The position numbers and the translations under genes are program-made. From Podarcis bocagei (Eukaryota), in assembly GCA_964188305.1 (NCBI GenBank), contig OZ076894.1: a stretch of DNA of 64,000 bases. The stretch is one strand, 5' to 3'. The notes under the pieces are model-generated. The model was given only the letters and a program-made list of their open reading frames with translations. It was not told where the DNA came from and did no database searches. This document shows, in pieces, positions 1 through 64,000 of the stretch. Each line of letters begins with the position of its first letter. Position 1 is the stretch's first letter.

Positions 1-140
1 TCCCTGGGAACAGGGATTGAGTACTAAACCGCTCTGGGAATTGTAGCTCTGTGAGAGGGGAGAGGAGTCTCCTAACAGCTGGCAGCATCCTTAACAAACT
101 GAAGTCCCCAGGATTCGTTGGAGGGAAGCAATGACTCTTA

Positions 141-494
141 AAGGTAAAGGTAAAGGGATCCCTGATCATTAGGTCCAGTCGTGGCCGACTTTGGGGTTGC
201 GGCGCTCATCTCGCTTTATTGGCCGAGGGAGCCGGTGTACAGCTTCCGGGTCATGTGGCCAGCATGACTAAGCCACTTCTGGCAAACTAGAGCACCACAC
301 GGAAACGCCGTTTACCTTCCTACCAGAGCAGTACCTGTTTATCTACTTGCACTGGTGTGCTTTCGAACTGCTAGGTTGGCAGGAGCAGGGTCCAAACAAC
401 AGGAGGTCACACCATTGCGGGGATTCAAACCGCCAACCTTCTGATCTGCAAGTCCTAGGCTCTGTGGTTTAACCTACAGCGCGACCCGCGTCCC
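141..494 (-). mobile_element. Sauria (Squam1) SINE
   Basis: (AAAGGT)n tail on +, tRNA-like head at the right end; AATGACTCTTA duplicated at 130-140 and 501-511. Confidence 0.85.
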
Positions 495-798
495 TTACAA
501 AATGACTCTTACAAAGTGATATAATAGTGTTCCAAAGGTCTGGTGCTGGTTTGGCCAGGGATAAGTGCAAGGGGAGGGGTCACGAGATCTGTGTGCTCCT
601 CTCATTTCCACCCTCTGACCTTGCTAAGCCACTTCAAGTAGCCTGTGGCATGAGTAGGCGAGAAATTGCATGTGTAGAGAGGTGAGCAGCCTATTTTGGC
701 ATCTGGATAGGGAGAGCTGCCCTGCCAGCCAAGCTTCTGACTAGGCACCTGTGCTGTACCCTTGTATTGTCAATTTTTAGCCGCACCTCTTGCACTCA

Positions 799-799
<1 letters not shown>

Positions 800-852
<53 letters not shown>

Positions 853-977
853 TTATTATTTATACCCCGCCCATCTGGCTGAGTTTCCCCAGCCACTCTG
901 GGCGGCTCCCAATCAGTGTTAAAAACAGCACAGCGTTACATATTAAAAACTTCCCTGAACAGGGCTGCCTTAAGACG
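800..977 (-). mobile_element. L2-type LINE 3' end with (AAT)n tail
   Basis: Same 3' UTR as the copies at 4266 and 63521. Confidence 0.75.
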
Positions 978-1151
978 TACAATGGACGGGGCAGATACCG
1001 CGTTGGGAGAGCAGAGTTTCCAAAAGCCTTTATCCACTGGGGTTGGGGGCAGCGAAGAGAGCCAGTCTCTGATCTCATAGTACCTGAGAGTGAAATGGCA
1101 ATCTATATCGTATGCAACAGTTCTTTAAACTACTTTTCCACCTTCTTTTAG

Positions 1152-1203
1152 CCAAACAGGCAACATCAAAACCATGTTCCTCCCTGTGTTCTACGTAAAC
1201 GAG
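1152..1203 (+). CDS. SCARB2: SCARB2 third-last coding exon (52 nt)
   Basis: ttttag|C CAA ACA GGC...AAC GAG|gtaggc; QTGNIKTMFLPVFYVNE resembles human ETGDIRTMVFPVMYLNE. Confidence 0.92.
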
Positions 1204-4200
1204 GTAGGCGTTTTTGCAAAACAGCTTCTGCTGCTTTACCGCTAACCCAGCGTGTTGTGACAGGTGGAACTTAGCTGGGGGGGGGCTATATACTGCAAGG
1301 AGAATTGTTGGGGAATAATGTGGATTCTGAAATCTCAGAAGCTAGTGAAGCTGCAGAATAACCTTTACTTGAAGAGGGAGAGAATGCTTTAGTGAAGGGG
1401 TTAGCAAACTTTTTCAGCAGGGGGCCAGTCCACTGTGTCTCAGAACTTGTGGGGGGCTGGACTATATTTTGGAGGGAGAAAAAATAAATGAATTCCTGTG
1501 CCCCACAAATAACCCAGAGATGCATTTTAAATAAAAGGACACATTCTACTCATGTAAAAACACACTGATTCCCGGACCGTCTGCGGGCCAGATTGAGAAG
1601 GCGATTGGGCTGGATCCGGCCCCCGGGCCTTAGTTTGCCTACCCATGCTTTAGTGCATAGATCATTAGTCTTCCTTGCCTTGATTGCCAAAAACAGAATA
1701 AATATGACTTCGTCTACTTGCACGATTTGCATATGTTGTGGAATTCAGTGCCCTTTGTGTGGAATTTGCATTGCCTACGTGTGGAGCTTTACGAGGGTGG
1801 TGGTGGGTTACTGAACTTCCAGGAAGACCTCCCTCTGATGTTATTGTTATGTTACTCAGCATACAATTAGAGAGCAGTGCAGGGAAGGGAAGAACACGGC
1901 TGCAAAATTTGAACTCCCCTGCAACAGCAAAAATATATTGGGTGTGGTCCTGAGAACAGAAGACACTGAAAGGGTTCAGGGTATTAGCTTACAGATTTAG
2001 CTTAGGTTGCAGGGGCAAATTTACAAGCAAGAGAAGCTTGATGATTATGTAATTAGCATACCGCTTAATGCCAGGATAGTGTCTAAGTGGATCACAAAAC
2101 ATAAAAACCAATTGTGCAACATGGGTGTAATACAGATGGATTAGAAACGCACCGTCATTAAAATAAAAAAATGAAGCAATCTCAATAAAATGTTTATGTC
2201 CACGGGGAAAAAAGTACAAGTCTGCACAAATTACAAGGTATTTTACTTGCTGTAATTGAATGTGCCTTTCAAGCCGAATTTCCTTCTGGGAGGGATGGGG
2301 CAGTGGTGCCCTTTGAGTTTCAGTGCAGCCCATCCCATTAACACATTAATGCAGTGATTAAAACAGCAGACTCAGATCGATGGAATGTCTGTATGAGAAG
2401 GTTGCCTTCAAGAGCCGGCAGAATGCCCATGCAGATGAGGCCTTTCATATTTCAGCAGCGAGCTCATTCCACAGCACCAGTTGGAGACACAATCGAAATC
2501 AGCCTTCCCCAGTCTGCTTGCCCTCCCGACTTTTTTGACTACATCTGCCTTCAGCCCCACTCAGGCAGCATAGCAAGTCGGAAACATCTGGCAGGCAGCA
2601 TGTCAACAGAGGCTGATCTGAATCATATTTGACTAGAGTCGTGTGGATAACAGAATGAATCTATGCCTCTCTCCTCCCTGCCCCCTTTTTATCCTCCAGA
2701 GTGTCGTGCTGGACAAAGCATCCGTGGCAAAACTGAAGACTGTTCTTCTTGAAACTGCGGTGATGACCAGTGTCCCCTATATCATCATGGCACTAGGGAT
2801 TCTTTTTGGTGCTCTGTTTGTTGCGCTTGTCTGCAAGCCCTTACGGGCGAGGGAGGAGGTAAGGTAGCGCTTGGATCTGTCCTTTTCCCTTTGCTTTCTG
2901 TACCTCTCTTATTTTGTTCTTTTTTCATAAAAATCAAAACCTTTCCCTTTTTTAAAATTTCCTCTTGATTTTGACTTACTTCCTTCATGCAATCACCAGA
3001 AAGATTTTGTGTTTTTGTTTTATTCCTTTCTCTGTTGTCTTCCTTTTATTTGTTTCTTCCGAAATGCTGGTTCTAGGGCAGCGAAGGTTTAGTAGACACA
3101 GAGTAAGCACCTTTCCGCAAACGTTCAGCAGCTGTCTTAAGACACATGGTAAGATCAGCAAAGTCCATATCTCTTTCCTAATCCTCCTTCCTAGCTACAA
3201 TCCTTATTCACTAAGGAGAAACGGTTAGCTAGTGAACTCCAAAGTCTTAAGGTCTGTTTCACACATGTATGATGACCATCATTCATTGACGGTAATGACT
3301 TGCACATTTGCATGACTAATTAATTGCCAACGGTAGTTTTTTTCACATAGCCCAATATCAACTCAAACTGGGAATGGATGGATCAGTCAATATATTCCCC
3401 ATCTGTGGCAGTTTGCAATGCTCATCTTGTTCCCTTTTTGACTTAAAAAAAATCAATATGAAGATCACCTTTGTATACACATTTAAATACTTACTTTATC
3501 ACAAAATGTGTATTTTTCGCTCTGCGTGCAAGTGCATTTTGCCCTAAAGCACACATCTTTTGAGTCGAGAACTACAAACACATGCATGTGTGAACCAGCC
3601 TTAAGGTCAACACTCCTCGCTTGAAGGTCTTGGCAATCTCACTCCTGCAGCCCAAGCAAGGTTGGGACGTTTAGGCTGCGGTTCTTACCCCACTTACTAG
3701 GAGTGAGCCCCATTGAATTCAGCGGGGCTTAACTTCTGAGTCAACGTAGTTTGAATGGCACCGTTGCTTGGCTGATTAGTCAAGTCGCCATGTGAGCATG
3801 TGTGTGCTTGCGAGAGAAAGCGAGAGAAGGGGATGCCCTTCTTAAGGTGATGTCCATTCAGACATCTGTGTGCTGTGGGTCAGGGCCCTAGCTCAGTGGT
3901 AGAGTATTTGCCAGGTCCAGTCCCCATCATCCGTAGGTGCAACTGCCAGTCAGTGCAGACATTCCTGAGTTGGATGAACTGTTGGTCTGACTGCAAGAGG
4001 CAGCTTCCTGTGTTGCTGTGTTCCCCTATTGAATAAGAAAGCGAGCGTGGTCTTTTTCCCTAAGCTAGAAATACAGCTTTCCTCATGTGTGGATTTAATT
4101 CACTGACTAAAATTCTTCTAGTTCTACTGGCCATTGACTGAAATAAATAATATATAATCCTAATCCTGTAACACCTTAGCTAGATTTCTTTAGTCAGGAA

Positions 4201-6509
4201 GAGTCCTAGTTACTGTTTTCTTCTTTTATTTTTATATACATTTTCTTTCATTCCTCCTTCCCCATTAATAATAATAATAATAATTTATTATTTGTACCCC
4301 GCCCATCTGGCTGGGTCTCCCTAGTCACTCTGGGTGGCTTCCAGCAAAGATTAAAATACATTAAAATGTCACTCATTAAAAACTTCCCTAAACAGGGTTG
4401 CCTTCAGATGTCTTCTAAATGTCAGGTAGTTGTTTATCTCTTTGACATCTGATGGGAGGGCGTTCCACAGAGCGGGCGCCACTACCGAGAAGACCCTCTG
4501 CCTGGTTCCCTGTAGCTTTGCTTCTCGCAGCGAGGGAACCGCCAGAAGGCCCTCGGCGCTGGACCTCAGCATCCGGGCAGAACGATGGGGGTGGAGATGC
4601 TCCTTCAGGTATACTGGGCCAAGGCCATTTAGGGCTTTGAAGGTCAGCACCAACACTTTGAATTGTGCTTGGAAACGTCCTGGGAGCCAGTGTAGATCTT
4701 TCAGGACCAGTATTATATGGTCCCGGGGGCCACTCCCAGTCACCAGTCTAGCTGCCGCATTCTGGATTAGTTGTAGTTTCCGGGTCACCTTCAAAGGGAG
4801 CCCCACATAGAGCGCATTGCAGTAGTCCAAGCGGGCGATAACTAGAGCATACGAGGCTGATTGACCCAACGTCTCCTTGCAACCATCATGGGCTAAGTGA
4901 GAATGTGAACCCAAGTCTCCCCAGTCCAAGTTGAGTACTTTGGAGCCCACCCTAGTTTGAAAGTTGGCGGAGGGATACCAGAGCGCTCCAGGAGTCTTTT
5001 CCCCACTCTGCCTGTTGTGCGGACTTCGTTTCTGATCAGGTTCTTGCAACCGCAAAAGTGAACCTGCTTCTGTGTTGGTGTGCGCCATGCGGCTTTGCTT
5101 GAGGTGTCCATCACGGTGGTGGGTTTTGTCCAAAACGAGAGAGAGAGGAAACAAGCAAGGGGTGTTGTTCTGTTGCTGGCCGGACATCGGTTTCTCAGTT
5201 GAACCTAGAGGCAGCATTACCCGGTGGGATGGAGCTGCAATCACTTCCGCTTCCCAGAAGCAAGAGCGGAAAGCAGTGGGGAGGTCAGCACAGTGCAGGT
5301 GCGCCAGCGGAAACCCTGGGTTGGCTCCACCAGTGCTTTCGCAGAAAGCGGCAGCGATTCTGCTTCGCCAGGTGAACCCCTTCTGCCCTGCTTCTCCCTG
5401 TCCTTCTCACTCTGCTCCCCCCGGAAGCAATTTTACCTACTGCGCTTATGGGTTAACTAAGAGACTGCATGGAACAGGGGTTGCCAAGTCTTGTGGCCAT
5501 GGTGATGGGTTTCGGGGAGTGGGGGGTGGGTATTGCCAGTTGTTTACTTTTATGTAAGAATTTTCAGTATGCAAAATGTGTCGAGTTTTTTGGGGGGCGG
5601 GCAGGCAACAACAGCTGGTTCTTATCATAGGAATGTTGAGGGTACAATTCCCAATTTGTCGATTGGTCGGGGAGGCTGGAAGATTTGTCCTTAATTTGGA
5701 TCCAAGATACATTCGAGGGCAGTACACTTCATCTAATGGAAAGTCATGTGATCTTGACTTACTTTCAGATTTCTCGGTTCGATGGTGGAGATGAAAACTT
5801 CCCCGCATGTAGAAATCTGACATATGAGGGAGGAGGCTAGACTTAAAAGCCTGTCCCTGGTGTGCTAATTTTCCACAAGCAGGGAGATAATTGCTATAAC
5901 TGGATATTCAAATGTGTGGTACCACACCTCCAGTCTGAAATGGTACAGTCTTTAGAACATGGTACCATGTGATTTATCGGCCCCATTAAGATGCACAACT
6001 TTTCAAAGGAAAACCTCTGACCATGACATGACAGATATCTAAGGTCATTTCCCTAAAAGCCATATACATCATATCCCTAGTGTAATTTTCCAAATATATA
6101 TGCTTGGCAGGGGGTTGGACTCGATGGCCCTTGTGGTCTATTCCAACTCTATGATTCTATGATCTCTTAAGGCATATACATAACACAGACTTCAACTAGT
6201 ATAGTGAAATTCTCTGCCCCCCCCCCCCAATTGTAATTCTGCAAGTGGAGCCTGGGGATCTCTTAATACTCAGCACCCACCCTAAACTACAAGTCCCAGA
6301 ATTCTTTGCAGGAAGCTGTGACAGTTTTACAGGTATAAAACCAAGACACTTCTACAGTGTAAGGGAAGCACATGCTGTATTTGTCAGCCTTGGATTGCAG
6401 TATTGATACCTGTCAGGATAGCACCTTTCAGTTCTGTGTTTGTCTTTCCTGCCTGTCTTAATTGCAGGCTTCCGAAGACGAGAGAGCGCCGCTCATCCGG
6501 ACATCGTGA
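1152..6509 (+). CDS. SCARB2: SCARB2/LIMP-2 (lysosome membrane protein 2), 3' part: join(1152..1203,2700..2858,6468..6509); 5' exons lie outside the window
   Basis: Spliced translation QTGNIKTMFLPVFYVNE-SVVLDKASVAKLKTVLLETAVMTSVPYIIMALGILFGALFVALVCKPLRAREE-ASEDERAPLIRTS* matches the LIMP-2 C-terminus (TM2 PYIIMALG, dileucine-type ERAPLI); all junctions GT-AG and in frame. Confidence 0.96.
1395..1647. mobile_element. hAT-type MITE
   Basis: Perfect 8-bp TSD CTTTAGTG (1387-1394, 1648-1655); related copies at 48218-48535 and ~50150-50429. Confidence 0.85.
2700..2858 (+). CDS. SCARB2: SCARB2 penultimate coding exon (159 nt, second TM helix)
   Basis: ctccag|AGT GTC...GAG GAG|gtaagg; hydrophobic PYIIMALGILFGALFVALVC. 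Confidence 0.96.
3077..3148 (+). CDS. SCARB2: Candidate SCARB2 alternative cassette exon encoding GSEGLVDTE* (stop 3104-3106)
   Basis: Long pyrimidine tract with no AG in 3004-3074, ttctag| acceptor, donors GA|gtaagc (3102) and ATG|gtaaga (3148); in frame with the upstream exon; no transcript evidence available. Confidence 0.4.
4266..4850 (-). mobile_element. L2-type LINE 3' fragment (ORF2 C-terminus)
   Basis: RLDYCNALYVGLP...LQLIQNAAARLV...LHWLP...FSVVAPALWNALP; (AAT)n tail. Confidence 0.9.
6468..6509 (+). CDS. SCARB2: SCARB2 last coding exon (ASEDERAPLIRTS*)
   Basis: ttgcag|GCT TCC GAA GAC GAG AGA GCG CCG CTC ATC CGG ACA TCG TGA; [DE]xxxL[LI] sorting motif. Confidence 0.95.
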   Translation, partial: ASEDERAPLIRTS

Positions 6510-9500
6510 CTCAATTTCCCCAGCAACAACAAGAACAACACTTTTCAGAAACGAGCTTAGTGATGACTGAACTATGCAAGCTGCTCTTAACTGCAACCAC
6601 TACGCTGTACAACAGTCTCGACCGTCTCCCCTGCACACTAATATATGTTAACATTCTGTTTCGGGTTTTGCGGCATTCAGGAAGGCTTTGCTTTGTGAAA
6701 AGTGGACTGCTGTTTAAGAGCGGAGGTTGCGGTACTGCTTTTTCTAAAAAGCTGGAACAAAGGCAACTTCCATTGTCTTCCGAGATTGCAAAAAGCAGTG
6801 TTCTAATATCCCTGTGTGGCTATAGACACCTGCACTGGTGTTCTCCCATTGACTCCCATGGGACTGTAGTAGTGTAGGTATCTGTGGATCGGCCCCTTTT
6901 CTTTGCCTGTTTGGCGGGCCATAGGAGTTTGTGTCAGTTGCAATGGGTCCGTTTTTATTTATTAGAATCACTAGGTACAATCCCGTCCTTCAGTAACTTG
7001 ACTTGCTGCCAGCCTCTCTGACATACCAGGCATTTTAGTTTCCTCCTTGTGTCCATTTTCACATTGCACAGCTGGGAATGTTTTGTCGGTCTAGCTAGCT
7101 CATGATCTTGATCCTACGTTGCAAAGGGAGATCCCCAGCCTCCATCACATTTTTCGCGGGTATGGCTGCAAAACTAACACAGCCCACCATTGTACCATAC
7201 TGCTCTGCATCCATTGGATCGATTTTGGGGTGGTTCCCCATGAATGCATACCTGTGAAAGTGACCTGGAGCCGGTCTAGCAGCGCCACTTGGGAGTCACA
7301 GATACCTGGTCCAGTGGGCTATTTTAAAAACGTGTCCAGTTCAGCACCTTTTAGGTGAATTGGTGTGTCTTCCCACCGCCCGCCATGCAAATGTTTTCTA
7401 AAAGCTGGTCTGTGGATAGAAAATGTTCCCCGAGAGCCGGCTCTCAAGTATTTGATAAGGAACACTAAGGGAGTGCATTTGAATCAGCACACCTGTAAAG
7501 ATCACTGATTGCTCTTTTTCCATGGGCTGCCTAAAACTGGCAAAGACGCGGCCCTCTTGCATTCTCTGTGAGGTCTCCCTACAGACCAAACCAAGCCCTT
7601 GACATGCGACCTGGAAGGGGCTAGGAAATGGCAACGCTGTCCTTTTGCCCTCAACTCTGCCAGCAGGAGCCTCCATCACTGCAAAAATGCTGAAAGTGCA
7701 GGCAGGTAGAAGCAACCACCAACAGCATCCTTGCTGGCTGCAGCCAACCTTACACTGCCCTCCCAAAAAACCCAGGCATTTTGGAATGGGCAGAGAGAGC
7801 TGCCTTAGCTTGATCAGCTATTGGCAATGGACCTGATCTCTCTTGCCAAGCCAGCCTAGAGTTGGTGTAACAACAACTCGCAGCTTTTATTGCCATCCTG
7901 TTCTGCGGTGGCAGGAGGGCTCTGTATGCAGTGGTGGTTTTGCTGCTTGATTCAGCCCCGCTGCTCCCAGCCTGGAGTTGCAATTGCTTCCCTAGTTTCT
8001 TTAGACATAATCTCCGAATAAGCCAGTTTCTCAGATCTAGCAGCATGTAGCATTTTAAGAGACCTCTCAGTCAGAGGCATCTAGCTGTGCCAACCCTCCC
8101 TTCCTGTCTGCTTATCTGGAAAGAAACCTTTGAGCCTCCCTGAGTGTAAAAAGGCACAAACTCATATTGTGAGGTCTGGAAGAGGAAAGGGCTGCATCGC
8201 CTAATGGGGAGTTTATGGCACCTGAATCAGAAGCCTATGGAAAAAGAGCTGCAATGTTGTCTTGCACAGGTGTGCATACTGGAGAAGAAGGGAAGAGTTG
8301 GATTGCAAGCTACCTTCGCTGGAGAGAAGGTAGCTCCAACCACTAGGTCAAACCAACCTATGTTACCTAATGACCAGCTGAGCCTCTTCTGAGAGGCCCA
8401 GCTCATACTTAAATAGGTATAGCAAGCAACATAACCTGCCAGTGTTCTGTACACTTTTTCTTCCTTATGTAATCTGCATTGCTTCTGGCATTACCTAAAA
8501 TCTCATTCTGCCTGCTGACCAAATGCCCCATTACTATATTTAAAGATCTCTTATTGATTCTTCAAAGTAACATGATGTAACTATCTCCCCCCCCCCATCC
8601 AAACGGCCCATTATTGAGTTGATTGCATTTCCCCCTCCCATTGGAAAAGCAATTATTACCTGAAGCTGCAGTAAGAAGGCAGTTTCCCCATCTATTTTTG
8701 GAGTGGTTCTCAAGACACACAACTTTCTGTCATTCATAGTGTTCACTAAGAACAGTTACTCAATTTATTTTGGTTGTGCTGGTGCAGGAACCATAGAATA
8801 TGTTGCTGGAATTCCTTTTCTGGAGCAGCCGAAAGACCCATCTGGTCCACAGTTCCATTTCCAGCGGTGGTTTCACCAGTGGCCTTCCAGGTGTTGTCCA
8901 ACTCCTGATTTCATTAAAGACCTCAAGTCTATGTAGGAGAAAGAGATGATTCTCCCATTACTAGAACCTGAGAGTCATCTCATGGAAGGAAGCTGCCCCG
9001 TGGTTGGCCAATGGAGACTGCAGGCATTGCAGATTGATGTGCATCCTTAATTGTTTCCTTGGAAGCTTGTGCAAATTATTTCCCTCAGTACATTTACAAA
9101 ATTATAGCATGAACGTTTACACTTCCAGCAGTTGTCACACAGCATTGCTTAAAACAACTGGAAGGCAGCAGGGAGGCTGCTTGTATATATTTCTGAGGGT
9201 ACAAAGGAGCAAAAGATAACTTAGAACCATGAATAGTATTAGTATAGTATTATTTCTGATAGATGCGCCTCTACAGCTAGGTCATTGGCTCAGATCACCT
9301 TTCAGTGTTCATTTATACTTTAAAAGGAATTCCAAGTTCTGAAATTGCCCCTTTGATGCTGCCTCTCAGTCTTAGTATTATGGGGTTGAGTAGTGTTTAG
9401 GCCCTCCTAACAGTGCAAAGCCTCCCAGGCTGCTTAAGTTATGTTATGTGGTAGTTGGGAAAGATGGCACTCCAGGTTTTGCTTCACTACGACTCAACGT

Positions 9501-10563
9501 GATCCCAGATTATTAGCCATGGTGGCTGGTGCTGATGGGAGTTGGAGTCCAACAACTTCTGCAAGGCCACAGTCTCTCCTCCCTTGTTTATAGTGTCTGC
9601 TCAAGGCAGAGAGATTGCGCACAGTACTATCATGAGTGGCTAAAACGAGGGCTGTGCAATGTTTATAAAATACTGAGCAGCCCTCAGAAAAGTTCTTGTC
9701 CTGTGTCTCTAAATTTAGACAGAACCATGTATACAACAGGGTGGGCCAGCTGCTTGCTGTGAACGACTGAGTGAATGCAAAGTTAGTGAAAGAGCAAAAC
9801 TGAAAGTTCCAGGATCCTTTCCTATTTTTGGTTTGAGGGGTGGCGATATTTGTGGGCACTTTTATTTTTCTAGTTGTAGTGGAGACCGTTTGCTTCCCTG
9901 TTAAATAGTTCTGCTGCAAGAAATGTCCAACAGTCTCCTGAAGCTGTGGACAAGGAAGTTTGTCATCTTTCGACAGAGGAGCTCCTAGGGGACTTTGGGA
10001 TTTCCTGGAGCATAAATTCTCTTGTGGGCTGCGCTGACATAACTAATGGTTTGTAAGTGCTTATTTAAATTGCTCAGAGAGCTTCAGGTACAGAATATTT
10101 ATAAGACTGGTGTAAGCCAGGAAACCTGTATTAGGCCCATATATGATGTGGACCTAAGTTTTCCCAAGGCCACAACAATAGTTGATGACGAGTTTATCTT
10201 AACCATCACACTGTAGAAGCAGTAAAAGAGCCTACTATCAAATCTCTTCAGTAGTACTTCTCCATATTTAAAACATGTTTAGTGGTGCAGCCAGAAAATC
10301 TCTAGGGACATGTCAAAGTTGACAGCTTTTTAATGCAAAAAAGAGGAATCTAGTATCAAGAGACAAACTATGGAAAAGATTCAGCTCTTATTTGGGGCAA
10401 TTCTTTGTAGGTCAATCATGGTAGTTACTCCAAAGCAAAAAGAATGCCCTTTTTTGGTGGGGGGTATCTAACACTGACTCTTTACACTCAGCCCTGTTAG
10501 TAATGAACGAAGTGGACTGTTGTCATGTCAATGAACTGTTGTCATGTTAATGTGGAATATCAC

Positions 10564-10569
10564 ATTAAA
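10564..10569 (+). terminator. Candidate SCARB2 polyadenylation signal ATTAAA
   Basis: Ends a ~4 kb repeat-poor stretch after the stop; followed by T/GT-rich sequence; young TEs resume at 10749. Confidence 0.4.
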
Positions 10570-10748
10570 TGGCTTTTTTGTTTCATTGACTTTTCTCCTT
10601 ATTCTTGTAACTTGCATTTCTGAATATTTTTCTCCAAAGGAACATCTGTTTAGTTAGTGAATCTCCCTCTATGTAAAAAAAATGCCAACCAGGCCTGTTC
10701 TAGTTCTGCTGCTTCTGAGAGAAGACAGTAGGAAATCCTGTCCATTTA

Positions 10749-11248
10749 CAGTGGTACCTAGGATTACATACACTTCAGGTTACATACGCTTCAGGTTACA
10801 CACTCCGCTAACCCAGAAATAGTGCTTCAGGTTAAGAACTTTGCTTCAGGATAAGAACAGAAATCTTGTTCTGGCGGCGCGGCAGCAGCAGGAGGCCCCA
10901 TTAGCTAAAGTAGTGTTTCAGGTTAAGAACAGTTTCAGGTTAAGAACAGACTTCCGGAACGAATTAAGTACCGTATTTTTTGCTCTATAAGACTCACTTT
11001 TTCCCTCCTAAAAAGTAAGGGGAAATGTGTGTGCGTCTTATGGAGCGAATGCAGGCTGTGCAGCTATCCCAGAAGCCAGAACAGCAAGAGGGATCGCTGC
11101 TTTCCCTGTGCAGCGATCCCCCTTGTTCTGGCTTCTGAGATTCAGAATATATTTTTTCTTGTTTTCCTCCTCCAAAAACTAGGTGCGCCTTATGGTCTGG
11201 TGCGTCTTATAGAGCGAAAAATGTGGTGCTTAACTCGAGGTGCCACTG
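10749..11248. mobile_element. Tc1/pogo-type MITE family A with a family B MITE nested at 10971-11226
   Basis: TA|CAGTGGTACC...TGCCACTG|TA termini; inner element starts CCGTATTTTT at a TA. Confidence 0.85.
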
Positions 11249-11447
11249 TATATGCTTGGGCCAGGTGAGCAGATACATTCTTACCTGCCAGTTGTCCAGG
11301 TGACAAATGCTAAGACGAGCTGGACCAGATGCCTGTGGCAAGTCCATAAGCAGGAATGAATGCAGCCACACTCTGCCCATGGGTGATTCTCACAACTGGG
11401 ATTCAGAGACATGCTGCCTCTGACAGTGGAGGATAGAACATCTAGTA

Positions 11448-11738
11448 CAGTGGTGCCTCACAAGACGAAAAGAATCCATTCTGTGATTCTACTTCGTCTA
11501 GCGGTTTTTTCGTCTTGAGAAGCAAGCCCATTGACGGATTAGCAGCTTTTAGCGGTTTATCTGCTGATCGGATCAGCTGATAAGCGGCTTAGAAAAAGGG
11601 GGGAGGAAGGAAAAAAACCCAGCAGGAACTCACAAGACATTGTCGTCTTGCGAAGCAAGCCCATAGGAAATTTGTTTTGCAAAGCACCTCCAAAACGGAA
11701 AACGGAAAGCGAGTTTTCCGTCTTGCGGGGCACCACTG
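11448..11738. mobile_element. Tc1/pogo-type MITE family C
   Basis: TA|CAGTGGTGCCTC...GGCACCACTG|TA; related copies at 25303 and 34415. Confidence 0.85.
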
Positions 11739-12216
11739 TAGTTACTGATGATAGCCTTATCCTCCATGAATTTGTCTAATTCTCTCTTAAAATTATCAAA
11801 ATGGATTGCCATTGTTGCCTCTTGTAGGAGCAAATGCCATAGTTTAACTACTATGCGCCAGAGGCGAATTTAGGGCAGCAACGACCATTTCCATCGCTCT
11901 GGGCACAGAGCCTAAGAGTGTTGTAAGGTATCGCATTGAAGATGTACTCCACTAAGCATGACGGAAGGCAGGGGCACTGAATTTTGGCCTCGGGTGAGGC
12001 GCCATTGAAATTGGAAAGACCGAAGTCTGCCCTTGTACGCACCGTGTGCTTTCTAGCTGTCCCAGAGTTCTGGGTAGTCATTTCTCATTAGTATGGCCTA
12101 AAACATACTTTCTGCAATTTCCCTTGCCTCTGAAAAGGATCTTGGTATTATGGCTAGATTAAACGCAAAAAAGCTAAAGCAAAAGACCACAAAATCACTG
12201 AAATCACAATGAGGTA

Positions 12217-12828
12217 CAGTGGCACCTCGGGTTACATACGCTTCAGGTTACATTCGCTTCAGGTTACAGACTCCACTAACCCAGAAATAGTTCCTCGGGT
12301 TAAGAACTTTGCTTCAGGATGAGAACAGAAATCGTGCTCTGGCGGCAGCGGGAGGCCCCATTAGCTAAAGTGGTGCTTCAGGTTAAGAACAATTTCAGGT
12401 TAAGAACGGACCTCCAGAATGAATTACAGTAAGTTCTTAACTGCCAGGGATACTGCCAGGGAGACAAAGTCCATCATGGCCCCAAGCCATCCGATCCATC
12501 GATCTCCCGTAGGCACGCAGTATCAGCAATTAGCGAGATGAGTTTCTAGAAAATATCTTGCCACATTCCAGAGCTCATGCACACTCTATCAGCAGATAAT
12601 GCACAGCAAAAGTCGCACTCAGGAGAGCATTATTTACAAGTTTTATTCAGCGTTGATCAGAACAAAGAAAGACATGACTGCCTGTGTCAGTGTCTCCAGC
12701 ACAGAGAGAGAAAACGAAAGCAAAGACACAACAGAAACATCCTGTGAAAACAGGAAATACGCAGGCTGTGACACAAACATCCTGCTCCCTTTTAAGGTGG
12801 AACGGAAATATCCTAACAGGTACCACTG
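12217..12828. mobile_element. MITE family A interrupted by a solo LTR
   Basis: Left part 12217-12441; right TIR GGTACCACTG|TA resumes at 12819. Confidence 0.75.
12454..12818 (-). mobile_element. Solo LTR (365 bp)
   Basis: TG...CA termini with imperfect IR (TGCCAGG/CCTAACA), 5-bp TSD GATAC/GGTAC, AATAAA on - strand. Confidence 0.6.
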
Positions 12829-13799
12829 TATAGCCACGCAGCAGCAGTAGAAAATACATTTTCAATACTTAGTGCACCTCACCCCTCCTGGAGAAAGAGG
12901 CGTGTGTGTTTACCTGCCGATGAAAAGAGAACAGAATTCTGGCTAGATGCACTGAAGAGGGGGAAGTGTGCAGCTGTTACAGACAAAAGCCCTCCCAGTG
13001 ATCCCTGCACCTCATTTGCAATATTCTCAAGTGTGTCCTTTGCAAACCTTACTGCTAAGCATGCACCGCAGCAGATTCCAGGAGAACACAATGGTGGTGT
13101 AATTAAACATGTGATAAACGGGACTAACAGGTGACCAACGGGACGCAGGACTAAACTGGCCGAGGCCTGAAACACATCCTAAATCCCCTCACTGAGTCAT
13201 AGTTTGCAGTTCCTTTCATCATCATCATCATTTTTAATTTGTATACCGTCTTTCTATCTTACAATACTCAAGGCAGTTTACAAGCTGAAGAAAGAAAGAA
13301 TGTACATTTTATAACAATCTAATGCAATACAAAAAGGGGATAATAAAACATATCTTTAAAATAGGCAACCTACATCAAAAAGTAATATTCAACGATCATT
13401 ATAATAGTATTAAATAGTAATAACATATGAAAGTTAAACAGAAATCCACTCAACAGTTATAATAAATAATTTCTAAACTATAATCAATAAAACAACGGCA
13501 AGTCACAGTGCATAGAATAATACAATAGAAATTGAGAAGCAGAGACTAGAGGTGGAAGGAGGCCTTGTCTGATGGAGTCTCTCCCCTCACAGTTCTTCCT
13601 CCAGGAACAGATCTCTTATGAGGACTCCTAGGGTGGGAGTCGGAATAGGGTTTGAACCTATTGCACACCATTATTAGGGGTGAGGATCACCAAAGCAGGT
13701 TGCCATATTTCAAAAAGTGGAAAACTTGTTGAGGGTTTTTTTGGGGGGGGGGACGTTGTTGGAAATTTCCCCCCCCCAAAAAAAATCTACATTTTCGAC

Positions 13800-14800
13800 A
13801 TGGATTGCCCTACGTCCGACTTTCCCCATCAGGATCCCATCGGGCACTTCCCCTCCAGTCCACAAGGCGGAGCCTCTACCTTCCCGCAGCCCTCTCCCCA
13901 ATTGGTGGCACTTCAGGGGCCGGTCTAGGAATCCGCGACGGCATCTTACGTCGCCGTCGTTGTCGTCATCACAGCGGCTCGTTGCCGGGGCAACAAGCTA
14001 GCTCGAGCGTCGCTCTCCGGGCGGAGGCGGAACCTTTTTTTCACCACAGACGCAGAAATGTGGAGTGACGCGCCACGGCGATTTCAAACCGGGACGCCCG
14101 GTGCCAGGTTTCAGCTAGTTTCCCGCTCTAATTTTTCGACACGAAGTGCGTAAAGGGGAGTCGAAGTTAAGGGAGGCCGAAGGGCAGAGCGGCGGGTCCC
14201 TAGAAAACCGCGGCCGGCGCTAATAGTGGGTTCCACTCTAACCTTTTCCTATCTCTATGGCCTGGTCGCGGCCTCCCGCGTCGGGGTTGCAGTTTCCACC
14301 CGGACGACGGCGCTGAGCGGACCTTCCCAGGGTCAGTGGGTGCTGCCGCCGCCGCCGCCGCTCGGGTTCCCTCATGGCTTTCAACTTCGGGCCAGCCGCC
14401 GGCGCTGCAGCCGCCCCAAACCCTGCGGGTGAGTGCGGGGAAGTTGGGGGGGGCGAGCTCGGGGGGAGGGGCGTGGCCCTGGTCGCCCTGGCAACCGAGA
14501 AGGTAGCGGGGGGGGGCGGGGAAGGGCAGCACCTGTTGAATCCATGGCTGCCTTTCGCGGAGCAGCAGCAGCTTCGGAGGCGCAGGGCGATATCAAGAGA
14601 GGAGGGGTTGGGAGGGAGGAAGTCAGCTTTATTTGTTCCAGCCGTAGGTCAGGACAAGCACGACAACACGCCCAAATGGACGCGAGCGCAAGGAGGACGT
14701 GAAGAAGCAGGGCACAAAATGATGGTGCGCCTTAAGGATGCCTGAATGTCCGCTTGGCGCAGGGTTTTAGAACAGGAAGGGACCCTCGAGGGTCTTCGAG
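13800..14800 (+). promoter_or_regulatory. CpG island / NUP54 promoter and exon 1
   Basis: High GC and CpG density around the ATG at 14374; (GCC)n in the 5' UTR; TTTCCCGC at 14119-14126; TTCAAA (reverse CHR) at 14083-14088. Confidence 0.85.
14374..14428 (+). CDS. NUP54: NUP54 exon 1 (coding part)
   Basis: ATG GCT TTC AAC TTC GGG...GCG G|gtgagt. Confidence 0.95.
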
Positions 14801-17800
14801 ACCAAACCCCTGCAGTGCAAGTGTGTGTGTAGAGAACCACCACCCCACACAAAAGAGGCACTTATTATTAATAATAATAATATCACAGGGTCCGTATAAA
14901 AATGTGTGGGAAAATGATTGCTTGTACATAAGAGCATGAGCAGAGTTTTTATTATTGCAGAGTGATTTTACAGCACGAGATATTGTTAAGAGCATGATGA
15001 GCACGTGAACACCTCATGCTAGACTAATGATTGGCTCACGTAGCATAACACTCTCTTTGTCTGTGGGCAAGGGCAAGGTTGCATTCCTTTGATTTGTTAC
15101 TTTTGGGTACGGGGCAGAACAAACGCTGTGCTGGAGGAGAAAGGATGAATTATTTTCACTGTGCACAATAAACATTGCACGGCAAAAGCCAAAGCTTTTT
15201 CTTCAAGTCATCTTGGTGTGAGACTGATTTTCTTACTGATGTCGAGCTGGTTCTCGACAAAAATGTAGCTATATATATCCCAAAGGAGGACCCCCACACA
15301 CACACAGAGAAAAGAGGCACTTATTATTATTATTATTCATTAATATCACAGGGTCCGTATAAAAATGTAGCTATATATATATATCCCAAAGGAGGACCCC
15401 CACACAGAGAGAGAAAAGAGGCACTTATTATTATTATTATTCATTAATATCACAGGGTCTATGTATAAATGTAACTATATATATCCCAAAGGAGCACACC
15501 CTCCCACACACAAAAGAGGCACTTATTATTATTATTCATTAATATCACAGGGTGGTTGTAGAGAAAGGCCAAGGGGCTGCAAAGTGTGGCTCTCCCAGTG
15601 CCACACTTCTGTTCCCATCCATTAGCAAAACTAGGTCTCTGGCTACTGCCAGTCCCATGTTGCAGAGCCCCACAAATAAACATAATTAGTGCTAATTCCT
15701 CCAAAATACATAGGGTTGTAGAGTCCTGTGGCTTGGCTTTTGAAAAACAGGAGGTCCACAGTACTTAGCAAATTGAGAACTGCTGTGCTAGCCTGTTGTT
15801 GTCTGCCTTGTACTGGAAAGAGTATGTGTTTGTCTAGTATATGGCTGGCAGGCTGCATTTGACTTGGGAATTCACAAATTGCATGTTGATATGGACTGTT
15901 GTGATAATGTATGTGAAGCACTTTGAACAAAAATCCATGTCTAAATGCAAAGTATTCATATTAATCAGCATGGGGAGAGTGTAATTCTAATACGGAGGTT
16001 TGGGGAAGGGAACCACTATCAAGTTTGTTAACGGTGCTTTACTTGGTCATTCATATCTACAAAATGTTAAGCCTAAGTGTACTGCTCAGCTCATTACTTC
16101 TAAACCCTTCAAAACGTAGACCATTCAAAACACCCTGCTCTCATACTGAGGAGGAATTTTTATTTGCATGTTTTTGGTGCAGAACTAATATTTGGCAGTG
16201 AAAACTTCATTTGTCCTATAACAGCAGAGAAACGCTATTGTACTTTTTCTTGCTATGGACTGATGTTTCTTCTCCCCCGTTCTTTGAAATTTCTCATTTT
16301 TGCTAATCAGAAATGGTTTTACTGCTTACATGTTTTGTTTCTCACTAATACTTCCTTGCTTTCTTTTCTGCTTCCCACTCATCAGGATTTGGTGGGCTTG
16401 AAACAGCAAACTCCACTGCCAGCGGGTTTAATTTTGGGGGTTTTGGATTAACTGCTAATCCTGCAGTGAATTTTAATATTGGGAATTTTGGTGTGTCTAC
16501 TACCTCGGCTCCACCATTCAATTTTGGTAACAGTCTGGCCAGTGCAGGTAGAGAATGCACACAAGTGGTGTTTGTAATTGCATTGTTGCTGGGAAGGGTC
16601 CAAGAATTTGCTTCAGGCCCCTGGGGTCTAAACTCATTTATGTGGCATTGTTCCACTAAACTCCATTGAAGGCCTCTTTCAGTGTTTAAGGACTGGAGTA
16701 GAAGCAGAATACCTCTTTTGCTTTTATTCTTGTAGCTTTTAAAATAACGTTTGCATCGGACTGCTTAAATGTGTGACTGAAATGCCTAATTTTTCAAAGC
16801 TGTTTTATCACTGAAGTAGCTGCAAAGAGAGACTGCTCTGATCCAGCAGTTGCTTATGGGAACATAAAGCTTCACAGAAGGATGCAGTCTATGCGTTCGT
16901 TAAAGAAATGATTGATCAGGTCCCTCCATTCAATAAATGAGGAAGTCTGCACCGTCAGGAAATCCATGTGAGAGGCAATACATACGGAACACAGCATTGT
17001 GGGACTACTAGCTACTTGCTGTGATGTAAAGTGTGAAGGGGAGACAACCTCTCCAAACATGGGATGAATTCATGGCAAATCATTCCTCCATAGTACACAT
17101 CCACCATGTTTGTGCCCTATCAGCTTGGGAGGGTGTTGAATTCTCAGTTTCCTTTCACAATTTTCCCGTTTACTGTGTGCCTATGAAACGGTGTAATGTG
17201 TGAATTAGCCTTGAATCCATGTGGATCTAGATTGGCTCATTTTCATTGGGGGGAAAACCATTTTAATGACTCAGAGTGCCTTAGCAGGCCAAATTTGTCA
17301 TGTGCATTCTGCAAACAGGGATATAAAATTATGATCCCTTGGTAATAAAGTTGAATAACTTTGAAAAGGTATTTTTCTGTATCTCAAATTCTTGGACCCT
17401 ACTGCATTTATGTTTTTCCCCTTTCCTCCGTCTCTTCATTGGATTTCAGTCATCACGAACTCACCACACTTTTATCAAGGCTTAATGGAGAAGCAAATTT
17501 TATACGATCAGCTAAAAAAAATCAGCAATCCTAACTTTTGGTCTTTGAGAAATATGCTGGCTTTGACAAAAAGATTCTGACTTTTAAACATTTTCAACTA
17601 TTTACCGTCTGTAGAACAAGTTGATAATTCAACTAGCTGATTTTGAACAGCCAGGCATCGATCCATCTTTGTACCTGAATGTGCCTGACATTAATATTCA
17701 GTATTCTAATATTCAGTATTTCTAATGCGCTCATTTAGTGTTAACCTTCAGTTCTTGTGGCTGTTCGTATAGGAAATTATATCATTCCATTTGTACCTGA

Positions 17801-20800
17801 ATGTGCCTGACATTAATATTCAGTATTCTAATATTCAGTATTTCTAATGCGCTCATTTAGTGTTAACCTTCAGTTCTTGTGGCTGTTCGTATAGGAAATT
17901 ATATCATTCCATAGTCCTATCATTTCTGTACTGTAGTATGCAACAGTTTCAATTATTTGTATAGTGTAACTCTCATCTCAGCTGTTAAAAGAAACCATTT
18001 GTTCACCCCAGTGACGTTGTTTGCTTTGTGATTGGTCTGAATGGCTTTCACAATGTGAGTCTCTCGCACCTCTACCCACCGCATACAAATGCATTCACAC
18101 TTCCAATCAGTTTTAAAATTCTTCTTGGAAAATTTCTGTGCAAGGAAGGACACGAGAAAGAGCTCACCACTGAGCTACGATTGTTACTAGTATTACACTA
18201 AAATACTGTAATTGTTTTAAGATGGCAGCTATAACTGAACTTTAATCTTTTGAGTGCAGACAGGGATCACAAATTCTAATGCATTTATAAAAACTTGGTT
18301 TCACACTAGTATTTATTTATTTATCTGTTTATTTATTCTTTTGTTTAATACATTTACAATCCTGCACTTTCATCCAAAGGAGCCCAGGGCAGCACTGATT
18401 TCAGTGGGGCTAAAGCACAACTTAGTCTTTGGGTCCATCCCCCAATTTTATGACTGTATAGGTTTTGAGTGCTTCAGGACAGGTTCAACCAGTGCATCTT
18501 TCACCCAAAAAGTTCAGTCAGGAACAGTGCTGGTTGGTGCTTGGTCAAGGAGAAGAGCAGGGTCCATATAGGCAGCACAGCAGTTGCAGGGCCAATGTGT
18601 CAATGGCAGGCTGGAACCCTTCTTCTGATTGAAACCTATTCTGGGAGCTCCAGCAAAGCCATTTAATCAACTCTGTTGTGCCTGTTTAGCACAAAGAAAG
18701 GCATGCAAAGAGTGCTGGGAGCAGCTGGTTTCTACAATGCAAGGAAAATTCAGAAGACATATTTATGCCCACATAAGGAGCACTGATGTTCTGGAGTAGT
18801 TTAAAGCAGAGGCACTGCATTGATTAGGTTGTTTTTTAAAAAAAGAATTTATATGTGTTTTCCTTCAAGTAACAGGATAGGCTTTCCAAAAAATAACAAC
18901 AAAAATGTGCAACTGATATGATTTCCCAAAAGATGAAAGCGTGTTAGCTACTTTAGTGTTAGCCCCTTCTCTGCAATCGCTTCGGCTTTAAACGAGGGCA
19001 ACGCATACGAGTTGTTTCCTCATCAGCATTCATTTGTCACCATCTCCCTTCCTAAAAAAAACCCTACCGGCATGTGATCGTCAAAACTGTGGCCTCGTAA
19101 AAGGCTTCCGGGCTTCTTCTTCTTTTGACTTGTTCATTTTGGTTTCCTAGGGGCCTTTGGAGGATTTGGGACGGCAAACACCACAGCTGGATCTACGTTC
19201 AGCTTCTCGGCACCTACCAACACCGGGGCTGGTGGTAAGAGCGCATGAATTGCACTGCACATGTCTTTCCAGTTAAAGCATTGCAGGAGCTTAGCATGAC
19301 CTTATTCACACTGTGTTGTCCCGCTTTTCTTCTTTCAAGGGTTGTTTAGTGCTACCCAGAACAAGGGTTTTGGATTTGGTACTGGCTTCGGGACAGGTAC
19401 CGGCCTTGGCACAGGTTTGGGAACTGGTTTGGGATTTGGAGCCTTCAGCACCCAGCAGCAGCAGCAGCAACCAAGTAAGTACCCTAAGGCTAAATAGTGC
19501 CAGGGGTTTTACCTAACCTCTTTATGTCATATTGGAGTTCCTTCTTTCCTCTCTTCCTTTCTCCCTCCCATCAGACATCTGGGTGACAGCCTGTTGGGCA
19601 AAAGAAGTGGACTTTATGAACTGTATTCTGGTTGGGTGTTTCAGGCGTCTGCTGTAGCTATTATTTTTGTCAGGCATCCACATATCTGCCTGAAGGAGAT
19701 AGGATCTGCCTGTGTGATGCCCACCTGGTGGAAACTCTAGCTCACATGGCCCTTAAATGTAAAATGAATGATTATCTCCACCAACAATTTCTGGACCATC
19801 TATGTATTCCAACATGGAAACCAGAGACAGAGGTTATACGCTTCTTATTACAGGGGAGAGACCAGAAGCATACCAAGACAGTAGCTAAGTTCCTCTATTT
19901 GATTTTTTGTCACCGAAGTATGCTACAGGATCCTGCCCTTGCTGGAGACCCACAGAGATGAAATAGATTGCTCTCCTCTTCTTCCCTTTGGCAAATGACT
20001 GTACTGTTGAAATGGCGACGAGATCGCACTGGCCTATTTATTCTGAATGTTTGTATGTGATGCAAATAAAGGTTTGACGATGGTGATGATGATATATCTG
20101 CCTAAATTGCAAAAAATATAATAGTGATAAGCTCAGAAAATATGTAAACCCTTGGTCAGCATCTTATTTTACAAAGGGGCTACTTTGAGGAGAGGCTAGT
20201 GGGCTAGCCTTGCGTGGTTGGATTTCATTTGCCATCTATCTTCCCATCTCATTTTAGCCCTAGGAAGCCTCTTCAGTCAGCCTGCTCAAGCCCCTGCCCA
20301 GTCTAACCAGCTAATAAACACAGCAAGTGCCCTTTCTGCACCCACACTGTTGGGAGATGAGCGAGATGCCATTTTGGCCAAGTGGAACCAGCTGCAGGCA
20401 TTTTGGGGCACAGGCAAAGGATATTTCAACAACAGCATTGCCCCAGTGGAGTTCTCACAGGAAAACCCCTTCTGCAGGTTTAAGGTATGATTGGTTTTTC
20501 TGAAGACCACCTTCTTGGAAACAGTTGGTTGGCTATCTAGCCTTAATTGCTGCTAGACATTTAGAGTTGATTTCCTTCGCTACATTTCACGGAGTTGTAG
20601 AATCGTAGCTTTCATGTCTTTGTGGTGCAGTGTTTCTGCAGCAAAAAGTTTGGGTATCTTTTCGTTGGCTGAAAAGGCTGCTGTCCTTTCACAGGCTGTT
20701 GGCTATAGCTGCATGTCCAACAACAAGGATGAAGATGGCTTGGTAGCACTGGTCTTCAACAAGAAGGAAGCAGAAATTCGAAGCCAGCAGCAGCAGCTTG

Positions 20801-23800
20801 TGGAATCTGTGCACAAAATCTTAGGTTCAAACCAGACTCTCACAGTCAACGTGGAAGGTGTGAAGACCATGCCAGATGATCAGTAAGTAAATTGCATGGT
20901 GCATGTGTGTCCCTTCCTGGCAAGAAAAGGCCTCTTCATGCCCAAGGAGAGTAACATGCTTGATGCAGGGATGGCTAACAGGTGTAGGCAGACCCATTTC
21001 ACCTTGCCTCCTTTGCTCCTCTCTGTGCCAGGTTGGGCAGAGGTGCTTCCTCTTATCTGGAAGACATCCCTCTCAGGAGCAGGTGAAGGCACCCCAGAGG
21101 CTTCTCATTTGGAGGTCCATGTACAGAGTGTCCCATCCAAGTTGCTGATGGGTGGAAATTGGTGCCATAGCAAGCTCCATACATACATTGGATGAAGAGC
21201 CCAGCCAGGCAGATAATAATTGGAGGAAGCTGGCCAGACCATCTCAGTTGGTTAGAGCATGGTGCTGATAAGGGGAAGGTTGCAGGTTCGATCCCCATAT
21301 GGGACAGCTGCATGTCCCTGCGTTGAAGGGGGTTGGACCAGATGATCCTCAGGGTCCCTTGCAATTCTATGATGCTATGAATACATTTGGTTTTTTGAGC
21401 TCAATCTTGAGTGTAACAACAGTAAATCCTTTTAAAATGTGTAAAATATAAGTGTTTGTATTGGCTCTTTTAGGACTGAAGTAGTCATCTATGTTGTTGA
21501 ACGATCTCCAAATGGGACTTCCAGGCGAGTCCCATCTACCACTCTGTATGCACACTTTGAACAAGCAAATGTCAAAAACCAGCTGCAGCAGCTTGGAGTC
21601 ACCCTCATCATGGCCAGGACAGAGCTTTCTCCAGCGCAGGTCAAGCAGCTGCTACAGAGTCCTCCTGCAGGTAACCTGTACTGCAGCCAAGTGCTTTGGT
21701 TAGATCAGGCTTCCTCAACCTTGGCCCTCCAGATGTTTTTGGCCTACAACTCCCATGATTCCTAGCTAGCAGGACCAGTGGTCAGGGATGATGGGAACTG
21801 TAGTCTCGAAACATCTGGAGGGCCGAGGTTAGATGATGGAGGAGCATGTCCTGCTGTAATACAAGCTGAAAGAATTCTGCTGTTCTTTAAAAATAAGTGT
21901 TTGGCCAGCCATTTAAGGGGTTTGCTTTAGATATGGGATGTATTTTAATTGGACTTGGCTTGTAGATACAATCTGGAAAGAGACCTAAAGGACAAGTAAA
22001 TAATCTTCTAACTCATTGTGCGGTAGATCAGCGGTGGGTTGTTGTTTTCCTTTTCCCTCTTGAGACAAAACAGCAGGACAGAAGCAGAAAGAGGTACTTG
22101 GAGCAGTAATTAATGCTTCTTTAGGGGGTGGGTTCTCACAAGAGAAAAATTCACCAAATTAATTGGAAATGGGATATGCAGAGAATATCTGAAGTGTGTT
22201 AAAATTGTCACTTTTGAAATGTAGTTCGCCTGTTTTTTGGGGGGGAGGGGGGCTATGAGTTATACATGTGTTAAATCTGGGTGTTTTTAGCAAGATAAAT
22301 CTTACCTCCAACTGATCCTATTAAACAATGGCTGAGGCTCAATGACTCGATATTGTCCTCAGTGACTTACCTTGTTTTTCCTTTTCCAGGAGTTGATCCA
22401 ATCATTTGGGAACAGGCCAAAGTTGACAACCCAGATCCTGAAAAGTAAGTCTGGTGGTTTCCAAGGTGGTTTTTGCATTGCTTGGATAATTTGAAATGGG
22501 AATTATGTGTCTTTCTGAGAACAGAATGGGCAAAATGAGCACCCTGGCGATCACAGCTCCCAAGAGCAATAGCTGGAAAATAGTCATAACGCCACACTGA
22601 AATCTACATGGCTTTCAGTTAGCAGGTGCATGCAAGACTGAACCATCACAAGAATGCATGTGGGGAAATGCATGCTTGTGTCCCTGTGTTAAAATCTTGC
22701 TTTGTTACTACCACATTGGGGAGAAGCTACGCTAAATTTGCAGGTTGAAGAACGTTTTAGATGTTGGTGCATATTCAGGCATGCTATCTCTTACACGTAC
22801 TCTTAAGAGCTTCTTGGGACGTCAGACCCAACAGTCTTCAGTGGAATCTGTTAAGACTTCCAGCTGCTGGCAACAGAGTTAGCACAACCAAGGGTGTGTG
22901 TGCATGTGTTTGAACCAGATTCATGGTAATTTACCAGAGACAAAAACCACCATCCTTTCCCCTTAAAGGGATGGTGAGGCCTCCTGACTCCCTAGTTAGA
23001 GTGCCTTGTTTGCTCCTATAGCCTAATCATTTCTATGTGTTGCCTAATTTCTACCACCTCAATGCTCTTACTTCTCTAGGCTGATTCCAGTGCCGATGGT
23101 TGGTTTCAAAGAACTGTTGAGGAGGTTGAAAGTCCAAGACCAAATGACGAAGCAGCATCAAACCAGATTAGATGTGAGCACCAGCTTCTGAATACCACTG
23201 TTGTGATTATTTGTGGCTGACAATGGATGCTCTAAGAGTCTAGTTGCCTTTTGCTTTGTAAATCCTGTGTTCCAGGTGCCAGAAACTTAATACCATAAAG
23301 TACTCCGGACTCTCAGGGCCAGGGATTGGTAGCTTGCTCCACCTAGGCTGGGGTTAGCAATTTCCAAGTCTGTTGTAAAGAGCGTGGAAGATGCCAAACT
23401 TGAGGAGTCAAGATGCATAGCACGTTTTACAATATTTCCACTGAGCTTCTACTGCTTGTGTGTTCCAGGAGCACAAATCAACCCAGTCTCTTCACTTTCA
23501 CCAGGAGCTACACTTGAGATGCTCAAAGTGAAGTCTTACATCCCTATTTTATTTTTCTAATTTATAGCTTTATTAGAACAATACATACATTTTACAAAAC
23601 CAAAACCAAACAAAACAAAACACAACAAACAACATCACACTCTCTTGACTTCCATTCACCCCCTTGCGTTATCTAAACTTCATTTTCTACTTCACACTTT
23701 TATATTTCCTCTTTCTAAATATTTAAAATTACTTTATTTGGTCCTCTGTTGTCTTGCAAGATTCAGTCCAGACCCGTCAAAGTATTTAGATTTTTACAGT

Positions 23801-26800
23801 ACTGTTTTATATACTCTCTAAAGAGATTCCATTCTTTATTTAATCTCTGTTTTGAATCATCTCTTAAACTTCCCGTTATTTTGGCTACTTCTGTATATTC
23901 TATCATCTTCACCTGCCAGTCTAATTTGGTGGGTATCACTTGTCCTTTCCAATTTTTTGCTATTAAAATTCTAGCCACTGTTGTCGGATGCATGAAGATT
24001 ATTCTAAAAAAATTTGGGATTTCAGTCTAACCTCCCTAATTTAGAGGAGGGACATAGCTCACTATAGTACATTTTATCCGCAGAAGGTCCCAGGTTCACT
24101 CATTAACATCTCAAAGTAGTGTTGGCAAAAACTGTCTGAATCACTCCTTGTAAGTGCAGACAATATAACTGTTTGAGTTGCAATAAGGCAGCTTCCTGTG
24201 TTTAGTCTTAAATCTGTCTAGTGGCTAAATCAGTAATACCTCTTTACTTGCAGGACTAACTTCAATGGTATCAAATCTGTTTTAATCTTTGAGTTCTATT
24301 AAAGTGTTCCCCGCCCCAAAGCATTTCTGCTGTGGTACATTGCATCCATTTTCTCTCTCTCTGCAGTTGGCTTGTGATTTTTGAAGCGTGTGTTTTTGAT
24401 TTTCAGGGGATTTTTAGAGCCGTCACTGTAGATCCATCCAGCTCCATAATTCTGCAGCTGGTTGTGGACTGTATCTGCAAAGGAAAGGCTTTCGATACAC
24501 GAAGGGACACCCAGGTGTAAAACTGGACGGATAGTTCACAACCTGTGCATTCTCTCTAAGCAGTTGACCCAATCTCTCCCTGTCTGTAGATTATATCAGA
24601 AGACATAAGTGAGCTCCAGAAAAACCAGACTACAACGATGGCCAAAATAGCTCAGTACAAGCGGAAGCTAATGGATCTTTCGCACAGAACATTGCAGGTA
24701 GGCTGTTGCTTGTCCCTGTGGTAAAAATGGGTGGTGATTAAGAATGTAGGTAAAGTGCAGTAGCGAAGAACATGAGATGAAGGTCAGGAAATAGTCAGGT
24801 CAAGTCTCAATTCAAGTAGGGTTGTCTAAGGTGGTCCTGAGGCAAGCCCCTGTTGTCTCTGCCTCAGTCCTCCCATCTGCAGTGTGGGGGAAGATGGATA
24901 AGACCATAAAAAGAGGATCCCACGTCCCTCTAGACCTGCATCCTGATTCCATCTCGGGCCAGCCAGATGCTTCTAGGAACTCCATAAGGCAAGAGTGCTC
25001 TCCCTGACATTGCATTTTCTCCCAGACCCCTTTGCTACCTTAGAACACTGAGGTTCCCTATTTCTGTCATGGCTAATCAGCCACCAGTAGACAGATCTTC
25101 ATTCTCCTCTTAAAGCCATTCAAACTGCTGTTTGGATAAGAGATCAAAGAAACTTTGGGTCTTGATCCCAGTTTAGCCACACACTGCTCCTTGCCTTTCT
25201 AGGTTCTGCTTTCTCATTCCCCCCCCACTCCCTCCCCCCTTTTATAATTAAAAAACAACAGTTGATATGGTACATGGTTGTTTTATGGGATGGAATAGTG
25301 TACAGTTGTGCCTCACAAGACGAAAAGAATCCGTTCTGTGATTCTCTTCGTCTAGCGGTTTTTTCGTCTTGCGAAGCAAGCCCATTGACGGATTAGCGCT
25401 ATTAGCGGCTTTTATCGGCTTATCGGATCAGCTGATAAGCGGCTTAGCAGCTTAGGGGGGGGAGGAAAAAACCCCCGCAGGAACTCGCAAGACATTTTCG
25501 TCTTGCGAAGCAAGCCCATAGGAGATTTGTTTTGCGAAGCACCTCCAAAACGGAAAACTCTTTCGTCTAGCGAGTTTTCCGTCTTGCGAAGCGTTCATCT
25601 TGCGGGGCACCACTGTACATTGGACATGTTTATTTTACGGTCTCTTAACTTTCAATTGTACCTTAAAAAATAAATTATTACACAACTAGGGAGAAAATGG
25701 GTTTATAAGCTCCTCTTTCTTTATTTTTTTTACTTCAGTTACTCTGTAAACCTCCATGTGTATCTTATAATAATAATAATTTTATTATTTGTACCCTGCC
25801 CACCTGAAGGAGCGTCTCCACCCCCATCATTCTGCCTGGACACTGAGGTCCAGTGCCGAGGGCCTTCTGGCGGTTCCCTCACTGCGAGAAGCAAAGCTAC
25901 AGGGAACCAGGCAGAGGGCCTTCTCGGTAGTGGCACCTGCCCTGTGGAACGGCCTCCCTCTTGTGGCTCTGTGCAATGACACTCTGCACCTGTCCACTCC
26001 CTTGAGCGGCCTTATTGACCTCAGGTGTGTCTGAGGATGGCCTTCCCATTTCCAGGCATATTTTGCATCCCTAAAACACCTGGGGAAAAACAGACCAGGT
26101 GCTCTACATTCAGCTGTGCTGCCCAAAAAAGGATAATCTCTCTCTCTCTCTCTTTTTTTTTTTTTTGGTAAGGGATAGCCTTCTAAAGCATCTTAATTTC
26201 TTCACAAAGGTGTTAATCAAGCAAGAGATCCAGAGGAAAAGCGGCTATGCCATCCAAGCCGATGAGGAGCAGCTTCGCGTACAGTTGGATACGATCCAGT
26301 GTGAACTCAATGCTCCAACGCAGTTCAAGGTCAGCAACTCAGGACGCATAACCTTGCATACCAAACACAGAACTGTGCAGTAAACTGCCTGGTGCTTTGC
26401 GCTTGCTCCTTCTGTGCACTTGCATTTCATGCCTGTCTTACATCTCCCAAGTTCTTTCATGCTAATGTGGAAGGCTGTGTCCGCCTTAGACCTATGCCAT
26501 GCTGCTTGTTCATGTTTAGATGCATTTTAGAGTTCCTCTTTAAAAAATGGTACAATGACAGTGTCTTTGAAATGCCTCAAGCTCCTTCAAACTATACTGG
26601 TAAAATCTGTAAGTGGTATATTTTCGCAGGCCTCTCAACCTGATCATTGATGCATCCTTTCAAGAAAGCAGCCTTAGTGGGAGGTTACTGAGTCAAGTCA
26701 GTCTGAGAGGCCTTGAGATACTTGCTTGTTGGAGATACTAAGGCAGGGGTCGGCAAGGTTTACCTCGCCTGGGCCAGTTCACTCCAGCGGAGATTCCTCC

Positions 26801-27913
26801 ATGGCCCGGATTGCGCGATTTTCTGCATCTGCGCAGATGCGATTTCTGGCGTCCCTGTGCCACATTGGTTTAGTGCAGTTCACGGGGGCTCACTGAGCGT
26901 GCAGCTCGGGGGCGATTCATGGGCTGCTTGTGGCCCATGGGCCTTAGGTTGCCTACCCCTGTTCTAAGGACTGGATCTGCTTATAAATCTCTGCCACTTG
27001 TCCCACAGGGCAGGGAAAAAGAAGCTGCTTTCTGCCCTGAATTCAGCGTTTCTTCCTTTATTTCTTCCAGGGCCGGCTGAATGAGTTGATGTCCCAGATC
27101 AGAATGCAGAACCATTTTGGAGCTGTGAGATCGGAAGAGAGGTACTACATCGATGCAGACCTCTTGCGGGAAATTAAACAGGTAACAACCGGCAGGAATG
27201 CAAATTCCTTCATCACAATAACATGAGAAAGTCCCAGATGCGTATTTTGTGCTGCCAGTATTTCCATTCCCAAAGAAATGGATGTTTTTGTTGCATGAGG
27301 TGAGGGAGCGGGGTGGCCAGTGAAATTTGTGCTTGGTAGCATAGAAAACCTGGGGAACGGACTCTGCTGCAAGCCCTGGTCAACCCTAATTTTTGGCCAT
27401 TTGCCACCAGGCAACGCTTACATGTTTCCAAGGTTGTCTTCCGAAACATAAGGGCTAGAAAGTTGCATTTAAAAAACAACACACCCAAACATAGTAAGCT
27501 GAATAAGGCAACAAGAGCTGTGACCTAACCCTGGGTCTGGATTCCAGTGTTAATGTGTATGAAAGGGGAGGTATCAGCATGTGACTTTCTGCTGAGTAAC
27601 CCATGTCTCTCATGTAAACACAGGGGAAAGATTGGAGCAGTTGTGATCTCTCAGTTGAGGACTGATGCCTAGCATTTTACAAACAGAAGGGCTGACCGTT
27701 GCCAGGAAATTCACAGGCTAGGCTTGGGAAGGTCAGAGCGGAGTGTTTACGTGGCTATTCTCTCCCCCCTTCCCATTCTTTTAGCACCTGAAGCAGCAAC
27801 AAGAAGGGCTGAGCCACCTGATCAGCATCGTAAAAGATGACCTGGAAGATATCAAGCTCATAGAACATGGATTAAATGAGAGCATACCTATCAGAGGAGG
27901 GGTGTTCAGTTGA
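14374..27913 (+). CDS. NUP54: Nucleoporin p54: join(14374..14428,16386..16547,19151..19234,19340..19474,20258..20484,20695..20882,21474..21670,22390..22444,23080..23173,24590..24697,26210..26329,27071..27181,27785..27913) = 1665 nt, 554 aa
   Basis: MAFNFG start, FG repeats, LLGDERDAILAKWNQLQAFWGTGKG, coiled-coil C-terminus ending IRGGVFS*; all junctions GT-AG with consistent phase. Confidence 0.97.
15259..15553. repeat. ~100-bp minisatellite, 3 copies (partial related copy at ~14843-14905)
   Basis: Unit AAAAATGTAGCTATATAT...CCCAAAGGAGGACCCC...AAAAGAGGCACTTATTATT...AATATCACAGGGT. Confidence 0.9.
16386..16547 (+). CDS. NUP54: NUP54 extra FG-repeat exon (162 nt, phase 1-1, probable cassette)
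   Basis: catcag|GA TTT GGT...GCA G|gtagag; GFGGLETANSTASGFNFGGFGLTANPAVNFNIGNFGVSTTSAPPFNFGNSLASA; open and frame-preserving. Confidence 0.8.
17668..17912. repeat. Perfect 122-bp tandem duplication
   Basis: 17668-17789 appears identical to 17790-17911. Confidence 0.92.
19151..19234 (+). CDS. NUP54: NUP54 exon 2 (84 nt)
   Basis: GAFGGFGTANTTAGSTFSFSAPTNTGAG; cctag| and |gtaaga. Confidence 0.95.
19340..19474 (+). CDS. NUP54: NUP54 exon 3 (135 nt)
   Basis: GLFSATQNKGFGFGTGFGTGTGLGTGLGTGLGFGAFSTQQQQQQP; |gtaagt. Confidence 0.95.
19670..20093 (+). mobile_element. RTE-X-like LINE 3' fragment with CCHC knuckle
   Basis: DRICLCDAHLVETLAHMALKC motif; AATAAA followed by (GAT)n tail. Confidence 0.6.
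20258..20484 (+). CDS. NUP54: NUP54 exon 4 (227 nt)
   Basis: TLGSLFSQP...ENPFCRFK; |gtatga. Confidence 0.97.
20695..20882 (+). CDS. NUP54: NUP54 exon 5 (188 nt)
   Basis: AVGYSCMSNNKDEDG...KTMPDD; |gtaagt. Confidence 0.97.
21229..21381 (+). mobile_element. tRNA-derived SINE with CR1-like tail (Squam3-like)
   Basis: A/B boxes (CTCAGTTGGTTAGAGC, GGTTCGATCCC); tail GGGGTTGGACCAGATGATCC...TTCTATGAT. Confidence 0.75.
21474..21670 (+). CDS. NUP54: NUP54 exon 6 (197 nt)
   Basis: TEVVIYVVERSPNGTSRRVP...LLQSPPA; |gtaacc. Confidence 0.97.
21707..21830. mobile_element. Palindromic hAT/Charlie-like MITE (right end deleted)
   Basis: CCCTCCAGATGTTT...CTACAACTCCCA pairs with GGGAACTGTAG...AAACATCTGGAGGG; related copy ~34148-34282. 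Confidence 0.7.
22390..22444 (+). CDS. NUP54: NUP54 exon 7 (55 nt)
   Basis: GVDPIIWEQAKVDNPDPEK; |gtaagt. Confidence 0.96.
23080..23173 (+). CDS. NUP54: NUP54 exon 8 (94 nt)
   Basis: LIPVPMVGFKELLRRLKVQDQMTKQHQTRLD; |gtgagc. Confidence 0.97.
23545..23990 (-). mobile_element. L1-type LINE 3' fragment
   Basis: ORF2 end TTVARILIAKNWK...DWQVKMIEYTEVAKIT; T-rich tail at left. Confidence 0.75.
24590..24697 (+). CDS. NUP54: NUP54 exon 9 (108 nt)
   Basis: IISEDISELQKNQTTTMAKIAQYKRKLMDLSHRTLQ; |gtaggc. Confidence 0.97.
25303..25615. mobile_element. MITE family C
   Basis: TA TSD and TIRs as at 11448. Confidence 0.85.
25768..25957. mobile_element. Rearranged L2 fragment (tail on -, internal piece on +)
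   Basis: L2 tail joined at ~25803 to an inverted ORF2 segment. Confidence 0.7.
26210..26329 (+). CDS. NUP54: NUP54 exon 10 (120 nt)
   Basis: VLIKQEIQRKSGYAIQADEEQLRVQLDTIQCELNAPTQFK; |gtcagc. Confidence 0.97.
26744..26961. mobile_element. hAT-type MITE
   Basis: CAGGGGTCGGCAA...TTGCCTACCCCTG; 8-bp TSD TACTAAGG/TTCTAAGG. Confidence 0.85.
27071..27181 (+). CDS. NUP54: NUP54 exon 11 (111 nt)
   Basis: GRLNELMSQIRMQNHFGAVRSEERYYIDADLLREIKQ; |gtaaca. Confidence 0.97.
27785..27913 (+). CDS. NUP54: NUP54 last exon (coding part)
   Basis: HLKQQQEGLSHLISIVKDDLEDIKLIEHGLNESIPIRGGVFS* (TGA 27911-27913). Confidence 0.97.
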   Translation, partial: HLKQQQEGLSHLISIVKDDLEDIKLIEHGLNESIPIRGGVFS

Positions 27914-28516
27914 TGGACACCCTTCCGTTGTCCAGAGGTTTATGGAACCTGTAATTTCCCCTCCATGACCAAAACTCACTAGGTGATTTAAAAATATATA
28001 TATCTATCAATACATCTTCGTATGGGACGAGAGGATTCCAATGGTATTGGTGTCCTTTCCCTAATTTGGCCATCAAGTGGTTCGGTTTCCTAATGGTGCA
28101 GTTGGCTTCAAGAACAGACACTTTAGACACTTCAGAAGCTGCTTTGTGATCTAAGCCTGCAATTTTGGCAATATCGACTGTGTGGGTTAGGTTTATGAAG
28201 ACACCTTCCGTGTTAACATCTTGAGAGGAAACACAATGTTATTGCTTACAGCAAACATACCCCAAAATAACTGCTGGTTGTTTATGTGCCCATAAGACAT
28301 TGTCCAATCTGTTTAAACAAACTTCAAAATAAAGCTTTGAACCTTCTACATTACAGGGGGGAAACTGGGTGTCTGATGTGCTTCTTTGAGACAGGTGATG
28401 GAAAAGAAGCACTGGATAAAGGTGTTTAAAAACAAAAAAAACTATTGGTATCTAAAGCCTATATTTTTATATCATTTTAATTCAACAGAATATGCAAAAC
28501 CTTCTTTCTAAGAGGT

Positions 28517-28522
28517 AATAAA
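28517..28522 (+). terminator. NUP54 candidate poly(A) signal AATAAA (others at 28328-28333 and 28975-28980)
   Basis: AATAAA followed by T/GT-rich sequence. Confidence 0.55.
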
Positions 28523-29710
28523 ATCAAATATTTACCCTTGTTACCTTGCTGTATGCTGTTTGTAATGGAAAACAAGGTTTGCAAATTCGTGCAGTGGATG
28601 CAATTTCTTCCTGAGCAGCATTTCAACAGTGTGATTTTTCTATTGTTGATTCCTCAGCAGGGCATCCCTCCTCTTGCATTAACATCACCGCTACAATTCT
28701 CTGTGTTTAAGCTATAGCTCTCATTTTGCTTATATACTTTCTATGTGCTGAAGATCAAAACTGAACTACAGCCCTGAGCTGAAAGTAAGTATACTTTTCC
28801 CATGTGACCCGACACTGAAACAAAGCCAAGAGTTTGCTTCGTGGCTGTGGTCTGGGGGCAGTGCTGCTACAAAGCCCTCCTCAAAAATAGCAGTGGATGA
28901 GATGCCTGGAGCGGAGAGAAACAATTGGCAAAAACTGCAAGTGATGATTGCAGCAGGAGAAGCTGTTGCGATTTAATAAAAACAGTGACGCATCCATCCA
29001 GCTGCTAGTACTCCGCCTCCTGTGCAAATGCATTTCTGTAAACAAGGGTTAACAATTTAGGTAGACCTTTTAAAAAACCACTTTAGATGCGGCAGCTGTG
29101 GGTGTCAACACCAGCAAGGACCTGCTGCAGCACCTGCAAGATTCCCTGCCCCTTCCAAGAGTCCAGAGGCATTGTGGGAGAATCATGATGCCAAGTACTT
29201 TGCGGAATGCATGGCTGTCCTGTACAAATGTTCTAAAAAGAAAGATAAATTGAAGCGCATGCGGGAGGTGAACAAACCAGGGCAACAGCAGGACAGTGGA
29301 GCAAGCAAGGCAACTCAGAAGTGAGGAAGCTACAGAGCCAAATTTATCCTGGCTTCTTGCCCATGCTAGAATTGTGGCGCTTTGGGCGAAAGTGGCAATA
29401 TCTGGCAAACTCCCAGTGTATTCACAACAGGCTTTTCTAACATAAGCCTATTTGACAAGGGAATTTTTTAAAAAAACAAAACAAAACCAGTCCTTTAACA
29501 CAGCTGCCTGCCTTGAAGAACTGTCTGGGGGGCCTATATGGACTACAAAATAGTCAAAAAATGAGTCTGCATAGGAGTAACACAGTTCTAAAGAAACCCC
29601 ACAACAACCCTGTGAGATAGGCCAGGCCGAGAGGCCATGGTTCATAGCCGAGTGAGGATTGGAAGCCGTCTAGAGAGGTCAGGGTCAAGGGAGACACAGG
29701 GTGATAAACA

Positions 29711-29716
29711 TTTATT
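29711..29716 (-). terminator. PPEF2 candidate poly(A) signal AATAAA
   Basis: tttatt on + strand, ~270 nt downstream of the PPEF2 stop. Confidence 0.6.
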
Positions 29717-29984
29717 CAGTCCATTTTAAAGCTGAGCTGGAGAAAACAAATACAGGCTAAGACTGACTCACCGATGGCTTTAAAAAAAGCTACAGCAAAT
29801 CCCTAATATTAGATGCCGTCGTTGGGATGGAACGGGGATGCAGATGTCCTGTTTTCCCCTCTCGCTCAACAGAAGAAATCTGAAAATGGCTGTGTCAGTT
29901 GTGAGGCAGTTGCTAGGAACTGTCTTACCACTTAGTTGTGAGGCAAGTTCTTAGGTTGGAAGATGAGCCTGGGTTGAGAAGCCA

Positions 29985-30229
29985 CTACAAAGATGCTGTC
30001 TGTGGGTTGGTGGCGTCCGTGACACGGGGATTCCAGCTGCTAATGTCATCCGAGGAAGACTGTCGGACAATGCGGAAGGCCTCGATGAACTCGTTGAAAT
30101 CTATGTTTCCATCTTTGTTGAAATCGATGCTGTTGACCAGGTTCGTCACGTCCTGGTCTGAGATTTCAATATTCATATGGGCACTGAACAATTTGAAGGT
30201 CTGGCGGAACTCGTCGTGAGAAATGAACC
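29985..30229 (-). CDS. PPEF2: PPEF2 last coding exon (EF-hands, TAG stop)
   Basis: [55 protein letters not shown]...TASL*. Confidence 0.96.
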
Positions 30230-33200
30230 CTGAAGGTGGTGGAGGAAAAACATTTTATTTGCTCAAATGAGGGGGAATAAATGTAGCAGTGGTGGCTCAC
30301 CTGTGACCCTACAGGTCGGGACTGGACCCCAAGCCCCAGCCAGCATGGCCAATGATGAAGGGATGCTTGGAGTCACAGTTCAGAAACATCCAGAAGGCCA
30401 CTGGTTCTCCCACCTCTAATTTGTAGCCTGCTGCATCTGAGACACATAGCAGATAACAATTCAAACTCACAAATTCTCATTATTCACAGCAGAACCCTCT
30501 ATTTCCCTCCTACTGTTCTGGAACGGGAATTTCAACATCCTGTTCGCCAGATGTCTCTGGGAACAAGCATGAAGACAACAGACCCTCCCTCCTTGCCCCT
30601 AAACCATGGCTAGTAACTACAGGTAAACGTCCAAAGTCCTCTTAAAGCTGTCTCAAGTCCATGGCCGCCATCTTCTGGCAGATCTAAGAACATAACCTTG
30701 ACTGCTGTCTCGCCCTCTCACAATTCAACCTCAGGCCTTAACAGTTCAATGACAGCAAACTTCAGAAATGTTAGGGAAAACTCCACTTGCTGTCACCAGT
30801 CTTCCAGGCAACTCACTGATGTGATCCAAAGGAAAGCGGAGCAATACGGGTGGTGTTGTGGTCTAAACCACTGAGCCTCTTGGGCTTGCCAATCAGAAGG
30901 TCGGTGGTTCGAATCCCTGCAACGGGGTGAGCTTCCGTTGCTCTGCCCCAGCCAACCTAACAGTTCGAAAGCACGCCAGTGCAAGTAGATAAATAGGCAC
31001 CACTGTGGCGGGAAGGTAAACGGCGTTTCTGTGCGCTCTGGTTTCTGTCACGGTGTTCCGTTGCGCCAGAAGTGGTTTAGTAATGCTGGCCACATGACTT
31101 ATAAAGATGTCAGTGGACAAACGCCAGCTCCCTCAGTCTAAAAGTGAGATGAACGCCGCAACCCCATAGTTGCCTTTGACTGGACTTAACCATCCAGGGG
31201 TCCTTTACCTTTACATTTGGTATCAGCTTCGCTGCAGGAGTTGCTGGGAGGAGGCGTACAAGACCCCATACAACCATCTAAGGGACTCCCCCTCCGTTTT
31301 TTATGTAGTGCTCCTCTCTGATTACTCCTTTCAGGGGGGTTTAATATAAAAAGTGGGGCATCTGTTGCCCCTCCTATGTGATATTTATTCCTTTTTCAAC
31401 ACTGGGCTATCTAAAATTCTGAAGTAGAAACAATAGGGAATTAATGCACTTACCTGAATGATCACTGTCTATAATATTGAAGAGAGTCTCCAGGTTGGAC
31501 AAGTTTCGGTAAATGTTTTCCAGCAAACTTGACTGCATGCGCTGAAAGAAACAAGTCTACGGCTTAACAACCTCACAGATAAACAAAACACAAAAATGGC
31601 TAGCCTATTTTAATGTTTTACTGCTGTAAAGAGCTTTGATTTTATTTTTTTCCCATGGCATACTGCTACATGATTTTTTATTTTTTAAAAAATAAGTAAT
31701 TCAAAACACATCCAGTGGCCATTTCATCAGAAGCCTCCCTAATGAAAGATGTGCCTGACAACTTAGCTCCTGAATATTTAAGAATATTTGTGGTCATTCT
31801 GGCTCCGTTGCCCCCCTCCTGTCAAATTGCCACCCCCCAACCAACCGAACCTAGGAACAATATTATTCCCATAGGAGCTAGCGCTATCATTTATCACATC
31901 CCCTTAGTTCATTTCCTGCTACAGGAAACGTCGGAACAAGCTAAAGGGTGAAATCTCAGTTCCAGCCCATAACCACTGGAGGCAGCATTCCACTTTGGAT
32001 TTACCAATGTACTACAAAGTCCATGTTACCTCTTGAGAGGCTGACCACTGCTCCGTCACAAGGTCTTTGAGCCACAAATTGTAATCCAGCATCCCGTCGA
32101 CAGCGTTGGAAACAAGGTGTGGTCTCAGCATCCTCCAGGGCAGCCCTAGATTGAGAACGGACTCCACCACCTTTGCCCAGTCATTTAGTGTGATCATTCC
32201 TGCCCGGAAAGGGAAGCCACAAGGTGATTTAAGGACAATGGGCTGCCAAAATTGCTGTAGGCATGAACCTAGAAAGATTGCTTTTGTGTAACTGGAATTA
32301 GCTGACTGTGCAGAGTTACATTCCTGGTTTTGCCTCTGACCCCACCCACCAATATGCAGCCCTCCAGGAACGGTTTGCTCACCAGGGAATGTAACACTCA
32401 GGCCTAAAGCCAACACACAGGAAATGACTCCGTCCTCCTTCCCAAATCACTTTGGGGGTGATGAGAAGAGAGACACGAGGGAAAGAGTCTCTTCTACAAA
32501 TACAGTGTGGTTTATTTAGGACCATAGATCAGAAGCAGAAAGGGGGAAGGCAGCAACCATGCAGAAATAAAAAAGTGAACTCCAAAAGTGCAGAGAATAA
32601 GGTTTAATCCATAAGAAACACTTAGAACTCCACTCCTCTTCCCTCCTTTATTTCCCTTAATGGCTCATCGCCTTTTCTTTCCCCCCTCTTTCAATGGCCC
32701 ATCTCTCAGGTGATCTCCTGAACACAATAAGCTGCTCTGTCTTACCTTTTAACACACACTAAATCTGTCTGGCACCGAGTACGACTTCAAGAATTGATTA
32801 AATTCTCACCCCTACTGGACCCAGGGATTTAGTGTTGTGGGGGGGGGGTCTGGCACCCCAAAACTCATAACAGTATGGTGTAGATGTGGTTGAATGCTCA
32901 TCTGGAAGCACCCAAATAGGGCAGTCAGTGTGGGGATGGCAGACAGAAGTGCACGCCTGGCTGTGTCATAGCCAAGCATGGAGGTCTTCCCAGCCCTTTC
33001 CTGATTTACCTGTGGTGCCCCTGCTACTGTTTCACTACCAATGGTCGACGTATCCTGGGTTCACAAACACAGCAAAATTCATTGTCTGCACATGCAGAAT
33101 TGCCAATGGTTCGCAGAGCCTGCGATGACAAGTTCAGTTTTGGGGGGAGCATTTCTCTTGCAGAGCATCAGTAGGGCAAACCTCGTTTTCTTATATCCAG

Positions 33201-36200
33201 CAGGGAGCTTGCACTGCCAGAAAACTCTGTTTGTCAGGTACTTACATTCCTTATAAATAAATTCCTCATATTCCTTCTAAATACCCTTATATATTAGGTG
33301 TTTACCCTTCACCTTACCTGAATCCTGATCACATTGCCTGAAGGCGGAGGCGAGCTCTGACCTGTGAGCAAACAATTGCTCCCTTAAAACCTGGTACGCG
33401 GATTCCTCCACCCGGCTGATCCTGAGGGGATGGGATAAGCATTTCTGCCATGTAACATCATACATGAGGGATACAACACACACACACGTCTCTGCCCCAT
33501 CTGAGAAACAGAGAGCCCTTCTGGGCTTTGGGTGAAAGGACCACAGAAAGGAAATAATACCTAATTTATGACCTTTTAAATATTGTTTTGCTATTTCCTT
33601 TATACTAAAATGACTTTTAAAAGGTACCCCTGACCATTAGTCCAGTCGCGGACGACTCTGGGGTTGCGCGCTCATCTCGCTCTGTAGGCCAAGGGAGCCA
33701 GCGTTTGTCTGCAGACAGCTTCCAGGTCATGTGGCCAGCATGACTAAGCTGCTTCTGGAGAACCAGAGAAGTGCACGGAAACGCTGTTTACCTTCCCGCC
33801 GGAGCGGTACCTATTTATCTACTTGCACTTGACATGCTTTCGAACTGCTAGGCAGGCAGGAGCAGGGACTGAGCAACCAGAGCTCACCCCGTCGCAGGGA
33901 TTTGAACTGCCAACCTTCCGATCGGCAAGCCCTGGGCTCTGTGGTTTAGACCACAGCGCGACCTTAAATTACTTGACTAGATATGTAACTTAACTTAAAT
34001 AGTGGTCAGTGATATGAGCAATGTAGTTATGTGGCAGAAGATGAACTGCAGATGAATGGAAACAACAGAAACTAACAAGTGCAGATGGGAACAGAAATTT
34101 ATGCATTCTTAACTGGATCCCAAACCTGCACAGGGTTTTGTCTAAATCAGGGCATGGGGAAGCTTTGGTCCTCCAGTTGTTGCTGAACAATGCCCATTAT
34201 CCCTTGACCATTGACCATGCTTGCTAGGGCTGATGGGAGTTGTAGTTCAGCAACACATGGAGGGCCAACTTCGCCACACCTGGTATAAGTCACTATCACC
34301 CACTAGTTGGGTCTGCCCAGTTAGGAGTGACCCATGACAGGGCCTTGTCAGTGGTGGCTCCCCTGTTGTGGAATGCCCTCCCCTGGTAGTGAGCGGCTCC
34401 TCTCTCCATCAGTACAGTGGTGCCTCGCAAGACGAAAATAATTCATTCCGCGAGTCTTTTCGTCTTGCGATGTTTTTTGTCTTGCGAAGCACGGTCCGTC
34501 GCAACTGCGCCTCTTCAAGCGGCTTTAAGAAAAAAGCGCAAGACGTTTTCGTCTTGCGAAGCAAGCCCATAGGGAAATTCGTCTAGCGAAGCAACGCAAA
34601 ACCGAAAAACCCTTTCGTCTAGCGAGTTTTTCGTCTTGCGAGGCATTCGTCTTGCGGGGTACCACTGTATTAACTTTAAGGAGGAAACCGAAAGTGTTCC
34701 TAGTAGCTGAAGAATACAGTTCCTGGCAACCTTGAGGCCATTAGATGGAAGTATGTTTTAAAACTGTAATTGTTTTTAGAATCTTGTCATCTGTTTTAGA
34801 ATGTTTCCACTTTGCTTTCGTTTCTAAATGCTGTATCTGCAGGAAGGGGCAGATATAAACAAGCATATAAATAAAAGCTAATGGGGCAAGATAGGGCCAT
34901 ACAAAGGATTGCTTTCTCCAATGGCCTAACTGATGGAGAGGGGAAGAGATGATGAGGAAGAGGAAGATGCTTGCCTTTGAGTCATTGTCAGTTTATGCGC
35001 ATCCTTGCTGGCTTGATACTGGATGATGTGAGGGATCAGGTCAGGCCCCAGTTTGAGGTAGGCACCCCTGTTACTGCCAACTGCATAGTAGTTTGAAGCG
35101 GAAAATACAGTGATTACCTAAGCAAGTAAACAGAAACAAACCAGCAATTTCAAATCGTTAAGAAGCACATATTACTTTGCGGTCAGCTCCCTTCTTCCCC
35201 CAGCTGTACAGTCTCACCATAAATATGCCCTATAGATTTGCAAAAGCATTTCCACACACTTTCTTCCCCTTGAAAACTGCATTTACCATGCGATAAAACT
35301 CACATTGCAAAACTGAGAATAAAATCCTCTGAGAGGCTCTTCCTTGCCTAAGATCCCAGAAACTCTTCCATTTAAACCTATGGTGGAACCTCAGTTTTTG
35401 AGCGTCTCGGAAGCCGAACAATTCAGAACCCGAATGCCAAAATCCCAGAAATAATTGCTTCCATTTTTGAATGAGCCTTGGCTTCCGATGTGCGTTTCTC
35501 ATTTCCCCCCATTGACTTTGCAGCCAGCCCCTTGATCCTCAGTTTTTGAACGTTTTGGAAGTCGAATGGGTCTTCTGGAACGGATTACGTTCGAAAACCG
35601 AGGTTCCACTGTGATATCATTAAATGCCGAATTCTCCTTTTGTCCGATAGCAGGATTTCCCATTCATATTAATTTTTCTACCTCCATTTTCTGCCAGATA
35701 TTAAATTAGACGTGAACATATGCCAAATATCCATTAAACGCTTCTTCCAGTCAGTCACATTGCCGCTGCTTACTGTGGAGGCAGACAGGAAGGGGAGGAG
35801 AGCCCGCAAGCTTGGCACAGTGCAAACACACTGGCAGAGCCAATCTGGTGCCCCTGCCAGTTCATTTGCACTACTCCGCCCTCCACACCACCTCTCATTT
35901 CCCCCTATAACTCCCACTAATGCGACTGAGGACTCCTGCAAGATGCATGCATGCTCCCTTCACCCTGCATGATGAAGTGCAATCAGAAAATACCGTATTT
36001 TTCACTCCATAAGACACACTTTTTCCCTCCTAAAAAGTAAGGGGAAATGTGTGTGCGTCTTATGGAGAGAATGCAGGCGGGAGGCTCTGCTCAGCGCTCC
36101 CTTTAAAGAGCCGCGTGGAGCGTGTGTGCCCCTCTTGGGGGCTTTTTCCCGAGGAGGGAGAAGGGCAGCCCATCAGTCCCTTCTCCCATCTCACAGAAAA

Positions 36201-39200
36201 GCCCCCAAGAGCCGCACACACGCTTGGCATGGCTCTTTAAAGAGCGCGTGGCTCTTGCTGGCTTTTCCAGGTGGTGGGGGAAGGGACAGAGGGCAGACCC
36301 ATAGAGGGCAGCCCCTCCCAGAAAAGCCCCCAAGAGCTGCACTCCCTTTAAAGAGCTGCACGGAGCGTGTGTGCGGGCTTTTCCCCGAGGAGGGAGAAGG
36401 GCAGCCGGTCAGGGAAAAGCCTGCAAGCGCCGCACACACGCGCACACGGCTTGTGAAAGGGAGCGCTGAGTAGAGCCTGGGGTGCATACAAGCTCTGCTC
36501 AGCGCTCCCTTTAAAGAATTTCCCCCCTTGCATTCCCCCTCTAAAAACTAGATGCGTCTTATAGTCAGGTGTGTCTTATGGAGCGAGAAATACTGTATAT
36601 CAAGACATATCCTCCCACTCCCAGCTCTGCCCAGAGCCTTGATTGATGCTCTACTGGGCTACCTTTCGGTCGTGGCAGAACTCATAACCTTCCGGCTTGC
36701 ACTCGTGGGAACGGATGATGAACTGCAGGTTGTACTTTTCCAGAATCTCCTTCGTCACATCGGGGCCAAAGTAGCAGCCCCCTCCTCGGTCCTGATTCAC
36801 TCTGCAGCCGTTTTGATGAATGGGGTCGCTCCACAATATATCCGTCACCTGAAAATGGAGAGAGGGGGAGCTGAGTTGTTAAGCACCGCTTTGGCGCAGA
36901 CACAGATCAGCAGCAGCTTTGGAAACCAGAGTCCTGATCTTCACGGAAAGAAAACTATATGAAAATGATGTATTGGTGGTACTTAACCCCAGCAGAACTA
37001 GCAAAAATGTATAAAACAAGTACCAATACATGCTGGAAATGCAAAGAAAAAGAGGGTACCTTTTATCATATGTGGTGGAACTGTAATGTAGTTTAAAAAT
37101 TCTGGGAAGTGATATAAAATGAAATGAAAGAAATTATCAGATTACGCAGAAATGGCTCTTTTGACAGATAAACTGAGGAGTAATACTAAACAATCATTTA
37201 TTCAAAAATGGGATGTGTTCAAGAGATATTTACAAAAATGTAACAGTGACATAACATGTATGGCAGCGTTCGAATGACCGTTGTGTAAAGTAAATATGAA
37301 GAAATAAGGGGAAATGGTACAACAGGTTGTAAGAAAGTATTAGAAAATATATTAAGAGTAAGGTAATAATTACAGTGGTACCTCGGGTTAAGAATTTAAT
37401 TCGTTCTGGAGGTCCGTTCTTAACCTCAAACTGTTCTTAACCTGAGGTAGCACTTTAGCTAATGGGGCCTCCTGCTGCCACTGTGCCGCCGCCGCCGCGC
37501 GATTTCTGTTCTCATCCTGAAGTTCTTAACCCGAGGTACTATTTTTGGGTTAGCAGAGTCTGTAACCTGAAGCATCTGTAACCTGAAGCGTTTGTAACCC
37601 AAGGTACCACTGTATAAGTACATTCAATATTACAAATGTTAATTACATTGGGAAACGATGGGAAGTCTATTTTATTTTACTTTATCTTAGTTTATTTAGA
37701 AAATATGTGGAAAGAGTAATTTAATATTTAACTGTAAATTAATGTAAGGTTATTTATTTTATTTTATTTTATTTTATTTTATTTTATTTTATTTTATTTT
37801 ATTTTATTTGTATGTGTGGATTTAAGATACTGTATGATATCTATGAATTTCAACAAAGGATTAAAAAAATGAAACAAAATGTTTAAATTAACTTTTGTTA
37901 AAAAAAACAACAGAAGCTTTTTTTAGTAGGAATTATAGGTACCAAGATTCCAAAAGATCCATGTATGCTACAACAGCTATCCAGATTCTGCTAGCCCAGA
38001 GATGGAAGGAAGAGACAACCCGAACCAAAGAAGATTGGCAGATCAAGTTGATGGACTATGCCGAAATGGCAAAATTAACTGGGAGGCTCAGGAATCAAGA
38101 CAACAAGAAATTTTTAAAAGGATGGGAAATGTTTATAATGTATATAAAATCATTGCAAACAGGTTAAAGCATTAGCAGGATTTTAAATACTCTTGTAATG
38201 TGATAGAAACTACAGATAATTTAGGAATTATCTGTATATCCGTAAATTTAGGAATTTTTCTTTTTTTTCTTTTCCCTTCATTTTTGAAAATCAAATAAAA
38301 GAATTATATATATATACAGTGGATGCTCGGGTTGCGAACGTGATCCATGTTCGCAACCCAAAGCTTTCACAACCCACAGCACCGCGTCTGCGCACGTGCG
38401 GGTTGCGATTCAGCGCTTCTGCGTACACGCAAAGCGTGATTTAGAGCTTCTGCACATGCGTGACTGCCGAAACCTGGAAGTAACCCATTCTGGTACTTCC
38501 GGGTTTTGGCACGTAAAAAAACCGAAAAAATGAAACCAGAGTGCTGAAATCCTGGAGAAGTTTGAATTCATTGCTGAGGAACCTGTAGCCCTAGACAACG
38601 AGGGGTGGGTGGATCTGCCCTCTGTTTCTCATTTTACCAGTCTAGAATTCACACTTTGCAATTAAATAATCATTAAATAATTATTATTTAATCATTAAAA
38701 AATTAAATAATAAAACTCATGAAGATTCATCAGGGTTTTGTTGTTGTTTTTTTGCGCTTCGTTCATTCTCCGAATCAACCCACCTGCTGAACGTCCTCGT
38801 CTTCAAGGATTGATGAGTCGTTGGATCTGGTATCCTCAGAGGTAAGTGACATTCCCGCCATCCTGCGGCAGGACCGGAGCTCTTCCTGGACACTTGAGTG
38901 GGGCAGCTGAGACCTGCTTGATAAACTGCTCTTGCCACATCGGGATGCTTTCGATTCACGGACGCCACAAACTCTTGGCTGTTTTCTCCTCTGGGTCAAT
39001 ACAGAGAGAAGCTAAGAAAAGCAAGGCAGAGAGTCAGATATTCCGAATACAGAACTGTGAGACTGGTGCTATCCTGTCCCACCCACCGAACAAAAATTTC
39101 ATCTGGTTTTCGGATCACCCAGATCAAGTTAATGGGCTTCAAGCCGCACTCAAGGCACTCAAGACAAGGTGATGGGGTTAGAAGAGAAGAGGAGGAGTTT

Positions 39201-42003
39201 GGATTTGATATCCCGCTTCATCACTACCCAAAGGAGTCTCAAAGCGGCTAACATTCTCCTTTCCCTCACTCTGTGAGGTGAGTGGGGCTGAGAGACTTCA
39301 GAGAAGTGTGACTAGGCCAAGGTCACCCAGCAGCTGCATGTGGAGGAGCGGGGAAGCGAACCTGGTTCACCAGATTACGAGACTCTTAACCACTACACCA
39401 CACTGGCTCTCTGGTTAGGGCCAGAGAGAGGGGTGGGTTTGCTTCATCACCCCCCACGCCCCCCCCCCGATTCACTGTGGTGGCTGATGATAACGTGGGA
39501 ATGTTGTAGAAACAGTTTCTACGCAGATGCAATATTGGTTCTAAACGCAGCATAAGGAGTCTCTATAGTATAATGTATTTTAAAATGGGGTTTCAGAGTT
39601 GTTAGGGGTTTTTGAATGTCTTATGTAGATTTTCAATTTCATTGTTCTGTATGGGACAATGACAATAAAGATATAGTAAAAATCGTACTAGGAGAGGATA
39701 TATTGATTTAATAGTATCCTTCCTAACTCACGCCTGTGAGTCAGCAGCAGAATGACATTCCCCAATATATAGCAGGAAGCTAGTTGGTAGATTCGCTTGA
39801 ATCTCTTTACTTAAGCAATCCACTCTGGGTTGCCTAGATTGAAGTATATTTTCCTGGTAAGATCCCTTTGATTCCCCTCCTAATAAGAATAAAGACAAAA
39901 CAGTCTTCTTTTAGAAGGATAACAAGTTTACTCACATTCAGTTCACAGTTGGATCCCTGAAGCTTTAGCTTGTAGTTACAGGTACAGTGTGGCTTACATC
40001 CTTGCAAGGATTGGCCCATGTGAAGAAACGGCCTCAAAAGAGGGAGGTGGCTGCATGACTGGACCTTTTGTGGGGTCTGAAAGGGTCACACCCACCTACC
40101 TGGTCACAGGCAGGGGGAGGATGCTCCAGACCAGGTGTAACAGGAAGTTCAACTGGCTGGACCAACACCCCCCCCCCGTCTGTGTCCACTCTAGGCAAAC
40201 AAGGAATGTTGCCCTTGACTGCTCCAATGGATTACCGTATTTTTCGCTCCATAAGACGCACTTTTTTCCTCCTTAAAAGTAAGGGGAAATGTCTGTGTGT
40301 CTTATGGAGCGAATGTGTGGTCCCTGGAGCCAAATCGCCGTTGCCCTGCACTCCTGGGCTGCTCTTTGGAGGTGTGGGGAGGAGCCACTCTGCTCTGCCG
40401 GCAGCCTCCGCTTTTCCCTGAAGCCCCGGCAAGGTTTGCAAGCAGCAGGAAGGCTTTTCCCCCTCTGTTCTTTGCTCAGTCACTCCATTTCCCACTCTTT
40501 GAATCTTCCTTTCAAAACAACCATGCCTATTTTGAGAAAACATCACAGATTTAGGAACTGGAGCACAATCCAGAGAGCAGGGATGAGGAAGCTTTCCCAA
40601 CCCAAGGACCAGTTTCCATAGGCAGGTCCTGCACAATACATTTTTGGCACCTGAGGTCAACCACAAAACGGTCATCCCTCCCTCCAGCCAGGGAAGAAAG
40701 CATAAATGAAGATCTACATCAGGAGTGGGGCATCAAATACCATCTTATCCAACAACGGTTGAAGTGGGAATCATGGCAGGGGGCCGCTCTGAGTAACGTT
40801 GGTCAGGTGCAAAGGTCAGGAGACCCCAGAAGGCAGCCCCTGCTATTTCCTCCCTATAGGTGTGAGGAGAACAACAGTGCCCCCAATCTGCCAAGAAGCT
40901 GCTGTAGAGGAAGAATTTGGAGCTGAGGGGCTGCCGAGGTGCTAGCGAGTCCAGCCTCCAAGGAGCAAGCTACACGGAGGTGGCAGCAGGCAATGTAGTC
41001 CTTGCTGCCCCTGTGGATCCTGCCGCCTGAGGCAGTTGCCTCCCCTTGCCTCATAAGTGGGCTGACTCTGCTCATAGGGAACCTTCCAAGGACCTGACAG
41101 GTCTGGAGGGCTCTATACCTTGCGCCGGTCGACTGTGGCTAGCCGCTCCAAATCAGTCATGTTCGAGATTCCTCCGTGTACAATCAAGACCTTCTGGTCA
41201 ATCACGGTGGCCAGAGGCAGGCAGCTGAAGACCGTCTTGAGCTGTTTCAGGATTTTGCTGCCGTGTTCCTAGACGGAGGGCAGGAACAGTAAAGGAGAAT
41301 GAGAGAAAGGCCCACTACAAATATTGATACGTGGCACAGAAATGGAAACAAGAAGAATTACCGGCGAAAGAAGAATGGCAGACGAAATGAATGGATTACA
41401 CAGAATTAGATAAGATGACAGGAAGGATTCAAAACCTGCGGGACCAGAGATTCTCAGAAGACTGGAAGAAATATGCGGACTATTTGAAAAGCAACCATAA
41501 TCAACTGGTTACGCTAGTAGGACTGCAAGAAGTTTTGTAAGGAGTAATATGTGAAATATTGTAAGGGAGGTTGTGATGAGAGAGTCAATAGATAAGATAA
41601 TTAATAGCAATAGTGAAATTAAGAAATGTAAATTAAGAGAAAAAATTGGAAAATTTTCAGATGTGCTTGATGGAAGTCTAAAAAAAATTGTATAAGATGT
41701 TGAATGACCATTGAAAATGATATATTACATAATGAATAATATATTTATTATTATCATATATACAAAATATTAAATTATATTCAATATATACAATAATATA
41801 CAAATATTGATATGTATCCAGGACCCAGAGTTTGTGGGTGCAAAAGCACCCTTAATTCCTAGAGTCAACAAATGCCAGAGATTACTAAATATTCAGAATT
41901 ACTAAATGATGGGAGTCTTCACCAGGGTGTCAGACGATTCAACAGTGTGAGAATACAGACTGAGCTTGTTTTTTTGTACTGGGGCATCATTGGGGAGATA
42001 GAG

Positions 42004-42056
<53 letters not shown>

Positions 42057-45000
42057 CCACACTTCATCTAAAGTTCTCAGGGTGGGTGACAACATAAGAA
42101 TACACAATAAAAGTACAAAACAACACCCCCCTAAAATACACATTTTAAAGGCCATAGAATATCATTCAGCAAAGGGCCTGGTTAAAGAAGAACGTTTTTG
42201 CCTGGCGTCTAAAGGTGTATAATGAAGGCGCCAAGTGAACCTCCCTGAGGAGAGCACGCCATAATCGGGAGCCACTACAGAAAAGGCCCTGTTCTCGTGT
42301 TGCCACCCTCTGGGTCTCTCGTGGAGGAGGCGCACAAAGAAAAGCCTCAGAAAGTCATCTCAGGGCCTGGGTCAGTTCGTATGGAGAGGGGTGATTCTTG
42401 AAGTATTGAGGCCCTGAGCCATTATATGTCTGACTAAGGGAAAAGTCAAGGCTCCACCAAAAAGTTACTCATTTTAGATGTAACAAAGAAGGGCATATAC
42501 CCAAATTCACAAACCAGCAAAATTCCTTTCATTTAAGCAACAAAAGTCCAAGGGACAAGGGGATCAAAACCAGAAGAGAAGAAGAAGAAGAGTTTGGACT
42601 TGATATCCCGCCTTTCACTCCCCTTAAAGCAGCTAACAATCTCCTTTCCCTTCCTCCCCCACAAAAAACACTCTGTGAGGTGAGTGGGGCTGAGAGACTT
42701 CAGAGAAGTGTGACTATTCCAAGGTCACCCAGCCATAGCTGTCAACCTTCCCTTTTTTTGCGGGAAATTCCCTTATTCCAGCGCTGTTTCCCGCTGCTTC
42801 CCACTGCTATCCCGGATTGTTAGATATCCCGTAGACTGTCCCTGAGACAGGTGACGCTGCTGATCCCTTATTTTCGAGGCTGCTGATCCCTTATTTTCAA
42901 ATCTGAAAGTTGACAGCCATGCAGCCAGCAGCTGCATGTGGAGGAGCGGGGAATCAAACCCGGTTCACCAGATTACAAGTCCACTGCTCTTAACCACTAC
43001 ACCACACTGGCAAGAGGCAAACAAGAGGAACAGGGACAAAGAACGCAATCTTCTTTTGCAAGAGAAGAGTCCAGCTGTAAATAGCTGTGATACAAAATCC
43101 AACAAATTGATTCTGAATGTTCCTTCTCAGATGCGTTATGATAAATGTTTCTTTGGCGGCATTGAGAGTATTAACCCATCAGTGGAGGGCAGTATTCAAA
43201 TTGCAAATGGCGATACCATAAATATTTGCAGCCCAGGTTGAGGAACCTTAAACTGCAAACTAAGCAATCACCAGAAGGAACTGATACTTTAACCAAAATA
43301 GCAAAAACTAAAACATGGCATAATTGGGTGGGGAAGCCTCTCTTAGAAGGTGAAGGGCTATCCTCTGTTCTTAAGATGGCTACATCTCAGCAGGATTGTA
43401 GCAGTGGATTTCTTGTGTTGACAGTGCAGATTGGACTAGATGACTTTTGAGAACGTCTGTGAGTCTAAGGTTCACAAACAAGCTTACCTTATATTTGCGC
43501 GTGACCTCCTTGGTGAAACCATAGCTAGAGATCAAGAGAAGAGAGGACTTGTAAGTAGATGCCCATTAACATAACCCACACATTTCTTAATTCCTGAAAT
43601 GTGTGTTCAGGGGCCATACCGTAAATTGATCATATAGTCCTCATGGTTGCCTCTGTTCAGGTGGACCTCCTTCGGGTAAACCAAAAGGAAGACGAAGAGG
43701 ATGATCAGGACTTCTATGGAACACTTGCCTCGGTCCACAAAGTCACCGTTAAAGACATAAAACTTTTGTGGAGAGGGAATACCATTCTGCAGTGGAAAAA
43801 CAACAACAGTCATCCAGAAAGTTGCATAGGTAAAGGATCCCTGACAGTTAAGTCCAGTCGTGAACGGCTCTGGGGTTGCGGCTCTCATCTCGCTTTACTG
43901 GCCAAAGGAGCAGATGTTTGTCTGCAGACAGTTTTTCCGGGTCTTGTGGCCAGCATGACGAAACCAGAGCAGCACATGGAAATGCTGTTTACCTTCCCAC
44001 CAGAGTGGTATCTATTTATCTACTTGCACTTTGACATGCTTTCGAACTGCTAGGTTGGCAGGAGCTGGGACCGAACAACGGGAGCTCACCCCGTCGCAGG
44101 GATTCGAACTGCCGACCTTCCAATCGGCAAGCCCCAGGCTCTGTGGTTTAGGCCACAGTGCCACCCACATGCCAGATGCTTACCAAATGCTAAATTTGGA
44201 GACAAAATGGTTGGAAGTTTCTACCAGCCACCCTCCACAGCTCCCACTCTGCAAAGCTTTGAGAAGATCTCCAACTATAAATTTAAAGGCAAGGGGGCAA
44301 CCTGACACCTTTACCCAACAACACAGGCAGAGCAATCCTACCCAGGCAGATAGGTCAGGGGGCAGATACACTCTTTTGCGGCCTAGGACCCACATACCTA
44401 TGGGACCACCTCTCCTGGTATGCCCTGCGGAGGACCTTGAGGTCCACAAATGACAACATTTTGGAGGTCCCAAGTCGCAAGGTGGTTAGATTGGTCTCAA
44501 CTAGGGCCAGGGCCTTTTCAGTACTGGCCCCGACTTGGTGGAACACTCTGTCACAAGAGACTAGGGCCCTGCGGGACTTGACATCTTTCCGCAGGGCCTG
44601 CAAGACAGAGCTGTTCCGCCTGTCCTTTGTTTGGACTCAGTCTGACCCTTAAGTTTTCCTCCCCTTATGGTTTTGATCTATGGGCTACTTTTAAAATGAG
44701 GCTGCATTTTAAATTGTATTCTAACCTGTATTTTAAATTTATTTCCCCCCCTATTATGTTTTTATTGTAATTTTGCTGGTGTTAGCCGCCCTGAGCCCGG
44801 CTCTGGCTGGGGAGGGCGGGGTATAAATAAAAAATATTTATTATTATTATTTTTTAAGGGAAGCATCTTCCTAACTGGTTCTGGCCTGGGGTGCTGGGGT
44901 GTGTGAAGTAAACCTTCATTTTTGTAATTTTTATTTCTCAATTATATTTAGTGGTAGTATGGTTGCAATGTTTTTTGTAACATAAAATCATTCAATAAAA

Positions 45001-45351
45001 AATATTTTTAAAAAAAGAAAAGAAATGGCAAAGGTGACCGGAAAGCTCAAGAACCAAGAGAACAACTTTTTTTAAAAAAAAGAGTGGGGGAAATTTATAA
45101 TTTATTTAAGAGACCACTGTAAGCAGATGAAAACATTAGCAGGATTTTAATCCCACTTGTAATGTAACAAATACGAAGGATAATATGGATGGATACAGAG
45201 TATAGATTATGGAATAATATGCAGTTGTAAATGTTGACAACAGGACCCGTGGAGGGGATTTGGTGGAAGTCTCGAGATTCAGAGTAACTTCTATACATGG
45301 ATTTGCATTTGGATTGCTATAAATTTATATATGTAAAGTCAAATAAAAACG

Positions 45352-45393
<42 letters not shown>

Positions 45394-45514
45394 GGTTTTG
45401 GTGTCTTCGGGTGTCTTCCCGTGTAAGAGTTCCCAACTCTTCCCAACTCTTACACGGGAAGACACCCGAAGACACCAAAACCTACATTCCTGTACCCGTG
45501 AAAATCTACGAAAG

Positions 45515-45569
<55 letters not shown>

Positions 45570-48500
45570 TGCATTTTGGCATGCAGCCGTACATGTAATG
45601 CGAACACGTATTCTTTACGTACCTTGTAGAAAATGAGGAACAAGTCACTCAGCTGTCCGTGCAAATCGCCTAATAAATGAAAGGGGCAAAATGTCAGCTT
45701 TGTGGTTTAAAGTTATAAGCATTTCACATCAAGCAGTGTATTCCATTCATGGTGCTGGTTTATTCACATTCCCACCCCCCTCTCACGCTCTATAGCCCGC
45801 ATTCCTTCCGCTGTGAAACTCAACCTGTAGTTCACAGGTCGTCCCCCTTCCCTGCACTGACCAGCCCCAAACCTGCTTAGCTTCAGCAAGCTGGTGGTGC
45901 CATGTGCTTTCAGACCATGCCACTGGACCTGGGAACTGTGATTATATTTCCCAGGGAACTGTGGCTTTTCTCCCCATGAAGGTCTGCCTGGCACCATCTG
46001 CCAGAAGCGAGCCAGCAGTAAATCGCACTGAGCAAGCTGGAGTTAACTCTTTATTAGAAAAAACACCATCTGCACAGGAGTGTCGGGCCTTATCAGCGCA
46101 GCGACTTGTCTCTGGCAGGTCTCGCCCCCATGAAGCAGTTGCTGAGATAGGTGATTCCTACCTCCCCACAGCTGCCTAAGCCTCCTCCTCTTCAGGTTCC
46201 CCCCCCCAAGCAATTGGGGACTGTGCCCCTTCACACAGTCAATCTCTCCTCTGCCCTTTTCATGCCTCTCCTGGTTCTGCGCCTTCTTCCCTTGGGGATT
46301 CCCCAGCTGGTTCCTCCCACCATTCCTCTGAGTCCAACCAGTCCATGACACCATCATAGGTTTCCTTTCTGGACCAGCAAGAGTTGTTTCTGCTCTACCA
46401 GGGTTTCTTCAATCGCATTACTTTCCCATGGAAAACAAGTTATACAGTTTGTTAAGAAGGGTGGAAGGGGCAGTGCCTGGTTTCTAAAGACAGATGTTGG
46501 AGCTTATCTGAATGGAAGCAATGTTCATTAGCTCTGCTCCTTATGTTTAAATGTGGAAGAAAGGTACAGACTACAGTTGGTCATTAATATTTGGAAGAAA
46601 ATGCACTTTGTACATTCTTAGAGGCACACTGCTCTTTCAATGTTAAGAGTGGGGAAAGGGCAGGTACTAGTATCCTAGCAAAGCGCACTCTGTTGTAGAT
46701 GCCCAACCTGTCTCCCTCACCTGTCTCCCTTCTCCAGATCTGTTTCAGTTACACACCAGTTCCTCTTATCTCCAATATGTTTGTATGTTGGAAGATTTAG
46801 GACAGATTGTCACCTCACAGAGTTTCCTTTGAGCCATTGCTGTGCTAATGGATCGATACCCCCACAGGATAACACCGCCAAGGAAATTAGGCTGAGTTAA
46901 TTGGCTTTTAATACAAGCTGATTTCCTAGGCGTTAGAGGTGCCTAATACACAGTTTAGGAAGCTTGCCTAACAAAATTAGCTTTGCTAATTTCAGAGGGT
47001 TTGGAAATACACAGGTCAAATACACCCATGGGTCCAGCCATCACCTCACACAGGAGACTAGATTATCCTAATTGGCTTCTGATGCCACAAGCCTTAATTA
47101 AATTCTAGCACCTACAAACTCGCAACAAGACATTAAAAACATCCCAGCCATTTCTAAAAAGCCACAGGTAGTTAAAGGCAAAAAAGGCCTGGAGAGTGTG
47201 AAAACTTTTAGCCCAGTGCCTGAAAATATATCATTATGGCACCAGGCGAATCTCCCTGGGGAGGGCATTCCTCAAGCGGGGAGCCACCACAGAAAAGGCC
47301 TGTTCTCGTGTTGCCACCCTCCGTACCTCTCATGGAGTGGCATATGAAGAAGCGCCTCAAATAATGAGCACAGGGTCTGGATTAGATCACATGGGCTGAG
47401 GCGGTGCTTGAGGCACGTACCTCAGCAGCGCTGGTAAACAACAGCACTTACCACATACAGTGATCTCCTCACTGTAGCAGGTGGAGACGCAGGTGATGTT
47501 CGGAAGCTGGGAAAGATGCTTTTCAGTCTCACTCAAGAGTCTTAGGACATAGTAAGCGTGAAGATGCTACTGGGAGAAAGTGAGGAAGTTACAGAAAGCC
47601 ATCGAGGAGAGCGTTGGCTCAAACTACAATTCCCAGGATCCTTCGGGGGGAAGCAATTAACTGTTTACTTGCGCTAATTTATACCCTGCGTTTCTACAGA
47701 AACTAGGCAGTTCACAATGTAAAACAACAACACGACATTATGCATGCCCCAATTTTCCAAGTGGTGGGAGATTTCTGGGGCGGGGGACTTTAGTCAGATT
47801 TGGTGTCCTGTGGCTTTTCGCAGCATTTGTACTCATTTGCAAACATCAAAGTTTAGCCTAGGAGCAGGTGCAGCTTTAATGCTCCAGCAGAAACCCCTAA
47901 ACTCACTGCTCCTGTTTTGGACACCTACGGGTACCAAGATGCTCCCAGGGCAAAAGCCGGTCTTTCTCCAAATAGCCATGACTTCACACAGACAGAGTGT
48001 GTTGACAACATCCTCATGTAAAGGCAGAGAAAGTGATGTCCCTTCTCTAAACCAACTCATGCTTTCCAGAACAGTTTATTCCCACAGCTATTGCTAAGGC
48101 CGGGGTCTGAGAGCCATCAACCACATGGCCCTGTTGCTGGCTAACTGGCTGTGGTGTAAAAGACTGGGAAGCCAAATCAGCAAAGCATTTTGGGGTTGGG
48201 TTGCTTATTGTTTCTACCATGGGTAGGCAAACTAAGGCCCGAGGGCCGGATCCAGCCCCATCGCCTTCTAAATCCGGCCCACGGACGGTCCGGGAATCAG
48301 CGTGTTTTTACATGAGTAGAATGTGTGCTTTTATTTAAAATGCATCTCTGGGTTATTTGTGGGACCTGCCTGGTGTTTTTATATGAGTAGAATGTGTGCT
48401 TTTATTTAAAATGCATCTCTGGGTTATTTGTGGGGCATAGGATTTCATTATTTTTTTTCAAAATATAGTCCGGCCCCCAACAAGGTCTGAGGGTCAGGGG

Positions 48501-51500
48501 ACTGGCCCCCTGCTGAAAAAGTTTGCTGACCCCTGGTTTATACAAATAGCAACCTATGGTTTGTGCCAGGCAAAGTTAGGGTTAGTTATGGCACCTGCTC
48601 AGGTGTCAAAAGCCAAGGTATAGTTCCCAGAAGGAACACGAACAAGTTGTAGTCCAACAACATCTGGCGGACCACAAATCCCTCATCCCGGGCATACAAT
48701 GATTGGCAGTGGTTCTCCAGGGATTTAAGGAGATGAGTCCTTCCCAGCCTGGACATCACAAATGCTGTGTATCACTGAGCTACAGAAATTCCCCTTCAGT
48801 TTCCTTCTTGACCTAGCAGGAGCTTCTGGAAGCGAAAACTGAGGTAAAAGTAGACGGCTACTGTGAAGGTACTTACTTGCTCGTGTTGGTACGCTTCCAG
48901 TAAGTTAGTGGCATCCTCAGGCACGAGTGGGAAGGAAAGGCGAGGCCCCACATAGGTGTCTGGCACCACAACGGATTCAAAGGTTTCAATGGGTTTTTCG
49001 ATTTTGGGGTCAAAGATGATTTCAGGTTCTGACAATATGCGGTTAAGGAAATCTCCTAGGGTGGAATGAAAACCAAGATGGTTGGCTCCTAGAATGTGAC
49101 TCTTTGCTTCTCTCCATGGGCAGCAGCAGCAGCGTTAAGTTTTAGCTGAGATTCCTGCATTGCAGGGGGGTTGGACTAGATGACCCTTGGGTCCCTTCCA
49201 ACTCTTTTTAATTTTATTTTATTTTTACCAACCACCAAAACACAAACAGTGAAACCCCCCAGGCGGCTGATACATTGGGCATACAATATTCAATAATCTA
49301 CATATTCAATAATCTACATATTCAATAATCAATAATAACATATTCAAATTAACCATACGTACACTTCTATATACCTTAACACTCCTCCTTCCACAAGGTT
49401 TATTTAACTTTTAACATTTTAATTGCCCCAAATTGTTCAAACCTACTCAAATAATTCAATATCATCTCAAACCTCCTCTTTCTCACTGACCTTAAACCCT
49501 TTCATTCTATGTATCTTCACAGTTAGGTATTATAATATTATAATATTATTCAGTTTTTCCCTCCATTGGTTCACCCCTAGCTCTTCTGCATTTTTCCAAT
49601 TACTCACTATAACGTGCCTGGCTGTAATTACCATCAATTTTACCCATTTGCATTCCTCTTTTGTTTTTAACTCGGTACTACTCAGGGTAATAATAACCAT
49701 TAATTTAGTTATTTCCACATGGAAACGTGGGTCCCTTCCAACTCTTAAGATTCTATGATGCAAAATAAACGTGTCAGGGTTTTTTATGACCTTTTTTCCC
49801 AACTCCCTTCTCACATGCAGCCTCAAAGGCATCTTACGAGTATCGCGTAAAAGCCAGAGAAATTAAAACTACGCCACAGCCAAAAAGACACAATAGTAAT
49901 AGACGCAAACCAACAAACCAGACGGTAACGCCAGTTGAAAGCATGAGAATAGTCTGAAGGCAATGAAACAATTCTAAAGGCCACCTGCTGACAGTTAAAG
50001 AGGTGAGCACACCATGAAATTTAACACACCTGTGTGCCGTTCAGTTAGCTACAAGTTAGTTGGCCTTGTATTGGCTCAAAAATCCTAAGAAACCAACCAA
50101 TCAGAGCCCGTGGTTCAAGTCAGTGCCATTTTGAAAGGTTCAGTCAACCAATCGCCTTCTAAATCCAGCCTGCAGAAGGTCTGGGAATCAGCGTGTTTTT
50201 ACATGAGTAGAATGTGTCCTTTTATTTAAAATGCATCTCTGGGTTATTTGTGGGGCCTGCCTGGTGTTTTTACATGAGTAGAATGTGTGCTTTTATTTAA
50301 AATGCATCTCTGGGTTATCTGTGGGGCATAGGAATTGGTTCTTCCCCCCCCCTTGAGAAAATAATCTGGTCCCCCACAAGGTTTGAGGGACAGGGGAACA
50401 GCCTCCTGAAAAAAGTTTGCTGACCCCTGCTCCAGAGCTATTCATCCAGGATTTGTAGATACAGTGGTACCTCGGTTCTTGAACATCATCAGTTCTGGAA
50501 GACTGTTCGAGTTCCAAAACGTTTGAAAACTGAGGTGCAAAGGGCTGTCTGCAAATTCAGTTGAGATAATGGAAAAACATGCAGTGGAAGCCATTCAATT
50601 TCCTAGGCGAGTTCGGAAACAGAAGCACTTACTTCCAGGTTCTCGGCATTTGTATTCAGAAATGTTCATCAACAGAGATGTTTGAGAACCGAGGTACACT
50701 GTACCAACATTTCCACATTTGATTGGTTTGCAAAACGCATACAAGGTCACAAAATTTAGTTGCCCTGACAAGAGAGAGAGTGATATATAATACAAACTGT
50801 ATTTCCCCATTTTTGAGCTTACTGTCTTTGTTGTTGCTTGGCGTGAAGTAGGTCATAAGGTAGTCAAAGAAATGGTTGAGCTGTGGAAGACAAGAAGAAT
50901 GCTGTCAACTTCTATCATTAAGCCATCTTTGTACTCTCTTCCCCTGCCATAGCCTCTCCCTCCCATACTGTTCCCTCTCCTGTTAGACTATGCAGAAATG
51001 GCTAAACTGACTGGGAAACTCAGAGACCAAGAAAACAAATTCAAGAAAGAATAGGAGACCACTGTAAACAGATGAAAACATTAGCAGGATTTTAATCCCA
51101 CTTGTCATGTAACAAATATTGCGGACAACATGGATGGATACAAAACACAGACTATTAAATAATATGCAGTTGAAAATGTTGACAATAGGACCCAGGGAGG
51201 GGATGGGGGGAAGTTGCAAGATTCAGAGAAATCTCATTTTATGGATATGTATTTGGCACTGTAACTAATTTGTATTTGTAAAAATAAAAAAAAAATGATT
51301 TCAAAAAGAAAAGAAAAGAAAAGAAAAGAAATTTTGTGCCCCTAACAATTTTGTGCCTGGGGGAACCGACCCTGTGCCCCCCAACTCACACTAGGTCAAT
51401 GTGCCACACAGAGCTGCATGTGATTCAGAAGATGTGCGAAACTGGCACATGCCATGTAATTTTGGAGTTTGCAGTGCTTCTCCTTCCAACACACACTCTG

Positions 51501-54500
51501 AGGATGCTCAGTGGGCTGTTTGGGTTTGTTTGGAGTTTTCTGCCTCCTCTGTCCCTCATACATATACATATATTACGAATGGGAGTTGCAGCTCAAAACG
51601 TGGATAGCAAAGACTGATTGAGAGCACTGTTGGATTGAGTTATGCTTGCACGAGGCAGAGGGTTTAGAATGCATTTGGATCACTGAATTCTGTTAGCAAA
51701 GTCACTTAACACAGATAGAGACCAGGGAGAAAAGAAACCCTGATAACACTTGACTGTGGACAACTGAACCAAAACAGTGTATAATTTGAAGGGGGAAAGA
51801 TTTTGTCTCTCTTACTTTGGGCCTTGTACATATCAGAAAAATATTCAGTTATGCGTACAAGAGGAAAACTCCCTTAGAACTAATCAGCCAATCAGCACGA
51901 GTTACCTCAGCATGGATCATGCCATCTTGATTGGTTGCTAGGCAACACCTCCACCACACCCCACCTACTAATTATGAACAGAATTAACCCTTAGGTTCCA
52001 AACCGAATGCTCCCTGCTGTTGTACTTCCAGCAAAGTCTGGGCTGTGTTGGGGGCAGATGAGAATCAGGAGAATAATTCTGAGCGCTAAATTCCTTTTAC
52101 CGCTACCAACAGCAAAACTAGAACAGGCAGAAGGAAGAATTTCCCCTCTGCCTTCCTCCTTTGCCATCATACCTTGAGATGATCCAGCTCTCCCGCATAC
52201 TCTATGGACTGAAATATGCGCCATGTGCATCTTCGGCGCATTTCAAGCCGGGCCACATAGCGTCGATACCATGTTTGGATCAGGATAGCTCCTCTGAAGG
52301 CTGAGATGCAAAAAGAGAGATGTGCGATATAGCCTTTTGCTTTTTGGAGTACAGAAACATGAAGCCCATCAAACAGCTGACATCAGCAGCCAGCAACCTT
52401 GGACAGCTGTTGGGGCCAGGTATCATGGCAGAGTCCACATGACACAGAAGTTTGGCACTGCCACCCATCCACTTCTTCAGCCATCGACTGGTAGTAGGGA
52501 TTGGGCCTAGGAAGCAGCCCGCCATTTTAAATAGCCCACATTGTGCCACAGCAGCGCACCACTGTGGCATTGTGGGTAAGTAAAATGGCAGGCAGCTCAC
52601 AACCCTGTCCTTTCCGATTGTTCAAGAAGCTCTTTGGAGAAGGGAAGAAACGTTAGGAGCTTCTCAGATGGGTAGAACGGCCCCGGACACTGGCAACCCA
52701 CCCTACACCACCGGTGTGGTATGAGAAATGGGAGAGGGAACCCTGTGCTGCACTTTGAAGAAATTAAGATCTGGTAGGAGATACTCTTGCTGTTCATAGA
52801 ATTGTATGGCCACAAGAGACCACAAATCAGGAATCAGGAATCTCTGGCTAGCCAACCTCTGTTTATAAAACCCCCAAAAAGGAGAGCCCACCTCCTTCTT
52901 AAGTCATCTGTTCAACTGTTGACCAGCTCCTGCCATTGGACTGGTCTCCTCCCCTCTCCTCTCGCCCAAATGAGGGCAATCTCTGACACCTCAAAGCCCT
53001 CTGCCCCCAACAAAGGTACATCTAGGGGAGTGCAACCTGTTTGGTTGCCCTAGGTGCAGGAAGCAGTAGCACATAAACATGTCCGCACGTCATGTTCAAC
53101 AGTCTCGTGTTTTCCATTCTCCCTAGCACTTCATACTCTCCCAACATTTCTCAGATAGAAATGGGGACATTTCTGACTCCACACCACCTCCACACCAATA
53201 GAAGAAGAGGAGTTTGGATTTGATATCCTGCTTTATCACTACCCTAAGGAGTCTCAAGGGATGCGGGTGGCGCTGTGGGTTAAACCACAGAGCCTAGGAC
53301 TTGCCGATCAGAAGGTTGGCGGTTCGAATCCCCACGACGGGGTGAGCTCCCGTTGCTTGGTCCCTGCTCCTGCCAACCTAGCAGTTCGAAAGCACGTCAA
53401 AGTGCAAGTAGATAAATAGGTACTGCTCTGGCGGGAAGGCAAACGGCGTTTCCGTGTGCTTCTCTGGTTCGCCAGAAGCGGCTTAGTCATGCTGGCCACA
53501 TGACCTGGAAGCTGTACACCGGCTCCCTTCGCCAATAAAGCGAGATGAGTGCCACAACCCCAGAGTTGTCCGCGACTGGACCTAATGGTCAGGGGTCCCT
53601 CTACCTTTTAAGGAGTCTCAAAGCGGCTCACAATCTCCTTTCCCTTCCTCCCCCACAACAAACACTCTGTGAGGTGAGTGAGGCTGAGAGACTTCAGAGA
53701 AGTGTGACTAGCCTAAGCAGCTGCATGTGGAGGAGAAGGGAAGCAAACCCAGTTCACCAGATTACGAGTCTACCGCTCTTAACCACTACATCACGCTGGC
53801 TCCACATTGCTATGTGTGGGACATAGCACACACACATTCCACCATACTAAGAAAACCCCTTAAACACACACTCATAGCACTTGCAGGGGAAATAGGGACA
53901 TTCCAGGGTCAAATCAGAAGCCAGGATGGCTTTTGCAATTCCGGGACTGTCCCTGGAAAATCGGGACACTCGGAGGGTATGGCACTCACCCGAAAAAGGG
54001 AAGAGCTTAAAGGATGGTTTGTTTTCTTCAGCCAAGTTCTTGGTACTTTTTTTCCTGTTCATCCCTCCCAACTGTACGACTGATTCAGCCAGAATGCTAG
54101 TGTGTTCTAGGGCTTTTCCTGGCTTCCAAAACAAGCCAATCAACCCATTTTGAGCTGGAAGGGTTCATTGTCTGAAACCATCCAATAGGAAAATCGGATG
54201 CAAAGCAGGAAGAACAAGTCCTGACCTCATTGGCTAGAACCTTCAGCAGGAGTAAAGTTCCAACCTGAAGCTTCTCTCCTGCCAGAGAAAATTGTCATAT
54301 AATGTCAGAGACCAGGCTGAGGAGTACTGCTCTGATGAGGAATGGTGGGAGTCTCCCACTTCCCCTGCTACTGACCAGGATCCTGAAGCTGCCCAAGAGC
54401 AGGGGAGCAGTATAGATTTAGAACAGTGGTTTGCAGAAGGGCATAGTTCTGAAGACAGAAGTTGGGAAAAACTGGGGGGTAAACAGCAAGGTGAAGAAGA

Positions 54501-56503
54501 ACGGAGGGAGAGAGAGCTAACAGACTCTCTCACTGGAGATTGCCCAGCCTATCAGTCCAAGCTCACATAGAGCAGATAAGGTGGCTACACAAAAAGCACG
54601 GCGGTTGCAAGATCAGGTTGCAAAGCGCAGAAGTGATGGGGTGACTAGGGGGAAAGTGGGTGGAAACCTTAATTGGGAGCACCTTTACTCTGAGATGGGA
54701 CGCGGGTGGCACTGTGGGTTAAACCACAGAGCCTAGGACTTGCTGATCAGAAGGTTGGTGGTTCGAATCCTCGTGATGGGGTGAGCTCCCATTGCTCGGT
54801 CCCTGCTCCTGCCAACCTAGCAGTTCGAAAGCACATCAAAGTGCAAGTAGATAAATAGGTACTGCTCTGGTGGGAAGGTAAACGGTGTTTCCGTGTGCTG
54901 CTCTGGTTCGCCAGAAGCGGCTTAGTCATGCTGGCCACATGACCCGGAAGCTGTATGCCGGCTCCCTTGACCAGTAAAGCGAGATGAGCGCCGCAACCCC
55001 AGAGTTGGTCACGACTGGACCTAATGGTCAGGGGTCCCTTTACCTTTACTTACTCTGAGATGGACTCTTTGTTCTTTCGCTGTGATCATTAAAAACTCTT
55101 TAAATGGCAACAAACTGTTTTTGCTTTGTTCTGCTTATCCACAGCCAATGGGAGGGAGGAAGTCGCTTCCCGGAAGCCTGACATATAGGGAGGGTTTGTG
55201 CTTTCAAAAGAGATGGGAAGCCAGTGACTCTCCTGATATTGCTGGACTCCAGTTTCCACCAACCCCAGCTAGTATCAACAATAGTGGGCAGGGAAGAACT
55301 TTTTTCCTTCCATGCTTGCCACAGGAGAACGAACATTCTTCACATGCTCCTTCATTGGTTTTTCCCTTCACTCAAACTTTCTGATATGCTGTTCTTCCAT
55401 AGGCCTTGTTTAGATTTCTTTTTATATTTTTTTTAATTTATTTATTACATACGAGATGCACAGTTACATAAAACAAGAATAAAAGTACAGTCGTACCTCG
55501 GAAGTTGAACGGAATCTGTTCCGGAAGTCCGTTTGACTTCCAAAACATTCGGAAACCAAAGCGTGGCTTCTGATTGGCTGCAGGAAGCTCCTGCAGCCAA
55601 TCAGAAATTGCAGAAACCCCGTCGGACGTTAGGCTTCCAAAAATAGTTCACAAACCAGAACTCTCACTTCTGGGTTTTGCGGCGTTGGGGAGCCAAAACA
55701 TTTGAAAACTAAGCTGTTCGAAAACCAAGGTACGACTGTAAATAATACTGTGTTTATGATTTGATGGAAAGAACATAGGGTGTAGCAGAAAGGGAGAAAC
55801 AACAACTAGATGGAAAACTGGGTGGGAAGTCGACAAAAATAAAAGACGAAATCGTGTTTTGACTGCATTATGTTAAAAACGTTGAAACTACGGTAATTGG
55901 GGGAAAAAACAGCAGTATGCAGAATGCTCAATTAAACGTTTCTGAATACAATAACCAAGTTGTGTCAACATCTATATAGCATAATTATTAGATATGAAAT
56001 GATGTACAATAATGTGTGTGCTTAGATTGTTGACCATCAGTAAAATGTATTTTGCATCAACGACAATTTTAATTTATAGGAAATAAAGGAGAAGCAGGAC
56101 TTGACTGTCAACAACAGGGGTGGCTAACCTGTAGCTCTGCAGATGTGTTTTGAACTACATCTCCCAATAGCCAAAGTCAGGGAGTTGTAGTTTAGCAACA
56201 TCTGGAGGACAAAATGAGCTCCTCAGATCCATTTCTGGATCCATTTCTGCATGGCCTTGTCTGTGCGTTGTCAAATTTCACAGGGCCACCAAATTTCCTA
56301 CTGGAGAGATTATAGAACGTTAACTTACCAGGATGTGAAGCATCTGGCAATTCATGGCCTAGTGAGAAAGGAGGAGCATAAGGATGTTTACTCAAAAAGG
56401 ACATCAGAAAACAACACTGAAAATGTTTCAGAAAGGAAATAAATAACTTACCTCTGTTTGTCTTGGACACAAAGGTGCTGTGTGCAGAACTACCACATCC
56501 CAT
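29985..56503 (-). CDS. PPEF2: Ser/Thr protein phosphatase with EF-hands 2 (rdgC family): complement(join(29985..30229,31454..31541,32030..32199,33318..33421,34975..35117,36663..36848,38784..39011,41119..41268,43488..43524,43620..43786,45623..45669,47452..47566,48877..49055,50823..50880,52173..52300,56452..56503)) = 2097 nt, 698 aa
   Basis: IQ motif ([14 protein letters not shown]); PPP motifs [39 protein letters not shown]; EF-hand loops [12 protein letters not shown] and [12 protein letters not shown]; GLPWRMLRP and linkage to NUP54/SCARB2 indicate PPEF2 rather than PPEF1. Confidence 0.95.
30848..31214 (+). mobile_element. Sauria SINE
   Basis: tRNA-like head, (ACCTTT)n tail. Confidence 0.85.
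31454..31541 (-). CDS. PPEF2: PPEF2 coding exon 15 (88 nt)
   Basis: [29 protein letters not shown]; |gtaagt. Confidence 0.96.
32030..32199 (-). CDS. PPEF2: PPEF2 coding exon 14 (170 nt)
   Basis: [30 protein letters not shown]...WSASQE; |gtaaca. Confidence 0.94.
33318..33421 (-). CDS. PPEF2: PPEF2 coding exon 13 (104 nt)
   Basis: [34 protein letters not shown]; |gtaagg. Confidence 0.93.
33619..33963 (-). mobile_element. Sauria SINE
   Basis: Matches the copy at 141-494. Confidence 0.85.
34415..34667. mobile_element. MITE family C
   Basis: TA|CAGTGGTGCCTCGCAAGACG...GTACCACTG|TA. Confidence 0.85.
34975..35117 (-). CDS. PPEF2: PPEF2 coding exon 12 (143 nt, GC donor)
   Basis: [47 protein letters not shown]; AAG|gcaagc. 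Confidence 0.93.
35381..35611. mobile_element. Tc1/pogo-type MITE
   Basis: GTGGAACCTC...GAGGTTCCACTG TIRs; related elements at 38317, 50462-50701 and 55488-55738. Confidence 0.65.
35993..36595. mobile_element. MITE family B with repetitive GC-rich interior
   Basis: TA|CCGTATTTTT...AAATACTG|TA. Confidence 0.85.
36663..36848 (-). CDS. PPEF2: PPEF2 coding exon 11 (186 nt)
   Basis: VTDILWSDP...[12 protein letters not shown]...[18 protein letters not shown]. Confidence 0.97.
37005..38300 (+). mobile_element. L1-type LINE 3' fragments (two pieces) with MITE A nested at 37373-37612 and (TTTTA)n at ~37750-37809
   Basis: HMWWNC and [17 protein letters not shown]...[17 protein letters not shown] motifs. 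Confidence 0.7.
38784..39011 (-). CDS. PPEF2: PPEF2 coding exon 10 (228 nt, catalytic-domain insert)
   Basis: cttttcttag|[10 protein letters not shown]...[15 protein letters not shown]...EDEDVQQ|gtgggt; phase 0-0. Confidence 0.85.
39181..39410 (-). mobile_element. tRNA-derived SINE with L2-like tail (Squam2-like)
   Basis: (GAA)n tail on +; head reads GAGCCAGTGTGGTGTAGTGGTTAAGAG on -. Confidence 0.75.
40235..40460. mobile_element. MITE family B, truncated
   Basis: TA|CCGTATTTTTCGCTCCATAAGACGCAC left end only. Confidence 0.7.
41119..41268 (-). CDS. PPEF2: PPEF2 coding exon 9 (150 nt)
   Basis: [50 protein letters not shown]. Confidence 0.95.
41330..41720 (+). mobile_element. L1-type LINE 3' fragment
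   Basis: [18 protein letters not shown]...[10 protein letters not shown]. Confidence 0.7.
42005..42423 (-). mobile_element. L2-type LINE 3' fragment with (ATT)n tail
   Basis: Microsatellite tail and GAAAAGGCCC...TCGTGTTGCCACC core; related piece ~47180-47412. Confidence 0.7.
42572..43010 (-). mobile_element. Squam2-like SINE with a nested hAT MITE (42734-42921)
   Basis: Inner TIR CATAGCTGTCAAC/GTTGACAGCCATG, TSD CACCCAGC/CAGCCAGC. Confidence 0.8.
43488..43524 (-). CDS. PPEF2: PPEF2 coding exon 8 (37 nt)
   Basis: [12 protein letters not shown]; |gtaagc. Confidence 0.95.
43620..43786 (-). CDS. PPEF2: PPEF2 coding exon 7 (167 nt)
   Basis: [21 protein letters not shown]...[13 protein letters not shown]. 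Confidence 0.97.
43828..44172 (-). mobile_element. Sauria SINE
   Basis: Tail ends ~41 nt before the PPEF2 exon 7 acceptor. Confidence 0.85.
44362..44850 (+). mobile_element. L2-type LINE 3' fragment
   Basis: [16 protein letters not shown]...[10 protein letters not shown]; ATAAATAAA plus (TTA)n tail. Confidence 0.8.
45020..45350 (+). mobile_element. L1-type LINE 3' fragment (close relative at 50984-51330)
   Basis: [13 protein letters not shown]...[10 protein letters not shown]; AATAAA at end. Confidence 0.75.
45357..45565. repeat. Perfect 43-bp-arm inverted repeat between two (TA)n tracts; probable Penelope-like element end
   Basis: Arms 45389-45431 and 45445-45487, 13-nt loop; (AT)17 at 45357-45390 and (AT)24 at 45518-45565. 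Confidence 0.85.
45623..45669 (-). CDS. PPEF2: PPEF2 coding exon 6 (47 nt, GDxHG)
   Basis: [16 protein letters not shown]; |gtacgt. Confidence 0.95.
45999..46350 (-). mobile_element. Solo LTR (352 bp)
   Basis: TG...CA termini, perfect 5-bp TSD CCATC (45994-45998, 46351-46355), AATAAA on - strand. Confidence 0.75.
47452..47566 (-). CDS. PPEF2: PPEF2 coding exon 5 (115 nt)
   Basis: [38 protein letters not shown]; NAGNAG acceptor cagtag|. Confidence 0.94.
48218..48535. mobile_element. hAT-type MITE with internal duplication
   Basis: TSD GTTTCTAC/GTTTATAC; same family as 1395-1647. Confidence 0.85.
48877..49055 (-). CDS. PPEF2: PPEF2 coding exon 4 (179 nt)
   Basis: [12 protein letters not shown]...[14 protein letters not shown]...AYQHEQ; |gtaagt. 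Confidence 0.94.
49207..49727 (-). mobile_element. 5'-truncated L1 inserted in a Squam3-like SINE tail
   Basis: 19-bp TSD TGGGTCCCTTCCAACTCTT (49188-49206, 49728-49746); [12 protein letters not shown] motif. Confidence 0.85.
50823..50880 (-). CDS. PPEF2: PPEF2 coding exon 3 (58 nt)
   Basis: [19 protein letters not shown]; |gtaagc. Confidence 0.93.
52173..52300 (-). CDS. PPEF2: PPEF2 coding exon 2 (128 nt, IQ motif)
   Basis: [43 protein letters not shown]. Confidence 0.96.
53198..53800 (-). mobile_element. Squam2-like SINE interrupted by a Sauria SINE (+, 53258-53608)
   Basis: 13-bp TSD TAAGGAGTCTCAA (53245-53257, 53609-53621). Confidence 0.88.
54303..55183 (+). mobile_element. Solo LTR interrupted by a Sauria SINE (54697-55049)
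   Basis: TGTCAG...CTGACA termini, TSD TATAA/TATAG; SINE TSD TTACTCTGAGAT. Confidence 0.75.
56452..56503 (-). CDS. PPEF2: PPEF2 coding exon 1 ([17 protein letters not shown]); acceptor AG ends at 56522, leaving 18 nt of 5' UTR
   Basis: ccaatag|gtgtgttgctcgaagactATG...AGA G|gtaagt; phase 1 fits the next exon. Confidence 0.85.
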
Positions 56504-56607
56504 AGTCTTCGAGCAACACACCTATTGGATTGCAATTAAACACAGTATCTTAAGTGTACAAAAGCTACATGCCAGTGGTTCCCAACCTGTGAGTGATTGC
56601 TCTCCTC

Positions 56608-57030
56608 TAGGGATGGGGAGGAAATTTGATTCAGTCCCATTAAGATTAATTGACCTAATTCGCACTTTCTGAAACAATGCACAAACCAGAGCACAGCCCT
56701 ACTTTGGAATTTGCACATGTCTGGATTTTGAGATGCAGTTGACTCTGGAAATGTGGACAAAAATGGCAGCACTGGGGTGAAGTGTGCATAAGAATGCATA
56801 TATTAATGACAACAACATAAAAATGCATCGCATGAGGGGCAATTGTTTTGAAAAAATTGTGTGAGGAGAAATAGCATACAAAAATGTGCATATCAGGAGA
56901 AATTTGTACTAAAATGCTTAGAAATGTTTGTGAGAACTTAAAAAAAAATCGCATGCTGATGCAGAAATATAGAGAACTGAATTTTAAGATTGGAAAAACG
57001 AGAAACTGAAATTGACAAATTTGTCTTCTC
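56608..57030. repeat. Old interspersed repeat (diverged second copy at ~59020-59415)
   Basis: Shared motifs CATACAAAA, GGAGAAATTT, TTTAAGATTGGAAAAA. Confidence 0.6.
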
Positions 57031-57612
57031 TTCCTCCATCATTGGTTGAACTGCTGTGACATTACTTTCAAACTGCCAGAGTTTCAAAAGTGCATTTGAA
57101 TTACATTCTTTCCCTCAAAGAATTCTGGGTATTGCATACCCTTCAACATTTCTCCGATGAAAAATTGGACATCCTACCATACCCTCCAACATTTCTCTGA
57201 TTAAAATTGGGACATCCTAAGTGAAAACGGGACATTCTGGGATCAAAGCAGAAACTGGGATGGCTTCTGTAAATCTGGGACTGTCCCTGGAAAATAAGGG
57301 CACTTGGAGGGTCCGGAGATACACCTCTTTGCCTGACGTTTGACATCTAAGGTATATTAGTTTAGGACCCACCCTATTCTTCCAACTGTAAATTGTTTTA
57401 ACTCATTTTTATACCGCATTCTTATATAACCTGCCCTGGGATCTTATGGTGAACAGAGAGCATGAAATCTAACAAATCACCATGATAAATGGGGCCCATT
57501 CATGACTAACTTCTGAGTGATCTTCTTACATACAAGCTGAAGAGGAGATGTTTTGGTCAATATGCCTGTACGTAAATAGAAATTCATGAAAATTAAGAGG
57601 GGGGAAACATAC

Positions 57613-57991
57613 CTTAATCCCAATGCCTGCTATAGAGAGGGCTTCTTCTACCTTTGAAGCCTTGATGGGATGTCTACTTGATTTCGGAGGTTGGTTTTTC
57701 CTGCTAGCTGTATGCATTTATAAGACAGCTGTTAATTCTCAAGTGCTTCCAAGACAGCTTTTTACACTCCGGACTGAATAAATGATCTCTGGAGGTTTAA
57801 CAAGATGAGCATTCTCTTCTAGATAAAGTCACCGTGGAGAAAAAGGGAAGCTTTACCCCTTTTTTTGCTCCCTGTATGTGAAGCATCTGGTTTATTTACT
57901 CGATGTTGCTCTGAGAGATCTTAAGAGCCTTCCCATGTGACAAGGAAAGACAGCAAACTGAAATGGATTAGGATTACTTGCAGGAGGATTA
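57613..57991 (-). promoter_or_regulatory. Candidate PPEF2 promoter and non-coding exon 1 (donor after 57613, TATAAA 57722-57717, three TAATCC sites 57965-57991)
   Basis: AAG|gtatgt donor on - strand; TATA box ~105 nt upstream; E-boxes CAGCTG (57726) and CAGATG (57884); clustered CRX/OTX-type sites. Confidence 0.5.
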
Positions 57992-58006
57992 GGAACAAAG
58001 GATATA

Positions 58007-58477
58007 CCGTATTTTTCGCCCTATAGGACGCACTTTTCCCCCTCCAAAAATGAAGGGGAAATGTGTGTGTGTCCTATGGGGCGAATGCAGGCTTTCGCTG
58101 AAGCCTGGAGAGCGAGAGGGGTCGGTGCGCACAGGAAGCTGTGCGCAACCCTTGGGAGACTGGTGCGACTTCGCGCCGGTCTCCCAAGGGTTGCGCAGAG
58201 CTGCCTGCATTCCGAAGCCTGGGGAGCGCTGAAGAGTGCGCCCGGGCTTTGTGCAGCTCTCCGCAAGCCTGGGGAGACCGGCGCGACTTCCCGCCGGGCT
58301 CCCTAGGCTTGTGGATAGCAGGCTGTTCTGGGGGCTGGGGTCGGGGGAAGCTCGGGCTTCCCCCGCCCCAGCCCCGTGCCTGGGGGAAAATAAAATTTCT
58401 TTTTCTTTATTCCCCCCCCCAAAAAAACCCTAGGTGCATCCTATGGGGCAGTGCACCCTATGGGGCGAATAATACGG
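58007..58477. mobile_element. MITE family B with palindromic GC-rich interior
   Basis: TA|CCGTATTTTTCGCCC...GGGCGAATAATACGG|TA. Confidence 0.85.
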
Positions 58478-60081
58478 TAGTCCGTTGCCCTTTCTCATCT
58501 GAGGACCTGATCATGCACACCTCTGGACACTCCTCCTGTTTTTGAAACATCTGGCCTTCCAGATGTTGCCGAACTACAACTCCTCCTTTCCTTTCCTGCC
58601 TGTGAGGGGAGCACCCTGTTGCAACAGTTCAATAAAGATCAGGCTTACAAGCTACTTTGCTTCTCAATATTCTCTGGTTAGCCTGTTATTTTCTCTGATT
58701 GATGGAGAATTACAAAGGACTCTATAAGGGCTCTTGTGTTCCACAAAAGGGAATAAGGGCAGATTTTTGTTTATTACAACATTAACAGCACTTTTGACCC
58801 CGGAAGAGGGCAGAACAGGGACGGAACAGGGCACAATGGACAACACGGGTTTATGCCTGACTGCTGACGCACACAATTACCCAAAACACAACCCCTGCGC
58901 AAACAGAGTTGCCTGTACTTATGAGCCGCAGGCTGCAATGCCTTTATTTTCAATGGATTTATCTAGTCCTTTTTGAAGAGCTAGCTAAGACATTATCCAT
59001 TGCCACATCTTGTGGTACTTAAGACATGGGGGAAGAAATCCAATCAGTTTGCATTTAAAGGCAAACTTACTAAATTCTCACTTTCCAAAACAATACACAA
59101 ATCAAAACACAGCCATCCCTCAAAATTGGTACAGTTTTGCAACTCACCTCTCTAGCCAATAAATGCGTACTAGGGAAAGCATGTGCAAAAATGCATGTAA
59201 CAGTGAAAATAACACACAGTAATTCATTATCTTTGGGGAAATCGCTTGCAAAAACGTTTTGTTAGGCAAAACTGCATACAAAAAGCTGTTTATTGGGAGA
59301 AATTTTGCATTACAACGCTGACAAATTTTCATGGTCTGCAAATCTCTGCAGAAAAACGACAAGCTCGATTTAAGATTGGAAAAATAAATCTGCAGAACCA
59401 AAACGGACAGCTGCATCCAACTGCAGTGGTAAAATTCCACACTAGAAATATACTTAGGATGAATACTTTGTTTTGCTTGTCTAGGATTTGCTTCCAGCCC
59501 ATTTGTACGGACGCCTTCAATTTCTGCACTGTTTACCTCATTAGGCACTTGTTTAACACTAGTGAGTATAAACTGGGTCAGTGAAAAGCTCCCTTAACCC
59601 TCTTGGGGTTTAAAGCAGAGCGTGTTGGTAAGCAGGTAGCGACACTTCGGGTGAGATCTTGATCCTATTAAAGCCCATGGCAACATGTTTGTTGTTGACT
59701 TCAAAATACAATTTCACAGGCAAGGATTCTGGAGTGTGTGTGTATTTGTGGGGGGCGAGAAAGTATGTCTATGTCTGCTGCACTTTACCTTAGAAGCACA
59801 GAATTCACATCATTTTTAAAATATGAGATATGAAGTTCTAAAAAAACAGTCGCCCAGTTAAGACAGCATGGGATGAGAGACAGAAAGCCTGGTCACTGTA
59901 TCATTTGGTGAACTACAGGTAAATGTGTTGCAATGGGAACAAAATGGTTAGATAATCGCTTCTCAATACCGAACACTTTTGCATTCTAGTGAATAAGAAA
60001 AACCAAGCAGAAGGGAGCAGATATTTTTGCCATCCAGCTAAAAAATGAAAAATGATTTGCCACGTTCTGACAGATCCAATG

Positions 60082-60307
60082 CAGTGGTACCTCAGGTTAC
60101 ATACGCTTCAGGTTACAGACTCCGCTAACCCAGAAATAGTGCTTCAGGTTAAGAACTTTGCTTCAGGATGAGAACAGAAATTGCGCAGTGGCGGCGTGGC
60201 GGCAGTGGGAGGCCCCATTAGCTAAAGTGGTGCTTCAGGTTAAGTACAGTTTCAGGTTAAGAACGGACCTCCAGAACGAATTAAGTACTTAACCCGAGGT
60301 ACCACTG
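60082..60307. mobile_element. MITE family A
   Basis: CAGTGGTACCTC...GAGGTACCACTG|TA. Confidence 0.85.
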
Positions 60308-60534
60308 TACTTGAAATGTGCACATATATACAAGCAAGAATAACTCGCAAGATGTATCCCTTAACCTCATGTTCCTGTTTCAAGTCAGCTTCCCACCCTT
60401 TCAAATAGCACTTAGATCACCAAGTGAGCTGTGGGTTCAAGTCCCATGTTGGGTGAAAAATTCATGCATTGCAGGGGGCTGGACTAGATGACTATCATGG
60501 TCCCTTCCAACTCTACAATTTTATGATATCCACA

Positions 60535-61049
60535 GGGTGGCGCTGTGGTCTAAACCACTGAGCCTCTTGGGCTTGGCGATCAGAAGGTTGGCGGTTCGCA
60601 TCCCCACGATGGGGTGAGCTCCCATTGCTCTGTCCCAGCTCCTGCCAACCTAGCAGTTCGAAAGCACGCCAGTGCAAGTAGATAAATAGGTACTGCTGTG
60701 GCAGGAAGGTAAACGGCATTTCCATGCACTCTGGTTTCATAGAATCATAGAATAGAATCATAGAGTTGGAAGAGACCACAAGGGCCATCGAGTCCAACCC
60801 CCTGCCAAGCAGGAAACACCATCAGAGCACTCCTGACATATGGTTGTCAAGCCTCTGCTTAAAGACCTCCAAAGAAGGAGACTCCACCACACTCCTTGGC
60901 AGCATCACGGTGTCCTGTTGCACCAGCAGCAGTTGGCCACATGTCTGTGGACAAACGCCAGCTCCCTCGGCCTGAAAGCGAGATGAGCTCCACAACCCCA
61001 TAGTCGCCTTTGACTGGACTTAACTAGGGGTCCTTTACCTTTTTACCTT
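60535..61049 (+). mobile_element. Sauria SINE interrupted by a CR1 3' fragment (-, 60738-60903)
   Basis: (CATAGAAT)n CR1 tail inside the SINE body. Confidence 0.8.
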
Positions 61050-61199
61050 ACAAACATTCTTAATTTGCCGCATTGTGGAGGGGGACTGGGAACCACACAA
61101 AGAAGCAACTTGTTCAAAAGCTACTACTTTGTAAGTGTGAGTATTTTGTCAATATCCTCCTTTGCAGTTCCCAGAAATGGATGTGCTATACAGTGGTGG

Positions 61200-61353
61200 G
61201 CCTGGGATAGCTCAGTTGGTAGAGCACAGGACTCTTAATCTCAGGGTTGTGGGTTCGAGCCCCGTGTTGGGCAAAAGATTCCTGCATTGCAGGGGGTTGG
61301 ACTAGATGGCCCTCGTGGTCCCTTCCAACTCTATAATTCTATGATTCTATGAT
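61200..61353 (+). mobile_element. tRNA-Lys(CTT)-derived SINE with CR1-like tail
   Basis: Head resembles tRNA-Lys-CTT, followed directly by GGGGTTGGACTAGATG...(ATTCTATG)n. Confidence 0.8.
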
Positions 61354-61379
61354 CATAAATAAGGCAGGGATTCCAAGTA

Positions 61380-61594
61380 CAGTAGTACCTCAGGTTACAA
61401 ACGCTTCAAGTTACAGACTCCGCTAACTCGGAAGTAGTACCTCAGGTTAAGAACTTTACTGCAGGATGAGAACAGAAATTGTGCGGCGGCAGCGGGAGGC
61501 CCCATCAGCTAAAGTGGTACCTCAGGTTAAGAACAGTTTCAGGTTAAGAATGGACCTTCAAAACGAATTAAGTTCTTAACCCGAGGTACCACTG
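61380..61594. mobile_element. MITE family A
   Basis: TA TSD, TIRs as at 60082. Confidence 0.85.
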
Positions 61595-62849
61595 TATTAT
61601 ACGCACACACAAAAATCACATATACCCGAGCCCTTGGTGTCACCCTACGACTAGCGGATGAGGGGAGATATGGAACCCTTGTATTCGACAGCTGGTCTAC
61701 TGAGTGGGTCTCACCTTCATGTGAGAGGAAAGGCTTAAAAGCTCTTTCCACGCTGAGTAACCTCAACCATACCTGGCATGAAAAGAGCTTTTAAGCTCTC
61801 CACCGTGCTTGGATTTGACTTGTGCAATTTCAGCCAGCTGCATGTGGTTGAAATTGCGCAAGTTAAATGTGTGTAAGATGCAATTATACCGCTTTGGCTT
61901 TTTATGCTGCAGTATTACAAGGCTGGCTCTGGCTCAGAAACCACAGAGTCTTTGATACAGGATGAGAAGTAGGCGAGATAAGAGGGAGGGTGGGGGGAAG
62001 AAAACCACCACCACTTTAAAAATCCATTTATTTCAGTTCTGTCCTCATAGATCAACAACAAAACATTGTATTTCTGGGGGGAGGGGGACACAATAAAAAT
62101 AATTCATCAATTCATCAACTTCAGCTTCTGCTTACCAATCATTTTGCAAGAGCAGAAAAAAGGCACTAGTAAGCTGAAATGTTTTTGGTCTTATTTTGGG
62201 TGTAAGTCCGGTGCATTATTAATGGCTTTATACACTGGGAGGTGGGGGCTGCTGGGGTATCCTCAGTGAGTCTCCTTAGCCTACAAAAGGAGATGTGCAA
62301 AATGAGAATTTTCTTCTACAGCATCTTTCTAAAGTGTCCCATGCAAAGTGGAAAAAAAAACAGAGTTTGGGGGGCAGTGAATTGTTTGGCTACTTAGGAG
62401 CCCCAGCAAATGCTCAGTTCTATCATTTTCTGAAGTTTCAGCAAGCTCTCTGCATTTTTGTGCCTTCACAATCTGCTGAAAATCATACGAAGATGGAACT
62501 CATAACGCTCCACTCTGTTGCAGTTCTGTTTCTGTATGGTCAGCGCTCCTCTGTATATGAGGGAGGAATGATTTCAGGTTCTATACAGTCAACTGCACCC
62601 AGTGAGTGACCCTTTAACTCACAAATATTGTACAGGACAACACAGGCTGTTATTACAGCAGACACATTATCGTCAGCAACTGGGAGTTTGCATTTGAGGC
62701 AACATCAGCATCCCTTAAAGCAACCAAATCGTGCATCTATTAAAACCGTGGCTGAATAACATTTTTTTTGGGGGGGGGGCAACTCTATGATTCCATCAAC
62801 CCCTTCTTCTGTGAGGTATGTGTTTGCCACGAATTGGTACACCAGAGTT

Positions 62850-63070
62850 CCCAGGCACAGATACCCACATCCATTTCTTGGCAAGGTGCAGTTTACAGAA
62901 ATGAAGGCATCGCGGTTTTCGCCACTCCTGCTAACTTCCAGACTGATAAAAAGTTTACACTGGTGTCTGTTCCTTGTAATGGGAATGGAATGATAGTTTT
63001 TCCTATTAGCGTGTTGATCTGATTTGTCCTGGGATAGCATCTACCACACCGATGCAGTGGGGGAAGCCCC
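62850..63070 (-). pseudogene. Degraded PIF/Harbinger transposase fragment
   Basis: Across three frames: GFPHCIGVVD, NRKNYHSI, LQGT, FISLEVSRSGENRDAFI, matching Harbinger DDE motifs in the expected order. Confidence 0.7.
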
Positions 63071-63520
63071 TGCACAAAGACCAGAATAAAAGAAAGAAAG
63101 AAAACTAAAATCAGTGCCCTGCTACTGTTAGGCCAACATGCACCTGTAACACATGGCAATTCTGTAATGAGCTGCAACTTTTGGTAGGTTGTCTCCCAGC
63201 TGTGGGATGTGATCCATGAGAGGCAATCAAGTACAACATTCCTTGTAATGCTAGAGAAGACATGCAAGCGAATGTTTGGTCCAGCCAGTTGAAACTTCCT
63301 GGTCCTCTTGGCTGCAACATCCTTCCTTCTGCATGTGATAGAAGGTGGGTGTGACCTAACCTGTCCAGGTAACAAAAGGACAAGTCACACAGCACCCTTC
63401 CCTTCTTTTTGACTTCCTTCTTCGTTTGACCAGCTTTTAGTTAGGACTGCTCTGCTAGCTCTCAGCTAGCAGAAGCACTGGGATTATTCCCCCATATGGG
63501 GTAGATCCACATGTACATAT

Positions 63521-63792
63521 TTGGTCCAGCGCCGAGGGCCTTCTGGCGGTTCCCTCACTGCAAGAAGCCAAGTTACAGGGAACCAGGCAGAGGGCCTTCT
63601 TGGTAGTGGCACCCGCCCTGTGGAACGCCCTCCCACCAGATGTCAAAGAGAAAAACAACCACCAGACTTTTAGAAGACATCTGAAGGCAACCCTGTTTAG
63701 GGAAGCTTTTAATGTTTAACAGACCACTGTATTTTAATCTTTGTAGGAAGCCGCCCAGAGTGGCTGGGGAAACCCAGCCAGATGGGCAGGGT

Positions 63793-63832
<40 letters not shown>

Positions 63833-63873
63833 GTAATAATAGTAATAATAGTAATAATAGTAATAATAATAAT
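63521..63873 (+). mobile_element. L2-type LINE 3' fragment with compound (AAT)n/(AGTAATAAT)n tail
   Basis: Same family as 4266-4850. Confidence 0.85.
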
Positions 63874-64000
63874 TACTAAGTCTGCCTTCAGGAATCCAAC
63901 TGTGAACTGATGTGAGAAACTTCTTTTATTGACTTTGAATAAGATTGTGGCGCCTTTATTCTTTTAAGAGGGATTCAAGGAAACTTACCAGGAGCATAAA

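Follow-up and report, generated by a model that had tools for sequence, protein, structure and literature searches.

An alternative penultimate exon of SCARB2 that changes the cytoplasmic tail of LIMP-2 in sauropsids

Positions 3077–3148 of the Podarcis bocagei window (the whole 64,000-nt stretch of DNA that was analysed) are read here, with a probability of about 0.85, as a genuine and regulated cassette exon, in the penultimate position of SCARB2, that swaps the ERAPLI tail of LIMP-2 for the peptide GSEGLVDTE. The splicing of this exon, its variable inclusion, its peptide, its conservation and its presence in public annotation are all direct observations. Glucocerebrosidase reaches lysosomes with LIMP-2 as its carrier, and the ERAPLI tail of LIMP-2 is a textbook example of a dileucine signal.

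The SCARB2 locus and its alternative splicing

The gene in the window is SCARB2, encoding LIMP-2 of the CD36 family, as judged from peptide matches to orthologues that take in the transmembrane (TM) segment and the ERAPLI tail. The second-TM exon is 100% identical to the corresponding part of two Podarcis raffonei LIMP-2 models, isoforms X1 (P0037) and X2 (P0143), and together with the last exon it gives a peptide identical to the C-terminus of isoform X1. The CD36 domain (Pfam PF01130) is present in full-length relatives; one king-cobra protein model (P0028) has CD36 and nucleoporin p54 domains fused, NUP54 being the neighbour that would be expected downstream of SCARB2. The features discussed below are as follows.

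1152..1203, + strand: upstream SCARB2 coding exon (..QTGNIKTMFLPVFYVNE), peptide matching Podarcis raffonei LIMP-2 (P0037)
2700..2858, + strand: second-transmembrane (TM) exon, phase 0, ending ...CKPLRAREE, donor GAG/gtaagg
2870..3076, + strand: tract rich in pyrimidines (73% C/T), without AG from 3004 on, closing with the acceptor ttctag
3077..3148, + strand: alternative cassette exon, 72 nt, RNA joints 2858>3077 and 3148>6468, conserved in sauropsids
3077..3106, + strand: cassette coding part, GSEGLVDTE plus TAA (3104–3106), identical with the end of the RefSeq isoform X2 protein in Podarcis raffonei and Zootoca vivipara
3103..3108, + strand: donor-like gtaagc overlapping the stop codon (GA/gtaagc at 3102/3103), apparently unused
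3107..3148, + strand: cassette untranslated remainder, 42 nt from the stop to the last exon junction
3149..3156, + strand: cassette donor gtaagatc, in use (joint 3148>6468); CA(T/C)G/GTAAG invariant in all aligned sauropsids
3309..3320, + strand: TGCATG (RBFOX-type) then ACTAAT (QKI-type), 161–172 nt downstream of the cassette, a motif match only
6468..6509, + strand: last exon, coding start; ASEDERAPLIRTS plus stop gives the canonical ERAPLI tail, 3'UTR if the cassette is included

When the sequence was rechecked, the splice sites, reading frame and motifs of the preliminary description all lay where it had placed them. The cassette acceptor, ttctag/GGC at 3076/3077, closes a stretch that is 73% pyrimidine over 2870–3074, and a dinucleotide scan of 2859–3074 finds AG at positions 2862, 2866, 2998 and 3002 only, confirming the claim that 3004–3074 is without it. 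The donor in use, ATG/gtaaga at 3148/3149, lies 42 nt past the TAA stop.

RNA from four runs was available, one (X39) as stranded raw reads and three (X3, X10 and X15) as contigs only. The RNA of X39 comes from a congener and not from the window individual, its reads carrying an L>F change at 2843 as in P. muralis, and X15 is a different species from the other runs. RNA depth covers the TM exon in all four. In X39, the junction 2858>3077 is crossed by 104 reads with 44 start positions and the junction 3148>6468 by 196 reads with 60 start positions, against six reads for the skipping junction 2858>6468, which puts cassette inclusion at about 96%. The intron bins adjoining the cassette have an RNA depth of 0, and the last exon, joined at 6468 from both 2858 and 3148, has depth running on to at least position 7000. 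The contigs of X3 hold the included form only (depth 493 and 593), those of X10 mostly the skipped form (81 skipped vs 9 included), and those of X15 the skipped form alone. Inclusion thus differs strongly by sample, from about 96% in X39 to a minor share in X10 and none in X15. A loose end before 2698 in X3 corresponds to the last 30 bases of the upstream exon, so 1203 is spliced to 2700. The cassette with its donor at 3148 had been predicted from the sequence, along with junction reads at 2858>3077 and 3148>6468. Both joints are present in several runs of Podarcis congener RNA, which for Podarcis already contradicts the refuting outcome of an absence of such reads. With joints for inclusion on either side of the exon and for its skipping all in the RNA, 3077–3148 is a true alternative cassette exon.

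A second donor, at 3102, had been proposed to yield a 26-nt microexon that shifts the frame of the last exon. The donor and the predicted frameshifted peptide are there as described, but none of the four RNA runs holds a single joint from it, 3102>6468 included, and the GTAAG at this position is not conserved in the gecko-like, cobra or bird sequence in the alignment. The microexon variant was therefore rejected. The downstream motifs also lie where they had been noted, TGCATG at 3309–3314 and ACTAAT at 3315–3320. The string TTTGCATG is common to Podarcis (+161) and the gecko-like locus (+114); downstream of the cassette there is AGCATG alone in the bird, at +238, and no TGCATG in the cobra. 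Among these loci ACTAAY occurs in Podarcis only, and a 300-nt window drawn at random from the last intron contains TGCATG in 26% of cases. Conservation of the RBFOX/QKI motifs is weak in this comparison, and the control by these factors in muscle and neurons that the preliminary description had proposed is a putative one.

Conservation and annotation

How widely is the exon shared? In blastn comparisons of the last intron, the cassette alone matches the loci of a gecko-like reptile, a cobra and a bird, with E-values of 3e-10, 2e-5 and 1e-3 that are independent of any profile. An nhmmer profile matches the same three at E 1e-27 to 1e-28, values to be read in the knowledge that these sequences helped build it. 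Acceptor, stop and donor are all kept in the sauropsid alignment, the acceptor as TTC(T/C)AG in the gecko-like, cobra and bird loci, and identity is 0.52–0.77 in the cassette exon vs 0.34–0.46 in the flanking intron. Cassette lengths are 72, 73, 71 and 69 nt across the aligned lineages. The differences between lineages are multiples of 3 before the stop and not multiples of 3 after it, and the untranslated 3' part is conserved nearly as well as the coding part. The cobra has two copies of the cassette, a and b, of which b is frameshifted. Snake annotations hold one isoform only, so that use of the exon in snakes is a prediction.

From these sequence comparisons, lizards, snakes, turtles, crocodilians and birds all share the exon, the turtle and crocodilian support consisting of protein models only and the DNA comparison covering the gecko-like reptile, the cobra and the bird. 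By the same comparisons, it goes back at least to the ancestor shared by lizards, turtles, crocodilians and birds. Outside the sauropsids, the nhmmer profile (E up to 1000) did not detect the cassette in the last introns of echidna, Tasmanian devil or Xenopus, nor in partial introns on rodent-like and fish/amphibian contigs, its one match there being a meaningless stretch of 10 bases; a scan for the pattern of an acceptor, a short L[IVL] open reading frame and a donor gave only unrelated repeat-borne matches. The tail-exon event thus appears limited to sauropsids, an absence elsewhere that is provisional, since the scan took in only three introns in full and a strongly diverged exon could have escaped it. 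Four proteins among the relatives, P0009, P0011, P0012 and P0014, look human; the mammals compared for the cassette are echidna, Tasmanian devil and the rodent-like contig. The conservation proposed as a check on the exon is therefore borne out for lizards, snakes and birds, while in the mammal introns scanned the cassette was not detected. An origin of the cassette by duplication of the last exon was considered and rejected for lack of evidence, the local alignment of the two exons not being significant against shuffled sequences (P ~0.06 in lizard and 0.28 in bird).

The cassette isoform is already known as a gene model, namely RefSeq/Ensembl isoform X2, in Podarcis and about 20 other sauropsids. 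The models include P. raffonei XP_053260373.1, P. muralis XP_028599781, Zootoca vivipara XP_060134354 and Anolis carolinensis XP_062837293. The P. raffonei entry, "lysosome membrane protein 2 isoform X2", has 478 aa and ends exactly in GSEGLVDTE, and both it and the Zootoca model end exactly in ...REEGSEGLVDTE, which is the TM exon of the window plus the cassette. Exon and tail are the same in X2 and in the window, with no structural difference between them, and the X2 entries are automatic models. In a literature search, no paper turned up that describes a LIMP-2/SCARB2 tail isoform, profiles it by tissue or tests its function. A search by sequence words, with the 53 aa of the TM exon as query, brought up a single genomic read-through fragment and no tail derived from a transcript.

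The alternative tail and its possible meanings

With the exon skipped, the TM exon joins the last exon, giving a 482-aa protein with the tail ...REE-ASEDERAPLIRTS, in which the canonical ERAPLI signal, of the [DE]xxxL[LI] type, is unchanged. With the exon included, translation stops inside the cassette, the tail reads ...REE-GSEGLVDTE, and the old coding end becomes 3'UTR. The included form, of 478 aa, ends in ...CKPLRAREEGSEGLVDTE, which is the C-terminus of XP_053260373.1. Nonsense-mediated decay usually requires a stop more than 50–55 nt upstream of the last exon-exon junction. The preliminary description had placed this stop less than 50 nt from that junction, and the measured distance is 42 nt in the window lizard, 43 nt in the gecko-like locus, 41 nt in the bird and 42 nt in cobra copy a, a spacing of 41–43 nt in four lineages; in the frameshifted cobra copy b it is 56 nt. 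Because of this short distance, the included mRNA should escape decay, with which its high abundance in X39 is consistent. The exon behaves as coding sequence.

What does the new tail retain? The comparison covers 24 tails, 21 from annotated sauropsid models, with the consensus xRE[VG]L[IV][DE]xE, and three derived from genomes. All 24 have an L[IV] pair (LV in Podarcis), and in 22 of them it stands three residues from the C-terminus, as in the canonical LIRTS; in the other two it stands at four. The pattern R-x-x-L-I-x-x-x-stop is common to the cassette tail and the last-exon tail. Compared with canonical ERAPLI, the alternative tail thus shares the position of the pair and lacks the acidic residue at -4 in Podarcis, where it is Gly, and in 19 of the 24 species, which have Gly, Ala, Val or Ile. 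An acidic -4 residue, and with it the strict [DE]xxxL[LIV], is found in the remaining five (Sceloporus, Pogona, Gekko, cobra and the gecko-like reptile). In LIMP-II, Glu(-4), Leu and Ile alone are absolutely required for binding to AP-1 and AP-3 (Janvier et al. 2003, PMC2173715). Since this Glu(-4) is replaced by Gly in Podarcis and lost in most species, direct AP-3/AP-1 sorting of the included isoform to lysosomes is probably weakened or altered, and from the tail sequences we infer that the isoform alters how clathrin adaptors read the LIMP-2 tail. The invariance of the L[IV] pair, on the other hand, suggests that the new tail retains some sorting or binding function; the pair and its flanking acidic residues could, on prediction, still make up a working dileucine-type signal. 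The earlier claim that the exon removes the dileucine signal holds in that ERAPLI is lost on inclusion, but an L[IV] pair is present in every one of the new tails, and by its sequence "signal removed" is too simple a description of the Podarcis cassette tail.

Other readings of the exon can be set against that of a regulated tail switch. Introns contain many AG...GT pairs, and eight GTRAG sites lie in 2859–6467, the TM-exon donor among them, which would fit a chance pseudoexon or splicing noise of no biological role. Inclusion at about 96% in X39, and splice sites, frame and stop kept from lizards to birds, speak so strongly against this that it deserves almost no credence; junction reads, alignment and tail pattern already refute it. 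It would also be conceivable that inclusion mainly lowers the output of canonical LIMP-2, the cassette acting as a regulatory "poison" exon with a functionless truncated product. The in-frame stop would fit, as would an untranslated 3' part conserved nearly as well as the coding part, which is expected if RNA-level signals matter. Against such a role stand the 41–43 nt between stop and last junction in four lineages, under the 50–55 nt limit, the dominance of included mRNA in X39, the restriction of indels before the stop, but not after it, to multiples of 3, and the L[IV] pair, whose invariance is a sign that selection acts on the peptide. We regard this role as improbable.

The question of whether the new tail leads away from the lysosome at all is a closer one. 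The same isoform might have a tail equivalent to the canonical one for lysosomal delivery, its L[IV] pair in an acidic EE/E context working as a signal of the dileucine type. In that case the exon would not take LIMP-2 out of the lysosome but would adjust something else, for example which adaptor is preferred, how fast the protein is internalised, a binding partner or a site of modification. The presence of the pair in every tail, its LIRTS-like spacing from the end of the protein in 22 of them and the fit of five tails to the strict pattern are in keeping with this. Moreover, L-V pairs work in the same class of signal in the Nef variants cited in PMC2173715, and the ExxxLV of Vpu is reported as another working L-V signal. 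The lack of a conserved acidic -4 residue argues the other way, for mutation of Glu(-4) in LIMP-II abolished both AP-1 and AP-3 binding (PMC2173715), and full equivalence seems to us a minority view, though one with some weight, next to the regulated tail switch with altered adaptor reading.

Relation to known tail switches and significance

Tail exchange by splicing has precedents. LAMP-2A, -2B and -2C, forms of another lysosomal membrane protein, use alternative 3' exons to obtain short tails with different trafficking or function, and these are terminal exons that exclude one another and include the code for the transmembrane segment; in LIMP-2 X2, by comparison, only the last 9–13 residues change, by way of a cassette exon. 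In the CD36-family paralogue SCARB1, the choice of a penultimate exon alters the C-terminal cytoplasmic tail, the end that binds adaptors, giving SR-BI or SR-BII, and in mouse liver this choice is set by RBFOX2 (PMC9771820). The parallel with SR-BI/SR-BII that had been drawn from the sequence is a loose one: the outcome in the paralogue is a similar tail swap, but SR-BII arises when exon 12 is skipped and reading continues into the last exon, whereas LIMP-2 X2 arises by inclusion, which brings in a premature stop and leaves a tail of nine residues.

As a discovery the exon is modest, since annotation pipelines already model X2. What is added here is the splicing read support, a view of how widely the exon is conserved, the L[IV] pair common to all the tails and the rejection of the 26-nt microexon. 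The outcome is a deeply conserved isoform, dominant in one sample, that drops ERAPLI and carries a Leu-Ile/Val pair at equal distance from the C-terminus, and the exon amounts to a natural experiment from which one could learn how the context of the tail determines the choice of adaptor. A bolder reading, which we hold tentatively and think somewhat doubtful, is that sauropsids, and not mammals or frogs, have kept another LIMP-2 isoform for ~280 million years, with a tail that is unable to use the classical ERAPLI/AP-3 route, and that this isoform is the main form in some tissues. If so, a large share of the LIMP-2 in the cells concerned would reside outside lysosomes, at the cell surface, as the preliminary description had tentatively proposed, or in other endosomes, or would arrive in lysosomes via another adaptor. 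The delivery of glucocerebrosidase and any roles as a surface receptor would then be affected, and the invariant L[IV]xxE-COOH would be an undescribed tail signal. The exon also suggests a function of LIMP-2 in reptiles and birds that is missing in mammals.

SCARB2 cassette exon and its transcripts

The last intron of Podarcis bocagei SCARB2 contains a 72-nt cassette exon (window 3077–3148) that provides LIMP-2 with an alternative tail: skipping gives the tail with ERAPLI (isoform X1), and inclusion gives GSEGLVDTE (isoform X2). The upstream, second-transmembrane and last exons match Podarcis LIMP-2 at every residue. The 218 nt of intron leading up to the cassette are pyrimidine-rich (73% in 2870–3074), with no AG from 3004 to 3074. 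When the window was read and its pieces translated, the coordinates, splice sites, frame and motifs of the preliminary description all proved correct.

Features around the cassette (plus strand)
1152–1203: upstream SCARB2 exon; peptide matches Podarcis LIMP-2
2700–2858: second-transmembrane exon, read and translated; phase 0, ends ...CKPLRAREE, donor GAG/gtaagg
3077: cassette acceptor ttctag/G; translated frame opens, peptide GSEGLVDTE
3102/3103: donor-like GA/gtaagc, overlapping the cassette stop codon
3104–3106: cassette stop codon, TAA
3148/3149: strong cassette donor ATG/gtaaga, 42 nt 3' of the stop
3309–3314: TGCATG, downstream of the cassette
3315–3320: ACTAAT, downstream of the cassette
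6468: start of the last exon, encoding ASEDERAPLIRTS and a stop

Words from the cassette region occur in many small, transcriptome-sized runs, and four of these, from four studies, were mapped on window 2600–7000.

Cassette splicing in four RNA runs (run; material; included; skipped)
X39 (organism A); stranded raw RNA reads; 104 reads 2858>3077 (44 start positions), 196 reads 3148>6468 (60 start positions); 6 reads 2858>6468
X3 (organism A); contigs; depth 493 and 593; none
X10 (organism A); contigs; depth 9; depth 81
X15 (organism B); contigs; none; depth 30, on a 4362-nt contig

Both predicted junctions, 2858>3077 and 3148>6468, are present (X39 reads; X3 and X10 contigs). Cassette inclusion in X39 is about 96%, with a depth of about 105 in the cassette bin against 0 in the intron bins on both sides, and first mates are 100% minus-strand, as expected for plus-strand RNA. 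Since the balance of the two forms differs across the four runs, inclusion varies strongly between samples. A 26-nt microexon using the donor at 3102 had also been proposed; no joint from 3102 occurs in the mapped region in any of the four runs, so this variant is without support and is rejected. At 2843, organism A carries A>C (Leu to Phe) relative to the window, the state found in Podarcis muralis, so the RNA data are those of a congener. Of the listed differences (a further 352, less well supported, are not among them), none falls in 3075–3189 and eight fall in 3190–3291.

In two segments of the last intron, 4217–4951 and 5981–6274, both strands have RNA/contig depth hundreds-fold above the gene's own, and loose ends are frequent at the segment borders; the segments are probably pieces of high-copy transposable elements whose transcripts come from elsewhere in the genome. 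An (AAT)n microsatellite is present at about 800–850, and the stretch at about 130–500, which ends in a tRNA-like segment, resembles a squamate tRNA-derived SINE in antisense orientation.

Conservation and existing annotation

The transmembrane exon served to find genomic loci for comparison: L001 in a close relative, L002 in a gecko-like reptile, L003–L005 in a bird and L006 in the cobra Naja naja. Blastn matches to the window intron were confined to the cassette, and the alignment keeps the acceptor TTC(T/C)AG/G, the core GGTTTA(G/A)TAGA, the TAA stop and the donor CA(T/C)G/GTAAG. The cassette measures 72 nt in the window (GSEGLVDTE), 73 nt in the gecko-like reptile (ARGLVEPSP), 71 nt in the bird (GGEVLIDSD) and 69 nt in the cobra (GKGLIDPQ), with indels that are multiples of three 5' of the stop, but not 3' of it. 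Identity to the window is 0.52–0.77 in the cassette versus 0.34–0.46 in the flanking intron. Judging from the alignment, the cassette is old and behaves like coding sequence. The untranslated 42 nt after the stop (3107–3148) reach 0.52–0.65, almost equal to the coding part, with short invariant blocks (GCAA, GCTG, CAYG), and may hold splicing enhancers or an RNA element. A cassette profile gave no meaningful match in echidna, Tasmanian devil or Xenopus (complete last introns) or in a rodent-like and a fish/amphibian contig (partial introns). The cassette, conserved in all major sauropsid lineages and apparently missing from mammals and a frog, thus looks sauropsid-specific, its absence elsewhere being based on few genomes. 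In the comparison proposed across squamates, birds and mammals, 3077–3148 was found conserved in the gecko-like, cobra and bird loci, but not in the mammal introns examined. An origin by last-exon duplication was without statistical support.

The cobra protein, used in a word search, retrieved LIMP-2 models of many reptiles and birds as isoforms X1 (482 aa) and X2 (478 aa), the four-residue gap being exactly that between a 13-aa and a 9-aa tail. Podarcis raffonei XP_053260373.1 and Zootoca vivipara XP_060134354.1 end in ...CKPLRAREEGSEGLVDTE, and Podarcis muralis XP_028599781 in ...CKPFRAREEGSEGLVDTE; the cassette-type tail is also modelled in Hemicordylus, Varanus, Rhineura, Sceloporus, Elgaria, Salvator, Pogona, Anolis and Gekko, four turtles, alligator and four birds (Calypte, Anas, Rissa, Zonotrichia). 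Cassette and isoform are already in public annotation; the cassette, though real, is therefore no addition to the known gene models. Literature searches aimed at isoform X2 found no paper describing or testing it.

Naja naja (GCA_009733165.1, CM019151.1) has two near-identical copies of the SCARB2 3' half, at 35.6–36.1 kb and 59.7–60.2 kb, annotated as a single 775-aa protein (P0002); the duplication could have arisen during assembly or could be a genuine tandem one. In copy b, loss of 1 nt at the cassette start shifts the frame to GKV*. Crotalus adamanteus LIMP-2 (P0027, 493 aa) carries 12 additional in-frame residues, LGVFTYSWERNK, between the transmembrane and canonical last exons; they are unrelated to the cassette and may reflect another alternative splice choice in this intron in vipers, or a model error. 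Enhydra lutris isoform X2 (P0073, 480 aa) has an extra SQ precisely at the junction of the transmembrane and last exons, which points to another acceptor close by in a mammal. The Ophiophagus hannah protein P0028 (848 aa), labelled "Nucleoporin p54, partial", has a CD36 domain and nucleoporin domains; it is probably a mis-merged SCARB2–NUP54 model, which would fit adjacency of the two genes.

Possible function of the alternative tail

Could the cassette be a chance pseudoexon or a decay-targeted "poison" exon? The former is excluded by the RNA junctions and by splice sites and a stop conserved across lineages. A poison exon would fit the early stop, but is unlikely: the stop lies consistently less than 50 nt from the last junction, as the preliminary description noted for the window, at 41–43 nt in four lineages (56 nt in the frameshifted cobra copy b). 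Moreover, the included mRNA can predominate (X39), and alignment and tail comparison place the peptide under coding-type constraint.

Does inclusion remove the dileucine signal, as first proposed? In our reading, the canonical ERAPLI signal is lost. LIMP-II binding of AP-1 and AP-3 has an absolute requirement limited to Glu(-4), Leu and Ile (Janvier et al. 2003, PMC2173715); the acidic -4 residue that defines [DE]xxxL[LI] occurs in 5 of 24 alternative tails, with Gly in Podarcis, and direct AP-3/AP-1 sorting of the included isoform is probably weakened or changed. On the other hand, the alternative tails (consensus x-R-E-[V/G]-L-[I/V]-[D/E]-[P/S]-E) retain a Leu-Ile or Leu-Val pair in 24/24 sequences, three residues from the C-terminus in 22/24, as in canonical ...PLIRTS. 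Such an invariant pair would be unexpected for a tail whose sole role is to lack a signal, and the alternative tail probably retains its own role in sorting or binding. The original observation is thus borne out, and its interpretation in part.

The analogy drawn with SCARB1 is fair in outcome, but SCARB1 obtains its alternative tail by exon skipping, whereas SCARB2 does so by inclusion with an early stop. The SCARB1 switch in mouse liver is under RBFOX2 control (PMC9771820). For the cassette, RBFOX/QKI control is a guess from motifs: downstream UGCAUG is common to the window and the gecko-like locus only, ACUAAY is limited to Podarcis, and of 300-nt windows drawn at random from the last SCARB2 intron, a quarter contain TGCATG.

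To the public models this analysis adds direct read evidence, with near-complete inclusion in one sample, conservation in all major sauropsid lineages with an NMD-safe stop spacing, the invariant L[IV] pair, which tempers the idea of a removed signal, and rejection of the microexon. Isoform X2 is a reasonable lead for work on lysosomal membrane protein sorting in non-mammalian amniotes.
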